Below, piece after piece: positions 1-64,000 of a stretch of DNA of 64,000 nucleotides; within the stretch, counting starts at the first letter, position 1; every line of letters starts with the position of its first letter. The stretch lies in NCBI GenBank assembly GCA_963737065.1, contig CAVTRC010000001.1, forward strand, positions 1,568,001 through 1,632,000, read 5' to 3'. The notes beneath the pieces are model-generated. The model was not told the origin of the DNA. It saw nothing but the letters and a program-made list of their open reading frames with translations, and ran no database searches. Made by a program: the position numbers and the translations under genes. The DNA is from Candidatus Eremiobacteria bacterium (GTDB lineage: Bacteria > Vulcanimicrobiota > Vulcanimicrobiia > Vulcanimicrobiales > Vulcanimicrobiaceae).

Positions 1-763
1 GCTCTTGGTCGCGATTCTCGCTGCCTTCAAATGTTTTCAGGCCGTTCTCCTTAACGTACGCCTGCGCGCGCGGAATGATGTCGGCGGCATCCTCAGGCGC
101 ATTCCTGCGCAGCCAGAGAAGCGTCGCTTCGCCTTCCGGCACCGAGCCCCATTCCATCGGCAGTCCGCCGTTTTGGAGGCCGTGCGCCGATACGCGTTCG
201 AGCGCTTCGTGCAGTTCGCCGTCGCGCCCGAGCAGACGTGTGTGCGCACTCATCACGCCGTTGATGCTCTCGTCGTTGAACTCATCGCTAAAGATATCGA
301 TCGGATATCCACACAGCAGCGTGAACGGCACGAGCGCCCGCAGCGCGTCCCACGCGCGTTCGAGTTCGATCGCGAGCCCGCGCTGCCCGTCGCGCCATAG
401 GAGGCCGACGACCTCACCGTAGATGCGCACCGTGTGCTTGGCGGTCAGCCGCTCCAGCAACGGCTGCATGAACGAGATGAACGCCGCGAAATCGAGGCGT
501 CCGTCGCGGATGAATTTCGCGCGCATCTCGTGCGCATCGAACGAGACGTAGCGGTTCTCGCGCGCGGCACCGCCGACATCGATGCGCCGGTGGTGTAAAC
601 CCCGGCGGAAAAGCGTGGCATTGGCGTCGGAGGCAAGCACAACGACGGCCTCGCCTGCAGCAAGACCCTCACTAATATACGTCGTGACCTGCTGTGCAAG
701 CGTACGGCGGTCATTGCCGTAGAGCACCACCGCATGGTCCACACTCGGGACATGAGTTTCCAT
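1..763 (-). CDS. MEDS (DcmR-like sensory) domain protein, 3' end runs off the window
   Basis: Manual translation from ATG 763: METHVPSVDHAVVLY...YISEGLAAGEAVVVLA...VRIYGEVVGLLW...FTLLCGYP. Open to position 1 with no stop, so it is missing from the ORF track. Confidence 0.8.
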   Translation of the reverse strand, partial: METHVPSVDHAVVLYGNDRRTLAQQVTTYISEGLAAGEAVVVLASDANATLFRRGLHHRRIDVGGAARENRYVSFDAHEMRAKFIRDGRLDFAAFISFMQPLLERLTAKHTVRIYGEVVGLLWRDGQRGLAIELERAWDALRALVPFTLLCGYPIDIFSDEFNDESINGVMSAHTRLLGRDGELHEALERVSAHGLQNGGLPMEWGSVPEGEATLLWLRRNAPEDAADIIPRAQAYVKENGLKTFEGSENRDQE

Positions 764-922
764 TTAGGTGCCCTGTTACTATACGCACCAACGCGGAATA
801 TCTAACGTACTCGCTGTGGGAGCCTGTCAGGAAGATGACACCTCACTACGCCCGGAGCGGCCTTTCAAACGGCGGTAATCCGCTATGGTCATCGCCGGAG
901 CACGGCCCTTACGATGGGAGCG

Positions 923-1943
923 ATGCAGCCATTGCCCGGCGGCCCGCCGTTTATTGAGGTCCGTCGTGGACCGCTCGTTGAGTCGGTCCACTGTGTCGCT
1001 GCATATGCGGTCGATGCGGCCGGTAGCGAACTGCTCTCGATGGGCACCGTCGACGTTCCGATCTACTTGCGCTCGGCCGCAAAGCCGTTTATTGCCGCGA
1101 CTGCCTTGATGGCGGGCGTCCAGCAGCGCTTCGGCCTCGAGCAGTACGAAATCGCCGTGATGGCCGCGTCGCACTCGGGCGAACCGTTTCACGTTGATGC
1201 GGTGCGCTCGATTCTGCGCAAGATCGGGCTTGACGAAAGCGCGCTGCAATGCGGCGCGGATTATCCGTACGACGACGCTGAACGCGAACGGCTACAAGCG
1301 CACGGCATCAAGCGCGAGCGCATTTTCCACAACTGCTCCGGCAAGCACGCCGGCATACTGTCGTTGTGCCGCGCGATCGGCGCCGACCCCTCGACGTACA
1401 TGGAACGCCAGAATCCGGCGCAGCAGCGGATTCTTGCTTTTTGCGCGCAGACTTCGGGTGCGCGGTTCGACGACGGAAATCTCGCGGTCGACGGGTGCGG
1501 TATTCCGGTGTATGCGACGACGCTGCGCAACGCCGCGCAATCGTATCTGCGACTTGCAACGCTTACCGGCATGACGACGGAAGCAGCGCAGGCGTTGCGA
1601 ACGGTGCGCGAGGCAATGATCGCGTATCCTGAATATATGTCCGGAACCGGCGACTTCGATGCAGAGCTCATTCGCGCGTATGACGGCGCGCTCGTTTGCA
1701 AAGGCGGTGCAGAAGGCGTGCATGCCACCGCGCTCATCGAACGCGAAGCGGCGCTCGTGGTAAAGATCGTCGACGGAAACGAACGCGCGCGTCCGCCGGC
1801 GGCGATCGAAGCACTGCGTTCGATCGGGATGATGAACGACGAACAGTACGAATTGCTGCAGCGCTTCGCGCGTCCGCTGGTGAAGAACCGCGCCGGACGC
1901 GTCGTCGGCGAAATCGGGCCGGTGCAATCGGGTTCACGCGTGA
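923..1943 (+). CDS. Class 3 (Rhizobium-type, asparaginase II family) L-asparaginase; probable 1-nt insertion near 1931
   Basis: Motifs RSAAKP, ASHSG, HNCSGKH, DGCG, CKGGAEG. Removing one G from 1930-1932 gives a stop at TGA 1941-1943, overlapping the next GTG start. Confidence 0.85.
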
Positions 1944-4554
1944 AACGCATTCTTCCGTGCATCGCGGCGCTCGTTGCGTTGCTGATCGCCGGCTGTTCAC
2001 ACTCCACGCCCGCGCCGAGCGATACGTCGATGACGATCGCGCAGCAATGGGAACCGCGCTCGCTCAATCCCGCGCTCGAAAACGGCACGTCTTCGGCGGA
2101 ATGGTCGATGCTCGTCTTCTCGTACCTGGTGAAATTCGACGACAACGGCAACATGGTGCCCGATCTTGCGACGGAAGTGCCGACGCTGCACAACGGCGGC
2201 ATCAGCGCCGACGGCAAAACGATTACCTATCACATCCACAAGGGCGTGCGCTTCGCCGACGGCACGCCGCTAACCGCAAACGACGTTGCGTGGTCGATCC
2301 AAGCGATCAACAATCCGACGAACAACGTGCAAAGCCGCTTCGCGTACTCGCACATCGCGACGCGTCGACACGCCGAACGCAACGACGGTCGTGCTGCACC
2401 TGCGCCGTCCGTTTCCGCCGGTGCTCGCGGTGGTCGGCGCGCCGCAAGGCTTTCCGGTTTTGCCGAAGCACGTGTTGGGAGCGCTTGCCCGATTTCAATC
2501 ACGCACCGTTCAACGATGCGCCCTTTGGATCGGGACCGTATCGCGTAACGAAATGGCTGCACGGCGATCGCGTCGAGCTCGCGGCGAATCCGTACTATTG
2601 GAAGGGTCCGGTCAAAATCAAAAATTTGACGGTACGGTTTGTCGCGAACCCGCAAACCGCGCTGAACATGCTGAGCACGCATGAAATCGACGGCTACTTC
2701 GACGACGAAGATTACTCGAACTATCCCGAGCTCAAGGCGCTCTCGGGCTATACCGTCACCACGACCCAAGAAAACGCGGTCGGTTCGATCATCTTCAACA
2801 CCCAGAAGTTTCCGGTGAACGATGCGCGGGTGCGGCATGCGCTCGCGGAAGCGGTCGACATTGCGTCGGTCGTGCGCCGCGCGTATCGCGGCTCGCTGGA
2901 AAGCACGCATGCCGGTGCCGGTCTCTTTCTTTGGGCGTTCGACCCCACCGTGTATCCCGACATTCCCTATAATCCAAGCGATGCGAAACGGCTGCTCGAA
3001 GCTGCCGGATGGAAAATGGGACCCGACGGCGTGCGCCGCAGATCCGGAACGCCGCTCGACCTGCAGCTGATCATTCAGGCGCAGACGCCCGGCGAAGAAG
3101 TGTTCGCCGACAACCTCGTGCAGTATGAACGCGCCGTCGGTGCGCACGTCACGATCAAGCAGTTCAACGAAACGCAATTCGTCGCACCCGCTAGTGAAGA
3201 GGGCCCGGTGTACGGCGGCAAGTTCGACCTGGCGCTCTACTCGTTCGAGAACGGCGACGATCCCGACACGACCGATCAATTCGCGTGCGCCAACGTGCCG
3301 CCCGGCGGATACAACAAGTCTCGCTTCTGCGATCCGCGTGTCGACGCGCTGCTCAAAGACGGACTTGCAACGTACGATCCCGCCAAGCGTAAAGCGGTCT
3401 ATCGATCGTTGCAGCAGGTGCTCTACCAGCAACTGCCGATCGCGCTGATCTATCGCCGCGGCGAAATCAACGCGTTCACCGATCGTCTTCAAGGGCAGAC
3501 GACGTCGCTTTCGGCGGCCGGCGCCTTTTGGGACGTCGGCGGCTGGTATCTCGACGATCCGTGCGACACGCGCGTATTCCCGGCGGTCGGAACCGTCGTT
3601 CAGACGACGCAGCCGTTGCACGGGCCGGGCCTGGTGTTGCAAGGCGGCGGCACCGACATCGACCAGGAATATCGCTGGATGCACGACACGCTTTCCGGTG
3701 GCTCTCCCGCACGATTCGGCAACGTCGTCGTCATTCGCGCATACACCGACAAAGACGAGTATTCGCCGTACATGCAGCCGCGCGGACCGTTTCAATCCGT
3801 GCAGATGCTTGGCGTCCCGAAGTGTGCGAAGCCATCGGATCTCGATGCATTAGCGAAGATCGTGGACCGCGCCGACGCGGTGTTCTTCGCGGGCGGAGAT
3901 CAAGCAAACTATGTTGCGTGGAAAGGTAGCGCGCTCGACGCCGCGATTCAGCGCGTTTGGCAGCGTAACGGCGTCATCGGCGGCTCGAGCGCGGGTCTTG
4001 CGATTCAAGGCGAATACGTCTACGATTCGGTTGCCGCGGATAAGCTGCATCCCAACGACGACGACTACAACGTGACGACGAGCAACGCGGTCGCCAATCC
4101 GTTCGAGCCCGAGATCAGCTTTACGCACGACTTCTTGCAGTGGACACCACTGCGCAATATTATTACCGACACGCACTTCGCGCGCCGCGACCGCTTCGGC
4201 CGCAGCGTTGCATTTCTCGCGCGTCTCGAAGCCGAACATCATCTGCCGACCGGATCGCTCTACGCGCTCGCGGTCGACGAACGCAGCGCGATCGTTGTGA
4301 ATAGCCATGGCATCGGCACGCTGATGGAATATTCCGGCAGCGGGTATCAGACGCGCGGCGCGTATTTGCTGCAGCTTGTTTCAGTGAAACAGTTGACGCC
4401 GGGTAAACCGTTGATCGCAACCGTTCGTGTCACGCATCTCAGCAAACCGGGTTCGACGATCGATCTGAACACGAAGCGCGCACCGGGTGCCGCAACGTAT
4501 ACCATCGAAGTCAACGGCACCCAGTCGCCGCCGTACAAGGATCCGTATGGTTAA
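1940..4554 (+). CDS. Peptide ABC substrate-binding lipoprotein (family 5) fused to a C-terminal cyanophycinase-like S51 peptidase; +1 frameshifts near 2360 and 2478
   Basis: Lipobox LIAGC; SBP_bac_5 motifs (GVRFADGTPLTANDV, GSGPY, ANPYYW) spread over three successive frames; C-terminal GGDQ, GGSSAG, DTHF and VDE motifs. Confidence 0.8.
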
Positions 4555-7259
4555 GTTGTACTCCGATGACTTCGTCGGCCGCCAGCGCGAGCTCGAATTG
4601 CTCCACGAGGAACTGCGCGGCGGACGCGGCCCACGCTTCGTCGCGATCGAAGGTGAAGCGGGCATCGGGAAATCGCGCCTCGTGCGCGAGTTCACGCAAC
4701 AAACGGGTGACACCGCGACGATCGCGCTCGGTCAATGTGCCGAGCAAATTCGCCGTCCGTATCTTCCGATCGAACAATCGCTCGAGAGTCTGTCGCGCCG
4801 CGTGCAGCGTCCGCCGACGTCGCGCGAAGGACGCGCGCACGCGCAAGAACGCGCGGCGTATTTCGAAGAAGTCGCCGACGCGTTCCGCCGCGAGGCAATG
4901 CGCAAGCCGCTCGTGCTCGTGCTGGAAGACGTGCACTGGGCGGACGAAACCTCGATCGAACTGCTGCGCTATCTCACCGCGGCGTTGCACGACGCGCGCA
5001 TCCTCGTCATGATGACGTTGCGCCCGTCAAGTGCGCTCGACAATCCGGCCCTCTCTGCGCTGCGGTTCAGCATTGCGCGTGCACACGGAACGACGATCGC
5101 GCTGCGCGGATTGCGCGGCAACGACATCAAAACGTTGGTGGTACGGATGACCGACGCGCTCGGAACGCAGTTGCAGCCGCAGCTCGTCACGAAAATCGAG
5201 GAACTGAGCGACGGTAATCCGCTCTTCGCGGAGGAGCTGACGCGCATCGCGGTCGACAACGGCGAGCTTTCACTCGCATCGACGATGCCGCTCTCGGCGC
5301 AAGCGATGTTGAGCGAACGTCTCGCGACGTTCACCGACGCACAGCGCGCGATTTTAGTACGCGCCGCGACCGTCGGTCAGACGTTCGACGCGCGATTCGT
5401 CGCGGACATCGCCGGCGTGCCGGAGTCGGACGTGCTGCAAACGGCGCAGCGCGCATCCGAACGCGAGCTGCTCGTTCGCGATCGCGGCCGTTCGGGATCG
5501 TTTACGTTCCGGCACTCGTTGATTCGCCAGGCGCTCGCGGATCAGCTCGTGCTCGGGCTTGCCGCACCGCTGCATCTGCGCATCGCGCAAGCGATCGAAG
5601 CCGGAGAGAACGCGCGCTCGCGGGCTGCGGAATTAGCGTATCACTACGCCGAAGCGCACGTCGCCGAAAAAGCGCGGTACTATCACGAGCTTGCCGCGCA
5701 AAGCGCGTGGGAGACGTACGCATATCGCGACGCGATCCGGTCGTATGTCGAGGCGCTGAAATGGGACTATCCGCCGGGGGCTGAACGCGCCGCTATTTAC
5801 GAACGCATCGGAACGCTGCTCTACATCGACGGCATCGGCGATGAACCGGTGCGCTGGTACGAACGCGCTTACGCCGAGTACGAACGTCTCGGAAACGATG
5901 CCGGCATGGCGTATGCGTTGCTGCTTATCGGCGATCAGCAATGGGTCGACGCGCGCACGGCGGAGAGTTTGCGTTCGGCGTCGGAGGCCGCGGCGAAACT
6001 CGAAGCGCTTGGCGAGGAGCAACTGCATGTTGGCGGCAATGCTCTCCGTTGCGCGGTTCGCGATTACGCTTGGCAATGCGTCGCAAGCGATTGCACAGTT
6101 GCGCGCGATCGGCCGCCGGTACAACGAGTTCGATACCGGACGCAAAGCCGCGTTTCATGAAGTACGCGCGGAAACGCGCGCGGCGCTCGGCGACGCGGCC
6201 GGTGCGATTGCCGATTGTGAACGCGCCGCGGCGCTTGCGGCCGAAACGGGCTCCAGCGAGCTCATCGCGCAGACGGAAAACAATGCCGCGCTCGTGTCGT
6301 TCGACCTGGGCGAACTCGATCGCGCGGTCGCGCATCACCAGCGCGCGTACGAAGAAGCACACCGCACGGGCTTGATGTGGCGCGTGGCGTATTCCGCGGT
6401 GACATACGCACAGACGCTGATGTGGCGCGGCGAGCTGAAGAAGGCGCGCGCGCTGATGATCGACGCGCTCGATTGCGGTGTCACGACCGCGACGTTCAAA
6501 ACGAAAGCGGCTGCGGTCGGCATTCCGCTTGCATTGATCCTTAACGACCGGCAGCTGCTCGCCGCGTGCGCCGACGACGCGGTGCTCGAATACGCCGATC
6601 GCTCGCGCGAGTTGCAGCGCATCGCGTCGGTTCGCGCCGCTTTTGCCGAACTGCGGTATGCACAAGGCGCGCGCGAGGAAGCGCAGCGCATCATCGCCGG
6701 TGCGCTCGGAGCGATGCCGTACGGCCATCGTGCGTGGCACCTCTGGTTGCAAACCGCGCTGTGCGGGCGCTCCGAGCACATCGCCCTCGCGCGCACGCTG
6801 CTTGCCGGTTCCACCGGGCGGCCGCGCACGTTGCGCGCGCACGCGCTCCTGCTCGGCGCGATGGCAATTCGCGAGTCCGATGACGAGCGTTGCGCGCGGT
6901 TGGCGCGCGTTGCGCACCGGCTCTTCGCCGCGATGGGATTCCGCTGGCATGCCGCGTTCGCGGCCGAGCTTGCGGGCGACCGTAAAACCGCACTCGCCGA
7001 ATATCGCGCGATGGGCGCGACGCGCGACGTGATCCGGCTGGCCGAACAGCCGCAGCGTTCCGGCGCATCAAGCGCACTAACGGCTCGCCAAGCGGAAATC
7101 GCCGAACTCGTCGCCCGCGGAGAGATGAATCGCACGATCGCTGCGCTGCTGCACATTAGCGAGCACACGGTCGAGCACCACTTGACCGGTATCTTCGCGC
7201 GCCTGGGTGTCAAGTCGCGCGCACAGTTGATCGCGTACTACGCATCGATGAACCGATAG
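4547..7259 (+). CDS. AAA-ATPase/TPR/LuxR-HTH (MalT/STAND-like) transcriptional regulator; +1 frameshift near 6026
   Basis: FVGR, Walker A GEAGIGKS, Walker B LEDVHWAD, GNPLF, FRHSL in the first frame; C-terminal LuxR HTH LTARQAEIAELVARG...ISEHTVEHHL in the next frame. Confidence 0.85.
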
Positions 7260-7301
7260 CGGGAATCCAGGATACCGCGCGCGTCATGTGCTCTCTATAC
7301 T
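7256..7301 (+). promoter_or_regulatory. Putative promoter of the TonB-dependent receptor: -10 TATACT with an upstream imperfect palindrome
   Basis: TATACT at 7296-7301, no consensus -35. GCGGgaATCCaGGATaCCGC at 7259-7278. GGAGGAG RBS before ATG 7334. Confidence 0.4.
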
Positions 7302-7333
7302 GACGTAAGAAACGCTACCGTCTGGAGGAGCGC

Positions 7334-10300
7334 ATGGTGCCGAGAAACCTTTGCCGCGCGTTAGGCGTGCTGCTCGTTTTTGCATTTACGGCGATGCCGC
7401 TGAGCGCGCTCGCGGCGACGACCGGCGGACTGACCGGAACCGTAGTCGATTCGCAGTCACGAGCACCCATCGGCGGCGCACAAGTCACGATTTCCAGTCC
7501 TACGCAGGTCGAGCATGCGACGACCGACGCGTCGGGCCGATACACGTTCATCTCGCTCGGTCCCGATACGTACACGCTCTCTGTTGCGCGTGAAGGATAC
7601 GACGTGCAGTCGATCGCCGGCGTCACGGTCTTCGCGGGTCAGACGCTCAACATTCCGGTTGCGATGCAAAAGTCGCTGAAGACGATTGCGAACGTCACGT
7701 CACGTTCGCCGCTGAGCGTCGTCCGCGCGGGAACCGGCACCGACGTGTACTCGGTCGGCCCGCAACTGACCGCAGCTGCCGCGCCGCTCGGCGGGGGCGG
7801 TTCCCTCAATACGGCGTACTCGGCGATCGCGTCGATGCCCGGTGCGTACGTTCCGCCGAACCAAGTCGGCGTGAATCAAACCGTGTACATCCGCGGCAGC
7901 TACTACGATCAGATCGGGTTCGAATACGACGGCATTCCCGTGAACCGTGCATTCGATAACTATCCGACAAGCGGTCTGAGCACGCTGGGTCAGCAAGAGC
8001 TTCAGATCTTCACCGGCGGCGGCCAATCCGACGTGAATGCGACGGGCCTCGGCGGTTTCATCAATCAGATTACAAAGACCGGTACGTATCCCGGCTATGG
8101 CACCGTCAATGCGGGGATGGGGTCGCCGACGTTCTATCACAATCTGAGCGTCGAAGCGGGCGGCTCGTCGCCGAATCGTCTGTTCTCGTACTACATCGGA
8201 CTAAGCGGCAACAATCAAGACTTTCGCTACTTCGATCAGTTCAACGGCGCCAGCATAACGGACGCGATTCCGTACGGCTATTGGCCGTCGCATCAGACGT
8301 CTCTGACGATTTCGTTTTGGCCGGCGATGTACCCGACGTGCAACAACGACGGTTCGTACGACAATCCGGCGGTCGACAACAACTCGCTGTTGTATAACGA
8401 TCCGGGCTGCTTCGGAAGCTATAACGCAAATTACGGCCAGCCGTCGACCGTCGACAACCGCGAGGTGGTCTCTAACTTCCACTTCGGAATTCCGCACAAA
8501 CACGATGGCGGCCGCGACGACGTTCAGGCGCTCTTCATGTCGTCGGCAAACTTCACGCAGTTCTACACGAGCGTGAATGATGCCGGAGGACTCGGCCGGG
8601 GACTGAATGCGGTCGTCCCGAACGACTGGCCCGACGCGTACACCTATCCGGCGGGAACGGGGTTTCTTGCCCCAGCATCGACGCCACCCATCGGGTATAT
8701 GTATCCCGGCTCACCGACGGGACGCTGCGTAAACGTCACCGGTGTTCCGAACGCATGCCCGGTAGATTCAGATGGCAATCAGATCACGTCAAATATTCCT
8801 ACGGACTATCGCGACGGCCGTTGGGACACTGCGTCCATCGTTAAGCTGCAATATCAGCACAACATGGGAACCAACGCCTACGCGCGTCTGTTCGGCTACA
8901 CGTTCTACTCCAACACCAATCGCGCGACGGCGAACGGATACGGCAACAACATTACCTTCGGCGTCGGCAATTACGACTATGAAGTGGGCGCGCACACCAG
9001 CGGTCTCGAATTTCAGGCGGCCGATCAAATCTCCGACAAGCACTTGTTGAACGTCATGGCATCGTACACGCAGTCCAATACCTTGCGATACTTTAACCAC
9101 AACTACCTGAACAGCGGCGATCAGCAAGTCAGCAATTTCACGAACGGCAGCCAATGCTTTGCTACGACGAGCGGCGCGGGAATCGATCCGAACTCGAACT
9201 ACGCGGCCGGCGAACCCGCACCGTGTAACGATCCGATCTCGCAAGGAACATTCACCACGCCGTACGGGAGTTTCACGGGACAGAATCCGTGCACCGACGG
9301 CGAGCTGCCCGCCAGCGCGGCCGCGTGCCGCAGCAACGCGACAATGGCGCTAACGTTCCTCGGCAATCAAGGCGACATCAACGCCGTTACCCCGCGCGTG
9401 ACCGCCGCCTCGCTCAGCGACGAATGGCGGCCGAACGATCATTGGAACGTCAACCTCAGCGCGCGTTTCGAGAACGATAGTTTCGATCTCACGAACACCA
9501 ACAGTCCGGGATCAAACTTTTGGTTCGCCGCGGCGCAGAAAGAGTTCTGCGTCAACCCCGTGACGCGGCAGCCGGTGTTTGTGCCCCAGCCGCCGCAAAG
9601 CATTCGTCTCGCAACGCCATACGTGACGTTCAACTGCCCGGTCGACACGTCGCTCGGGACGCCGATCCAGACGGTGCATCCCGATGGTACGGACGGCATT
9701 TTGCTAACGAACAATTATCCGTCGATCTACTCACAGAAGTACATCGAGCCCCGCGTCTCGGCGACGTATACGGTCAATCCGGACACGGTGCTGCGCTTCT
9801 CGGCGGGCCGCTACGCGCAGCAACCGCAGAACTACGAAATCCAGTACACGACGGAAGAGCCGAATCTCGCGGCGACGCTGCTCGGATTCATTCCGTTCGG
9901 GTTCAATTCACCGTTGCACGAATCGCAAGCGCAGTTCTCGAACAACTACGACCTCTCGTACGAACACCACTTCAAGGGCACCGATATGTCGGTGAAAATC
10001 ACGCCGTACTACCGCTGGGGCACCAATCAGCTGTACGAAACGGTAAACTTGCCGAGTTTGAACGTGTCGCCATCATTTAATTCCGGTACGCTACGCGTCG
10101 ACGGCGTCGAGCTGGAACTCGCGAAGGGCGATTTCGCGAAGAACGGCCTCGCGGGTACGCTCTCGTACACGTACACGAACGCGGCTGAAAAGTGGGACAA
10201 CTATCCGAACAGCACAATCGGGCCCGTCGATCAGTATAATCAGGATATTCAGGCGTTCAACGCGCTGACGAAAGCCGGTGGCGGGTCGCAGTGCTACTCG

Positions 10301-11122
10301 AACAACTTCTCGGCCGGAACGAACGACCCCGATCAGGTACTTCCCGATCCGACCTGCGTGCAGGTATTCGACGCCGGCGGGAACGCGTACAACCCGCCCA
10401 TCAGAAATCCGTACTATGGAATGTCGAAGCAGGGACTGCTCGATCCGCACGGGTGGTACACGCCCGGTCTCGATTTCCCATACATTTCGCCGAACACGTT
10501 GTCACTCGTTCTCAACTACCGTCACAATCGCTTCGACGTCGCAACCGCGATGGAGTTGCAACAAGGTACGACGTACGGAACGCCGGCCGACGTAATCGGC
10601 ATCGATCCTCGCAATTGCCGCTCGAATCAGGGCACCGACGGTATCACGACCGGCGATCCGCTCAACGCGGACTACACGTCGTGTCATTACGCGCTAACGT
10701 CGGACGGCACGAATCCCGGCTACCTCTACATTCCCAATCCGCAAACCGGAACGTTCGCATCGTTCGGTCAGTACCGTCAGCCGTGGCAGTTCAATCTCGG
10801 GATGCAGCTCTCGTATGACTTCAGCCCGCGAATCACCGGATCGCTGATGCTCACAAGCCTCGTGAACACGTGCTTCGGCGGATCGAAGACCCCGTGGAGC
10901 ACTGCCTACTCGCCGAGCGGCAACACGTGTGGATATGCTTCGAACACATTCTATGTCGGCGGCGGGTTCTACAACGGCACGAGCTTCAACGACACCGCGG
11001 CGAACGGCGTGCCGGCGCAGAAGTACTTCACCCAATCGTACGTTCCGACGTATGGCGATCCGAACTCCGGGAACTATCCGCTTGCGTTGAATGCCTACTT
11101 CCAGGTGAAGATCAAACTCTAA
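7334..11122 (+). CDS. TonB-dependent receptor-like outer-membrane protein with N-terminal carboxypeptidase-regulatory-like domain
   Basis: Signal peptide, GLTGTVVD...YTLSV domain, plug-like YIRG..EYDGIPVN, beta-strand-rich body, terminal YFQVKIKL; 1262 aa. Confidence 0.85.
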   Translation: MVPRNLCRALGVLLVFAFTAMPLSALAATTGGLTGTVVDSQSRAPIGGAQVTISSPTQVEHATTDASGRYTFISLGPDTYTLSVAREGYDVQSIAGVTVFAGQTLNIPVAMQKSLKTIANVTSRSPLSVVRAGTGTDVYSVGPQLTAAAAPLGGGGSLNTAYSAIASMPGAYVPPNQVGVNQTVYIRGSYYDQIGFEYDGIPVNRAFDNYPTSGLSTLGQQELQIFTGGGQSDVNATGLGGFINQITKTGTYPGYGTVNAGMGSPTFYHNLSVEAGGSSPNRLFSYYIGLSGNNQDFRYFDQFNGASITDAIPYGYWPSHQTSLTISFWPAMYPTCNNDGSYDNPAVDNNSLLYNDPGCFGSYNANYGQPSTVDNREVVSNFHFGIPHKHDGGRDDVQALFMSSANFTQFYTSVNDAGGLGRGLNAVVPNDWPDAYTYPAGTGFLAPASTPPIGYMYPGSPTGRCVNVTGVPNACPVDSDGNQITSNIPTDYRDGRWDTASIVKLQYQHNMGTNAYARLFGYTFYSNTNRATANGYGNNITFGVGNYDYEVGAHTSGLEFQAADQISDKHLLNVMASYTQSNTLRYFNHNYLNSGDQQVSNFTNGSQCFATTSGAGIDPNSNYAAGEPAPCNDPISQGTFTTPYGSFTGQNPCTDGELPASAAACRSNATMALTFLGNQGDINAVTPRVTAASLSDEWRPNDHWNVNLSARFENDSFDLTNTNSPGSNFWFAAAQKEFCVNPVTRQPVFVPQPPQSIRLATPYVTFNCPVDTSLGTPIQTVHPDGTDGILLTNNYPSIYSQKYIEPRVSATYTVNPDTVLRFSAGRYAQQPQNYEIQYTTEEPNLAATLLGFIPFGFNSPLHESQAQFSNNYDLSYEHHFKGTDMSVKITPYYRWGTNQLYETVNLPSLNVSPSFNSGTLRVDGVELELAKGDFAKNGLAGTLSYTYTNAAEKWDNYPNSTIGPVDQYNQDIQAFNALTKAGGGSQCYSNNFSAGTNDPDQVLPDPTCVQVFDAGGNAYNPPIRNPYYGMSKQGLLDPHGWYTPGLDFPYISPNTLSLVLNYRHNRFDVATAMELQQGTTYGTPADVIGIDPRNCRSNQGTDGITTGDPLNADYTSCHYALTSDGTNPGYLYIPNPQTGTFASFGQYRQPWQFNLGMQLSYDFSPRITGSLMLTSLVNTCFGGSKTPWSTAYSPSGNTCGYASNTFYVGGGFYNGTSFNDTAANGVPAQKYFTQSYVPTYGDPNSGNYPLALNAYFQVKIKL

Positions 11123-11125
11123 CCG

Positions 11126-13059
11126 TTGCTCGCACTGACGCTGGCCGCCCTCTTCTCGATCGATGCGATGAATCGCACGATCGACGTCTCGGGGGCGGCC
11201 ATTTCGCGTGACGGCAAGTACATCGCCTACCTCGCCTCGCACAATGAACTTGACCGTAACCTCGAGGTTGATGTGTTACACGTTGTCGAGGTTGCAACGC
11301 GCAGCGATAAGGCGCTGCTGTTCCATCACGATTCCTATTCCAATCTCACGTGGTCGCGCGACGATCGCCTTGCGTATATCGCGGACGACAAAACCTCGAG
11401 CGTCTCGCAAGTCTATGTAACCGATCCAGCCGGCTCGCACGAAACCGAGCTGACCAGCGGCACGACCGATGTCGCGGGTGCGGCGTGGTCGCCCGATGGC
11501 CGGCGAATTGCGTTCGTGCGCGCCGATGCCGTGCGGAAGAAAACCGGCGCGGCGATCTACGAAGACGCATTCGAAGTCGGCGACAATGCGTACCTAGCAA
11601 CGAAAGCTGCGCCGCGGTCGCGTCTGTGGACGGTGACGACGAGCGGAACGGAAAAACAGTTGACGTCCGGAACGTCCAGCGTGCGCGATGACGCGCCGCC
11701 GTCGTGGTCTCCCGACGGACGCTTCATCGTATACGCGCGCGCGCCGAACGGCATCTATGCCGACTACGATCTCTCGTACATCGAGCGCGTCGACGTTGCA
11801 ACGGAAAAGGCGAGCCGCTTAACGGCGTCGCGCGATGTGGATCAGGGCGCGCCGCTATACGACCCGTCCGGGCGCTACGTTGTGTATCAGTATCCGCAGA
11901 ACGGTGTGATCCCGGCGCAGTTCGATGCGATGCTCGTTTCGTCATCGGGTGGTACCGCGCGCAACCTCGCCGCTGCGCTCGATCGAAACGTCGAAGATTT
12001 CGCGTGGTTCAACTCAGCGACGTTACTCTTGCGGACATACGATCGCACGCGCGCTCGACTCGTGCTCCAATCACTCAACGGTGCGAGGCGCGATGTGCGG
12101 CTCGGCGACATTGCCGACGCGTCGATTACGCCGCAAGCCGCATCGCGTTCCGGCGCGATCGCCTTCACCGGTACGACGCCGACGCATCCGAGCGAGCTGT
12201 ACTATCTCGCGCCGAATGCAGCCGCTGCCGATCCGCTTGTCGCACTGGAACGACGACATCGCGCGCTTGACGCTCGCAAGGCAAACGCAACTGACGTATC
12301 GGAACGGCGGCTTCACGCAGTACGCGGTCCTCACGTATCCGCCGAACTACGACCCGCATCGCCGCTACCCGTTAGTGTTACGCGTGCATGGCGGTCCGCA
12401 GCTGACGTCGCTCGTCGCATTCGAACCGTGGTATCAGCTTGCTGCGGCGCGCGGGTACATCGTGCTCGCGCCGAACTATCGTGGATCGAGCGACGCCGGC
12501 AACGCGTTTGAGCGCTCGATCATCGACGACGCGAGCGCTGGCCCGGGAACCGACATCATGGCAGCGATCGATGCCGTGAAGCGGATGAATATTATCGATC
12601 CGAATCGCATCGGCATCTCGGGATGGTCGTACGGCGGGCAGATGACAACGTGGATGATCGGCCACTACGACATCTTCAAAGTCGCCGTCGCCGGCGCTCC
12701 CGTCACCGATCTCGCCGTCGACTACGCGATCGCCGACGACATCCTAGACGATCGCGCCTACTTCGGCTTCTCACCAAACGATTCGGGAAAACTCGCGGTC
12801 TACCGCGCGCAATCGCCGATCACCTACGCGGCGCACATCCATACGCCGACGCTGCTGATGTCAAATGTCTACGACGTGCGCGTTCCCGCGGTTGAAAATT
12901 ACGAACTGTTTCACGCGCTTGCGCGACCGCGGCGTCCCGGTCAGGTTCTACGTCTATCCGACGACCGGCCATTTGCCAAAAGGGCCCGTCCGATACGCCG
13001 ACGCCTACAAACGCTGGCTGGACTGGTTCGACGCGTATCTCCACCCAACGCCACCGTAG
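11126..13059 (+). CDS. S9 family (prolyl oligopeptidase/acylaminoacyl) peptidase; +1 frameshifts near 12225 and 12920
   Basis: WD40/TolB-like WSPDG repeats, HGGP, NYRGS, GWSYGG nucleophile, DVRV and GH triad residues across three frames. Start codon uncertain. Confidence 0.85.
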
Positions 13060-13067
13060 CGCGCGGG

Positions 13068-13283
13068 TTATACGATGTCGTCGGCGTCGGCGTGATGCTC
13101 GTCCGCTTGATCTTCGTTTTCGAATCCCTCATCGACATCGCCGTAAACGACTTGATCGCTGATTTTCTCGCCTCGCGTGTGTGTTTCGGTTTGGCGGCCC
13201 ATTGATTCGGCTTCCTGCGGGCTCAGCGGAGGAATGTCGTCCGCTTCCGTATGCAGTTCGCGCGGGTCCTGTCCAGTACTCAT
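13068..13283 (-). CDS. Small acidic hypothetical protein (71 aa)
   Basis: ATG 13283 overlaps the glcF TGA (ATGA); MSTGQDPRELHTEADD...DADDIV. Confidence 0.55.
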   Translation of the reverse strand: MSTGQDPRELHTEADDIPPLSPQEAESMGRQTETHTRGEKISDQVVYGDVDEGFENEDQADEHHADADDIV

Positions 13284-14506
13284 TCTTGCAGTATACCCGC
13301 CGAAACGGCTTCGTCCAAAATCTCTACCGGATGAAGGATCTTCAGTTCGATGCCGCGCTCGCGCGCAAGCGATTGCATCTGCAGCGTGCAACCGGGGTTC
13401 GCGCTGGCCACGGTCGTTGCGCCGGTTGACAGGACGTTGTCGACTTTGCGCAGGCCGATCTCGCGCGCGCTCTCGGGTTCGAAAAGATTGTACGTTCCGG
13501 CGCTGCCGCAACATTGATCGCCGTGCGGTATCTCGACGAGTTCGATTCCGGGGATCGTGCACAGGAGTTCGCGCGGTTCGCGGCGGATGCGCTGAGCGTG
13601 CGCGAGATGGCAGGGGTCGTGATACGCGATCCGTTCGTTGCGCGGCGCGCGTACGGCGCGCGGTTCAAGCGACGCCAGAAATTCGTTGACGTCCCGTACG
13701 GTTGCGCTAAACGCGGAGGCACGTCGCGACCACGCCGGATCGTCTGCTAGTAGTTCTCGGTAATCTTTGAGTGCGGACCCGCATCCCGCGGCATTCACGA
13801 CGACGGCGTCGAGTTGCAGCGTCTCAAACTCCGCAATCGTCTTCCGCGCGAATGCGCGTGCTTCATCGAGCCGTCCACTGTGCAGGGAGAGCGCGCCGCA
13901 GCAGCCGGCTCCCGGTGGAATGAACACCTCACAGCCTTCGGCGCTCAGGACGCGAATCGTTGCGGCGTTTACTTCGGGAAAGCAAACGCGCTGCACGCAG
14001 CCGGCTACGAGCCCGACACGAGCGCGTTTCTCGCCCCGTGCGCGATACACGGCCGCGAGCGGTTGCGACGCCGCGCGAATGTCGATCGGGCGCAAAAGCG
14101 ATCCGCCCGGCACCATGCGCCGCAGCGGGGTGCGCGCAACGACGTTGAGCAGCGGCGCGAGCGCGCGCATCCGCTTCGGATACGGAAACAGTGCGAAAAT
14201 CATCGAGCGGAAGAGCCGCTGCCAGAGCGGACGCCGGTACTGATTCTCGATCATTCCGCGTGTGGTTTCGATCAATCGATCGTATTCGACACCCGACGGG
14301 CAGGCCGTCATGCATGCCATGCATCCGAGGCAGCGATCGAAATGCGGAACGACCTGCGCGTCGAGCGCGAGCGTTCCCTCGACGACGCCGCGCATCAGAT
14401 CGATCCGACCGCGCGGCGAGTCCGCTTCGTTCTTCCACGATTGATACGTCGGGCACGCTTGCAAGCAAAAGCCGCAGTGCACGCATTCGGAAATGAGATC
14501 GATCAC
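13280..14506 (-). CDS. glcF: Glycolate oxidase iron-sulfur subunit
   Basis: Two 4Fe-4S motifs (CVHCGFCLQACP, CLGCMACMTACP) and CCG domains (CCGAL, YHDPCHL, CCGSAG, ANPGC). Confidence 0.92.
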   Translation of the reverse strand: MIDLISECVHCGFCLQACPTYQSWKNEADSPRGRIDLMRGVVEGTLALDAQVVPHFDRCLGCMACMTACPSGVEYDRLIETTRGMIENQYRRPLWQRLFRSMIFALFPYPKRMRALAPLLNVVARTPLRRMVPGGSLLRPIDIRAASQPLAAVYRARGEKRARVGLVAGCVQRVCFPEVNAATIRVLSAEGCEVFIPPGAGCCGALSLHSGRLDEARAFARKTIAEFETLQLDAVVVNAAGCGSALKDYRELLADDPAWSRRASAFSATVRDVNEFLASLEPRAVRAPRNERIAYHDPCHLAHAQRIRREPRELLCTIPGIELVEIPHGDQCCGSAGTYNLFEPESAREIGLRKVDNVLSTGATTVASANPGCTLQMQSLARERGIELKILHPVEILDEAVSAGILQE

Positions 14507-15634
14507 CTAGAGTCCTCCGACAAACGCGCCGGGATGCAGACGGCGATTAGGATCGAAGCGTTGCTTTAGCTCGCGCATTAACGCAAAAGCCGCCGGGGGC
14601 GTTCCCCACGGATCTATGGCGTCGCGCATGTTTGCCGGCGCGGCGGTTAGTACGAGCGTTCCGCCCATGCGCTCGACCACCGCGCGCGCGGCGTGTATCG
14701 TCGCGATAACGCGCGGCGCGTCGTCAACATCGCCGCCGATGAAGAACGTCCCGGCGGACGGATATGCAAGTACCTGCGGCCCCTTCACGAGCGCTTCATA
14801 GAGCGGAACGATGACGCGTGCGTGAATCGTCTCGAAGTGCGACGGTAACGCGGAAATCTTCAACCGCAGCGTGCCTTCGGTGCGTGCCGTTTCTTGAATC
14901 GCATCGACTTCGATGCGCGTGGCGCCGCCGAGCTTCTCGGCTTGCCGCGCGACGCTCTCCGGAAAGCCTTCGAAGCGAATGCAATGCTCGTAAAACTGGC
15001 CGTCATACGTCGCGAACGATGCGGCGGGTTCCAGTTGCAGGTCGACGTTGTTTTTCGTCAATGCGCGCACTTCCGCGGCCGAACAGCCGTCGAACATGAC
15101 GTTGCGCTCTGCTTGGTGCAACGGATGCAACCGCAACGTCACGGACGCGATCGCCGCGAGCGTCCCGTGCGTGCCGATCATGAGCTTCGGCACGTCGAAC
15201 CCTGCGACGTTTTTCACGACCTTTCCGCCGCCGCGCGCGACGACGCCGTCCGCGCGAACGATCGTCATGCCGATCACGAGATCCTTCGCGGTACCGAACC
15301 GCGTGCGCAACGCCCCGTAGAGATTTGCGGCGAGCGCACCACCGACCGTCGTGCGCTCGGGGTCGGGAGGATCGAGTGCAAGTCGTTGACTGCGTTCGCG
15401 CAGCGTCGACTGGAGTTGCGCGACCGTCGTGCCGGAGCGCACCTCGACCACTTGGTCGGCCGGCGCATATTCAACGATGCCGTTCAAGTGCGAAAGCGAA
15501 AGCAACTCGTCGACGGGCTTCGCATACGGTGCATCGAGCGGGACCGCTGCGCCCGTGAACGCGAGCGTCCGGCGTTCGCGCGCGAGTGCCGACATCAGAC
15601 GAGACAATTCGTCGATCGATGATGGCGCGTGCAT
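14507..15634 (-). CDS. glcE: Glycolate oxidase FAD-binding subunit
   Basis: TVGG, GGKVVKNVAGFDV, GTHGTL, LKQRFDP. ATG 15634 overlaps the glcD stop. Confidence 0.9.
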   Translation of the reverse strand: MHAPSSIDELSRLMSALARERRTLAFTGAAVPLDAPYAKPVDELLSLSHLNGIVEYAPADQVVEVRSGTTVAQLQSTLRERSQRLALDPPDPERTTVGGALAANLYGALRTRFGTAKDLVIGMTIVRADGVVARGGGKVVKNVAGFDVPKLMIGTHGTLAAIASVTLRLHPLHQAERNVMFDGCSAAEVRALTKNNVDLQLEPAASFATYDGQFYEHCIRFEGFPESVARQAEKLGGATRIEVDAIQETARTEGTLRLKISALPSHFETIHARVIVPLYEALVKGPQVLAYPSAGTFFIGGDVDDAPRVIATIHAARAVVERMGGTLVLTAAPANMRDAIDPWGTPPAAFALMRELKQRFDPNRRLHPGAFVGGL

Positions 15635-17022
15635 TAACGCGCACCGGCGCGATCGCCGCAAAGCCGCGGCGACGGAAACACCTTGGTCGGGTTGAACGTG
15701 CGCGTAGAGTCGAACGCGCACCGCACGAGATGCATCGTGTCGAGGTCCGGTTCGCCGAACATTTCGCCCATATACGCGGACTTATCCGCGCCCACGCCGT
15801 GTTCGCCGGTAATCGATCCGCCGTGACGCAAACAGATCCGCAAAATTTCGGCAGCGACGTGTTCCGCACGCTGCGCTTCATCGCCCGCGCCGGCATTGTA
15901 GAGCACGAGGGGATGCAGATTCCCGTCACCCGCGTGAAAGACGTTCGCGACACGGAAACCGGACGAACGCGAGAGCTGCGCGATCTCGCGCAGCACGCTC
16001 GCGATGTCCGAGCGCGGAATCACACCGTCTTGCACGTAGTAGTTTCGGCTGATCCGCCCCATCGCCGCAAACGCGCCTTTGCGTCCGGTCCACATCAACT
16101 GGCGTTCGCGCTCGTCGTGCGGGCGGCGGATCTCGATCGCGCCGCAACGTTGCAGAATCGCGCTTGCGGACTCCGCACACTCTGCAACTTCTTCGCTCGT
16201 GCCGTCGACATCCATCAACAGCGCAGCCCCCACGTCGAGCGGCCAGTCCACCCGCGTCGCAGCGACGATCGCTTCGATGGCAAGTTTATCCATCATCTCG
16301 ATCGCCGCCGGAACGATGCCGGCTGCGATGATGTGCGAGACGGCTTCGCCGGCTTCGTCGGTCGACGGAAACGTAGCAAAGATCGTGCGCGTTGCTTGCG
16401 GGATGCGCAGAAATCGAACCGTAACCTCGGTGACGATGCCGAGCAAACCTTCGCTGCCGACGACCGCGCTGATCAGATCGTAACCGAGCGGATCGGGCGA
16501 ATCGGCCCCGATCGACACGATCTCTCCACCGGCGAGGACGATCGTAAGCGCAAGGACGTGATTGATCGTGAAGCCATACTTCAAACAATGCGCGCCGCCC
16601 GAGTTTTCCGCAACGTTGCCGCCGATAGAACAGACGCTCTGCGAACTGGGATCGGGCGCATAATAGTAGCCGTACGGCGCGAGATAGCGGCTGATATCGA
16701 GGTTAATGACGCCGGGCTGCACCCGCATCCGGTGGTTCTCGAAATCGACCTCGAGAATTGACTGCATTCGTGACGTCCCGATCACGACGGCGCCTTCGAT
16801 TGGCAGCGCGCCGCCCGACAGCCCCGTGCCGGAACCGCGCGGTACGATTGCCATATTGAGCTCTCGGGCGCGCTTCACGCAGGCAGCCACTTCTTCCGTC
16901 GTCGCCGGAAGCACGACCGCGGCGGGGCGGACGCGCGTGCCGGTGAGCGCGTCGCATTCATACACGCGCAACGCCGCATCATCGGTCATGCAGTTGTCGC
17001 GGCCCACGATGTCGGCAAACAC
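15634..17022 (-). CDS. glcD: Glycolate oxidase FAD-linked subunit
   Basis: PRGSGTGLSGGA, YAPDPSS, ENSGGAHCLKYG, HAGDGNLHP, GEHGVG. Start codon uncertain. Confidence 0.92.
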   Translation of the reverse strand: MFADIVGRDNCMTDDAALRVYECDALTGTRVRPAAVVLPATTEEVAACVKRARELNMAIVPRGSGTGLSGGALPIEGAVVIGTSRMQSILEVDFENHRMRVQPGVINLDISRYLAPYGYYYAPDPSSQSVCSIGGNVAENSGGAHCLKYGFTINHVLALTIVLAGGEIVSIGADSPDPLGYDLISAVVGSEGLLGIVTEVTVRFLRIPQATRTIFATFPSTDEAGEAVSHIIAAGIVPAAIEMMDKLAIEAIVAATRVDWPLDVGAALLMDVDGTSEEVAECAESASAILQRCGAIEIRRPHDERERQLMWTGRKGAFAAMGRISRNYYVQDGVIPRSDIASVLREIAQLSRSSGFRVANVFHAGDGNLHPLVLYNAGAGDEAQRAEHVAAEILRICLRHGGSITGEHGVGADKSAYMGEMFGEPDLDTMHLVRCAFDSTRTFNPTKVFPSPRLCGDRAGAR

Positions 17023-17092
17023 GCTGCAACGTTCGCGTTCTACGCGGGATTTCCACGCGGCGAGGAGTAGCTTGCCGTATCGGAGGGCTACC

Positions 17093-18721
17093 GTGTTTCA
17101 ACAGGTACTCAACCCGGTGGGCAACCTCTTCGTCACCTGGATGGTGGCTTTGATTCCCGTCGTGCTGTTGCTGTTGCTCTTGGCCGGTTTGCGATTGTCG
17201 GCCTGGACGGCAACGCTCGCCGGTTCGCTCGTCACGCTGCTGATCGCGCTCCTCGTCTGGCATATGCCGCTGCGTGACGGCATCGCGTCCTATTTCTACG
17301 GTTCGCTGACCGGTGTATGGAACGTCGACTGGATCACGTTCTGGGGCGTCGTGTTGTTCAATACGCTCGTCGTGACCGGCGTGTTCGAAAACTTCCGGCG
17401 CTGGATTTCCTCGCACGGGACGCGTGACGTGCGCGTGCAAACGATTCTCTTCGCGTGGGCTCTGGGCGCATTGCTCGAGGGGCTCGTGGGGTTCGGCTAT
17501 CCGTGGGCGGTCGTAGCGCCGATTTTGATCGCGCTCAACATTCCTGATCTCGACGCAATTCGCGTCGCGGCGATCGCAAACAATGCACCGGTTTCCTACG
17601 GCGCGCTCGGAGCGCCGATCATCGCGCTCGCTGCGGTCACCGGGCTTCCGCTGCTCGCACTCTCCAGCTCGGTCGGACACGTCGTCGCGATTCTGGCAAT
17701 TCTGCCGCCGTGGATTCTTATCTATCTCGTAAGCGGATCGCGCGGCTTCCGCGAAGGATGGCCGCTCGCGATCGTCGGTTCGCTCGGATATATTCTCGGA
17801 CAGTATCCGGTTGCGGTGTATCTCGGCCCGTATCTCCCGGACGTTTCCGGCGCGATCGTTTGCATCGCATTGTTGCTGCTCTTGCTGCGATTCTGGCGTC
17901 CCAAAACCGTGCTCGGATACGGCGGAACGCCGGTGCCCGATGCCGCGCGCGACGACCTCGCAGCGCACGGGTTGACGACCGCGCAAATTTGGTGGGCATG
18001 GATGCCCTTCATCGTGCTGGTGATCGTCGTCGTCGCGTGGACCGGGCCGTGGTCGCCGCTTCCGAAGATCGCACCGTTGAAAGCGAGCGTTAATGCGCTT
18101 TCATCGATTAGCGCTGGAAAATCCGTGTCCGCGACGTTCTCGTGGACGCCCTTCGTCGGCGGAAGCGCGATTCTCGCATCGTGGATCATCATTGCACTGC
18201 TGCTGCGCACGACGGGCGAACAACTCGTCGAGGTCTTTCGCCGCACGTGGCATCAAATGTGGGGCGCTCTGCTCGTCGGCGTTTTCATCTTCGGACTTGC
18301 GTACGTGTACAACTATTCGGGCATGGCCGCGTCGCTCGCGTTCGCAAGCTCAAAGATCGGCGGGTGGTTCATCATCATCGCGCCGATTCTCGGTTGGATC
18401 GGCGTCGCACTCTCAGGCAGCAACACGTCGACGAACGCAATGTTCGGATCGTTCCAAAACATCGTCGGCAAATTGCTCGGCTTTCCGACGCTGCTCTTAC
18501 CGACGCTCAATTCCGTCGGCGCGGAAATCGGCAAACCGGTCGCGCCGCAAACCGCGAGCGTCGGCGTGTCGACGACGCGCTTCGTCCGTAAGGAAGGCAC
18601 GGTCATTCGCCACAACATGGGATGGACGCTGATCCTGCTCGTGTATCTCATCGTCATCGGCGTTTGCTGTTATTTCTTCTTCCCCGGCATCATGAACGCG
18701 CCCGTCGTCGCATCGTCGTGA
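17093..18721 (+). CDS. lctP: L-lactate/glycolate permease (LctP/GlcA family)
   Basis: Polytopic membrane protein with LLEGLVGFG, ANNAPVSYGALG, GSNTSTNAMFG. GGAGG RBS before GTG 17093. Confidence 0.88.
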   Translation: MFQQVLNPVGNLFVTWMVALIPVVLLLLLLAGLRLSAWTATLAGSLVTLLIALLVWHMPLRDGIASYFYGSLTGVWNVDWITFWGVVLFNTLVVTGVFENFRRWISSHGTRDVRVQTILFAWALGALLEGLVGFGYPWAVVAPILIALNIPDLDAIRVAAIANNAPVSYGALGAPIIALAAVTGLPLLALSSSVGHVVAILAILPPWILIYLVSGSRGFREGWPLAIVGSLGYILGQYPVAVYLGPYLPDVSGAIVCIALLLLLLRFWRPKTVLGYGGTPVPDAARDDLAAHGLTTAQIWWAWMPFIVLVIVVVAWTGPWSPLPKIAPLKASVNALSSISAGKSVSATFSWTPFVGGSAILASWIIIALLLRTTGEQLVEVFRRTWHQMWGALLVGVFIFGLAYVYNYSGMAASLAFASSKIGGWFIIIAPILGWIGVALSGSNTSTNAMFGSFQNIVGKLLGFPTLLLPTLNSVGAEIGKPVAPQTASVGVSTTRFVRKEGTVIRHNMGWTLILLVYLIVIGVCCYFFFPGIMNAPVVASS

Positions 18722-18771
18722 GCGGCGGTATCCGGAATATCTCAACTGCGCCGGGCATATAGAAGAAGACC

Positions 18772-19456
18772 ATGGCCGAAACGAAGCGCCGGGTGGCGGT
18801 AATCGACGACGAGCGGCGGATACGCGAACTGCTCGAATTGACGCTGGGGCACCACGGATACGAAGTGCGGACGGCCGGCGACGGCCCGTCGGGGCTCGAC
18901 CTCGTGCGCCAGTGGGAGCCGGACGCGATCATTCTCGACGTGATGATGCCGATGATCACGCGGCATCGAGATGCTGCCGATGCTGCGCCGGGTCACCGAT
19001 GCCCCGGTGATCATGCTTTCGGCGCGCGGCGAGGTGGAAGCCAAAGTCGAGGGTTTGGCGCACGGTGCGGACGACTATTTGAGCAAGCCGTTCGAGATGT
19101 CGGAGCTGCTCGCGCATTTGGATGCGAAGCTACGCCGCCCCCACCTCGAAAACCGCAACGTGCTGAGCTACGACGACATCACGGTAAATCTCGACGAACA
19201 TACCGTGGCACGAGCGGGCAAGCGCGTGGATCTCTCGCCGCTCGAATACGATTTGCTCGTGACGCTGCTGCGCCGGCCGCGTCGCGTGTTCACGCGCGAC
19301 GAATTGCTCGACATGGTGTGGGGCGACGAGAAAGAGGTCGGGCAAAACGCGGTCGAGCGCTACATCTCCTACCTGCGCGGAAAGATCGACGACGGATTCA
19401 ACCGCCCGCTGATCCAAACCGTGCGCGGCGCGGGGTACACCATTCGTGCCGACTAG
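18772..19456 (+). CDS. OmpR/PhoB family response regulator; +1 frameshift near 18958
   Basis: IDDE...ILDVMMP in one frame; MLSA, GADDYLSKPF and TVRGAGY winged helix in the next. Confidence 0.88.
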
Positions 19457-20786
19457 CGCGCCGTTCGCGCAATTTTCACGCCGCATTACTCAGGGCTACG
19501 TCGTGCTCGCGGTGCTGCTGATCGTCCTCGTCGCCGTGTCGTCTTCGATTATCTCGTTCGTTCTCTACGCGACGAACTACAACCAATCGATGGACGCGTC
19601 GCGCACGCGGCTGCAACAGCGGATCGACTTCTATCAATCGCGGCATCAAACGCTCGAGCAGTACGGTCCGCAACTGGTGAAGGACGAAACGCCGTCGCGT
19701 TTCCGCGTGCTCGTCTTCGGACCGAATCACAAACTGATCGCCGGCAACACGCAAGAGCCGAGCAGCTTGACGCTCGCGGCAACCGCGCTGTTCAACATGC
19801 GCCCGCGCCACATTCATCTCTCCGGCGGTGTGATCGAGTTGCAGCCGGACTTCGAAGGGTTTACGCGCTACATCGGACGCTATTGGCTGACGATTACGCC
19901 GATTGGTATTCTCGCCGTCATTCTTGCGTGGCTTGTCGGCCGTGCGATTACGAGCCGCGCCGTGCGTCCGCTCGTCGATGTGACCGACGCACTGCATGGC
20001 ATCGCCGACGGTGATTTCACGCCGAAGATGTTACTCGAGTCGGATAGTGGCTTGCACGAGCTGACGCAAGCGTATAACGAAGTTGCGCAGCGGCTCAACG
20101 TCGCGGCCGTCGAACAGCGCCGCCAGCAAGCCGAGATGCGGCAGTTCATTGCGGATGCGGGACACGAGCTGCGCACGCCGCTCACGATTTTTATGGGGTA
20201 TCTGGATGCGCTGCGATCCGGCGTGGTGGAAGACTCCGCGGCGGTCGCGCGCGTCCACGAAACGATGCTCGACGAAAGCCGCAAGATGCGGACGATCATT
20301 GAGAAGCTCATTTTGCTCGCGCGCATGGAACGCGAAGCGGAGCCGGTCCGCGACCGCGTCGATCTCAATTCCGTCGCCGCGCGTGCCGTCGACGCATTGC
20401 GTCCGATCGCGGGCGACCGCATCCGCTTCAGTCACGACGGCGACGCATCGATTACCGGTGACGACGCGGAACTCTACGAGGCGCTGAAAAACGTCGTCGA
20501 AAACGCGGTACGTTATGCGGCCGACGAGCCGATCGACGTGCGCGTCGGACGTAACGACCGCGACGTCACGATCGACGTGATCGATCGCGGCCCCGGAATG
20601 CAGAATGTCGACGCGGAGCACGCATTCGACCGGTTCTACCGCGGCAGCGGTCACGGTGACGTTGAAGGTTCCGGATTGGGTCTTGCAATCGCAAAACGTG
20701 CGGTCGAACGCATGGGCGGAACGATCGCACTTGAAAGCCGGGTGAATCACGGAACCCGGGTTACGATGCGATTTCCGGCGAACTAA
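19446..20786 (+). CDS. HAMP-containing sensor histidine kinase
   Basis: Two TM segments, HAMP, H-box AGHELRTPL, ENAVRY, DRGPG, GSGLGL. Confidence 0.92.
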   Translation: MPTSAPFAQFSRRITQGYVVLAVLLIVLVAVSSSIISFVLYATNYNQSMDASRTRLQQRIDFYQSRHQTLEQYGPQLVKDETPSRFRVLVFGPNHKLIAGNTQEPSSLTLAATALFNMRPRHIHLSGGVIELQPDFEGFTRYIGRYWLTITPIGILAVILAWLVGRAITSRAVRPLVDVTDALHGIADGDFTPKMLLESDSGLHELTQAYNEVAQRLNVAAVEQRRQQAEMRQFIADAGHELRTPLTIFMGYLDALRSGVVEDSAAVARVHETMLDESRKMRTIIEKLILLARMEREAEPVRDRVDLNSVAARAVDALRPIAGDRIRFSHDGDASITGDDAELYEALKNVVENAVRYAADEPIDVRVGRNDRDVTIDVIDRGPGMQNVDAEHAFDRFYRGSGHGDVEGSGLGLAIAKRAVERMGGTIALESRVNHGTRVTMRFPAN

Positions 20787-20852
20787 CGACAGCACTTTGC
20801 TCCGAACATGGGCGCGGAGAGCACGCTTGCGTACGTGCAAGCCGCGACGACG

Positions 20853-21419
20853 TTACGGCAATTGCGCGTCGCTGAGGTTCAGACCGGTACTCTCGGCGGA
20901 CCAGAAATTCGTATTGCGTAGATCCGCGTGCTGCATGTTGCAACCGATGAGCTTCGCGCCGCTGAAATTTGCTCCGGCGAAGTGAGCGCCGCTGAAATTT
21001 GCGCCGGTCAACACCGCTCGCGAGAAACTGACGTTTCGTACGTCGCCGTCGGCAAAGTTCGCGCCCGACATGCGTGCGCCGTCGAATCTGGCACCGGTGA
21101 GGTTCGCGTCGCGAAACGACACGCCGGTTAAGTCGGCGTTACGCAGATCGGCGTTCGCCAAGTTTGCGCCGGAAAAATCAACGCACTCCAGGTGCGCGTC
21201 GCGTAAGTTCGCCGCCGAGAGGTTGCCGTTACTGAGATTGGTGCGCATCAGATCCTGACCGTGCAGGTCGCGGCCGTGCCAATCGGCGCCGCGGAGATCG
21301 CGATCGATACAATTCCATTGACCGGTTTCATACCGATCGCTTGCGATGGCAGGAATGTACGCGGCGATCGCCAGCGCGAGAGCGAGCAACGGCGGCAAAA
21401 GCGGCGCCAGACGCGACAT
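20853..21419 (-). CDS. Secreted pentapeptide-repeat protein
   Basis: Signal peptide followed by A(D/N)(L/F)xx repeats. Confidence 0.85.
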   Translation of the reverse strand: MSRLAPLLPPLLALALAIAAYIPAIASDRYETGQWNCIDRDLRGADWHGRDLHGQDLMRTNLSNGNLSAANLRDAHLECVDFSGANLANADLRNADLTGVSFRDANLTGARFDGARMSGANFADGDVRNVSFSRAVLTGANFSGAHFAGANFSGAKLIGCNMQHADLRNTNFWSAESTGLNLSDAQLP

Positions 21420-21455
21420 CGACGACTCTCTTTCATCAACTAAATATTTAAGAGC

Positions 21456-21484
21456 ATGATAACGCCGATCGGGCGGTATGTCAA
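21456..21484 (-). promoter_or_regulatory. Sigma70-type promoter of the pentapeptide-repeat gene
   Basis: Minus strand TTGACA (21484-21479), 17 nt spacer, TATCAT (21461-21456). Confidence 0.7.
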
Positions 21485-21492
21485 CTAACGAA

Positions 21493-22089
21493 TTAAGACA
21501 ACGCGACCGTGTAGCCGACCGGCTTACAGCGGCCGTTGTTCGTCAGCTCCGATGAGCACGCGGCAATCGCAACGACGAGATCCGTCTCGGCCTGGAGTTC
21601 GACGTAGTCGCCCGCCCGGCTCGCGGGCGGGTGAATTTTGACTGCATTTCGTTCGACGCGAACGTCCATGAAGACGTTGAGCGTTGCGCGGACGTCGTCT
21701 TCACCGAGGCCGAACGGTTCGAGCGCGCGCGAAAGGTTTGCGTGACAACTGGCATGATCGAATTCGCCGCGCCGTTCGAACATCGTGCGGCTGCACGGCG
21801 CAAGCAATACATCGTGCACGCCGACGGTGTCCGCGACGATGCGCGCCAGCGGCGTGCTGCGATTCGAGTAGAGCACGTCACCGATCTGCGGAACGAGCCG
21901 CTCGTTATAATCGATCGTGCGGCCCGGCGAAAAACGGTCCTGCGCATCGTGGCGCGCGAAGAGCGCGACGTCGGCGACCTGTTCCCCTTCGATGTCGATG
22001 ATGCGCACACGTTCCCCGGCTGCGAGGATGAATGCCGTGCCGGTTTGCGGTTCGAGCTTTACGATTTGCGGTGAAACGGACATTTCCAA
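21493..22089 (-). CDS. DUF1989 / urea-carboxylase-associated family protein (carboxyguanidine deiminase-like)
   Basis: EGEQVAD, HDVLLAPCS, HASCHANL, NVFMDV, ACSSE. Confidence 0.82.
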   Translation of the reverse strand: MEMSVSPQIVKLEPQTGTAFILAAGERVRIIDIEGEQVADVALFARHDAQDRFSPGRTIDYNERLVPQIGDVLYSNRSTPLARIVADTVGVHDVLLAPCSRTMFERRGEFDHASCHANLSRALEPFGLGEDDVRATLNVFMDVRVERNAVKIHPPASRAGDYVELQAETDLVVAIAACSSELTNNGRCKPVGYTVALS

Positions 22090-22856
22090 TCTGTTTCCAC
22101 CGCACGGCCGGAGTATTGACGTGCCTCACTTGCCACGCCGTAATCGGTGAGGTTCGGATTGAGCGATCCTTGAAGCGCAAGCTCGCGTTCGCGAACGATC
22201 TCCTGCACGCGCGCAAAGTGTCCGCTGGCTTTGAGTTCGTCGAACTGCGCGTGCGAGTTGAAAATGAGCGCCGGAAACGGCAATCTGCGGCTCAAGCGCG
22301 ATGCCGACGGGTGCATGCCGACGACGAAAAATCCGTGTTCGGCAACGCTGAACGCAAAGGCCGGATCGGATGGATCGTCCGACACGCGCGAGTCCCAACC
22401 GAAATACTTGCGATCGATCGCGTGCAGTGTGCCGAGCTGCTCCCACAGGCGCGCCTCGAAGCCGGCTTCGTCGTACGTCGTGTCGTCGAACATCGCAACG
22501 AAGCTTTTGTATCGCGCGCGCATGTGCGGGAGTTCCGCGACGAAGGCCGCGAGATCGCGCGCGAGTCCCTCCGTTCCTTCGCGCGACGGTAAGCGGCGAT
22601 AAAAGCCGAACCGATAACCGCCGCTTGCGACGGCGCCCTTTGCGCCGACACACGAGAAGCCGTCATGCAAGACGAACGAGCGGAAAACCAAATGTGCCAT
22701 TTTTGCGCGCGCCGACGGCTCGTGCCAATCAAGGAGCCGCACGAGTTTGCCGTCGAGATACGCTGAGTAGTTGCTGGTGCGGTATGCCGCCGCGGTGCGA
22801 ATCGGGTTGTCTGAGTCGTAGAGGGACAGGGCTTGTTGCGGGCTCAAACCGCCCAT
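22059..22856 (-). CDS. YqcI/YcgG family heme protein (GntA/DcsA-like N-hydroxylase)
   Basis: FSCVGAK (family FPC motif), FFVVGMHP, SRLSRR, EARQYSGR, WKCPF. Probable ATG 22856. Confidence 0.8.
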   Translation of the reverse strand: MGGLSPQQALSLYDSDNPIRTAAAYRTSNYSAYLDGKLVRLLDWHEPSARAKMAHLVFRSFVLHDGFSCVGAKGAVASGGYRFGFYRRLPSREGTEGLARDLAAFVAELPHMRARYKSFVAMFDDTTYDEAGFEARLWEQLGTLHAIDRKYFGWDSRVSDDPSDPAFAFSVAEHGFFVVGMHPSASRLSRRLPFPALIFNSHAQFDELKASGHFARVQEIVRERELALQGSLNPNLTDYGVASEARQYSGRAVETDWKCPFHRKS

Positions 22857-23797
22857 TTTCGTCGAAGCTCCTTCGGTGATGATGCTGCGTGCTTCACAAT
22901 GCGCCCCGCATAGCGAACGCCGCCGAACCGTAGGCGCTCGTAAAGTGCGAGCCAGGCGCAGATCGCGCGCTCGGCGAGCCACAGCGGCGCGGCCACGACC
23001 GCGGTAACCGGAAAATACTGGTACCCGTTGGCGCGAACCCATCCCGTCAACGCAGCGCCGATTGCTAGCGCCGAGAACGCCGCAATGAGCGACGGACACG
23101 CAATACAGACCGGCGCAATGCACAGCGCCGCGAGCATACGCCCGGGCCGCGCGAACTCGTCATATGCTTGGCGCACGCGCTGGCTCCAGTAGTGCGCGGT
23201 TGTTGGGGGAAGACGGCGAACGAAGATGTCGCGGCGCACCGCTTCACGGCCGCCGCGCGCGCGCACGGTTTGCACGAGTTCGAAGTTTTCGAAAAGCGCG
23301 TTAGGATTGTAGCCGAACGGCGCGAAGCTGCGGCGGAATGCAAGCGTTCCCGGCCAGTCGCCGTCCAGTGTGCGATTGACCAACGTGCGCGACGTATCGA
23401 GCAACGCGTGCCAGGGAAGTGGATCGAAGTAGTTCTGCGGACGAACCACATCGGCATCGCGGAGGGCGGAAATGACGGCGCGCAGCGACCACGGCGTATA
23501 GCGAACGTCATCATCTGCAACGATGATCTTGTCGTGCTTACAGCGGCGAAGCCCCGTAAGTACACCGCGCACCTTGCCGTTTGCCCCCGCGATGTCCGGG
23601 TCGGGCGCAACGTGGAGAACGCGCGGGGCGAACGCTGCGGCATGCGCAGCGAAGATCGTATCGTCGGACGCGTCCACCACGATGACTTGCACGTGACGCA
23701 GAGCGTTCAGGTAACTCGCCAGTTCCGATACGTGCGCGGTCGACGTTGCGCGTATCGGGAGCAAGTAACTAGCCTCCTGGCACTCCGATCCGGTCAT
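22844..23797 (-). CDS. Membrane-associated GT2/GT21-like glycosyltransferase
   Basis: VDAS, NGKV, ADDDV, FEN, QRVRQ (QxxRW-like), C-terminal hydrophobic segments. Probable ATG 23797. Confidence 0.78.
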   Translation of the reverse strand: MTGSECQEASYLLPIRATSTAHVSELASYLNALRHVQVIVVDASDDTIFAAHAAAFAPRVLHVAPDPDIAGANGKVRGVLTGLRRCKHDKIIVADDDVRYTPWSLRAVISALRDADVVRPQNYFDPLPWHALLDTSRTLVNRTLDGDWPGTLAFRRSFAPFGYNPNALFENFELVQTVRARGGREAVRRDIFVRRLPPTTAHYWSQRVRQAYDEFARPGRMLAALCIAPVCIACPSLIAAFSALAIGAALTGWVRANGYQYFPVTAVVAAPLWLAERAICAWLALYERLRFGGVRYAGRIVKHAASSPKELRRKWAV

Positions 23798-24890
23798 CGA
23801 CTCCCCTATTCCCACCTCGCGCGAAGTCGAAGCCCATGCTGTAGTCATAGGCGCCGGCGTCAGCGATGACGATCGCCTCGATCGCATCCACTTCGGCGGG
23901 CAGCCGCACGTCGCCGCGGATGACGTCGTATTCGAGGCACGTGCATCCGAGAATACGATCCGGCCCGCGGTCGAGCAGCGTGATATCGCCGTCGGTCACG
24001 GCGAGCACACGGTGCGGGAACGAGCGGATCTGCGGAACGTCGGGGTACCCGGCGTCGACGACGACGTCGGTGACACCGTTGCAGCGGCGGATTTCGAGAA
24101 CCGGTGCAACGACGAACGCGCATGGCGTAACGACGGCTTGCCCCGGTTCCGCGAAGATCGCGTGTGCGGAGGGCAGCGCGGCCACGGTTTCCCGGAGCAG
24201 CCACGCGAAGTCACCGGCGGCGAGCGACTGATCGAACTCTACCGGCGTCTTTCCGCCGCCGACGTCGAACACGGTGACTTTCGCGCTCGTTCGGCGCTCG
24301 ATTTCGCGCGCAACGTCGATCGCCGACGCGACGATTTGCCGCCACGATCGATCTCCGAAGTCCTCCGGACGCACGTGCAGTGATACCGCGGTGGTTCGCC
24401 GCCCGCTCGCGCGGATCGCATCGCAGATCGCGTCGAGCTGTGATTCGACGATTCCGAATCGCGACGGAATGCCGGGCGGACGAACTCGAATGCCGACGAG
24501 CGCGCCGTCTAACCGGCGCGCGTTCTCGACGAACGCTTCGGGTGAATCGGAAAGAACGATTGCGGGAACGTCGCCCGCGCGCCACGCGGGGTGCGGCCCG
24601 TTGTAGATCGTGCGATTCGCAAAACCGATCCGATGAGCGAGCTCGAGTTCTTGCGGGCCGATCACTTCCGCATACAGTCCCGCTTCGTTCGCGAGCGCGA
24701 GCAACTCCGGATCGGGGTTCGTTTTTACGCTGTACGCGAAGCGCAGCGGCGCGCGCAGCGATTCGACGACGGCGAGCGCTTGAAAGTTGCGCCGCAACAC
24801 GTCGTAGAGCACGTAGCGCGTCCGGCGCGTGGGATCGGGATTTACGCGGGCGACGGCAATTCGGAGCGCGTCGTCATCGAGAGCGAGCAC
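23769..24890 (-). CDS. Fold-type III PLP-dependent decarboxylase (Orn/DAP/Arg family), substrate unknown
   Basis: YSVKTNP, YNGP, FDVGGG, EPGQ, GCTCLEYD, AGAY. Confidence 0.82.
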   Translation of the reverse strand: MLALDDDALRIAVARVNPDPTRRTRYVLYDVLRRNFQALAVVESLRAPLRFAYSVKTNPDPELLALANEAGLYAEVIGPQELELAHRIGFANRTIYNGPHPAWRAGDVPAIVLSDSPEAFVENARRLDGALVGIRVRPPGIPSRFGIVESQLDAICDAIRASGRRTTAVSLHVRPEDFGDRSWRQIVASAIDVAREIERRTSAKVTVFDVGGGKTPVEFDQSLAAGDFAWLLRETVAALPSAHAIFAEPGQAVVTPCAFVVAPVLEIRRCNGVTDVVVDAGYPDVPQIRSFPHRVLAVTDGDITLLDRGPDRILGCTCLEYDVIRGDVRLPAEVDAIEAIVIADAGAYDYSMGFDFARGGNRGVDDRIGVPGG

Positions 24891-25124
24891 ACTGTGCTTG
24901 TACCCGCGCGCAACGGCACCGCAAGCGGAGCTCCATAGACAAATGATGCGATGATCACTGCTGCAATGATGACATGCAGCATCGTAGGCCGTGAAAAACC
25001 GCCGCGAGCTTGCCGCGAAGTTTTATTACCTACGCGCAAAGTGGGAACGATGGGGCATGCGCAAGGAAGTCGTTACACTGCCCGATGGGCGCTACCTCAT
25101 CTGCTACACGTCCGAGGCGCGATA

Positions 25125-26093
25125 ATGTCCGAACTTCGATGGAACGCGTTGCTTGGTCAATGGGTCGCGACGGCAACACATCGGAATGCGCGGACGTTCC
25201 TGCCGCCGGCCGAATTCTGTCCGCTCTGCCCCACCGAAAGCGGCGGATTAGAAAGGGAAATTCTCGCCCGATCGTACGACGTGGCGGTTTTCGAAAATCG
25301 CTTCCCGAGTTTGCGTACGCCGCCGCCCGAGCCGGTGCTCGAAACCGCCGGGCACTTCGCCGTCGCGCCGGCGGCCGGGACATGCGAAGTCGTCCTCTAC
25401 ACCTCGCGTCATGATGCGACGCTTGCTGATCTCGACGTTACCGAAGTTCGAAACCTCGTCGACGTATGGACGGACCGCACGCGTGAACTCGGCGAACGAG
25501 GCGAGATCGCCTACGTGTACGTGTTCGAAAACAAAGGTGAAGAAATCGGCGTAACGCTCCATCATCCGCACGGACAGATTTACGCGTACCCGTTCATACC
25601 GCCGGTCATTCTGAAAGAGCTGGAGCAGTTTGCACGCTACGATGACGAGCACGATGCGTGTCTGCTGTGCGATCTGCGCGACGATGAAGTGAGGTACGAC
25701 AAGCGCGTCGTTGCGAGCGACGAGCGCTTTACGGCCTACGTTCCGTTCGCCGCGCGGTGGCCGTACGAGGTGCATATCGTGAGCGCGCGGCATTTCGGCG
25801 CATTCACCGAATTCAGCGATGAGGAGAAAGACGCGTTCGCCGGCATGCTCTTGCGCGTCGTGCGCGCCTACGATCGGGTCTTCGACCGCTCCTTTCCATA
25901 CGTCATGGCGATGCATCAGCGTCCCATACACGGCAACCCTGAGGGTTACCATTTTCACGCCGAATTCTATCCGCCGTTGCGCACCGAACGGCGCTTGAAA
26001 TTTCTCGCAGGTTCGGAACTCGGTGCCGGGATGTTCATCAACGATACGTTGCCCGAGGAAACGGCAGCGCGAATTCGCGAGGGGATGAGGTGA
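25125..26093 (+). CDS. galT: Galactose-1-phosphate uridylyltransferase
   Basis: SELRWN, CPLCP, FENRFP, FENKG...HHPHGQ. Confidence 0.93.
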   Translation: MSELRWNALLGQWVATATHRNARTFLPPAEFCPLCPTESGGLEREILARSYDVAVFENRFPSLRTPPPEPVLETAGHFAVAPAAGTCEVVLYTSRHDATLADLDVTEVRNLVDVWTDRTRELGERGEIAYVYVFENKGEEIGVTLHHPHGQIYAYPFIPPVILKELEQFARYDDEHDACLLCDLRDDEVRYDKRVVASDERFTAYVPFAARWPYEVHIVSARHFGAFTEFSDEEKDAFAGMLLRVVRAYDRVFDRSFPYVMAMHQRPIHGNPEGYHFHAEFYPPLRTERRLKFLAGSELGAGMFINDTLPEETAARIREGMR

Positions 26094-27253
26094 CCGTAGC
26101 GGAGCGCGTACGCATTGCGCATCGAAAAATGTTCGGAAAGAAGCAGCCGCGCCTCTTTGCCGCACCCGGCCGCGTGAATCTGATCGGCGAGCATACCGAC
26201 TACAACGACGGCTTTGTTCTGCCGATCGCGATCGACCGATGGACGGTTGCGGGCGCGTCGCCCAATGAGAGCGACGTCGTGCGCATTCATTCGCTTGAAC
26301 TCCAGGATCGTGTCGACATCCCGATCGCTGCACCGTTTCGCCGCCGGTCCGGCTGGCATGATTACGCGGCCGGCGTCGTTGCTGCGATCGCGGAAGAACA
26401 TGCGCTCGAATGCGGGGTCGATATTACGATCGGAACCGATGTCCCAATCGGCGGCGGCCTTTCGTCGTCCGCGTCGTTCGAACTCGCGCTCGCGCAAGCG
26501 CTCGTTTCGTTCGCCGGAATTGAAACGAATCCGGATCGTCTAGCGGCGTTCGGCCGGCGTGCAGAGCACGACTACGTCGGCATCCGGAGCGGGGCGATGG
26601 ATCAGCTTGCCGTCGCGCACGGCATTGTAGACAGCGCGCTTTTCATCGATTGCCGCACGTTGGCCGTCGCGCCGGTTGCGTTCCCTGCGGGTGTTACGGT
26701 TGCAGTAATGGACACCGGCGTGAAGCATTCGCTGGCGACCTCGGCGTACAACGAGCGACGTGAAGAGTGCGAGCGAGGCGTCGCGCTTCTCAAAACGGCT
26801 GGAGTCGACATCGAAGCATTGCGCGACCTCACGCCGCAGACGTTGCAAGCGAACGAAGCGCGGTTGCCGTCTCCGGTACGCGAGCGCGTGCGCCACGTCG
26901 TCGACGAAGACGAGCGGACGAAAGCAGCCGTTGCGGCTCTAGCTGAAGGCGACGTTGCGCAAGTCGGCCGGCTGATGAATGAATCGCACGCGTCGTTGCG
27001 CGATCTCTACGAAGTGTCGATTCCCGAACTCGATGAGCTCGTCTCGCTTGCACGTCGCGTTGACGGCGTATACGGCGCGCGCATGACGGGCGGCGGCTTT
27101 GGGGGATGCGCGATTGCGCTGGTGGACGACGACGCTGCGGAGAACCTGCTCGCGCACGTAACGAGTCAGTATTACAGCGTGCGAAACCTTGCGGCGGCCG
27201 CGTTCCTTACCGGAGCCTGTACCGGCGCACACGAGATACGAGCCGAAGCTTAA
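26090..27253 (+). CDS. galK: Galactokinase
   Basis: APGRVNLIGEHTDYN, GGGLSSSAS, GARMTGGGFGG. Confidence 0.95.
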   Translation: MTVAERVRIAHRKMFGKKQPRLFAAPGRVNLIGEHTDYNDGFVLPIAIDRWTVAGASPNESDVVRIHSLELQDRVDIPIAAPFRRRSGWHDYAAGVVAAIAEEHALECGVDITIGTDVPIGGGLSSSASFELALAQALVSFAGIETNPDRLAAFGRRAEHDYVGIRSGAMDQLAVAHGIVDSALFIDCRTLAVAPVAFPAGVTVAVMDTGVKHSLATSAYNERREECERGVALLKTAGVDIEALRDLTPQTLQANEARLPSPVRERVRHVVDEDERTKAAVAALAEGDVAQVGRLMNESHASLRDLYEVSIPELDELVSLARRVDGVYGARMTGGGFGGCAIALVDDDAAENLLAHVTSQYYSVRNLAAAAFLTGACTGAHEIRAEA

Positions 27254-27416
27254 GATTGCGCTGCTTCAAGTCGGTTCGCAGTAACGCGCGCGTCGCTTCA
27301 GCGCTCGCTCACGGTGTATTCCAGGCACGTATCCCGGGTCGCAAGCGCGATGTTCAGTGTCATGCCGTAGACAAGCGACGTTTGAGGGGCGGCGTGCGCT
27401 GGTATTGAGTGACGCA

Positions 27417-28532
27417 ATGCTTCGCACAGGTACACCGCTGCTCTGCTTCTCGCACCTTCGCTGGGACTTCGTGTTCCAGCGGCCGCAACACATTATCAGT
27501 CGACTCGCTCAACGGCAGCCGGCTTTTTTTTGGGAAGAGCCGGAACGAACTGAGCGCGAGCCGTTTCTCGAAGCGCGTCGCGACGGCAACGTAACCGTAC
27601 TTAAGCCACGCTTGCCTTCCACGTTGCACGGGACGGCACGCGATACTGCGCAGCGCCGCCTGCTCGATTCGTTCATCGCAGCGCGCAAGATTGAAGATCC
27701 GATCCTGTGGTACTACACGCCGATGGCGCTCGAATTCTCGGGTCACCTCGGCGGGATGCGCGTGTACGACTGCATGGACGAGCTCTCGCTCTTCCAAGGC
27801 GCTCCCGCGGAACTGACGGCAAACGAGCGAAAGCTGCTGTCAATCGCGGATATCGTGTTCACCGGCGGGAGAAGTTTGTACTACTCCAAGCGCCGTGCGC
27901 ACGCGAACGTCCATTGTTTCCCGAGCGCCGTCGAGGCGGCGCATTTCGCACGCCGCGGCTTCGATGAACCCGCCGATATGCGCGACGTGCGCCGTCCGCG
28001 TATGGGCTTCTACGGCGTCATTGACGAACGGTTCGATCGTGAATTCGTGCGCGAGCTTGCCGCAGATCTGCACGACTGGTCGCTGATCTTCATCGGCCCC
28101 GTCGTCAAAATCGATCCGGCCGAGTTACCGCGCGGCGAGAACATCCATTACATCGGTATGAAATCGTACGCGGAGTTGCCGGCGTATCTCGAACACTGGG
28201 ACGTCGCGCTCTTGCCCTTTGCTCGCAACGATGCAACGCGTTTCATCAGTCCGACGAAAACGCTCGAATATCTCGCCGCGCACAAGCCCGTAATCTCGAC
28301 GCCGATCGCCGATGTCGTCGATCCGTACGGTACCGAAGGCCTCGTAACGATCGCGGAAACGCCGCGAGCCGCGGCATCGGCCGCGCGCATTGCGTTGCAC
28401 GATGCGCAGCCGGAACAGTGGCATGCGCGCGTCGACGAGTTGCTCGAAACCATGTCGTGGGATCGCACCGTGAACGAAATGGGCGCGCGGATCGATGACG
28501 TTCACGACCGTACGATTGAGGTAGCCGGGTGA
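27417..28532 (+). CDS. GT-B fold glycosyltransferase of the type found with or fused to Glf
   Basis: FSHLRWDFVFQRPQH, YDCMDELS, GVIDER, ISPTKTLEYLA. Confidence 0.85.
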   Translation: MLRTGTPLLCFSHLRWDFVFQRPQHIISRLAQRQPAFFWEEPERTEREPFLEARRDGNVTVLKPRLPSTLHGTARDTAQRRLLDSFIAARKIEDPILWYYTPMALEFSGHLGGMRVYDCMDELSLFQGAPAELTANERKLLSIADIVFTGGRSLYYSKRRAHANVHCFPSAVEAAHFARRGFDEPADMRDVRRPRMGFYGVIDERFDREFVRELAADLHDWSLIFIGPVVKIDPAELPRGENIHYIGMKSYAELPAYLEHWDVALLPFARNDATRFISPTKTLEYLAAHKPVISTPIADVVDPYGTEGLVTIAETPRAAASAARIALHDAQPEQWHARVDELLETMSWDRTVNEMGARIDDVHDRTIEVAG

Positions 28533-29653
28533 AGAAGCCGCACATCGACTATCTCGTTGTCGGCGCTGGATTCGCGGGCAGCGTCATCGCAGAACGGCTA
28601 GCGGCTGACGGCGGCAGGCGAGTGCTGGTCGTCGATCGCCGCCCGCACGTCGGCGGCAACGCGTATGACTGCAAGAATGCCGACGGTATTTTGATCCATC
28701 AGTACGGTCCGCACATTTTCCACACGAACTCCGCGGAAGTGTTCAAATATCTTTCGCGGTTTACGCACTGGCGCGCGTACGAGCATCGCGTCCTTGCATC
28801 GGTGCGCAACATGCTCCTGCCGATGCCGATCAATCTCGATACGGTCAACCGCCTTTACGGCCTACAACTCGAGAGCGACGATTTGGAGGCGTTCTTCGCG
28901 GAGCGCGCTGAGCGCATCGAGCGTGTTCGCACGTCGGAAGATGTCGTCGTCTCACGCATCGGACGCGAGCTCTACGAACTGTTCTTTGCCGGCTATACTC
29001 GCAAACAGTGGGGCCTGGACCCGAGCCAGCTCGACGCCTCCGTAACCTCGCGCATTCCCATTCGCACCGATCGCGACGACCGGTATTTCAACGACACGTT
29101 CCAGGCAATGCCGTTGCACGGCTATACGCACATGTTCGGAAACATGCTCGATCATCCCAACCTTTCGCTGATGTTGGGCGTCGACTACCGCGACGTCATC
29201 GACGAGGTCGACGCCGCGGAGATCGTCTACACCGGCCCGATCGATGAATATTTCGGCTACCGCTTCGGGAAATTACCGTACCGCTCGCTGCGGTTCGATC
29301 ATCAAACGATCGATCGCGAGTGGTTGCAGCCGGTCGCGGTCGTGAATTATCCGACAGACCAGCCATACACACGTGTAACCGAGTATAAGCATCTCACCGG
29401 GCAAACGCATGCGAAGACGAGCGTCACATACGAATACGCGCAAAGCGAGGGGGATCCATACTATCCCGTTCCGCGACCCGAAAACGCTGTGATCTACGCG
29501 CAATACAAGGCGCTTGCCGACGCGACCGCCGGCGTCCACTTCGTCGGGCGCCTCGCGACGTACAAGTACTACAACATGGACCAAGTCGTTGCGCAAGCGC
29601 TGACGGCGTACGCGAAAATCAAGGGCGCTCAAACATGGACACAGGTGGCGTAG
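28529..29653 (+). CDS. glf: UDP-galactopyranose mutase
   Basis: VVGAGFAG, GGNAYD, YGPHIFHT, YTRKQWG, GRLATYKYYNMDQ. Confidence 0.95.
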   Translation: MKKPHIDYLVVGAGFAGSVIAERLAADGGRRVLVVDRRPHVGGNAYDCKNADGILIHQYGPHIFHTNSAEVFKYLSRFTHWRAYEHRVLASVRNMLLPMPINLDTVNRLYGLQLESDDLEAFFAERAERIERVRTSEDVVVSRIGRELYELFFAGYTRKQWGLDPSQLDASVTSRIPIRTDRDDRYFNDTFQAMPLHGYTHMFGNMLDHPNLSLMLGVDYRDVIDEVDAAEIVYTGPIDEYFGYRFGKLPYRSLRFDHQTIDREWLQPVAVVNYPTDQPYTRVTEYKHLTGQTHAKTSVTYEYAQSEGDPYYPVPRPENAVIYAQYKALADATAGVHFVGRLATYKYYNMDQVVAQALTAYAKIKGAQTWTQVA

Positions 29654-30933
29654 AGATTTGGGGCGGTATCGAATGTACCGTCGCTCGCGTTCACGAGCGG
29701 GTCGTCGATCAAACGCACCGCACCGGACATCACCACCGCCTCAATGACCTTGATGCGATTGCGTCGCTCGGCATAAAAACGCTCCGGTACCCCGTGCTTT
29801 GGGAACGCATTGCACCCAACGGGGTCGATTCGGCTGATTGGTCGTGGACGGACGAGCGGCTCGCGCGCATGCGGGAGCTCGGCATCGAGCCGATCGTGAC
29901 GCTCCTCCATCATGGAAGCGGCCCGTTCGATACCAATCTGCTCGATCCGCAATTTCCGCACAAGCTCGCGCGATTCGCGCGCGCGGTAGCGCAACGGTAT
30001 CCGTGGCTGCGCAAGTTCACGCCCGTCAACGAACCGCTCACGACGGCGCGCTTCTCGGCGTTATACGGTCACTGGTATCCACATGCAACGGACGTCGTGT
30101 CGTTTGGGCGCGCGCTGCTCAACCAAGTCGAAGCGGTCGCGTGCGCGATGCGGGCGATCCGCGAAGTGATTCCGGACGCGCAACTCGTTCAAACGGAAGA
30201 TGTCGGCAAGACGTATGCGACGCTCGAACTGCAGTATCAAGCGCTGCACGAGAACGAACGGCGGTGGACGTCGCTCGACTTACTGTGCGGAAGGTTCGAC
30301 CGGAATCTAGAGATGCGACGGTTTTTCGACGGTGTGGGCGTCGACGTCAGTGATGCCGTGCTGGAACGATGCATCTGCCCACCCGATATTCTGGGGTTCA
30401 ACTACTACGTTACGAGCGAACGAATGTTGGATCATCGCCTCGAACGCTATCCCGGGCTCGCGGTCGGCGGTAACGGGCGCGACCGCTACGTCGACGTTGA
30501 AGCGGTTCGCGTTCGCGACGAGCCTCTCGGCGCGATCGCGTCGCTCGGAGCGGAGGCATGGAAACGATATCGTCGTCCGATTGCGATCACCGAAGCACAC
30601 CTCGCCGCGCCGTGCGTAGAGCAGATCCGCTGGCTTGAAGACCTCTATGCGCAGACGCAAGCGCTACGCGCATCGGGAGCCGACGTACGCGCGTTTACGG
30701 TCTGGGCGCTCTTCGGAGCATTTGATTGGAACTCGCTCTTGACCGTGCATTCGGACTATTACGAGAGCGGGTGCTTCGACGTCGGCAACGGCTTTCCACG
30801 CCCGACGCTTATTGCGCAATGGATTTCCGCACGCGCGCGCGGCGAGCGACTCCACCATCCTGCGCTTGCGTCCGCGGGATGGTGGCGTTGCGATGACCGT
30901 TTCATTGTCGCCGGCGGCGAACTCGCGTCGTAG
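29635..30933 (+). CDS. Glycoside hydrolase family 1-like protein
   Basis: WGGIECT, TLLHH, acid/base VNEP, GFNYY, nucleophile ITEA. Confidence 0.82.
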   Translation: MDTGGVEIWGGIECTVARVHERVVDQTHRTGHHHRLNDLDAIASLGIKTLRYPVLWERIAPNGVDSADWSWTDERLARMRELGIEPIVTLLHHGSGPFDTNLLDPQFPHKLARFARAVAQRYPWLRKFTPVNEPLTTARFSALYGHWYPHATDVVSFGRALLNQVEAVACAMRAIREVIPDAQLVQTEDVGKTYATLELQYQALHENERRWTSLDLLCGRFDRNLEMRRFFDGVGVDVSDAVLERCICPPDILGFNYYVTSERMLDHRLERYPGLAVGGNGRDRYVDVEAVRVRDEPLGAIASLGAEAWKRYRRPIAITEAHLAAPCVEQIRWLEDLYAQTQALRASGADVRAFTVWALFGAFDWNSLLTVHSDYYESGCFDVGNGFPRPTLIAQWISARARGERLHHPALASAGWWRCDDRFIVAGGELAS

Positions 30934-30938
30934 CGCGT

Positions 30939-31256
30939 CTAGTTCTTCGCCGCGTCCGCCATGCGCTTCGCAGCGTCGGCGAACTGCTTTTGCGTTTCGG
31001 CCGCAAGCTCGGCGAGCTTGGTCATGTACTCTTTGCGCGTTTCCAGCATCTCGTTCGTGAACGCGAACGTGCGGTCCATGAACTCAGACGGGGTCGGCAT
31101 CGTGAGCTTGGTGGCGTCGGTGACGTCAAACGCGGGCGCTTGCGCGATCAGCGATGCGAACGACTCAAGCGTGTTCACGTTAAGCTCTTGCGCCTGCTTC
31201 AGGCTGTTCAGAAACTGTTCTTGCGCCTTTTCAAAATACTCGATGTAGCTGTTCAT
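30939..31256 (-). CDS. Phasin-like amphipathic helical protein (105 aa)
   Basis: Predicted all-helical, A/Q/E/K-rich, lies downstream of phaC, and has its own promoter and GAGG RBS. Function inferred from context. Confidence 0.65.
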   Translation of the reverse strand: MNSYIEYFEKAQEQFLNSLKQAQELNVNTLESFASLIAQAPAFDVTDATKLTMPTPSEFMDRTFAFTNEMLETRKEYMTKLAELAAETQKQFADAAKRMADAAKN

Positions 31257-31286
31257 TCTGTCCTCGGATGGCATTGTGGTCTGCTA

Positions 31287-31316
31287 AGTATACCAAGCTA
31301 AAGCGAGGCGCGTCAA
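31287..31316 (-). promoter_or_regulatory. Sigma70-type promoter of the phasin-like gene
   Basis: Minus strand TTGACG (31316-31311), 18 nt spacer, extended -10 TGgTATACT (TATACT 31292-31287). Confidence 0.65.
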
Positions 31317-31321
31317 GGGAG

Positions 31322-31520
31322 GCGCTGTTGTGGGCCGTCGCCGATCCCGATAACTCGCGCGAGGCGCGTGCGCCACCGAGGATACCGGCGCACGTGCTGG
31401 CTGCCGCTGCGCTGCCCGAGCTCCACCGCGACCCGTTCGATCGCAGCACGATCGCGCAAGCGCAACTCGAGGGATTGACGTTCGTGACGCGCGACGCGGA
31501 AAACCACAACTATCGGTGCA
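31322..31520 (+). pseudogene. vapC: Internally deleted VapC/PIN toxin remnant
   Basis: ALLWAVADPD..SREARA joined to HVLAAAALPELHRDPFDR..IAQAQLEGLTFVTRD. The N-terminal LLDT and the central domain are absent. Confidence 0.72.
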
Positions 31521-31547
31521 CATTCTGCGTGCATGACGCAGCGTGGG

Positions 31548-31901
31548 TTAGGCGCGTTCTCCGATGAAGCCGCGGTAGACGCGGATTAGCGTGTCCTTTT
31601 GTTCCGCAGTCAAACGCGGATCGAGTTTGATCGCCGATTCAACGGCGTCAGCTGCTTCGTTGCGCACGTCTTCATCGAGCAACCCGGCTTGCGTGTAGAA
31701 TGTCTCGGCCGAAAGATGCAGCGCTTTGGCAATTTGCTTGAGCACTTCCGCGGATGGCTTATATAAGCCGCGTTCGACTTGGCTCAAGTACGGATTCGAA
31801 ACTTTGGCAAGATCCGCAAGCTGCCGGAGAGAGAGATTCGCGAGCTCGCGTTGCGTACGGATGAATTCGCCGAGGCCTTTGAGATGATCGCGATTGTTCA
31901 T
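31548..31901 (-). CDS. XRE-family HTH regulator (Rv0474-like)
   Basis: GEFIRTQRE..LSLRQLA...VSNPYLSQVERGL.KPSAEVL; ATGA overlap with phaC. Confidence 0.88.
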   Translation of the reverse strand: MNNRDHLKGLGEFIRTQRELANLSLRQLADLAKVSNPYLSQVERGLYKPSAEVLKQIAKALHLSAETFYTQAGLLDEDVRNEAADAVESAIKLDPRLTAEQKDTLIRVYRGFIGERA

Positions 31902-33607
31902 GCTTCCACCGTCGATTCATTACGAACGTAGAGGCCCGGCGCCGGTTCCCCGCCTTCCGGCAACGGATACGGCGTGCGCTGCGCGCCGCCGTGTGCGCCG
32001 GCCCACGCCGCCCAGTCTTCCCACCAGCTTCCCTGGTGTTTGGTTGAACGCGCGAGCCATGCATCCGGTGATTCACCCGGCTCGGTATGGTCGGCTGTCC
32101 AATAGCATGCTTTCGGGTTACCGGGCGGATTGCAAATGCCCGCGACGTGACCGGAATTCGTGCGCGTATATTTTACGTCGCCGGCGACATATTGCGACGT
32201 CATGTACGTCGTTCGCCACGGCGCGATGTGATCGTTTTCCGCACCGAGCACGTACATCGGTGTGCCGATCTTGCCCAGATCGATCGGCACGCCGGCGAGC
32301 ACGAAGGCGTTGGGCACGATCAGCAGATTGTGCAGGTAGCACGCGCGCAGATACTGCGAATGCATCGCCGCCGGCATGCGCGTCGCGTCGCCGTTCCATG
32401 CGAGAATATCGAATGCGGGCGGCTTTTTGCCCATGTACCAATTCGAGACGACGTAACTCCAGATCAAGTCGTTCGCGCGCATCCAGTTGAATGTGCCGGC
32501 CATCTCGCTCGACTCGAGAAATCCGCGTTCGTTCATTTTCTTTTCGAGCCGCGCGATCGTTGCTTCATCGGTAAATGCCGCAAGATCACCCGGCTGAGTG
32601 AAGTCGACGATCGTGTTGGTGACGGTCAGCGACGCGACGCGATCCGCTTGTCCCTTCGCGGCCAGATATGCAAGCAGCAACACGGCCATCGTTCCGCCCA
32701 GGCAAAGCCCCGCCATGTTGACCTTCGGTGCACCGGTGAGGCGTTGCACGGCATCAAGCGCCGCAAGCGGGCCGTTTTCGAGATAGGTATCCATCGTGTA
32801 CTCGCGCATCGATGCGTCGGGATTACGATAGCTGATCATGAACGTTTGATGGCCGTGTTTGACCGCCCACTCGACGAAAGAACGTCCCGGCGCAATATCC
32901 ATGATGTAGTATTTGTTGATCCACGGCGGGGACATCAGCAGCGGGCGTTCGTAGACAGTTTCCGTCTGCGGATAGTATGCCAGCAGTTCGATCAACTCGT
33001 TGCGAAAGACGACTTCGCCTGGTGTGGCGGCCATGTTTTCGCCCAGCACGAATGACGACGTATCGACTTGCTTCGGATACCCGCCGTTATTTTTGACGTC
33101 ATCGAGCAATTCCGCGAGTCCGTTCACGAGGCTATTTCCGCCGGTGTTCACGGCTTCTTTCACGACGGCGGGATTCAACCACGGCACGTTGCTCGGCGCA
33201 AGCGAGTCGAGCAGCATGTTGATCGCGAAGCGCGCTTTGCGTCTCGTCGACTCCGGCAGACGCGATTGCTCCACGAGCAGCTGCGCATATTGACGGCGAA
33301 CCAAGTACTCTTCGAGCATGGACGTCAGAAATGGATTGCTCGTCCATGCCGGGTCGGTGAAGCGTTTATCGCCGTTCGCGGAGGCAACCGGCGGGGGATT
33401 CTCGCCTTGGAGCCGGCGCATTGCATTCATTGCGACGCCTTGTTCGGCGAGCACGAACGCCGTCATCATGCTGCCGGCGCGCAGCGGATCGCTCATCACG
33501 TCGACGGTAACGGCCTGCAGCGCGTCCATCAGCGATGCCGGATCGGCACCGCTGAGGTCCATTCCGTAGCTGAACTCTTCCAGGGGTACCGATCCGATCG
33601 TGCTCAC
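31898..33607 (-). CDS. phaC: Polyhydroxyalkanoate synthase (class I/II-like)
   Basis: DKRF, ATPGEVV, PPWINKYY, lipase box GLCLGG, NDHIAPW, SGHVAG, GSWW. GTG 33607 overlaps the phaB stop. Confidence 0.93.
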   Translation of the reverse strand: MSTIGSVPLEEFSYGMDLSGADPASLMDALQAVTVDVMSDPLRAGSMMTAFVLAEQGVAMNAMRRLQGENPPPVASANGDKRFTDPAWTSNPFLTSMLEEYLVRRQYAQLLVEQSRLPESTRRKARFAINMLLDSLAPSNVPWLNPAVVKEAVNTGGNSLVNGLAELLDDVKNNGGYPKQVDTSSFVLGENMAATPGEVVFRNELIELLAYYPQTETVYERPLLMSPPWINKYYIMDIAPGRSFVEWAVKHGHQTFMISYRNPDASMREYTMDTYLENGPLAALDAVQRLTGAPKVNMAGLCLGGTMAVLLLAYLAAKGQADRVASLTVTNTIVDFTQPGDLAAFTDEATIARLEKKMNERGFLESSEMAGTFNWMRANDLIWSYVVSNWYMGKKPPAFDILAWNGDATRMPAAMHSQYLRACYLHNLLIVPNAFVLAGVPIDLGKIGTPMYVLGAENDHIAPWRTTYMTSQYVAGDVKYTRTNSGHVAGICNPPGNPKACYWTADHTEPGESPDAWLARSTKHQGSWWEDWAAWAGAHGGAQRTPYPLPEGGEPAPGLYVRNESTVEA

Positions 33608-34389
33608 ATGTACATCCCGCCGTTGACGTCGAAAGTTGCGCCGGTGATGAATCCCGATTGCTCGTCCGCCAAGAATCGAACGACGCGCGCGATTTCGTTT
33701 GGCTCGCCGAGGCGATCGACGGGCGTGCGGCTCTTCGCGGTATCGATCGCCGCTTGCGGCATTGCGGCCACCATTTCCGTCGCGGTGAAGCCGGGCGCGA
33801 CGGCGTTTACGGTAATTCCGGAACGTGCGGTTTCGAGGGCGAGCGTCTTCGTCAGCCCCAACAACCCGGCTTTGGCTGCCGCGTAGTTCGCCTGGCCGAA
33901 ATTGCCCATGTGGCCGACGACCGAACTGATGTTCACGATGCGGCCATATTTGCGCTCCAGCATACGATCGAGCACGGCTTTGATCATAAAAAACGGCCCC
34001 GACAGATTCACGTCGATGACCGCTTCCCATTCCTCAACCGTCATTTTGCGAGCCGTGCGATCCTTCGTAATGCCGGCGTTGTTGACGAGGATGTCGACCT
34101 TGCCGTGCTGCTCGAGAATCGATCGCACGGCGGCGTCGCACGCCGCGTGATCGGCGACGTTCGCTTCGTAAAACTCGACGAGTTTCGCGGTACCGTTGAG
34201 GGAGGCTCGCAACGCCGAGGTGCGTTCGCGATCGGCCGGGATACCGACCACGGCGACGACCGCCCCGTCGTTTGCGAAAGCCTTCGAAATCGCGCCGCCG
34301 ATGCCGCGCGAGCCACCCGTGACGATCGCAATGCGGCCGTCCAGCCGCTTGAGTGCTGTGGACGCGAGTTGGGGAGAGCCTAAATCCAT
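33604..34389 (-). CDS. phaB: Acetoacetyl-CoA reductase (SDR), copy 1
   Basis: TGGSRGIG, NNAGITKD, GNFGQANYAAAK, NGGMYM; coupled to phaC. Confidence 0.8.
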   Translation of the reverse strand: MDLGSPQLASTALKRLDGRIAIVTGGSRGIGGAISKAFANDGAVVAVVGIPADRERTSALRASLNGTAKLVEFYEANVADHAACDAAVRSILEQHGKVDILVNNAGITKDRTARKMTVEEWEAVIDVNLSGPFFMIKAVLDRMLERKYGRIVNISSVVGHMGNFGQANYAAAKAGLLGLTKTLALETARSGITVNAVAPGFTATEMVAAMPQAAIDTAKSRTPVDRLGEPNEIARVVRFLADEQSGFITGATFDVNGGMYM

Positions 34390-34541
34390 TGTACGGACGT
34401 TTTACCCAGGTGCTGTACTTACCTAGCAAATCTTAAGGTTGGCCGACCACTGACCTGAGCACCCGGTTTTCTTACGCCGGCCCTCGTCGCGTTCAAACCC
34501 TTCGTACACGGCGCCGCATCGCGGCTTCCGTACGACCGGGA

Positions 34542-35285
34542 TCACAACATATCGAGGCCGCCGTTGACGTGAAATGCGGCGCCCGTGATGTAGCCGGAAT
34601 CGTCCTCGCACAAGAACTTCACGACGCGCGCGATTTCGTGCGGCTGCCCGAGCCGGCGCGTGGGAACTTTGTTGATCACTTTCTCGAGCACTTCAGGCGG
34701 CATCGCACCGACCATCTCCGTCTCGATGAATCCTGGGGCGACCGCGTTGGCCGTGATCCCTTTATTGGCCGTTTCGAGCGCGAGGCTTTTCGTAAAGCCG
34801 AACAATCCCGCTTTCGATGCGGCGTAATTGGCTTGGCCGATGTTTCCGGTCGAGCCGATGACCGAGCTGATGTTGACGATCCGTCCGCTTCCGCGCCCGA
34901 TCATGTGCTCGAGCACGGCTTTAGTCATATTGAAGGCGCCGGACAAGTTGACGTTGATGACGTTCCACCAATCTTCGGAACTCATCTTGCGTAGCGTTTT
35001 ATCGAGCGTAATGCCGGCGTTGTTGACCAAAAAATCGACGCGCCCGTATTTGTCGAGTACTTCGTTGACGACGCGCTGGCAATCATCGAAGTCGTCCACA
35101 CGTCCCTGATGGACCGAGATGTTGCCGCCGCGTTCGCGAATGCGCGCGGCGCACGATTCGGCGGATTCTTTTCCTTTGTTGTAACCCGCAGCGACGTGCG
35201 CGTTCGCGCGAGCGAGTTCGTCGCTGATTGCGGCCCCAATGCCGCGAGTACCGCCGGTAACAATCGCAACTCGTCCTGTAAACAT
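34542..35285 (-). CDS. phaB: Acetoacetyl-CoA reductase (SDR), copy 2
   Basis: TGGTRGIG, NNAGITLD, GNIGQANYAASK; GGAGG RBS. Confidence 0.8.
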   Translation of the reverse strand: MFTGRVAIVTGGTRGIGAAISDELARANAHVAAGYNKGKESAESCAARIRERGGNISVHQGRVDDFDDCQRVVNEVLDKYGRVDFLVNNAGITLDKTLRKMSSEDWWNVINVNLSGAFNMTKAVLEHMIGRGSGRIVNISSVIGSTGNIGQANYAASKAGLFGFTKSLALETANKGITANAVAPGFIETEMVGAMPPEVLEKVINKVPTRRLGQPHEIARVVKFLCEDDSGYITGAAFHVNGGLDML

Positions 35286-35358
35286 CGCCCCTCCGTCGGC
35301 CCGGTGCGACGTACATGCGGATGTGTTTACAGTAAATCCCGCGTGGTCTACGAAGCGC

Positions 35359-36093
35359 TCACGGTGTTGCGGGCGTCATGAACAACGGCACCGGAGTCGG
35401 CGTTGCGACGGGCGCCGGCGAGGGCGTGTAATTGACGATGACGGTGAACGTCGTCGGCGCGGTCGCGCTTGCAAGCAATTCGTTACGATGTACGCCGCTT
35501 GCGATAATTTGCAGTTGAACCAACGCGTTTCCACCGACCGCGGACGGCGATGCATCGAATCCGTATGTCACGGGCGTCGCCGTCGCGCCCGCAAAGAGCG
35601 GATCCGCTGCCGGCAATTGCGCGACGCTAAGCGCCGTCGCAGTAAATGCGTCGATCGGACCGATGACCTCGCCCGCGGTGGGCGCCGTGCCCGCTGCAAA
35701 CGCGTATCGGGTGATCCGCCGCTGCGTGGTGTCGAAGACGTACGCCCAGGAGTACGGACGATGCGCACCGTCCTCGCTGAAAAAGTCGAGTTCGTGTCCG
35801 TCACTATTTGCGTGGCCGTTGACGTCGGTAGCCGGAACGTAGACGGCCCACGCGCTCGCGGCTTCCGCCGTCAACCGTTCCATCAGGCGTTCGGCGGCGC
35901 TTTGACTCTGCACGCGCGTTCCGAGCGCGGACGTCGCTTGCGTCAAACGCGAGGCGAACGTCACGAGCGAGCCGATGACGACGGCGGCGATCGCAGCGGC
36001 AACGACGAGCTCGACCAGCGTAAACCCCGCTTGGCTCTCCCTCACGCCGAGCCCAGTGCCCGCGTTGATGCCCTGCAAGACTTTGTGGTACAA
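35359..36093 (-). CDS. Prepilin-type N-terminal cleavage/methylation protein (start may be GTG 36045)
   Basis: RESQAG/FTLVELVV class III signal followed by a hydrophobic helix. Confidence 0.8.
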   Translation of the reverse strand: MYHKVLQGINAGTGLGVRESQAGFTLVELVVAAAIAAVVIGSLVTFASRLTQATSALGTRVQSQSAAERLMERLTAEAASAWAVYVPATDVNGHANSDGHELDFFSEDGAHRPYSWAYVFDTTQRRITRYAFAAGTAPTAGEVIGPIDAFTATALSVAQLPAADPLFAGATATPVTYGFDASPSAVGGNALVQLQIIASGVHRNELLASATAPTTFTVIVNYTPSPAPVATPTPVPLFMTPATP

Positions 36094-36098
36094 AGTAT

Positions 36099-36707
36099 AT
36101 GATGACCGAACTCGAACGCGCGCTGCTCGATATCGCCGAAGTCCGCGACCGCCTTGCCACGATGCAGCGGTTCAAGGGCTACTCTGCGGTGGCCGCCGTG
36201 GTTTCCGGCGTGCTCGCGATTGTCGCGGGCGTGGTCCAGGCCCTTGACGTACCCGTTCCGCACGGCGCGCACGAAGGCCACGTGTATTTCGCGATCTGGT
36301 TCGTTTGCGCGGCCGCTGCTGCAATCGTGAACTACGGCGCGATCGCGCATTGGTTCGTCAGCGACGAGAGCGCGCGCGACCGCTGGCAAACGCGGACCGT
36401 CGGCATCTCGATTCTTCCCGCCCTCGTACTCGGCGCCGCGCTTTCGTTCGCGGCGCTTGCGAATAACGCATTCGCGCTGCTTCCGGGCATTTGGTACGCC
36501 TGTTACGCCGTTGGTCTCTTTGCGTCGCGTACGATGATCCCGCGCGGTGTGCTGCCCATCGCGGTCGCCTTGCTTGCGCTCGGCATCGGCTTGTTGTTCG
36601 TTCCACCGTCGGTCGCACTTGCGTGGTGGGTACTGCCGGCGGGTTTCGGCACCGCCCAAGTTGCGATCGGCTACTTCGTTTTCCGCGACCGGACGGTGGA
36701 TGCATGA
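36099..36707 (+). CDS. Integral membrane protein with about 6 TM segments
   Basis: Hydrophobic segments; ATGA-coupled to the following regulator. Confidence 0.75.
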   Translation: MMTELERALLDIAEVRDRLATMQRFKGYSAVAAVVSGVLAIVAGVVQALDVPVPHGAHEGHVYFAIWFVCAAAAAIVNYGAIAHWFVSDESARDRWQTRTVGISILPALVLGAALSFAALANNAFALLPGIWYACYAVGLFASRTMIPRGVLPIAVALLALGIGLLFVPPSVALAWWVLPAGFGTAQVAIGYFVFRDRTVDA

Positions 36708-37060
36708 GCGCAACGAATCTCGATCGTGTATTTCACGAACGCGGACGCTTGGCGATCTGCTCGACGCTCGTCGCGCAGAACGACGGCGTGTCGTTTACCG
36801 CTATGCAGGAAGCGTGCGGATTGACCGACGGCAATCTCAACCGTCATCTCCATGCGCTCGCCGAAGAAGGCATCGTCGAAACCGAGCGCCGCACCGGAAT
36901 CGGGCGGCCGCAAACGATCGTTCGCATTACGCCGGCAGGGCGCGCACGCTTTCTCGACTATATCGATGCGCTCGAAGCGATCGTGCGCGACGTTCAGCGT
37001 TCGACGAGAGCGAACGAATCGCCGATCCGCACGATGCCCGCGCGCAGCACGTCGCAGTAG
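36704..37060 (+). CDS. Winged-helix transcriptional regulator (HTH_34/MarR-like)
   Basis: LDRVFHERGRLAI, LTDGNLNRHL, GRPQT..ITPAGR. Confidence 0.85.
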   Translation: MSATNLDRVFHERGRLAICSTLVAQNDGVSFTAMQEACGLTDGNLNRHLHALAEEGIVETERRTGIGRPQTIVRITPAGRARFLDYIDALEAIVRDVQRSTRANESPIRTMPARSTSQ

Positions 37061-37632
37061 ATGCCCATCCACGCCGAGCGTTCGCGCACGACGTAGTTCA
37101 AGATATCGACATCGCTTTCACCGCCGTGCTGATCGTACGTCGTTACGACGCAGCGCTCGATCGGATAGCGAACGCGCAGCAGCACGTCGCCGAGCGCCAC
37201 TTCCCGGCCGGTCATTGCTTCTTCCGTCAATGAGAATCCGTCGCGCGACGCGACGAAGAAGTTCGGACGGAAGCGTTCGAACCCGACGTCGTAACCAACG
37301 TACGCGCTCAACCCGCGCAACCACTTGTCGACCATAATGGAGACGGGCGCATCGTCAACAAACGGTTCGTCGTCGCGCGCTTGCAGTTCGACCTCTACAC
37401 CTCGCTCGTGCGCGCGCGTCACGCCCGTAGCAGGGTCGCCGGAGAGATGCAAACGGTCGTTGTCTTTGCCGCGATACGTTTTTCCGACGCGTGCGTGACC
37501 TTCACGGACGATCATCGCACTTAGGCGATCGCCTTCGACGCCCTGCGGAAGCACTGTAACTTCCTCGAGCGATTCGCCGCGCAAGCTCTTGACGGGATAG
37601 CGACGGATCGCTCCGAGCGTACCGAGATCCAT
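36994..37632 (-). CDS. MOSC domain protein
   Basis: RYPVKS, GDR, RFRPNF, ERCVVTT, GIVRIGD. Confidence 0.88.
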   Translation of the reverse strand: MDLGTLGAIRRYPVKSLRGESLEEVTVLPQGVEGDRLSAMIVREGHARVGKTYRGKDNDRLHLSGDPATGVTRAHERGVEVELQARDDEPFVDDAPVSIMVDKWLRGLSAYVGYDVGFERFRPNFFVASRDGFSLTEEAMTGREVALGDVLLRVRYPIERCVVTTYDQHGGESDVDILNYVVRERSAWMGIYCDVLRAGIVRIGDSFALVER

Positions 37633-37694
37633 ACCGGGTGATACTCGCAACGGCGCGAGGAGGCCCGCAGAACGCCCAAGAACCGCGAGCGGGC

Positions 37695-38639
37695 ATGGTA
37701 TCGACGCCCGCGTTTGCGCTGCGGCCGCTTGGGATCGGCGAAATCTTTGACCGCGCCGTGACGCTCTATGTGCGCAACTTCGTCATGTTCACGCTGATGG
37801 TGCTGACGCTGCTTGCGCCGCTCGGCGTCATTGAGTACGTCGCGTTGCCCGATCGCGCACAATCGCTCTCGGAGGCGATCGGCCAGATCGAACATCCGGC
37901 CAAGACGAAGACGCCGTCGCCGCCGCCATTCACCAACGAACAACTGATCGGCATCCTCGCGATTGCGCTCTTCGCGCTCGTTCTCGCACCGTTCGTCAAC
38001 AGCGCGGTGGCGGTCGGCGTTGCGGCGGTCTACAGCGGCGCGCAGCCGTCATATAGCATCAGCTTCGCAACCGTGTTTCGACGATGGGCGCCGCTGATCG
38101 GAACGGCGATCCTCAATGTGTTGGTCCTCATCGGCCTTTACGTCGCGCTCATCGTGGGCGTGGTGTTTCTCGCGACCGTCGGAATCTTGCTCGTACGTCC
38201 GGCGCTGCCGCTTGCGATCGCGGTCTTTATTTTCCTGACCGTCGCGTTCATCGCGGTCGTGCTCGTCATGCTGATGCTCGTAATGGCATACGCGTTCGCG
38301 ATGTATTCTGCGGCGCTGGAAGACGCCTCGCCGATTCGCGCGATTTCCCTTGCATACGGACGCGTGTTCAACCGTCGTGAACTGAAGAAAGCGTTCCTGA
38401 TGACGCTCGCGTACATCGGTCTCGAGGTCGGCGTGCTGACGATCAGTTCGACGCTAGGACTCGTGCTTCTCTTTACGCTCAAGAGTTATGCCTTGCAACT
38501 CGTCGTCAATACTCTGGTGAGCGCGATGCTTACTTCGTACGTGACGATTTTACTCGCGGTCTACTACTACGACATCCGCACGCGAAGCGAGGGGCTCGAC
38601 TTAGAAACGGATCTTCACCGGTTGACGGTCGCGTCGTGA
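37695..38639 (+). CDS. Integral membrane protein of the MoxR cluster
   Basis: LRPLGIGEIFDRA N-terminus, about 6 TM segments, YYDIRTRSEGLDL C-terminus. Confidence 0.78.
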   Translation: MVSTPAFALRPLGIGEIFDRAVTLYVRNFVMFTLMVLTLLAPLGVIEYVALPDRAQSLSEAIGQIEHPAKTKTPSPPPFTNEQLIGILAIALFALVLAPFVNSAVAVGVAAVYSGAQPSYSISFATVFRRWAPLIGTAILNVLVLIGLYVALIVGVVFLATVGILLVRPALPLAIAVFIFLTVAFIAVVLVMLMLVMAYAFAMYSAALEDASPIRAISLAYGRVFNRRELKKAFLMTLAYIGLEVGVLTISSTLGLVLLFTLKSYALQLVVNTLVSAMLTSYVTILLAVYYYDIRTRSEGLDLETDLHRLTVAS

Positions 38640-39274
38640 TACCGCGCCCGCCGCACGAACTCGTGCGCGCGGTCCGCACCGAGCTTGCAACGCCCGGGCG
38701 CTATCACTTCACGCAAAGCGCGGCGGTGCATCGCTCGTGGCTGCAGGTCGCACTGCAGTGGGTCTCGGACCGCTACGCGGATTTCGTGCACGCGTTGGCT
38801 GCCCGCGTGAAGGTTGGCCCGAACGCCGTATCGCTTTTCGGCGACGCAATCGTCATCGTCTGCGTGCTGATCGTCGCGATCGTTGGTGCGCGTCTGCTGG
38901 TCGGCCTGCAAGTCGAGCGCGCGCGCAGGCACGCCGCGATTAGGATTGGACCGTCGCGCAGCGCTTATGCGATCGCGCGAGCCGCGGCCGACGTAGCTTC
39001 GGTGGGCGATTACGTCCGGGCCATTCGCCTGCTTTTCACGGCCTCCGTAACGCTGCTGGATCTTCGCGGGGTGCTGCACGACGATCCGAGCGCAACCGTC
39101 AACGATTTGCGGCGCGCCTTGCGCGAACGTCACGCGAATGCCGAAGCGCCGTTCGTTGACATTGCGCGCGCTTTTTCAGCAGCCGCGTATGCGGAAGAAC
39201 CGCTCGACGCAACCGCGTGGGGCGCCGCACGAGCGGCGTACGACGCGCTCACGAAAGCGGCGGACGCGTCGTGA
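38636..39274 (+). CDS. DUF4129-like membrane protein
   Basis: One TM segment, GDYVRAIRLLF, TVND, F..AAY; operon context. Confidence 0.7.
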   Translation: MIPRPPHELVRAVRTELATPGRYHFTQSAAVHRSWLQVALQWVSDRYADFVHALAARVKVGPNAVSLFGDAIVIVCVLIVAIVGARLLVGLQVERARRHAAIRIGPSRSAYAIARAAADVASVGDYVRAIRLLFTASVTLLDLRGVLHDDPSATVNDLRRALRERHANAEAPFVDIARAFSAAAYAEEPLDATAWGAARAAYDALTKAADAS

Positions 39275-40131
39275 AGGGGCACGCAATCGAGATCGCGGTT
39301 TGCATCGGCGCGATCGCGCTGTTGATCGCGCTTGCGCTTGCATCGCAAAGCGGTCCCGTTTCGACGTATTCCACGTTCGATACCGGACCCAACGGCTACG
39401 AGGCGCTTTTCCATGTGCTGCGCGCGGAAGGCGTCTCGGTCGAACGATTGCAGCTGCCGCTTGCGCAACGCGATCCGAAGACCCGCGTGATCGCGTTCAC
39501 CTCGACGCTGCCTGAAGTAAAGGGCGGCCAAGGGCTGGTCTACGACGACAACGACTACGCGCGCCTCGCCGCGTTCGTCAAATCGGGTGGTACGCTCGTG
39601 TACTTCGCTTCACCGGCCAATGATCCGATGCGCAAAACGATCGCGCAGCGAAAACTTCACGTGCAGGTGCTGAACGCCGCGCTCTTCACAAACCGCGCGC
39701 TCTCGCTGCGTCCCGAGCAGATCGTTGCTGCATACGACGCGCTCGCCGGCCGCGGCCGCGTCGCGTTCGACGAACGGCTTCATGGGTACGCGATCGACCG
39801 GTCGTTGTGGTCTGTCTTGCCGGGTCCCGTGCGCGCCGCGTGTTGGATGATCGTCGCGGCCGCGATCATCGCGCTCGTCGATGCAAACATTCGCTTTGCG
39901 CCGCCGCTCGCGCGCGCAACGGCCGCCGATCGTGATTCGTCCGCGTATATCGCGTCCATGGCGGCGTTGCTTCGTCGGGCGCGTGCGGGCGCGGCGGCGA
40001 TCGCGCGCTTTGCAACGCAGGCGCAGGACGAGGACGAATTGCAGCAACTCGCACGCGTCGCGCGTCCGAGCAACGCGATGGTTCTGCGCGCGGCGGTTCT
40101 TGCAGCCCGCCGGCGAAAGGATCGCGCGTGA
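39271..40131 (+). CDS. DUF4350-like protein
   Basis: STFDTGPNGYEAL, FVKSGGTL, FTN, FDERLHG, RFAPP; GTGA overlap. Confidence 0.72.
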   Translation: MKGHAIEIAVCIGAIALLIALALASQSGPVSTYSTFDTGPNGYEALFHVLRAEGVSVERLQLPLAQRDPKTRVIAFTSTLPEVKGGQGLVYDDNDYARLAAFVKSGGTLVYFASPANDPMRKTIAQRKLHVQVLNAALFTNRALSLRPEQIVAAYDALAGRGRVAFDERLHGYAIDRSLWSVLPGPVRAACWMIVAAAIIALVDANIRFAPPLARATAADRDSSAYIASMAALLRRARAGAAAIARFATQAQDEDELQQLARVARPSNAMVLRAAVLAARRRKDRA

Positions 40132-41093
40132 ACGAATCGACGCCCCAGGTAGCGCTCTTTGCCGAGCGCGTGCGCGCCGGATTCGCACGCACCATCGTCG
40201 GCGGCGACCGTACCGCGTTTGCGCTGATGCTCGCCTTGCTCACGCGCGGGCACGCGCTGCTGGAGGGAGTTCCCGGCACCGGTAAGACGCTTGCAGTGCG
40301 CGCGTTCGCGGCATTGCTCGGTCTCGAATTCCGGCGAATACAATTTACGCCGGACTTAATGCCCTCCGACGTCGTCGGTACGTCGGTCTTCAATCCACAA
40401 ACCTTGCAGTTCAGCGTGCGCCCGGGTCCGATCGATGCCAACGTCGTCCTCGCCGACGAAATCAATCGCACGCCGCCGAAAACGCAAGCGGCGCTGCTCG
40501 AAGCGATGGAAGAAGGGCGCGCGACGATCGACGGAACGCCGATCGCACTTCCGTCACCGTTCATCGTGTGCGCGACACAGAATCCGATCGAATACGAGGG
40601 AACGTATCCGCTTCCGGAAGCGCAACTCGACCGCTTCATGGTGAAGATCGAAACCGGCTATCCCGCGCAAGCCGAAGAACTGGATCTGTTGGCACGCGTC
40701 GCATCCGGCTTCGATCCGCGCTCGCTCGATGGCGCAGCGGTTTCCGCGGTTACCGATCTCAACGAAATTGCATCCGCGCAAGCAGCGGTTCGCGCCGTGC
40801 ACGTGGCCGACGACGTGCGCGCGTACATCTACGCGATTGCCGCGGCGACGCGCAGCAACGCGCGATTGGCGCTCGGTGCATCGCCCCGCGCCGGTGTTTC
40901 TTTGCTTCTCGCCGCGCAAGCCGCCGCCGCAATCGATGGACGTATGTTTGCGACGCCGGACGACGTAAAAGACGTTGCGCCGCTGGTATTGCCGCATCGC
41001 GTCATCGTAGCGCCGGAAGCGGAGATCGAGGGCGCAACGGGCACCTCGGTGATTGCCGAAATTCTGAGCAGCGTCCCCGTTCCTCGTGCGTAG
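40128..41093 (+). CDS. moxR: MoxR-family AAA+ ATPase
   Basis: GVPGTGKT, QFTPDLMPSD, ADEINR, ATQNPIEYEGTYPLPEAQLDRF, GASPR. Confidence 0.93.
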   Translation: MNESTPQVALFAERVRAGFARTIVGGDRTAFALMLALLTRGHALLEGVPGTGKTLAVRAFAALLGLEFRRIQFTPDLMPSDVVGTSVFNPQTLQFSVRPGPIDANVVLADEINRTPPKTQAALLEAMEEGRATIDGTPIALPSPFIVCATQNPIEYEGTYPLPEAQLDRFMVKIETGYPAQAEELDLLARVASGFDPRSLDGAAVSAVTDLNEIASAQAAVRAVHVADDVRAYIYAIAAATRSNARLALGASPRAGVSLLLAAQAAAAIDGRMFATPDDVKDVAPLVLPHRVIVAPEAEIEGATGTSVIAEILSSVPVPRA

Positions 41094-42417
41094 GCTGGAG
41101 CTTGCGTATTGGCCGTCATCGCGCGCGGTCTGGGCGATCGCGGCAATCGCGTTTCTCCTTGCGGTTTCGCCCGGCGTTCCGATTCTCGCGCCGCTTTGTA
41201 CGGGATTGCTTGCGCTCCTCGTGGCCGCGTCGGTCATCGATGCGCTGCGGCTGCCGCCGCCGCGATCGGTTGCGATCCAACGCACGGTGCCGTTGCATCT
41301 GGCGCTGCGTCGGCGCATTGCATTACGGTACGACCTGGAGAACCGCTCCGCTCGCGTACTGCGCATCGGCTTCGTGGAAGAGCCGTTGCATACGCTCGCG
41401 CTACCGCACGACGAGATCGTTACGCTCGTTCCGGCGCAGTCCATCGTAGCGGTGACCGCCGGCGCATTGCCCGTCGCGCGCGGAGCCGACAGCTTTTCGC
41501 GCATGTACGCATGGTACGAAACCGCGCTTGGCCTCGTCCGAAGATGGACGCGTATGGAAGCCGCGCACGCGATCCGCGTGTATCCGGATCTTTCGGCCGT
41601 CGAACGCTACGGCAATCTCACGCGGCGCAATCGTGCAATCGAAGCAGGTCTGCGGCGCATGCGCCTGCGCGGTGAAGGTTCGGAGTTCGAAAGCGTGCGC
41701 GACTACGCGACCGGCGATGCGTTTCGCGCGATCGATTGGAAGGCAACCGCGCGGCGCGGCAAGGTGATGGTCGTGCAACGCGAGGTGGAACGCAGCCAAG
41801 ACATCATGCTGATGCTGGATTGCGGCCGTCTCATGACCGCGCGTATCGGCGAAGCGCGCAAGCTGGACTACGCCGTAACGGCCGCGCTCTCGGTCGCATC
41901 GATCGCCGCGCTCGCGAGCGACCGTGTGGGCGTCGTTGCGTTCGCGCGCGATATTCTCGTGGCCCGTTCACCACGCTCGACCGCCTCGTCGATGCATGCG
42001 CTTGCAGATGCCCTTTCCGACGTCGAGCCGCGGTTCGAAGAATCCGACTACGCGCGAGCGATCGACTACGTGCGTTCGCATCTGCACCGGCGCAGTCTCG
42101 TCGTGCTGTTCACCGACGTTATCGATCCGGTCGCGCAGAGCACGGTCCTCGCCGAACTCAAGACGCTGACGACGCGGCACGTCGTCTTGTGCGTCTTTAT
42201 GAACGATGCTGCGGTGGCGCAAACGTTAGCGGCGACGCCGCGGACCATCGATGATGCGTATCGTCTGGACGTTGCGCTCGGCCTAGAACACGAACGAACG
42301 GTTGCTGCAAAAACAGTGGAGCGCACGGGCGTTATCGTCTTGGATGCCGCAGCGGAGAAACTCTCAGCGGCGGCGATCGACGAGTATTTGCGTATTAAGT
42401 CACGAGCTCTGCTCTAG
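41086..42417 (+). CDS. DUF58 / vWA-like protein
   Basis: EFESVRDY..GD, IDWKATAR, LDCGRLM, FTD. Confidence 0.88.
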   Translation: MRRLELAYWPSSRAVWAIAAIAFLLAVSPGVPILAPLCTGLLALLVAASVIDALRLPPPRSVAIQRTVPLHLALRRRIALRYDLENRSARVLRIGFVEEPLHTLALPHDEIVTLVPAQSIVAVTAGALPVARGADSFSRMYAWYETALGLVRRWTRMEAAHAIRVYPDLSAVERYGNLTRRNRAIEAGLRRMRLRGEGSEFESVRDYATGDAFRAIDWKATARRGKVMVVQREVERSQDIMLMLDCGRLMTARIGEARKLDYAVTAALSVASIAALASDRVGVVAFARDILVARSPRSTASSMHALADALSDVEPRFEESDYARAIDYVRSHLHRRSLVVLFTDVIDPVAQSTVLAELKTLTTRHVVLCVFMNDAAVAQTLAATPRTIDDAYRLDVALGLEHERTVAAKTVERTGVIVLDAAAEKLSAAAIDEYLRIKSRALL

Positions 42418-43374
42418 CGCGCGGCCGGCGAAGCCGAAATAGAGCGCAAGCAGAAGCGCCGTCGCGGCGCCGAACGCGATTCGATCGACGGCCGTTAGAC
42501 GGAGCGGCGAGAAGAAGCCTTCGATCGTGCCCGCGACGACGAGCATCGATGCGACCCCCGCGATCAAGATGCCGGCACGTTGCGCCGCTTCCGTAATTGC
42601 GGCGACGCGCCGAAGCCGTCCCGGAGCGAGGACGCCCGCGCTGATCAACAACCCCGCCGCGCCGGCGATTTGAATCGCGGTCAGTTCGATGACGCCGTGC
42701 GGCGCGACCGTGGCCCAATAGTCGGCACCGAAGCCCGCGTTGGCGAAGAGCGCGCCGACACCGCCGAGCATCAGACCATTTTGCAATAGTATCAGCAGCG
42801 TAAATGCGCCCAGCGTCACGCATCCCGCAAAAGCGAAGACCGCGACTTTGATGTTGTTTGTGATAATCGCGGAAGACATCAGCGGCGAGCGCCCCGGATC
42901 GAAGGCAAAATTCGAGTCGTGCAGACTGTGTTTAATCGCCGGCGGTACGAGCGATTCCGGAAGAATCGCATACGCTTCGCCCGGATGCGAGCGCACGATG
43001 ACGTAGGCAATGACAGCCGTTGCAACGGTGAGCGCGCTACATACGAGAATCCACGCAAACGATCGACGGAATTCCGAGGGGAACGTGACGGCGTAGAATC
43101 GCGCGACGCGCTGCCAGCCCGTCGTCGCGCTTCCGCCGTAGACGTAGGCGTGCGCGCGCGCAACGAGGCGGTTCAGATACGTCAGCAGACGCGCTTCGTA
43201 TCCTTGGCCGCCCGCATACGCAAGATCGCTCGTAGCGGCACGATACAGAACGCCGATCCGTTCCACGTCATCTGGTGCGATCCGGCGCAGTCCCCGGCGG
43301 TTTGCGCGCGAGAGCAGCGCGTCGAGTTCTTCCCACGCGGCCGAACGGCGTTCGACGAAGGTGCGCTGCGTCAC
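42400..43374 (-). CDS. SpoIIM/DUF95 family membrane protein
   Basis: FVERR..W..L, YLNRL, NNIKV, NGLMLG, PHGVIEL, IEGFFSP. Start GTG 43374 is probable. Confidence 0.88.
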   Translation of the reverse strand: MTQRTFVERRSAAWEELDALLSRANRRGLRRIAPDDVERIGVLYRAATSDLAYAGGQGYEARLLTYLNRLVARAHAYVYGGSATTGWQRVARFYAVTFPSEFRRSFAWILVCSALTVATAVIAYVIVRSHPGEAYAILPESLVPPAIKHSLHDSNFAFDPGRSPLMSSAIITNNIKVAVFAFAGCVTLGAFTLLILLQNGLMLGGVGALFANAGFGADYWATVAPHGVIELTAIQIAGAAGLLISAGVLAPGRLRRVAAITEAAQRAGILIAGVASMLVVAGTIEGFFSPLRLTAVDRIAFGAATALLLALYFGFAGRALEQSS

Positions 43375-43396
43375 GCCGTGTGAAGTACGGTCGTCC

Positions 43397-44140
43397 ATGG
43401 ATCGAACCCTCGACGTCCGCACACCGGAATCGATCGCATTCTCTTACGAGCTCGCCGGTATCGGCAGCCGGTTCTTAGCGGTCGCAATCGATTTGCTGCT
43501 GCAAATCGGCATCCTCGTTGCACTCGCTTGGGGGATAGCCGCGATCGCGCCGCATACCGTCGCTTCGGTACAGCGCGGATCAGCGCACCACGGAACAGGG
43601 TTTGCGCGCAACGCCGTCCTCGGCGTATTGATCTTCATCCTGTTCGTCATCTTCTTCGGCTACTTCATCATCTTCGAAGCGTTCTCGAACGGACAGACGC
43701 CGGGAAAGCGCGCCATCGGGCTGCGTGTCGTCCGCGACGGCGGCTATCCGATCGACTTCACGGCGTCGCTGGTGCGGAATCTGATCCGCATCGGCGAGAT
43801 GATGTTCGGCTTCTACGCGCTCGCCGCGGTCAGCGCGCTCATCTCTCCCGAAAACAAACGGCTCGGCGATATGGCTGCCGGCACCGTGGTCGTGCGCGAA
43901 GCAAAGATGCAATCGCCCGCGTCGATGCTGCGCGAGATTCGTGACGAACCCGTTTACGCTGCGACCGCGTACGCAACCGGCGAAGAACGCGCGATCGTCA
44001 AGCGGTTTCTCGAACGTCGCGATTCGCTCGATCCCAACCGCCGCGTTGCACTCGCGCACGAAATTGCCGCACGCGTGCGCCCGCGCGTACCGGCGGAACT
44101 GCAGCGCCTGGACGACGAAGCCTTGCTCGAACGTCTGTAG
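43397..44140 (+). CDS. RDD family protein
   Basis: TPE, LAGIGSRFLA..ID, GQTPGK, RNL, KRLGDMAAGTVVV. Confidence 0.9.
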   Translation: MDRTLDVRTPESIAFSYELAGIGSRFLAVAIDLLLQIGILVALAWGIAAIAPHTVASVQRGSAHHGTGFARNAVLGVLIFILFVIFFGYFIIFEAFSNGQTPGKRAIGLRVVRDGGYPIDFTASLVRNLIRIGEMMFGFYALAAVSALISPENKRLGDMAAGTVVVREAKMQSPASMLREIRDEPVYAATAYATGEERAIVKRFLERRDSLDPNRRVALAHEIAARVRPRVPAELQRLDDEALLERL

Positions 44141-44145
44141 TTCGT

Positions 44146-45141
44146 TTAGCCGTTCTTGAAGCGATGACCGAAGTCGCGCGCGAAGCGCATCGCGTCGGCT
44201 TTGGTGCGATCGTAGATCGTTTTCGCGTCGGCTTTGCTCATGTGGCGGCCGTGCTGCAGGAAGAACGTTGCGCCTTCGCCGACGACGATCGTTCCGGCAT
44301 ACGCGATTGCGCCTTTGATTGCGATTCCTGCAACCGGAACGAACCCAACGAGTTCACGCGCCAGCGTCCGCCAGCCGAAGCCGCCGCCGATGACCGGCAA
44401 CAGCTGCCACATGCGTTGCACGTCCGGATCTTTGCCGTATGCGGCTTCGATGTGCAGGAGCAGCATCATCTGCAACCCGGTGATGGCGACCATATCACCG
44501 GCGGACGCGAACGCGCCGAGCACGATGCCGACGACCGGAATGTGATCGACCACGGCGCTTGCGAGCGCGATCTTCAACGCGTTATTCGCCGCATCGCGTG
44601 TGAGCTTCGCGGCAACGGATTCGCGCATTACCGGTAACCGCCGGCCGACCGCGATCTCCACCCCCTTCGACGCTTCGACCATGTGCGGAAAAACGCGTCC
44701 GCGCAGTGCTTCGCGGGTGAGCGCGGGAACGACGTACTCTGCAAACGTGCCGGGCGCGGGAACGCTCGAAGGCCCGCTCGGCTGTGCGCCCGGATCAACG
44801 GTGAGCGCGACGATCGGAACGCGCAACGCTTTGAGCGGTTCGAGGTGCGCGCCCGCCAAATCGCCGCGCCGTCCGAGAAAGACGACCAGCCGTACTTCGC
44901 GCGGTTCGGTGATCAACGGCTCGCCGCTGTTCGGGATCGTTTCCAGACACGCCGCCGCGTCGAGCGGAATCGAACCGTCGTCATGTCCTGAGAGCAACAG
45001 CGTGCGAAACTCGGCGATCAGCGCCGGGTCACCGCAGAGGAGGTAGCGGAACGGTTTACGCACGTGCGCACGCACGGCGTTGACGTCGATGCCGCTACGG
45101 ACGAGCCGGAACAGATCGCGCGTGCCGATAGCCGATGACAT
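44146..45141 (-). CDS. Hypothetical protein with DUF697/EcsC-like C-terminal region
   Basis: GGAGG RBS; Gly/Ala-rich helices IPVVG...Q..M...I..AYG...VPVAG.AI...IAYAGT..VG. Confidence 0.65.
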   Translation of the reverse strand: MSSAIGTRDLFRLVRSGIDVNAVRAHVRKPFRYLLCGDPALIAEFRTLLLSGHDDGSIPLDAAACLETIPNSGEPLITEPREVRLVVFLGRRGDLAGAHLEPLKALRVPIVALTVDPGAQPSGPSSVPAPGTFAEYVVPALTREALRGRVFPHMVEASKGVEIAVGRRLPVMRESVAAKLTRDAANNALKIALASAVVDHIPVVGIVLGAFASAGDMVAITGLQMMLLLHIEAAYGKDPDVQRMWQLLPVIGGGFGWRTLARELVGFVPVAGIAIKGAIAYAGTIVVGEGATFFLQHGRHMSKADAKTIYDRTKADAMRFARDFGHRFKNG

Positions 45142-45160
45142 CCGTACCTCCAGTGGAACG

Positions 45161-47173
45161 TTAGTTCGCGTGCATTTCCTTCACGGGATCGTCCGTATAG
45201 TCCAGATAGACCAGTCCGGTGAAGATTTCCAGCGGCCATGCGTGCATGCCGTGCGAATCCGCTAGATCGACCGGCGATTTCTTCGTGCGCATCATTTCGT
45301 CGACGATCTCTTGCGGCGTCGACTTGATGTCCGCTGCGACGATCGTTGCGACGACGACGTCGCCCGGCGTGATGTTGTCGTGCAGCATCTGGGTGTAATC
45401 GATGCCGGGCTGTTTGAAGCGCTGGTCGAGCGCATGTTGCAGCGTCGCGTAGCGTTCCGGTGACGTTCCTAATCCGAGAAGCGTGATGCGCGCGGAAAGC
45501 TGACGCGTGCGCGCCATATTGTACACTTGCGCCGCCTGCGAGGCCGCCGTTGCGGCGTTATTGAGCCCCGTCGACGCCTTCTCCATCATCGGGGCGAGCA
45601 TATCGTACTCGCTCTTCGAGATGTCGCCTTGATAGTTGACCGGCGCGCGTGCGAGCTCTTTGAAGAACGCATCGACGTCTCCGAGCGATTGATCGAGCAG
45701 CGTCAACGACGCGCGTCCGGCATCCACCGTGCGCAGCATGTCGCTGTCCGCGAACTGCAGTTCTTTGAAGACGCTCGGATACGACGGCAAGAGCGCGACC
45801 GATTCGGCCGGAATCGGCGTCGAACTGAGCGTCGTTTGCATCTCGTTGAGAATCTCGCTGCTCTCGCGCAGCAGTCCCGATTCTTTGTTCTTCTCGAGCG
45901 ATCCAACGCCATTGATCGACGTGCCGGCGTCCATGAGCGTGCTGTTGATGGAGCGGCCCATTGCGTTTACGTTCTTCAAGATCGCTTCCAACCGCGAGCC
46001 GTGTTGAATGTTGATGCGGCTGAAGTCAGGGATCTCGTACTGCAGCGCATTCATCCGCGTATTGATCGTCTTGAGCTGATCTTTGCCTTCGTCGTGACGC
46101 GCCGCGATCTCACCGTTTGCTTGCGTCTGCGACGCTTGCACGGCGGCAAGTTGCTCGCGCAGGCGCTGCAAGTTCGGCTTGACGAGCGTCACTTGGTGCG
46201 CCCGCATCTGGCGCAACGACGCGATGCGAGCGTTTGCTTCATCGCGCAGTGCGGGATTGCCGCGCTGCGCGGCTTCCGCGAGCGTCTGCTGGCTCTTGCT
46301 CGGCAGACCCATTGCAAGCTGATCTTCGCCTTCACCGAGCAGCGCTTCGGTGTTCGTCGGATCCGTCTTCAGAATCTGGTCGAACTTCCACATCGAGAAC
46401 GAGTACCGAGCCCGTTCCTGATCGCTTGCGGCCTGCACCACTTGCTGTTGTTCCGTAACGACTTTCGGGTCGAGTTCGGGGTAGCCGACGAGATGTGAAA
46501 CGCGCGCGTCGGAGCCGGGATGGTCCTGAAGATACTTCGTAACGAGATCGCTGTGTTCGTCGCCTAAGACCTTCAAGTGATCGAGCATCGTCTCCATCGC
46601 ATACGGGTCGTAGCCCGCGCGCGACATCAACTGCAACCCCGTGCGATCGGCTTGCAATTCATCGGCGCGCTGCATCTTCGCGATGACGCCCGCTTGCATC
46701 AAGTTGCCGAAATTGTAGATCAACGGCGAGAAGATCGAGGCGATACCGAAGAGTAGATTGAGTGCCTGCGCCTTCGATTGCATCGTGACGACATGACGGC
46801 GCTCGATATGACCGGTTTCGTGACCGATGACGCCCGCAAGTTCGTCATCCGACTGCACGAAGTCCACGAGGCCCTCGTTGATGTACACGTAGCCGCCCAT
46901 CGTGGCGAACGAGTTGACGTCGGTATCCTTGATAATCTTGACGTTGTAGGGCACGTCTTTGCGCGCGACTTCTTTCCAGAGATTGCGCGCGATCGACTGA
47001 ACGTACGCATTGAGCAAGGGGTCGGTTTCTATAACGTCCGACTCGACGATCTGCTCGTCCTCACCACGGCCCATTTCGATCTCGGTTTGCGTCGAAGTAG
47101 CCAGCGCGGGTGCCGGACATATGGCACCCACCAGTGAAAGAATGACGGCCATTGGAACGATGCGGCGAAACAT
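45161..47173 (-). CDS. Secreted M48 metallopeptidase with TPR-like and coiled-coil extension
   Basis: Signal peptide, NSFA..GG, HETGH, ELQAD, AGYDP, DHP. Confidence 0.88.
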   Translation of the reverse strand: MFRRIVPMAVILSLVGAICPAPALATSTQTEIEMGRGEDEQIVESDVIETDPLLNAYVQSIARNLWKEVARKDVPYNVKIIKDTDVNSFATMGGYVYINEGLVDFVQSDDELAGVIGHETGHIERRHVVTMQSKAQALNLLFGIASIFSPLIYNFGNLMQAGVIAKMQRADELQADRTGLQLMSRAGYDPYAMETMLDHLKVLGDEHSDLVTKYLQDHPGSDARVSHLVGYPELDPKVVTEQQQVVQAASDQERARYSFSMWKFDQILKTDPTNTEALLGEGEDQLAMGLPSKSQQTLAEAAQRGNPALRDEANARIASLRQMRAHQVTLVKPNLQRLREQLAAVQASQTQANGEIAARHDEGKDQLKTINTRMNALQYEIPDFSRINIQHGSRLEAILKNVNAMGRSINSTLMDAGTSINGVGSLEKNKESGLLRESSEILNEMQTTLSSTPIPAESVALLPSYPSVFKELQFADSDMLRTVDAGRASLTLLDQSLGDVDAFFKELARAPVNYQGDISKSEYDMLAPMMEKASTGLNNAATAASQAAQVYNMARTRQLSARITLLGLGTSPERYATLQHALDQRFKQPGIDYTQMLHDNITPGDVVVATIVAADIKSTPQEIVDEMMRTKKSPVDLADSHGMHAWPLEIFTGLVYLDYTDDPVKEMHAN

Positions 47174-47273
47174 AGGACGGTCTTCCTTACTTACCAACGA
47201 GGTAACTCAATGTTACGGCGACGGAGTGCAGCTGCTCAACGTTCGAGCGGCCTCCGACGTTACCCAAGCATAC

Positions 47274-47323
47274 TGTGCATTGCGTGTGGATAATAGAAAC
47301 AACTTGCGAACGGCTGTGGATGC
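47274..47323. promoter_or_regulatory. DnaA box cluster upstream of minC
   Basis: Perfect TGTGGATAA at 47285-47293; degenerate TGTGCATTG at 47274-47282 and TGTGGATGC at 47315-47323. Confidence 0.55.
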
Positions 47324-47364
47324 GTGAAGGCCTCGGGGTACGGCCGCTGTGAAGTCAGCCGCCG

Positions 47365-48153
47365 ATGACGCTTATTCGAGGACGCGGACTCGGCCTCGAG
47401 CTTCGTTTCGCCGGTCGCGATTTCGACGCGGCGCTGGCCGAGCTATCGACCAAACTTAGCGAGCGTCCCGGGTTCTATCGCGGGTCGTCGGCAACAGCCG
47501 TCGTCGACGATCCGCCGCCCCCGGAAGACGGCATTACTCGTCTGCGCAGCCTCCTTCAAGAGCACGGCATCGAACTTGCAGCCGTCGAGCCCGCTGCAAG
47601 CGAAGAGCTTGCGCGCCGTCGCGCGATGCGTCCGCATCGCGAGCTCAAGCTCTCCGACTCCGCGCGCTCGCTCGTCGCCGACTTCGCCGGCGCGCGTTCG
47701 GACATTGCCGAGCGCCGTAAACGCGGCGACTCGAGCGTGCGCCGCACGGTGCATCGCGAGCCCGAACACGCAGCCCCCGCCCCCGCGTTGCATATCGCGC
47801 CGCCGCCGCCCGGCACGCTGTATCACGTCGGTACGTTGCGCGGCGGCCAAGCGCTACATCACGCCGGCAACATCATCGTCGTCGGCGACGTAAATCCCGG
47901 AACCGAGCTCGTCGCGACGGGCGATATCGTCGTGTTCGGCCGCTTGCTCGGTGTTGCGCACGCGGGCGCGCAAGGCGACGAGAGTGCAAAAGTCTACGCG
48001 TTGCATTTACAAGCGACGCAACTGCGCATCGCAACGAGTATCGCACTTGACGAGGACACGAGGCCGTCGGCCTCGCAACCAGAGATGGCGTTTTTGCGCG
48101 ATGGCCGTATCATCATCGCGCCGTTTTCGAAGGCGTCGGAGGTACTGAAGTAA
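47365..48153 (+). CDS. minC: Septum site-determining protein MinC
   Basis: TLRGGQ, GDVNPG.E..A.GDIVVFG.L.G.AHAG, QLRIA. Confidence 0.92.
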   Translation: MTLIRGRGLGLELRFAGRDFDAALAELSTKLSERPGFYRGSSATAVVDDPPPPEDGITRLRSLLQEHGIELAAVEPAASEELARRRAMRPHRELKLSDSARSLVADFAGARSDIAERRKRGDSSVRRTVHREPEHAAPAPALHIAPPPPGTLYHVGTLRGGQALHHAGNIIVVGDVNPGTELVATGDIVVFGRLLGVAHAGAQGDESAKVYALHLQATQLRIATSIALDEDTRPSASQPEMAFLRDGRIIIAPFSKASEVLK

Positions 48154-48154
48154 T

Positions 48155-48946
48155 ATGGCAGCACGTCGAATCGTCATTACCTCCGGTAAAGGCGGCGTCG
48201 GAAAGACGACCACGACCGCCAACCTCGGCGCGGCGCTTGCCAAGCGCGGGCATCGCGTGATTTTGGTCGATGCCGATATCGGTCTGCGCAACCTCGATCT
48301 CGTGCTCGGCTTGGAAAAACGCATCGTCTTCGATTTGGTCGAAGTCGCGGAGGGACGATGCCAGCTACGCCAGGCGCTGATCAAAGACAAACGCTTCGAA
48401 TCGCTCTCGATTCTCCCGGCGGCACAGACGCGCGACAAAGACGCGATCACGGAATCGCAGTTCGCAGCCATCATCGAACAAACCGCGGAACAAGCGGATT
48501 ACGTATTGATCGATTGTCCCGCGGGGATTGAAGGCGGATTCCGTAACGCCGTTGCGGGAGCAAAAGAAGCGATCGTCGTGACGACGCCGGAAGTGAGCGC
48601 GATTCGTGATGCCGATCGCGTCGTGGGAAAGCTCAACGATAAACAGCTTCCGATTCGCTTGATCGTCAATCGTCTACGTCCCGACATGGTGCGCAGCGGC
48701 GACATGCTCTCCGTTGAAGACGTCTGCGAGATTCTCTCGATTGAACTGGTCGGTATCGTTCCCGACGATGAAGAGATCATCGACACGACAAACAAAGGCG
48801 AACCGATCGTGCTCGACGATACGGCGCGTCTGCGCATGATTTACGACAAGATCGCGCGCCGTCTCGAAGGTGACCTCGTGCCCTTTACCAATTTCGACGG
48901 ACAGAGCTTGCTGGGTCGCCTTTTCGGCGCACGGAAAGCGGGGTAA
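48155..48946 (+). CDS. minD: Septum site-determining ATPase MinD, copy 1
   Basis: TSGKGGVGKTT, DADIGLRNLD, IDCPAGIE, C-terminal amphipathic LLGRLFG. Confidence 0.95.
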   Translation: MAARRIVITSGKGGVGKTTTTANLGAALAKRGHRVILVDADIGLRNLDLVLGLEKRIVFDLVEVAEGRCQLRQALIKDKRFESLSILPAAQTRDKDAITESQFAAIIEQTAEQADYVLIDCPAGIEGGFRNAVAGAKEAIVVTTPEVSAIRDADRVVGKLNDKQLPIRLIVNRLRPDMVRSGDMLSVEDVCEILSIELVGIVPDDEEIIDTTNKGEPIVLDDTARLRMIYDKIARRLEGDLVPFTNFDGQSLLGRLFGARKAG

Positions 48947-48950
48947 CGCG

Positions 48951-49820
48951 ATGCATCTCCTTCGACAGGCCCAGGATGACAATGGCCCGGAATCCGACGC
49001 ATGTGTTCAGCCGGCGAAAAAGCTCGGCCGCGCGATCGTGCTGACGTCGGGTAAAGGCGGCGTCGGCAAGACGACGACGACGGCGAATCTCGGCACGGCA
49101 CTCGCGGCGCGCGGTGAGCGCGTCGTGCTCGTCGACGCGGACGTCGGTCTGCGCAATCTCGACATCGTGCTCGGTCTCGAGAGCCGGGTGAAGTATCATG
49201 TGCTCGACGTGCTCGAAGACAAAGTGTCGATCGACGATGCGCTGGTCGGTGACAAGCGCGTTGAGACGCTTTCGCTGCTCGCCGCGGCGCAGACACGCGA
49301 AAAAGATGAAGTCGATACCGAAAAAATGCGCGCGCTCGTTCAGACGCTGCGCGAACGATTCGATTACGTCCTGATCGACTGTCCCGCCGGCATCGAGCAA
49401 GGGTTCCACAACGCCGTCGTCGGTGCCGAAGAAGCGATCGTCGTTTGCACGCCTGAGGTTTCTGCGGTGCGCGACGTCGACCGGGTCGTCGGTTTGCTCG
49501 GCAATCGGTTCAAGCCGCAGTTGATCGTGAACCGCTTGCGTCCGCAATTGGTCAAGAAGGGGAAGATGCTTTCCGTCGACGACGTGAACGGTATTCTGCA
49601 TCTGCCGCTGCTCGGTGTAATCGCGGACGAACCGGAGATCATCGTCACGACGAATAAAGGCGAACCGCTTGCGTTACGCCGCGACGGCGCGACGGCGAGC
49701 GCGTATCACGCAATCGCCGCGCGCGTTGCGGGTGAAGACGTCCCCGCGCCGACGGTTGAAGTGAAAGAGCTGTCGTTTCTCGGCAAACTCGGCGCGCTCT
49801 TCGGAGGACGCAAATCGTGA
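48951..49820 (+). CDS. minD: Septum site-determining ATPase MinD, copy 2
   Basis: TSGKGGVGKTT, DADVGLRNLD, IDCPAGIE, C-terminal FLGKLGALFG. Confidence 0.93.
   Translation: MHLLRQAQDDNGPESDACVQPAKKLGRAIVLTSGKGGVGKTTTTANLGTALAARGERVVLVDADVGLRNLDIVLGLESRVKYHVLDVLEDKVSIDDALVGDKRVETLSLLAAAQTREKDEVDTEKMRALVQTLRERFDYVLIDCPAGIEQGFHNAVVGAEEAIVVCTPEVSAVRDVDRVVGLLGNRFKPQLIVNRLRPQLVKKGKMLSVDDVNGILHLPLLGVIADEPEIIVTTNKGEPLALRRDGATASAYHAIAARVAGEDVPAPTVEVKELSFLGKLGALFGGRKS
48958..48981. repeat. REP-like element half (CCTTCGACAGGCCCAGGATGACA) in the 5' coding region of minD2
   Basis: Resembles, from memory, the widespread CTTCGACAAGCTCAGGATGAC palindromic repeat; read here as LRQAQDD. Single copy in the window. 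Confidence 0.5.
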
Positions 49821-50293
49821 TCGAATGGGTCAAAAAAATCTTCGGGCAAACGCCTTCGAGCTCGACGGCGAAGGAACGGCTCCGACTCGTGCTGATGACG
49901 GACCACCTCGCGCTCGCGCCGGAGATCATCGAGAACATGAAGCGTGATCTCGTCGACGTCATCTCGCGCTACGTGGAGGTCGATCGCGAAAAGGTTGAAG
50001 TGAGCTTCGAACGCGAGGACAAAGCGCTCGCGATGCTGGCCAATATCCCAATCACCGCGGTCAATCGCCCCAACAGACCCGCAGAGGGCACCGATCCGCC
50101 GGAGGAACGCGATCGCGAAGCGCTCGCCGAGAGCGTCGGGGCCGGTGAACGTGCCGAAGAACCGCCGGAATCCGAACCGGTTGCAATCGAACCGCAGGCG
50201 AAAGCCGCCACCGCAAGCATGTCCGGACCACCGCCGACGCGTCGCCGCCGCAAAAAGAAAGTGGGCGGATCGAAAGCCGCGACCGCGCACTAA
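49817..50293 (+). CDS. minE: Cell division topological specificity factor MinE with long C-terminal tail
   Basis: AKERLRLVL.TD, VISRYV, ANIPI, then about 70 low-complexity residues. Confidence 0.92.
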   Translation: MIEWVKKIFGQTPSSSTAKERLRLVLMTDHLALAPEIIENMKRDLVDVISRYVEVDREKVEVSFEREDKALAMLANIPITAVNRPNRPAEGTDPPEERDREALAESVGAGERAEEPPESEPVAIEPQAKAATASMSGPPPTRRRRKKKVGGSKAATAH

Positions 50294-50403
50294 CTCGGCA
50301 TCATGCACGCCGGCGTATTTCAGGCGGACGCCGTCTCACGTTCCGCGCGGTCCCGGCCGACAAGTAGTACGCAATGCGCTCTCGTTTGACGAAGGCTCGC
50401 TGA

Positions 50404-51540
50404 GTGGCGGTCCTTGCGTTGGGCTCGGATGCTCGCCGGTACGTCAGGAATTTCAACTGGTCGCTCGCAGTTGCGTGCGTCGTCGTATCCGCGCTCGGAA
50501 TCCTTTGCATTCAGTCAGCGGACCTGCACGGCGGCGGTAGTGCGTTCGGCGAGTACAAGAAACAGATCATTTACGTGCTGATCGGCATCCCGCTGATGGC
50601 CGGATTTTCGTTCATCGATTATCGGAATTGGAAACGGTGGGCTCCGGGATTATACGTCATCAACATGGTGTTGCTCGCGTTTATTTTGCGCGGCGGCCAC
50701 TCGGCGCTCGGCGCGCAGCGATGGATTGCGGTCGGCTCGTTCTTCACCTTTCAGCCGTCGGAAGCAGCGAAGCTGATTCTCGCCATTTCGATTGCGGCGG
50801 TGCTGTGCAAGAGTACGTACGATCGCGTGCAAGATCTATGGAAACCGCTTCTCACCGCCGCTGTTCCGGCTTTGCTCATTCTCAAGCAGCCCGATCTCGG
50901 CACGTCGCTCGTCATCGGCGCAATTCTGAGCGCACAGCTCTTCTTCGGGTTGCCGAAACTCGGCGACTTTCTCATCTACGTCTTGGGCATCGTCATCGCC
51001 GGTGCGGCCGCGGTCGGCACGAACGCGATTCTGAAGCCGTTTCAAAGAGCGCGACTGCTGGTCTTCCTGAATCCGTCTTCCGACCCGCAAGGCGCCGGCT
51101 ACAACTTGAATCAGTCAAAAATCGCCGTCGGCAACGGTGAATGGTTGGGGCGTGGGTTGTATCACGGCACCCAAACGCAGCTGAACTTCGTGCCGGAACA
51201 CTCGCGCGATTTCATCTTCACGGTGCTTGCTGAGGAAATGGGTTTTCTTGGAGCAGGCTTGTTGATCGTGCTGTACGCGATCGTGCTCTACGGCGGAATC
51301 AAGACAATGATCGCCGCACGCGACCGCTTCGGCTTCCTGCTTGCCGCCGGTCTGGTATCGATGCTGTTCTTCCATGTCCTCGTGAACATCGGCATGACGA
51401 TCGGCATCATGCCGATCACCGGCATCCCGCTGCCATTCATGTCATACGGCGGATCGGCCGTCCTCACCGACTTCGCGGCCGTCGGCATGCTCTTGAACAT
51501 CTACTCGCAAAAAGACCGCGAAATTCTCGGCAACGCGTAA
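50404..51540 (+). CDS. rodA: Rod shape-determining SEDS protein RodA
   Basis: GAQRWI, FQPSE, KQPDLGT, DFIF..LAEE.G, TGIPLPFMSYGGS. Confidence 0.92.
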   Translation: MAVLALGSDARRYVRNFNWSLAVACVVVSALGILCIQSADLHGGGSAFGEYKKQIIYVLIGIPLMAGFSFIDYRNWKRWAPGLYVINMVLLAFILRGGHSALGAQRWIAVGSFFTFQPSEAAKLILAISIAAVLCKSTYDRVQDLWKPLLTAAVPALLILKQPDLGTSLVIGAILSAQLFFGLPKLGDFLIYVLGIVIAGAAAVGTNAILKPFQRARLLVFLNPSSDPQGAGYNLNQSKIAVGNGEWLGRGLYHGTQTQLNFVPEHSRDFIFTVLAEEMGFLGAGLLIVLYAIVLYGGIKTMIAARDRFGFLLAAGLVSMLFFHVLVNIGMTIGIMPITGIPLPFMSYGGSAVLTDFAAVGMLLNIYSQKDREILGNA

Positions 51541-51554
51541 GCCTGCACCGGCGC

Positions 51555-52160
51555 TCAGTCGTGGCGATACACGACGCCGCTGCGAGATGAGGCGAGGACG
51601 ATCCATCGCGGATCACTCTCGATCACGTTGCGTTGAGCGGGCGTATGGTAGAGCAGCCACGTTGTCCCCGGATTGCGCCGGAGCAGGATGGATCCAAGCG
51701 TCGCACGCATCGCCTCGCCATCAAACGGATTGTACATGAACACGGCGAGATCGCCCGGCGGATACGATGACGATCGTGCATCACCGCGCACGAGCCTCAC
51801 GTCGCGGCACGCGCGGCGACGGCGTTCCGCGCGTTCCAAATTCTCACGCGCAACTTCATAGAGGCCGGGTGAGAGCTCGATGCCGACGACTTGTTTGAAC
51901 GGATACTCCGCCGCAAGCAGTATCGCGCGCCCCATACCGGCGCCCACGTCGACGAACGTCGATGCGGCGATCGCTTGCGCCGGCAAAGCCGCGACCAGCG
52001 TTCGAAAATCAGCCGGCGGCACCGCTTCGTAGTGCGTCGCGTGCGCGCCCGCATCGCCTACATGCTCGGGATCGAGATCGGTCAGGAAAAGAATTGCTTG
52101 CGTCGTGACGCCGTAATCGTGATCGAAACGCCTGCCGGCGCTGCGTTCGGAATTCGGCAC
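51555..52160 (-). CDS. Class I SAM-dependent methyltransferase
   Basis: FD..YGVTT, HYEA, FVDVGAGMGRA, GIELS, GDA, FMYNPF. Start uncertain. Confidence 0.82.
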   Translation of the reverse strand: MPNSERSAGRRFDHDYGVTTQAILFLTDLDPEHVGDAGAHATHYEAVPPADFRTLVAALPAQAIAASTFVDVGAGMGRAILLAAEYPFKQVVGIELSPGLYEVARENLERAERRRRACRDVRLVRGDARSSSYPPGDLAVFMYNPFDGEAMRATLGSILLRRNPGTTWLLYHTPAQRNVIESDPRWIVLASSRSGVVYRHD

Positions 52161-52162
52161 GC

Positions 52163-53227
52163 GTGAAGCTTCCCTATCGGCTCGGTGACTCATTCGCATT
52201 GCCGCTAGGTAACGGCAAATGCGCGCGTGGCTCGATCGTGGCGTGCGAGCATCACGTCGTGGTCGTGCGAGTGCACCTGAACGAAGCGTCGTCGCTCGAC
52301 CTGCGCGTGAGCGATGATGCGCTCGTATTGTATCGGTGGAAAACGGACGGCCGCGGCGATTTGCGCGGTGCGGCGCCGGCCAATCCGCAGAACGAATACT
52401 GGATGCATGCGTCGCGCGCGGAACGCATCGCTGCTGCGGCGCTCGGGGTTGCCCATCCACGCGAACGGACGGTCAGAGTGCGCGAAATTCGCGACGGTAA
52501 CGCCGCCGCGGCACTTGCCGAACTCGATGACGATTGCACGCTCAGCTTAACGCAACGTGTATCGCACGCGACGATCGAACGCATACGCGCGGCGATCTTC
52601 GAGCATCCGGGTGTAACCGTTCGTTTCAACGGCAACGCGGCGCGGCACATCGCGCAATTCGCGCAAACGCCCTTGACGCGCGTTTCGCTCGCGGGCCGGC
52701 TCGAGCAGAATGCAAAGATTCTCTCGCTACGGCACCTCGATCTTGCGCAGGGCGATGGAATTGGTGACGTTGCTCGCAACTTTCCCAACGCCGAATCGCT
52801 TCGTATTGCGGGCGGCGATTGCCCGATTCGTTTGCGCGATCTGCGCGCCCTCGATAAACTTCGCGTGCTCGATCTATCCTTTCTCCACGTGACGCACGCC
52901 GGCGAATTTAATGCGCTGTCGCAACTCACGGCGCTCCGGCTGAACCGCGTAACCGGGATTCGCACGATGGAGCCGGTCGCCGAGCTGCCGCTACGCACGA
53001 TCGCGATTGCCGATCTGCCCGAACTCCAGCGGCTCGATGCTCTCGCGCGCGTCGAATCGCTCGAGCAACTCGAGGTGCGCGGGCTGTGGCAGTTCGAGAT
53101 AGCGGATCTTCAATGGACCTTGGATCGCGACCGGCTCGTGCGCGCGGAAATCGACATCGGAGGGCGGCGCAAGAATATCGAGTTGTATAGGCGATCGCAC
53201 TGGGCGTATCCGTGGAGGTTTCACTAG
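52163..53227 (+). CDS. Hypothetical protein with leucine-rich-repeat-like C-terminal half
   Basis: Repeated LxxLxL units (LRHLDL, LRVLDL, LTALRL, LEQLEV). Confidence 0.65.
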   Translation: MKLPYRLGDSFALPLGNGKCARGSIVACEHHVVVVRVHLNEASSLDLRVSDDALVLYRWKTDGRGDLRGAAPANPQNEYWMHASRAERIAAAALGVAHPRERTVRVREIRDGNAAAALAELDDDCTLSLTQRVSHATIERIRAAIFEHPGVTVRFNGNAARHIAQFAQTPLTRVSLAGRLEQNAKILSLRHLDLAQGDGIGDVARNFPNAESLRIAGGDCPIRLRDLRALDKLRVLDLSFLHVTHAGEFNALSQLTALRLNRVTGIRTMEPVAELPLRTIAIADLPELQRLDALARVESLEQLEVRGLWQFEIADLQWTLDRDRLVRAEIDIGGRRKNIELYRRSHWAYPWRFH

Positions 53228-53849
53228 CCTTTCTTGGTGAATTGCGCCGCTTCCACGAAGCGGTCGATTTCGTCGGTAGCATGCGGATCGGGATTGACGC
53301 ACACGAGACGCTGCATGTAGCGTCCTCGGGTTTTGCTTCACGCCGGGCAACGGCCGCGCGACCAGACGCAGTTCCGAGAACGGTGGTTGCACGCCGGCGC
53401 GCGAATGCAACACGCGATCGCTGATCAAACGCAGTCCGCCGGTGCCCACGTCAACCGCGACGCCTTCGAACGTTCCGGGCGTTGCGCCGATGCTGTATGT
53501 CACCGGAATGTTGACCTCTCGCCGGGCTGCGTTGAGTCAACGCCCGCTGCTCTTCGTGAATGAACCGCGCGAGTTCGTCGCGCGTCGTCTCCGGGAGAGC
53601 GTCGAATTCGACCGCGTAGCGGAAGGTTCGGTCGCCGGCGGGTGCCATGCCCGCGCGCGGAAGATCGAACTCGACGGCGATGTGCGGATCGAGCATCGTG
53701 CGCGCCTAAATTCGGCAGCCGCTCGCCGAGATGTCGACGAGCGTCGAAGGGATTGAAATTCTAACGCCCGGCACCCGTGCGTCGATGAGGAGGTACATCG
53801 GTTGGCGATAGAACGACCGCCCGTTCGAGGATGCCGGATCGACCGACAT
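53224..53849 (-). pseudogene. Degraded tandem PilZ-domain (c-di-GMP receptor) gene
   Basis: ATG 53849 gives RSFYR...DISASGCRI, then an in-frame TAG at 53708-53706. A second PilZ motif DVGTGGLRL lies in another frame and the C-terminus in a third; segments appear deleted. Confidence 0.75.
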
Positions 53850-53883
53850 AGGAAGGCCCTCCTGCTACAAAGCCCTAGCTTCC

Positions 53884-53988
53884 TTTGACCGAGCCGCGAC
53901 AATACCCCGCAGGTCCGGGGCCGGACGGCCAGGAAGAGCGGGGGCGTTTAAAAGGTTTTTTCGAGGGAGCGCTCCCGCCCGGGTCAAA
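53884..53988 (+). promoter_or_regulatory. Structured 5' leader upstream of rne
   Basis: Pairings TTTGACC/GGTCAAA, CCCCGC/GCGGGG, GTCCGG/CCGGAC and palindrome GGGAGCGCTCCC. Confidence 0.4.
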
Positions 53989-54021
53989 CCGCGGTGAGCC
54001 CCCTAGAGTTTTGAGGAAAAT

Positions 54022-56856
54022 TTGGCATCCGAGATTTTGATCTCGAGCGACCCGTGGGAGAACCGGGTTGCCGTACTTGAGGACGGCATACTCGCCGAAC
54101 TCTACATCGAGCGCGAAGAGAAAGTTATCGGCTCGATCTACAAAGGGAAAGTACAAAACGTGTTGCCCGGCATGGGCGCCGCGTTCGTCGACATCGGTTT
54201 AGGACGTAACGCGTTTCTGTACGTCGACGACATCAACAAGCAACCGCTGAATATCGGCGACGTTGAAATCACGCACGGGCACTCCGGCTTCACGATCAAT
54301 GAAAAAGTGAAAAAGGGTGACGACGTACTCGTGCAGATCGTCAAAGAGCCGCGCGGTCTCAAAGGCGCGCGGATTTCGACGAATATTTCACTGCCGGGTC
54401 GTTATTTGATCTTAATGCCGACCGGCAAATATTCCGGTGTGTCGCGCAAAATCGACTCGGCGGAAGAACGCAACCGGCTCAAGGCCGTCATGAAGCGCAT
54501 TCGCCCGGAAGGAATGGCGACCGTCGTACGCACCGCGGCGGCCGGCGTCAGCGAGGCGGAGCTGATTGCCGATCTCGGCGTGCTCATCCGCATGTGGCAC
54601 GGAATCCTCGAAACGTTCAAACGCGCGGCCTCACCATCCCTCTTGCATCGCGACATGAACCTCGTGTACAAAGCTGCACGCGACTTCATCACCGCCGACG
54701 TCGATAAAGTGTTGATCGACGACGAAGAAGAGTACCGCAAAGTTCGCGAGTTCCTTCAACTGCTCGGACCGCAGTATCTCGATCGCGTTCAGCACTACAA
54801 TCACGGGCGTAGTCTCTTCGACGATTACAAGATCACCGAAGAACTGCAGCGCCTGATGAAGCCGAAGATCAATCTGCCGTCCGGCGGATCGATCGTGATC
54901 GAATCGACCGAAGCGCTCACGGTTATCGACGTAAACTCCGGGAAGTTTACCGGGGGCCGCAATCTCGAAGACACGATCGTGAAAACGAACCTCGAGGCGG
55001 CATACGAGATCGCGCGCCAAGTGCGTTTGCGGGACATCGGCGGCATCATCGTTGTCGACTTTATCGACATGTCGACCGAGGCGTCGCGCAACAGAGTGAT
55101 CAAGGCACTCGAAGACGGGTTGCGCCGCGATCGTACGCGAGCGACGATTCAGTCGTTCTCGAATCTCGGACTTCTCGAGTTTACGCGCAAACGGGTCGGC
55201 AAGGATCTCGGATCGCAATTGCGCGGCACGTGCCCCACGTGCAGCGGCATGGGCAGCGTGATGTCGCCGCAGTCCGTCGCGATCGAAACGCTGCGCCAAG
55301 TGCGCAACGCCGGCGATCACAAGCACGATCACAAGCGGGTCGTTGCCAATGTCGCGCCCTCGGTTGCCGCGCAGATGGAGTTTTGGTACGAGGATGAAGT
55401 GCAAGAGCTGTCGCGCGAAATCGATTCCGCGATCCACGTGCGCGTCGATCCGATGCTGCATCCCGAGAAAGCGAGGATCGAACGCGTCGCAAACGTCGTG
55501 AACGGAGCGATCCGCGTCGGCGACGAGCACGAGGTCGAACTCATTGCCGGTCGTCTTCCGAATGCCGGGTCAGCAGCAGCCGTCGTAAACGGCCACATCG
55601 TCGAAGTTGAAAACGCGGCGAACAACGCGGGGAACACCGCGAAGATTCGCATTCTCGATATCGACGACGACAGCGACTACGTGCTCGCCGAACTCATGAG
55701 CGCCGGAGCGCGCGCCGAGAAGAAGAAACGGCGCCGCGGCGGCAAGGGCAAACGCGGGATGACGGCCGCTGAAGAGGCGCAACAACTGCGCGAGCTCGCG
55801 GAAGAAGCGGCGTCGCAACAACAATCGCGACCGCCGATCGGCATTACGACGGCGAGCGAAGAGGAAGAGGCGCAAGACCGCACGCTTGTCGCTGAAGAGA
55901 AAGGCGAAGCCCAACCGGACGCCATCATCATCGGAGACGAAGAACTCGCTGCGCGCGATGGCGACGGGCAGCGCGGGGGCAAGCGCAAGCGCCGTCGGCG
56001 CCGCCGCGGCGGACGCGGTCGCGGGGGCGAACGTTTTGATGCCGCCATGCAAGTCGGCATTACACCCCAAAGCGCCGCAGCGCAAGCCGAGTCCGAAGGA
56101 GACGAAGAGGACGCAGAGAGCGAGCCGGTCCATCCCGAGCGACCGCATGAAGGCCCGGTACAGGGCGATGAACGGGAAGGCCGCGGGCGCCGTCGCCGCC
56201 GGCGCCGTCGTCGTGGACGCAGTGGTGAAGCGGCGCCGAGCTCCGGCCAACATGACGGCCAGTCGCCACGCGATTTCGAACCGTTGACCGGATCGCTGCC
56301 GATGAATCCATCGGTTCCGGATCGTCACGTGTTTCGCGTCGATGCCGACGGTAAGGCGCACGGCACCGGAATGACGGCACCGAAGGAACCGTCGCGCGCG
56401 ATCGAGCCCGTACGCGACGCGCGTCCTCCCGCCGTTGAACCGCCGCCTCCGCATTTGAAAGCGCCGCACGAAGAGCCGCGTCCAACGAAACCTGCGCGCC
56501 GCCGTCGCAGCGCGGCGCCCGCAAGCGGCGTCGCGGGGAAACTGGAAACCTCACGTATCGCTGCGTTGCCGCCGCCCGCGCAAGCGGTCGAGAAACCGAA
56601 ACGTACGACGCGCAAGAAGCCAACGGAAACCGCTGCCGCTGCAACGGAAGAAAAACCAAAACGCACGCCCAAGAAAACAGCACCGGCGGATCCGGTTCGT
56701 CGTGAGGCGCCACCGAAGACGCCGTCTCCGCCCACGAGACGCGCGCCCGCGAAGAAAGCGCAAACAACCGGAGCTTCGGAGAGCGGCGTGAAGAAGAAAG
56801 CCTCGGCGCGTAAGAAGTCATCCGCCGCATCGACGCGCAAAAAGAAGACGTCGTAG
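54022..56856 (+). CDS. rne: Ribonuclease E/G with TRAM-like segment and long disordered C-terminal tail
   Basis: S1 domain IYKGKV..VLPGM.AAFVDIG, IDVNSG, DFIDM, Zn-link CPTC; GAGG RBS with TTG start. Confidence 0.93.
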   Translation: MASEILISSDPWENRVAVLEDGILAELYIEREEKVIGSIYKGKVQNVLPGMGAAFVDIGLGRNAFLYVDDINKQPLNIGDVEITHGHSGFTINEKVKKGDDVLVQIVKEPRGLKGARISTNISLPGRYLILMPTGKYSGVSRKIDSAEERNRLKAVMKRIRPEGMATVVRTAAAGVSEAELIADLGVLIRMWHGILETFKRAASPSLLHRDMNLVYKAARDFITADVDKVLIDDEEEYRKVREFLQLLGPQYLDRVQHYNHGRSLFDDYKITEELQRLMKPKINLPSGGSIVIESTEALTVIDVNSGKFTGGRNLEDTIVKTNLEAAYEIARQVRLRDIGGIIVVDFIDMSTEASRNRVIKALEDGLRRDRTRATIQSFSNLGLLEFTRKRVGKDLGSQLRGTCPTCSGMGSVMSPQSVAIETLRQVRNAGDHKHDHKRVVANVAPSVAAQMEFWYEDEVQELSREIDSAIHVRVDPMLHPEKARIERVANVVNGAIRVGDEHEVELIAGRLPNAGSAAAVVNGHIVEVENAANNAGNTAKIRILDIDDDSDYVLAELMSAGARAEKKKRRRGGKGKRGMTAAEEAQQLRELAEEAASQQQSRPPIGITTASEEEEAQDRTLVAEEKGEAQPDAIIIGDEELAARDGDGQRGGKRKRRRRRRGGRGRGGERFDAAMQVGITPQSAAAQAESEGDEEDAESEPVHPERPHEGPVQGDEREGRGRRRRRRRRRGRSGEAAPSSGQHDGQSPRDFEPLTGSLPMNPSVPDRHVFRVDADGKAHGTGMTAPKEPSRAIEPVRDARPPAVEPPPPHLKAPHEEPRPTKPARRRRSAAPASGVAGKLETSRIAALPPPAQAVEKPKRTTRKKPTETAAAATEEKPKRTPKKTAPADPVRREAPPKTPSPPTRRAPAKKAQTTGASESGVKKKASARKKSSAASTRKKKTS

Positions 56857-57476
56857 TCTTCGTCGACTACGACGGGACGATCACCGATCTCGATACCTTC
56901 GACGTGCTCGTGCGCACCTACGCGGGCGACGGGCTGTGGGAGGAACTCGAAGAGAAGCTCATCGCGCGCGCGATGACGCTTCGTGAAGTGCTTTGCGCGC
57001 AGGCCGCGCACATCGACGTCCCGCTCGATGAAGCCGATGCGCTGCTCGCGTCACGCACGCGGTTCGATCCGTCGTTTGCATCGTTCGTACGATTTTGCGA
57101 ACGGCGCGGTTACGAACTCATCGTGCTCTCCTCGGGCGTGCAACCGTTGATCGACCGCGCCTTCGAACGCAACGGGCTTGCGCGAGTTCGCGTGCTGGCA
57201 AACGACATCGCCGTCTCCGAACGCGGGTGGCGCTTTCGTTTTCGTGACGACTCGGATAACGGCCACGATAAAGCAGCCGCCGTACGTGCGGCAAACGGCG
57301 CCGGCAAGTCCACGATCTACGTGGGCGACGGTCCGTCCGATTTCGAAGCGGCCATTACCGCGCACGAACGGTATGCGAAGGCCGGACGAGGCCTCGAACG
57401 CTACCTAACCGAGCAAGCTATACCTTTCACGCCCTTCACACAATTCGCGGAAATCGAAGCAGCAATCAGCCGATGA
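56853..57476 (+). CDS. HAD-IB phosphatase (MtnX-like), no canonical start codon before motif I
   Basis: VVFVDYDGTIT (motif I), LSSG, DK, YVGDGPSD. Motif I lies upstream of the first GTG at 56904. Confidence 0.82.
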   Translation, partial: VVFVDYDGTITDLDTFDVLVRTYAGDGLWEELEEKLIARAMTLREVLCAQAAHIDVPLDEADALLASRTRFDPSFASFVRFCERRGYELIVLSSGVQPLIDRAFERNGLARVRVLANDIAVSERGWRFRFRDDSDNGHDKAAAVRAANGAGKSTIYVGDGPSDFEAAITAHERYAKAGRGLERYLTEQAIPFTPFTQFAEIEAAISR

Positions 57477-57500
57477 CTCCCTTGGGAGGCTTCATAGCTG

Positions 57501-59534
57501 ATGCGGATTTCGAGCGGGTTTATGATCGCGGCGGTCGCACTCTGTTCGTGCGGGGGCGGCGCTTCGTCGTCGCGGGTAGTTCCGAACGCTCCGGCGGGGA
57601 CGCTCACGCTCCCGGCGTCGAGCGGTATGTGGAGCGCTTCTCTCGGCCCGCGCAGCTCCACGAGCAGCGGCAAGCTCAACGCCATCGCATTCGATCCGCG
57701 CGATTCGTCGACCATCTATGTCGCGGGAGGAATCGGAACCGATGACGGGGTGACGACCGACACGGGCGTCTACAAGACGACCAACGGCGGCGCGTCCTGG
57801 AGCTCCGCGAATTCCGGTCTGCAGGACACGACGGTCAACTGGCTGATCTTCGATGCCACCGGGAGCGCATTGTATGCGGCGACGGAAAGCGGCGGCATCT
57901 TCCGCTCCACCGACGGCGCGCAGAGCTGGCAACAAGTGAGCGGGGCGCCGTCCGTGCGGCAAATCGTCGAAAGCAACGGCACGTTATATGCGGCGTCTGC
58001 GTCCGGTGTGCTCTCATCATCGAACGGATCGACGTGGAACGTGTTCGCGCAAACGGAAGCGGCAGCAAACGCGATCGACGTTTCGGGAAACGACATCTAC
58101 GTTGGCCTCGTCGATGGGTCCGTGCTGCACGTGACCGCTACGTCGCAACAGCGGTTGACCGATTTTCCGGCGCTGGATGCTCCGCCCGAAGTGCACGCGA
58201 TCGCCGTCGATCCCTCGAGCCCGAACTCGATCTACGCGACGATGGACGGCATGGTTACCGGCGTGTATACCGATGCGCTGATGCATTCGAACGACGGCGG
58301 CCGATCGTGGCAAGCAATCGCGATTCCACCGTCACTGCGCGGCGCGCAGGCGATCGCATTCAGCAGGACGGTTGCGCATCGGTTATTCGTCGCCGGAACC
58401 GGGCTTGCATATAGCGATGACGGCCGCACGCTGATCGCCGGCGGCGGATACGATGACGATGCGCGCACGCTGACCGTGCTCGGCGGCGACCGCTTAGCGA
58501 TCGCGTCCGATCAAGGCGTCGCACTGGGGACCTTCAACGGCTCGTTTACGCCGATCACCGCCGGATTGCCGGTCAACATCGTGCGCAGCGTGGCGGCGCA
58601 TGGCAGCACGGTGCTCGTTACGATGCAAGATTTTGCGCCCGCCCGTTCCACCGACGGCGGCGCAACCTGGGCGACGCTATCGGTGAACTCCACGGAGAAC
58701 GGAGACGCGTACATCAACCCCAGTCAGCCGAACCTGTGCTATATCCTCGACAACGGCATCAACGTGTCGAGCGACGGCTGCGCGTCGTTCATGCCGGAAT
58801 CGATCGGCGCGCACATCGCGAGCACGCAGCCGTTTGCGACCGATCCGAAATCCGCGCTCACGTACGTAATTACGGCGAACGGGGCGTATGTAGCGGCCGA
58901 CGGCGCGCATTTTCAGCCGGTGCATTGGAACGCACCGCAGCCGGTCGACGTGGCGATCGATCCGCGCAACGGCAGCAATATCTTCGTCTCGTCGGTGAAC
59001 GGCGGCGTGGCGGTGTGGCATTCGAGCAACGGCGGAAAGAGTTGGACGCGCAGCAATACGTTCGTCCCGCCCGGCCCCTCGTATCCCAATGACGCGCCGG
59101 TCATTGCGGTCGATCCATCGAACGGAACGGTCGTCGCCGTGACGGAAACCGCAGTTTATCGATCGACCGACGGCGGTGCGACGTTCGCCGCCGTGCAGCA
59201 AACGGAAGGGCAACTGCGCGGGCGCGGCTCGATGCATCAAGCGCGACGAATCGATCCCGATTCACGCGAGCGCGAAGCCGAAACGGCCGGATACAACATC
59301 GGCGAACACGCGCAGTTCGTCTCAACGGGATCGGGTGCGATGCTCGTGATCGACAACGAGACGGGAATGTACGGCTCAACCGACGACGGCACGACGCTCC
59401 ACACGCTGCGAGGAAATGCGATTTCCCACACCTTCGAGGGCTTCACCGCCGATGCCAACGGCAATCTCTGCAGCGGCACCGACGGCGAAGGCGTCATCTG
59501 CGCACCGCTGTCGAGCCTAGTCTCGCAGATCTAG
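57501..59534 (+). CDS. Lipoprotein with BNR/Asp-box beta-propeller repeats (sialidase/VPS10-like)
   Basis: Lipobox-like ALCSC; repeated S/TxD/NGGxS/TW motifs. Confidence 0.8.
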   Translation: MRISSGFMIAAVALCSCGGGASSSRVVPNAPAGTLTLPASSGMWSASLGPRSSTSSGKLNAIAFDPRDSSTIYVAGGIGTDDGVTTDTGVYKTTNGGASWSSANSGLQDTTVNWLIFDATGSALYAATESGGIFRSTDGAQSWQQVSGAPSVRQIVESNGTLYAASASGVLSSSNGSTWNVFAQTEAAANAIDVSGNDIYVGLVDGSVLHVTATSQQRLTDFPALDAPPEVHAIAVDPSSPNSIYATMDGMVTGVYTDALMHSNDGGRSWQAIAIPPSLRGAQAIAFSRTVAHRLFVAGTGLAYSDDGRTLIAGGGYDDDARTLTVLGGDRLAIASDQGVALGTFNGSFTPITAGLPVNIVRSVAAHGSTVLVTMQDFAPARSTDGGATWATLSVNSTENGDAYINPSQPNLCYILDNGINVSSDGCASFMPESIGAHIASTQPFATDPKSALTYVITANGAYVAADGAHFQPVHWNAPQPVDVAIDPRNGSNIFVSSVNGGVAVWHSSNGGKSWTRSNTFVPPGPSYPNDAPVIAVDPSNGTVVAVTETAVYRSTDGGATFAAVQQTEGQLRGRGSMHQARRIDPDSREREAETAGYNIGEHAQFVSTGSGAMLVIDNETGMYGSTDDGTTLHTLRGNAISHTFEGFTADANGNLCSGTDGEGVICAPLSSLVSQI

Positions 59535-59567
59535 ACTTCGCCGTCAGCAGCGTTCACGATAGCGCGG

Positions 59568-60932
59568 TTACTGACTAGAGCCGTTACCGTTCATGTCGTT
59601 GAGATGTGCGATGCGGTCGTCGACGTATTGGATCGCGCGCGCGAGCTGCGCGTCTTTGACCGGATCGCCGAAGCGTGGTTTCGCATTCTCTTCCACGACG
59701 ACATCGGGCGTGATGCCGAGATGGTTGATGTCGCGGTTGTGCGGCGTCAGATACCGCGCGGTCGTGATCTTCACGGCCGAACCGTCGCCGAGCGGAAAGA
59801 TCGTTTGCACGACGCCTTTGCCGAAGGTCTTCGTCCCCATGATCGTGCCCACGCCGCTATCCTGGATCGCGCCTGACGTGATCTCCGACGCCGAAGCGGT
59901 GTGCCCGTTCACGAGCACGACAAGCGGAACGGGTGTAATCGCCGTGTCGTTCGCTTCGAGCGTCGTGATGCTCGACGCGCGCGATTCGACCGAAACGATT
60001 GGTCCCGACGAGATGAACTTGGAGCTCACGCCGACCGCCGCTTCCAGATAACCGCCGCCGTTATCGCGCAAATCGAGAATATATGCACGCGCGCCGCGCT
60101 TCTGCAGCCGGTCGAGCGCCGTGTTCAATTCGTCGGCCGTGTCTTTGCCGAACACCGTGAGCGCGACGTACCCGATGTTGCCCGGCAGCATCTTGTCGAA
60201 CACGCTCATCTGATGGATTTCCGCGCGGGTGATCGTGATCGGCGCGAGCGCCTTGCCGCTGCGTTGGATGCCTAGCGTTACCTTCGTGCCTTGTTTGCCG
60301 CGAAGGTGTGCGCTTGCGCGATCGATGCTCCAGCCTTTCGTCGACTGTCCGTCGATTGAAACGATCTGATCGTCCTGCTGAATGCCGGCTTTGTCCGCGG
60401 GGCCGTCCGGAACGACGTTGCTCACCGCAATGTATTTCGAGCTGTCGTCGGCTTGAATCACGATGCCGGTACCGCCGAAGTTTCCGCCGTCGAGGCCACT
60501 GTTCAAGTCGGCGTAATCTTTCGGCGTCAAAAAGACCGTATAGCGATCGTTCACCGATCGCATGATGCCGTCAATCGCCGCATAGCTCAAGTCGCGCGAA
60601 CTAAGCGACGAGCCGGCCTTGTGCTCCGCTTGTTCGACGGCGAGGTCGATCGCGCGAACGTTCGACTGCGCGTTGTCGCTCGCGTGCAGCGCGGGAATCT
60701 TGACGTTTATATGACGAGCTTTGAGCGTCTTGTCCAATTCGTCGTGAACGGAATTCAGGACGTGCTGCGGATCGACGTGCTTATAAAACTCCGTCGTCAA
60801 ATCGCTGTAGCTGATTGCGATGCGATTGGCGTCGCCTGCCGCTAAGTGTGCGGTCTCGGCCGACGCAGCCGGAAGCTGAACGAGTGGTGCGGCAACGAGA
60901 GCCGCCAAGAACAGTGAGGAAAATCGTTTCAT
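59568..60932 (-). CDS. ctpA: S41A carboxyl-terminal processing protease, copy 1
   Basis: Signal peptide, PDZ, DLRDNGGG, TASASE, TFGKG. Confidence 0.9.
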   Translation of the reverse strand: MKRFSSLFLAALVAAPLVQLPAASAETAHLAAGDANRIAISYSDLTTEFYKHVDPQHVLNSVHDELDKTLKARHINVKIPALHASDNAQSNVRAIDLAVEQAEHKAGSSLSSRDLSYAAIDGIMRSVNDRYTVFLTPKDYADLNSGLDGGNFGGTGIVIQADDSSKYIAVSNVVPDGPADKAGIQQDDQIVSIDGQSTKGWSIDRASAHLRGKQGTKVTLGIQRSGKALAPITITRAEIHQMSVFDKMLPGNIGYVALTVFGKDTADELNTALDRLQKRGARAYILDLRDNGGGYLEAAVGVSSKFISSGPIVSVESRASSITTLEANDTAITPVPLVVLVNGHTASASEITSGAIQDSGVGTIMGTKTFGKGVVQTIFPLGDGSAVKITTARYLTPHNRDINHLGITPDVVVEENAKPRFGDPVKDAQLARAIQYVDDRIAHLNDMNGNGSSQ

Positions 60933-60938
60933 CCGTCT

Positions 60939-62339
60939 TTACTGTTGGGCGAGTTGTTTGAGGGTCGACTTCGCAACGGAAAGCTGCTTATCGTTCGGAG
61001 TATCGATCAACGCCGGGTCCACCGTCTGGTTGACGACGATGTCCGGCATGATCCCCTTGTGCTGAATATCGCGTCCGAGCGGCGTCACGTACCGTGCCGT
61101 CGTGATCTTCAGCGCACCGGCATCGGGCATCGGATAGATGCTTTGAACGACACCCTTTCCGAACGTCGTCGTGCCGATCAGTTTCGCGAGGTGGTAGTCT
61201 TGCAACGCCCCCGAGGTGATCTCCGATGCGCTTGCCGTGTACTTGTTCACGAGAACGACGACTGGTTGTAAGCCGCCGATCGCCGTTCCCAGCGCATCTT
61301 CTTCCGAGCGATTGCCTTGGCGGTCGATCGTCGCCACGATGGTCCCGTGAGGAATGAAGAAACTGGAGATCTTCACCGCGGCGTCGAGCAGACCGCCGCC
61401 GTTGTTGCGCAGGTCTAAAATATATCCCTTTGCGCCGTGTGCTCGCCCGTCGAGGAGCGCCTTACGGACCTCGTCGGCCGACGTCGTCCCGAAATCGGAT
61501 AGCCGGATGTACTCGTATCCGTTTTCCATTTTTGCGCGCACGGTCGGGACGTGAATCACTTCGCGCGTAATGGAAAATGTGTGCTCGCCCGTCTTGTTGT
61601 ACGGGTGCGTGCGCAGACGCACGATGCTGCCTTCCGGGCCCCGGATGAGCTGCTCGACCTTATCGAGCGTCATGCCGTTGACCGGTTTGTCATTTACCGC
61701 ATCGACGACTTCGCCCGGCTTCATGCCCGCGCGCGCGGCCGGAAGATCTTCGATCGGCTGCACGAGGACTTGTCCATTTTTCAATTGGTAGATGTAGACG
61801 CCGATGCCGCCGAAGTTGCCGCCGCTGAGCGACTCTTGTAATCCTTGAATCTCTTTCGGCGAGAGGTACACCGTGTAGGGGTCGTTGACCGAATCCATCA
61901 CGCCGCGCAGCGCGGTTTCCGTGAGGTCCGTCGATGCGTTCGCTCCCAAGTGCGAGGCGTAGTGTGACTCGGCGTACGAAAGGATCTGCACGACGTTGTC
62001 CGTGTTCGGCAACGAGACGTTGCTGAGGTGTTTCGCCTTCAGGTACTCATCGAGCGCTTTCGCTTCGCCGTGCGCCGGCGTCTGCGGATCGACCGGCTTA
62101 TAGTATGACGTCTCGAGTTTGTTCACCGCGACGTCGAGCAGTTGCGCCTGCGCGTTCGAGTCGCTGAGATATTGGCGCACGTCGCCCGTCGTCGCCACGG
62201 TGAGCGATCCGTCGGAACCTTCGGCCGTGCGCAGCACGTCGGCGCGCGTCAGGGCATATGCGGCACCCGCCGCAGCAATAAGGACAACGACGAGCGCGGC
62301 GAGGAGCGCACGGAATCTACCGGTCATAAGATCGATCAT
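60939..62339 (-). CDS. ctpA: S41A carboxyl-terminal processing protease, copy 2
   Basis: N-terminal anchor, DPYT, GIG PDZ, DLRNNGGG, TASASE, TFGKG. Confidence 0.9.
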   Translation of the reverse strand: MIDLMTGRFRALLAALVVVLIAAAGAAYALTRADVLRTAEGSDGSLTVATTGDVRQYLSDSNAQAQLLDVAVNKLETSYYKPVDPQTPAHGEAKALDEYLKAKHLSNVSLPNTDNVVQILSYAESHYASHLGANASTDLTETALRGVMDSVNDPYTVYLSPKEIQGLQESLSGGNFGGIGVYIYQLKNGQVLVQPIEDLPAARAGMKPGEVVDAVNDKPVNGMTLDKVEQLIRGPEGSIVRLRTHPYNKTGEHTFSITREVIHVPTVRAKMENGYEYIRLSDFGTTSADEVRKALLDGRAHGAKGYILDLRNNGGGLLDAAVKISSFFIPHGTIVATIDRQGNRSEEDALGTAIGGLQPVVVLVNKYTASASEITSGALQDYHLAKLIGTTTFGKGVVQSIYPMPDAGALKITTARYVTPLGRDIQHKGIMPDIVVNQTVDPALIDTPNDKQLSVAKSTLKQLAQQ

Positions 62340-62387
62340 ACCCGCTTAGCTTAACGCCTCGTGTGGGCTTGTGCGTTGCGTCTTCAC

Positions 62388-62701
62388 GGCTAACTTTTGC
62401 CTTATCGCGGCGTCAGCGGCCGGATCGTGGCCCCTAGGCCACTTCACCGGGCGGCTTCCTTGCGCTAAGGCAAAATTTAACCGTGAAGCTTTGGGGCCGG
62501 GTCGACGGGTTTTGCGTTGACCCGCACTTCGAAGTGCAGGTGTGGGCTAACGTTTGCCTTATCGCGGCGTCAGCGGCCGGATCGTGGCCCCTAGGCGACT
62601 TCACCGGGCCGCTTCCTTGCGCTAAGGCAAAATTTAACCGTGAAGCTTTGGGGTCGGGTCGACGGGTTTTCCGTTGACGCGCACTTCGAAGTGGAGGTGT
62701 G
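62388..62701. repeat. 157-bp direct tandem duplication (62388-62544 and 62545-62701), each unit with an ~80-bp inverted-repeat element
   Basis: Manual alignment gives 7 mismatches in 157 nt; element ends TTTTGCCTTATCGC / GCGCTAAGGCAAAA. Confidence 0.92.
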
Positions 62702-63833
62702 GACCGGTGGAGTGGCCCGTGCTCCCGACTGCTCCGATCGCCTGGCCCTTCTGAACTTGCTGGCCTACGGAGACGTAGATCGCCGAGAGATGCCCGTAGC
62801 CGGTCGCTAAGCCGCCGCCGTGATCCAGAAGAATGAAGTTGCCGTATCCGCCGTACCATTGTGCGAGGATAACGGTCCCGGACGCGGCCGCCGTGACGGT
62901 CGTTCCCATCGGTGCGGCGATGTCGAGCCCCGGGTGGAAGTCCGGCGCGCCGCCGAAGGGATTCGAACGCCAGCCGAACGGCGACGTGATCGTGCCGGAA
63001 ACCGGCCACCCGAGCGAACCGGGGCCACTGCTCGGCGCTTCGCTGCCGGTGATGCCCGCCGCGCGCCGCTGCGCTTCCCGCTGCTGTTCCAGTTCTTGCT
63101 CGCGTTCGCGGATCAAGCCCTCGAGGTTCGCTTCTTCTTGCGCTGAGAGATCTTCGATTTGCGCGACTTGCTGCGCGACGTGACGCCGTTGGACGTCGGC
63201 GACCGCGACGAGATTGCGCCGTTCGTCTGCAAGCGTATCGAGTTGATTCTGCGCGCGCTGCTGCGCGAGTTCTTGTGCTTGCAGTTCTTGCTGCGTGCGT
63301 TCGAGATCCGACTGCACGTCGGTCACTTTCGCTGCCGCTTCCTTACGTTCGCGAACCGCTTTTTCGTTTGCGTCGATCAGCAGGCGAAGGTCTTCCCAAC
63401 GCTCGACGAATTGCGTGAAGCTGTGCGCGGAGAGCAGTACCGCGGCGTAGCTCAGGTCGCCGTTCTCGTAGATGTCGACCAGTCGTCGCTTCAATGCGTC
63501 GTCATGGAGCGCGAGCGATTTTCGCGCGGCATTGAGTTCGATCGTATTCCATGCGATCTTCCGGCGCGTCGACTCGGCTTGCGCATCGAGGTCACCGAGC
63601 CGCGCGTTGACGTCGTGAATGGCGGCGTTTGTCTGCTCCAATTGCGCTTGCAGGTCGTTCTCGTGCGATGCCGCTTGATTGAGTTGGACGCGCTTCTGAT
63701 GAAGCTGAGTTTGAAGCGCTTGACTTTTTTGTCGTTCGGCTTGAATGCGCTGCTGCAGCGACGTGCGCGCCTGCGTAAACGAAGGCAGCAGCCCGAGCAA
63801 CAATGCGAAGACGACAAATCGGCGGATGATCAT
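62634..63833 (-). CDS. Coiled-coil M23 peptidase (EnvC/murein hydrolase activator-like architecture)
   Basis: Signal peptide, long coiled coil, WPV, HPGLD, YGHL, STGPHLHFEVR. Confidence 0.9.
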   Translation of the reverse strand: MIIRRFVVFALLLGLLPSFTQARTSLQQRIQAERQKSQALQTQLHQKRVQLNQAASHENDLQAQLEQTNAAIHDVNARLGDLDAQAESTRRKIAWNTIELNAARKSLALHDDALKRRLVDIYENGDLSYAAVLLSAHSFTQFVERWEDLRLLIDANEKAVRERKEAAAKVTDVQSDLERTQQELQAQELAQQRAQNQLDTLADERRNLVAVADVQRRHVAQQVAQIEDLSAQEEANLEGLIREREQELEQQREAQRRAAGITGSEAPSSGPGSLGWPVSGTITSPFGWRSNPFGGAPDFHPGLDIAAPMGTTVTAAASGTVILAQWYGGYGNFILLDHGGGLATGYGHLSAIYVSVGQQVQKGQAIGAVGSTGHSTGPHLHFEVRVNGKPVDPTPKLHG

Positions 63834-64000
63834 TGGCGGCGCTTGTCCTTGACGTAGGTGGATCCGGAGATCGACTTCGCGTACCGCTTCAGTTCCGCGG
63901 ACGCTTCGCCGACCTGAGCGTAATTGCTCAGTTGTCCGCGATCGTTCGAAACGATCGCAATCGAAAGCGACATGATCGGAAAACGATTGAGCGCACCGCG
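63830..64000 (-). CDS. C-terminus of a GGDEF-like domain protein (partial)
   Basis: Manual translation RGALNRFPIMSLSIAIV...ASAELKRYAKSISGSTYVKDKRRQ*; ATGA overlap with the M23 gene. Confidence 0.7.
   Translation of the reverse strand, partial: RGALNRFPIMSLSIAIVSNDRGQLSNYAQVGEASAELKRYAKSISGSTYVKDKRRQ

Follow-up and report, generated by a model that had tools for sequence, protein, structure and literature searches.

A conserved phosphatase gene without a canonical start codon at the 3' end of rne in Candidatus Eremiobacteria: a candidate for termination-coupled reinitiation

How can an enzyme gene be translated when none of the canonical start codons ATG, GTG and TTG precedes its catalytic residues? 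This question is raised by the 3' end of rne in a Candidatus Eremiobacteria bacterium (GCA_963737065.1, contig CAVTRC010000001.1). Here, we analysed a window of 64,000 nt, positions 1,568,001-1,632,000 of the forward strand; coordinates below refer to this window, and all features discussed lie on its plus strand. The rne gene (54022..56856) codes for an RNase E of 944 aa whose disordered tail is rich in Arg and Lys and has the C-terminus ...STRKKKTS*; the 3' end of the gene reads CGC AAA AAG AAG ACG TCG TAG with the stop codon at 56854-56856. A HAD phosphatase follows in a frame that is indeed shifted by -1 relative to rne, as coordinates and reading frames confirm. This frame is closed upstream by a TAA at 56811..56813 (present in four of the five genus species, CAA in G003), from which its codons read TAA GAA GTC ATC CGC CGC ATC GAC GCG CAA AAA GAA GAC GTC and then GTA GTC TTC GTC GAC TAC GAC GGG ACG. 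The last five of these codons specify DYDGT (56865..56879), which is HAD motif I and contributes the nucleophilic Asp. As the preliminary description had claimed, ATG, GTG and TTG are entirely absent between the TAA and this motif, and the first canonical start of the frame, a GTG at 56904..56906, lies 3' of it; in the other four genus species this GTG is replaced by GTT.

Two non-canonical codons upstream of the motif deserve attention. The HAD-frame codon GTA (56853-55) overlaps the rne stop TAG (56854-56) in the usual 4-nt geometry, GTAG (56853..56856), and in the -1 phase that -4 nt coupling requires; it is GTA in all five genus species. We draw the coding region of the HAD-IB (MtnX-like) phosphatase from this putative first codon (56853..57476). 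The nearest start candidate with a single mismatch is an in-frame ATC (56829..56831), 25 nt before the rne stop. This near-cognate codon is likewise kept in five of five genus species, and its A falls on the third position of an rne codon for Ala or Thr.

The identities of both proteins were assessed with profile searches. In the rne product, the RNase E/G catalytic domain PF10150 (RNase_E_G) scores 339.8 bits, and S1 and thioredoxin-like domains were also found (Pfam). The phosphatase exceeds the cut-offs of Pfam HAD PF12710 (69 bits; cut-off 27) and TIGR01488 (72.3 bits; cut-off 45), while it stays below that of TIGR01489 (75.5 versus 81.55 bits). HAD-IB enzymes are characterised by motifs I-IV, namely DxDxT, S/T, K and GDxxxD. 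All of them are present here as DYDGT, SSG, DK and GDGPSD, and these are invariant across the five genus species. An assignment to the methionine-salvage phosphatase MtnX itself is not indicated by the equivalog models TIGR03333 (47 versus 303.2 bits) and NF007103 (57.9 versus 292 bits), and the PDB MtnX entry 2fea matches merely with E = 1.8e-4.

A trivial answer would be that the HAD frame is a decaying, untranslated pseudogene or that the junction was misassembled. However, the same start-less junction occurs in all four other genus species holding it (G001, G002, G003 and G005), and one metagenome contig carries a junction identical to that of G005, likewise start-less. A base-calling error can thus be dismissed: the junction is consistent across five independent assemblies, so the miscalled base that had been raised as an objection is not borne out. 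Ten pairwise comparisons among the five species gave dN/dS values of 0.086-0.158 for the phosphatase at dS 0.68-1.04, without any stop or indel over about 206 compared codons. Even the 16 start-less N-terminal codons show 20 synonymous versus 4 non-synonymous pairwise differences. Every catalytic motif is retained, and dN/dS is similarly low in a second start-less genus (see below). What speaks for decay is that the HAD gene has been cleanly deleted in G006, a further species of the genus, so the phosphatase is dispensable there, and that several single start-less cases elsewhere come from incomplete genome bins. Taken together, we regard decay or artefact as close to refuted. The phosphatase is evidently a functional gene under strong purifying selection although it lacks a canonical start, and such a gene needs a non-standard translation event.

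Where did the start codon go? We classified 86 rne-HAD junctions of the family, among which the commonest layout has HAD in the -1 frame with a 4-nt stop/start overlap, NTGA, with the rne stop. GTGA or TTGA provides the HAD start in 13 family junctions, and the sister genera L022 and L019 read GTGA-TC at the corresponding site. Within the genus, GTAA followed by TC is found in L004 and GTAG followed by TC in the other four species. GTAG at 56853..56856 is therefore a degenerate form of the sister genera's GTGA: the G common to stop and start was replaced by A (GTGA became GTAA or GTAG), which left rne with a stop codon but removed the start of HAD. In ten other species, CTGA is the sole start candidate. 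Four of these carry inserts (gaps of 38, 41, 44 and 59 nt compared to 17 nt) and yet keep the CTG in frame in all four cases, from which it follows that the point of initiation in these species lies in or upstream of the overlap. By this measure of frame conservation, weak starts are demonstrably used.

The genus is not alone. In a second genus, g82, seven genomes and four further metagenome contigs carry TTAG, TTAA, GTAA, GTAG or CTAA, while one member retains TTGA; the g82 HAD genes show a median dN/dS of 0.148 at a median dS of 1.09. Five single junctions (L027, L056, L075, L090 and L125) are start-less as well. On a quick IQ-TREE phylogeny, the start-less state requires seven changes, of which at least three are forced by well-supported branches, and start loss has recurred independently in this genus, in g82 and in several single genomes. 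It is tied to reading frame: junctions without a canonical start number 25 in the -1 frame versus 1 in another frame, compared to 33 versus 26 for those with one (Fisher p = 1e-4, counted by species and hence not on independent data). In-frame AUH or CUG codons were not enriched in start-less junctions (14 of 16, compared to 37 of 59 with a canonical start; 5 of 7 by lineage), and the presence of such a codon, the ATC at 56829 included, is consequently no evidence for its use.

The junction is structured. A hairpin at 56849..56874, CGTCGTAGTC-ttcgtc-GACTACGACG, takes in the rne stop, GTA and the codons of DYD; its arms (56849-58 and 56865-74) form the perfect 10-bp stem with 6-nt loop that had been described before. 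Compared to its composition, the fold is unexceptional in a 71-nt context (z = -0.64; 48 of 200 shuffles at least as stable), and stable junction hairpins are common among relatives with ordinary starts. A core of 8-10 bp is kept in the five genus species, including one compensatory pair (G-C to A-U). When windows starting at 56800-56861 were scanned, no 12-nt window paired with the 16S tail of the genome at -3 kcal/mol or below, in agreement with the earlier claim that a well-placed Shine-Dalgarno sequence is missing. Such an absence of anti-Shine-Dalgarno pairing is expected for reinitiation rather than for de novo initiation.

From this constellation we infer that the phosphatase is translated by termination-coupled reinitiation on a non-canonical codon, either GUA 56853 or AUC 56829, and assign this reading a probability of about 0.5. 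The ancestor read ...TCG TGA TC..., with the HAD start GTG within GTGA. Replacement of the shared G by A then turned the rne stop TGA into TAA, later TAG, and GTG into GTA. The post-termination ribosome would remain on the mRNA and restart without a Shine-Dalgarno sequence, on GUA 56853 itself or, via short back-diffusion, on AUC 56829. The hairpin would hide the junction from free ribosomes until a ribosome on rne unfolds it, which would keep HAD output coupled, in a low ratio, to the translation of rne. That terminated ribosomes restart directly on the stop-overlap codon, GUA here and UUA or CUA in g82, is a tentative proposal that we consider rather doubtful. To our knowledge, no natural bacterial gene initiates on GUA or UUA, and both mismatch the initiator anticodon at two positions. 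The gene infC shows that a near-cognate codon, AUU, can serve as a start. In line with such genes and with the minor starts AUC and CUG (bioRxiv 10.1101/063800), AUC is conserved in the genus and 10 related species have CUG as their only start; unlike them, this AUC lies inside the upstream rne, 25 nt before its stop and without a Shine-Dalgarno sequence, a point against the reinitiation reading, and its use would depend on coupling. Figures in the same source put AUC and CUG in E. coli at 1-2% of AUG initiation on a high-copy plasmid and at 0.02-3% on a BAC, and the other 57 codons as a class at 0.1-1% on plasmid, with five tested on a BAC at 0.01-0.2%. A passage of PMC2268962 states that reinitiation in E. 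coli needs initiator tRNA, which also counts against this reading.

In comparison with known coupled gene pairs, the -4 nt NTGA pairs treated in parts of Huber et al. 2019 (PMC6728339) and PMC12548453 share the geometry, the -1 phase and the structured initiation region, and at the homologous site of the relatives a true GTGA or TTGA overlap is found. The difference is that GTAG here (GTAA in one species) offers no ATG, GTG, TTG or CTG, yet the downstream gene is under selection. PMC12548453 describes NTGA as the most frequent coupling motif and places starts 38-50 nt upstream within reach of scanning ribosomes; according to PMC6728339, de novo initiation at coupled genes may be blocked by structures at the initiation region.

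But, could the ribosome instead slip before it terminates? The preliminary description had favoured a dnaX-type programmed -1 frameshift at C_AAA_AAG (56838..56844, rne frame), aided by the hairpin. Slippage would extend RNase E into a fusion with HAD (about 1150 aa, about 125 kDa) across the junction peptide ...STRKK/EDVVVFVDYDGT (also written ...STRKK-EDVVVFVDYDGTITDLDTFDVLVR). What holds up is that the gene is functional without a start and that the -1 frame and the stop overlap are conserved, whereas the specific dnaX-type cassette is unsupported by comparison. In favour of slippage, the -1 frame of HAD is free of stops from the slip site onward, start loss is restricted to -1 junctions apart from a single case (25 versus 1), and the hairpin is conserved with its compensatory pair. 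Aligning the relatives' junctions, as had been suggested, showed that start absence, AAA-AAG and the stem core are kept in five of five genus species; AAA-AAG moves between Lys positions 1-2 and 2-3 without ever being lost, and is also present in 7 of 7 g82 genomes and 3 of 4 further g82 metagenome contigs (the fourth has AAA AAA AAA). Both radiated start-less clades thus carry AAA-AAG, and frameshifting could equally account for their persistence. However, 20 of 34 canonical-start -1 junctions have the same motif, as do 9 of 26 in other frames; it persists in G006 despite loss of the HAD gene, and is absent from all five single start-less and all ten CTGA-only junctions. It is a general feature of the RKKK tail in this family. 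The three Lys codons of g82 show 1 synonymous change per 33 codons versus 3 per 22 at two nearby Lys codons, a difference that does not set them apart.

The cassette itself also differs from its model. In E. coli dnaX, -1 frameshifting relies on A_AAA_AAG, an upstream Shine-Dalgarno sequence and a 3' hairpin. The AAA-AAG Lys pair, the nearby 3' hairpin and a downstream frame at -1 are shared, but here the first base is C, or G in two species (G_AAA_AAG), so that the A-site Lys can re-pair while P-site re-pairing involves a first-base mismatch. The usual spacer between slip site and stem is 5-9 nt, whereas the five species have only 4, 4, 4, 3 and 0 nt, and the sole conserved stem in g82 lies 20 nt 3' of the AAG. 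An upstream Shine-Dalgarno stimulator is lacking. Decoding of AAG in E. coli is shift-prone in the absence of a tRNA-Lys with CUU anticodon, and tRNA-Lys(CUU) reportedly, in work attributed to Tsuchihashi and Brown in 1992, lowers AAG slippage; ARAGORN found it encoded beside tRNA-Lys(UUU) in this genome. In addition, the dnaX product is a truncation, whereas frameshifting would here produce a long fusion. Bacillus subtilis cdd provides another parallel: a -1 frameshift at CGA_AAG near the gene end, driven by the Shine-Dalgarno sequence of the downstream gene, adds a short tail. It resembles rne-HAD in a Lys AAG slip near the stop at a gene junction and a non-ideal heptamer, while rne-HAD lacks the Shine-Dalgarno sequence and a whole enzyme would be added. 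A search for fused RNase E-HAD proteins of 365-2000 aa returned none at E <= 1e-10, which is weak evidence against the fusion. Overall, a dnaX-type frameshift at the rne-HAD junction is weakly supported by the alignments. We consider frameshifting at this site possible but unlikely, and termination-coupled reinitiation the more likely translation route of the phosphatase.

Some other recoding or expression route, such as an initiator-tRNA-free restart at a stop-adjacent or overlapping codon or a change at the RNA level, seems improbable. The free variation of the g82 overlap codon in its first base (GTA, TTA, CTA) would fit it, whereas post-stop restart of this kind is known chiefly from conditions that impair ribosome recycling. 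Part of PMC11194080, citing Inokuchi 2000, describes unreleased 70S ribosomes as able to initiate on non-canonical codons following a stop. Transcriptional slippage was rejected as the A-run is just 5 long and too short. A gene-60-like bypass, considered on account of the stop in a hairpin after a Lys-rich peptide (PMC11194080, in part), was rejected because the take-off codon UCG matches solely rne-frame codons downstream (56860-62 and 56863-65), leaving a hop without a HAD-frame landing codon. P-site slippage at UCG-UAG was rejected as tRNA-Ser(CGA) is unable to re-pair on GUC.

Irrespective of the route, an enzyme gene under selection has been kept without a usable canonical start over long times (dS about 1) in at least two clades. 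If reinitiation holds true, the locus would reveal a natural tolerance of termination-reinitiation to start-codon identity. Restart on GUA would make it a natural and long-lived case of start-codon-independent reinitiation at a -4 overlap; NTGA overlaps could then lose the start yet keep the gene, and gene callers would systematically shorten such genes. A frameshift would instead link RNase E covalently to the phosphatase, a degradosome partner of a new kind. The tight family-wide linkage of rne and HAD hints at an unexplored tie between RNA decay and a HAD-IB phosphatase; in the open-access library searched, no paper was found for 'Eremiobacterota' together with 'RNase E'. The junction also exposes an annotation error, as public protein sets hold truncated forms: the database form of the phosphatase comprises 190 aa from GTG 56904 (99% identical, 91% query cover), and its close relatives (70-82% identical) are mostly proteins of 167-190 aa which, like it, lack the catalytic Asp pair.

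In the window (G000:C1:1568001-1632000), the gene for RNase E (rne; positions 54022..56856 on the plus strand, 944 aa, Pfam RNase_E_G at 339.8 bits) ends with ...CGC AAA AAG AAG ACG TCG TAG. The coding frame of the HAD-IB phosphatase (HAD) directly downstream lies one base to the left of the rne frame, is open from a TAA at 56811 to the TGA at 57474-57476 and reads E V I R R I D A Q K E D V V V F V D Y D G T... in translation. No ATG, GTG or TTG precedes the catalytic DYDGT motif (56865-56879, plus strand) in this frame; the first canonical start, GTG 56904 (plus strand), is located downstream of the motif. A perfect 10-bp stem (56849-58/56865-74) is found at the junction; its energy is unremarkable in context (z = -0.64; 48/200 shuffles fold equally well or better). 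Frames, missing start and stem were borne out as given in the preliminary description when the sequence was re-read. That description had also considered a miscalled base or relatives with an ordinary start; the junction is present in four (G001, G002, G003 and G005) of the genus's six other species, and a canonical start is absent from all of these four. In all five junction-bearing genomes rne ends in TCG TAG (TCG TAA in G002), overlapped by a GTA of the HAD frame. In G004, only the 3' end of the HAD gene is present at a contig edge, while the gene is cleanly deleted in G006, where the rne 3' end ...AAG AAA AAG ACG AGC TAG is followed by the next gene. At this locus (L129, G006:C42:31300-34500), which holds no HAD gene, the rne stop lies at locus nt 766, and a BNR/sortilin-like gene follows about 55 nt past the TAG; its counterpart in the window is the gene after HAD (57501-59534, plus strand, 677 aa; BNR/sortilin-Vps10-like repeats, PF15902 at 61.6 bits).

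Comparing the five genomes pair by pair gives HAD dN/dS values of 0.086-0.158 and dS values of 0.68-1.04, without any stop or indel. The 16 codons ahead of any canonical start differ pairwise by 20 synonymous versus 4 non-synonymous changes, and the position of GTG 56904 reads GTT in the other four species. Judged from these substitution patterns, the start-less segment appears to be translated and under selection. We conclude that this is a selected HAD gene without a canonical start; that it is a pseudogene, or its junction an error, is highly improbable in view of the low dN/dS, the intact frame and the start-less state common to all five species.

The protein was assigned to HAD-IB by PF12710 (69 bits) and TIGR01488 (72.3 bits), each exceeding its own cut-off. 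MtnX equivalog models scored far under threshold against it, and the nearest solved structures, MtnX and phosphoserine phosphatases, matched only at E ~2e-4. More distant homologues carry source-given names that place the family in Eremiobacterota. Close relatives in public protein sets (70-82% identical) are mostly 167-190 aa long, and the entry from the window's own genome (P0002, 99% identical, N-terminally truncated) has 190 aa, the length expected from a start at GTG 56904. Such short forms are without the nucleophile Asp; the catalytic DxDGT is missing from at least the 190-aa form. Truncated entries of 167-190 aa (P0002-P0007, P0010, P0011, P0019, P0021, P0025, P0026, P0030, P0031, P0033, P0037 and P0040), whose matches span just 80-91% of the query, look like a systematic annotation error due to the missing start.

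The HAD gene was detected in 112/348 family genomes (E <= 1e-20), and 80 further loci were added, leaving out unpublished genomes and weak paralogues. After removal of five of the 92 loci examined for lack of a clean motif I (87 remaining) and of one with too short an upstream frame, 86 junctions were classified. Wherever upstream sequence suffices, rne is directly upstream of HAD, which is in the -1 frame in 59 cases, in frame 0 in 18 and in +1 in 9. The most frequent arrangement is an NTGA overlap of 4 nt between HAD start and rne stop, with GTGA or TTGA as start in 13. A canonical start is absent from 26/86 junctions: ten have CTGA only, 15 (all at -1) have NTAA, NTAG or otherwise no start, and one (L090) is in frame 0. 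Start loss is concentrated at -1 (25 versus 1 in other frames, compared with 33 versus 26 for canonical junctions; Fisher p = 1e-4, species not being independent and L012 left out). L012 (unpublished genome G014) served as a canonical-start outgroup only, and none of the conclusions depend on it; it is in the 86-junction set and was also dropped from the tree.

Sister genera show the form from which the start-less one derives. Their loci L022 (...AAG TGA TC GAA GTC TTC GTC GAT) and L019 (...TCG TGA TC...) have a GTG start of HAD inside GTGA. The G002 locus L004 (TCG TAA TC TTC GTC GAT) is one G-to-A step away, and TCG TAG TC stands at that place in the four remaining species. For rne, the G-to-A change exchanges one stop for another and is therefore silent, but it removes the HAD start. 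In a second genus (g82), seven genomes and four further metagenome contigs have TTAG, TTAA, GTAA, GTAG or CTAA, TTGA being kept in one member; the start-less HAD there has a median dN/dS of 0.148 at a median dS of 1.09. Single genomes or contigs also lost the start (L075, GTAG; L125, GTAA; L027, CTAA). A quick maximum-likelihood tree was built from 95 HAD proteins; 7 changes are needed on it to explain the start-less state, at least 3 of them forced by well-supported branches. This state arises repeatedly, nearly always in the stop-overlapping -1 layout.

How might HAD be expressed? In the simplest account, it would always be produced by ribosomes terminating on rne, with a restart that tolerates a weak or a degenerate codon. 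The weak case would be exemplified by the CTGA-only group of ten related species (L036, L054, L059, L060, L064, L069, L078, L086, L087 and L091). Inserts in four of them extend the gap to 38, 41, 44 and 59 nt versus 17, and CTG stays in frame in 4/4; therefore, translation in those four starts at or before the overlap. These junctions look like natural CUG starts used through coupling. In the window, the restart codon would be GUA 56853 or AUC 56829. The in-frame ATC 56829 is kept in 5/5 junction-bearing species; its A, which falls on the third position of a codon for Ala or Thr in rne, is invariant, whereas nearby third positions vary. Elsewhere, ATC occurs 7 nt ahead of the stop in g82 and 4 nt ahead in L125. 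Of the start-less junctions, 14/16 (5/7 by lineage) have an AUH or CUG no more than 20 open codons ahead of the Asp, versus 37/59 of the canonical junctions; since such codons are frequent in the latter too, their availability is no evidence for near-cognate initiation. We put coupled non-canonical initiation at a probability of about 50%. Background literature comprised a translational coupling review (PMC12548453), a 64-codon initiation preprint (bioRxiv 10.1101/063800) and further papers (PMC10666635, PMC6728339, PMC11194080, PMC2268962).

The preliminary description had instead proposed a programmed -1 frameshift at C_AAA_AAG yielding an RNase E-HAD fusion, which we regard as possible but unlikely. 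Its elements are indeed kept in the genus: AAA-AAG is found in 5/5 junction-bearing species, and the stem persists with one compensatory pair (TAG/GAC to TAA/GAT in G002). AAA-AAG is also present in 7/7 g82 genomes and 3/4 further g82 contigs, the remaining one reading AAA AAA AAA. However, AAA-AAG is part of a conserved RKKK tail; AAA-AAG occurs likewise at canonical junctions (20/34 at -1, 6/17 in frame 0, 3/9 at +1) and persists in G006 despite the loss of HAD there, but it is found in 0/5 single start-less and 0/10 CTGA-only junctions. Between AAG and the stem, the spacing varies (4, 4, 4, 3 and 0 nt across the five species), and the sole conserved stem in g82 begins 20 nt past AAG. No SD-like pairing was found upstream, and tRNA-Lys(CUU), whose presence reduces slippage on AAG, is encoded alongside tRNA-Lys(UUU). 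Junction hairpins are also frequent in relatives whose HAD has an ordinary start. Folding energies have a family median near -11 kcal/mol, are -17.2 and -21.1 kcal/mol in L001 and L002 of this genus and go down to -23.2 at canonical junctions. The single covariation is weak because GAT is frequent at the compensating position outside the genus too. Other expression routes for HAD appear less likely still.

The metagenome contig L111 has the three Lys codons AAA AAA AAA in its rne tail, a nine-A run just ahead of a start-less CTAA junction; a run of this length suffices for slippage during transcription or translation, or it may be a homopolymer error. Outside the window, ARAGORN called a tRNA-like gene of 92 nt at G000:C1:443525-443616, whose anticodon is given as four bases (actg); the call is probably false, its acceptor and D arms being poor. 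The HAD frame of L036 (G355:C1) is open for 1219 codons upstream, across all of rne in the -1 frame, probably as a high-GC shadow frame. In L090 (G328), HAD follows TGA-C in the rne frame (AGC TGA CCC ATC ...), which could reflect read-through of the stop, initiation at AUC or an indel in the assembly. In L056 (G274), 101 nt with a repeat-like insert (...GTCATCCTGAGCGTAGCGAGCGAAGCGAGCG...) separate rne and HAD, leaving HAD a 20-codon open leader without canonical or near-cognate start. Two related species (L035 in G210, L038 in G207) have DYDAT instead of DYDGT as motif I.
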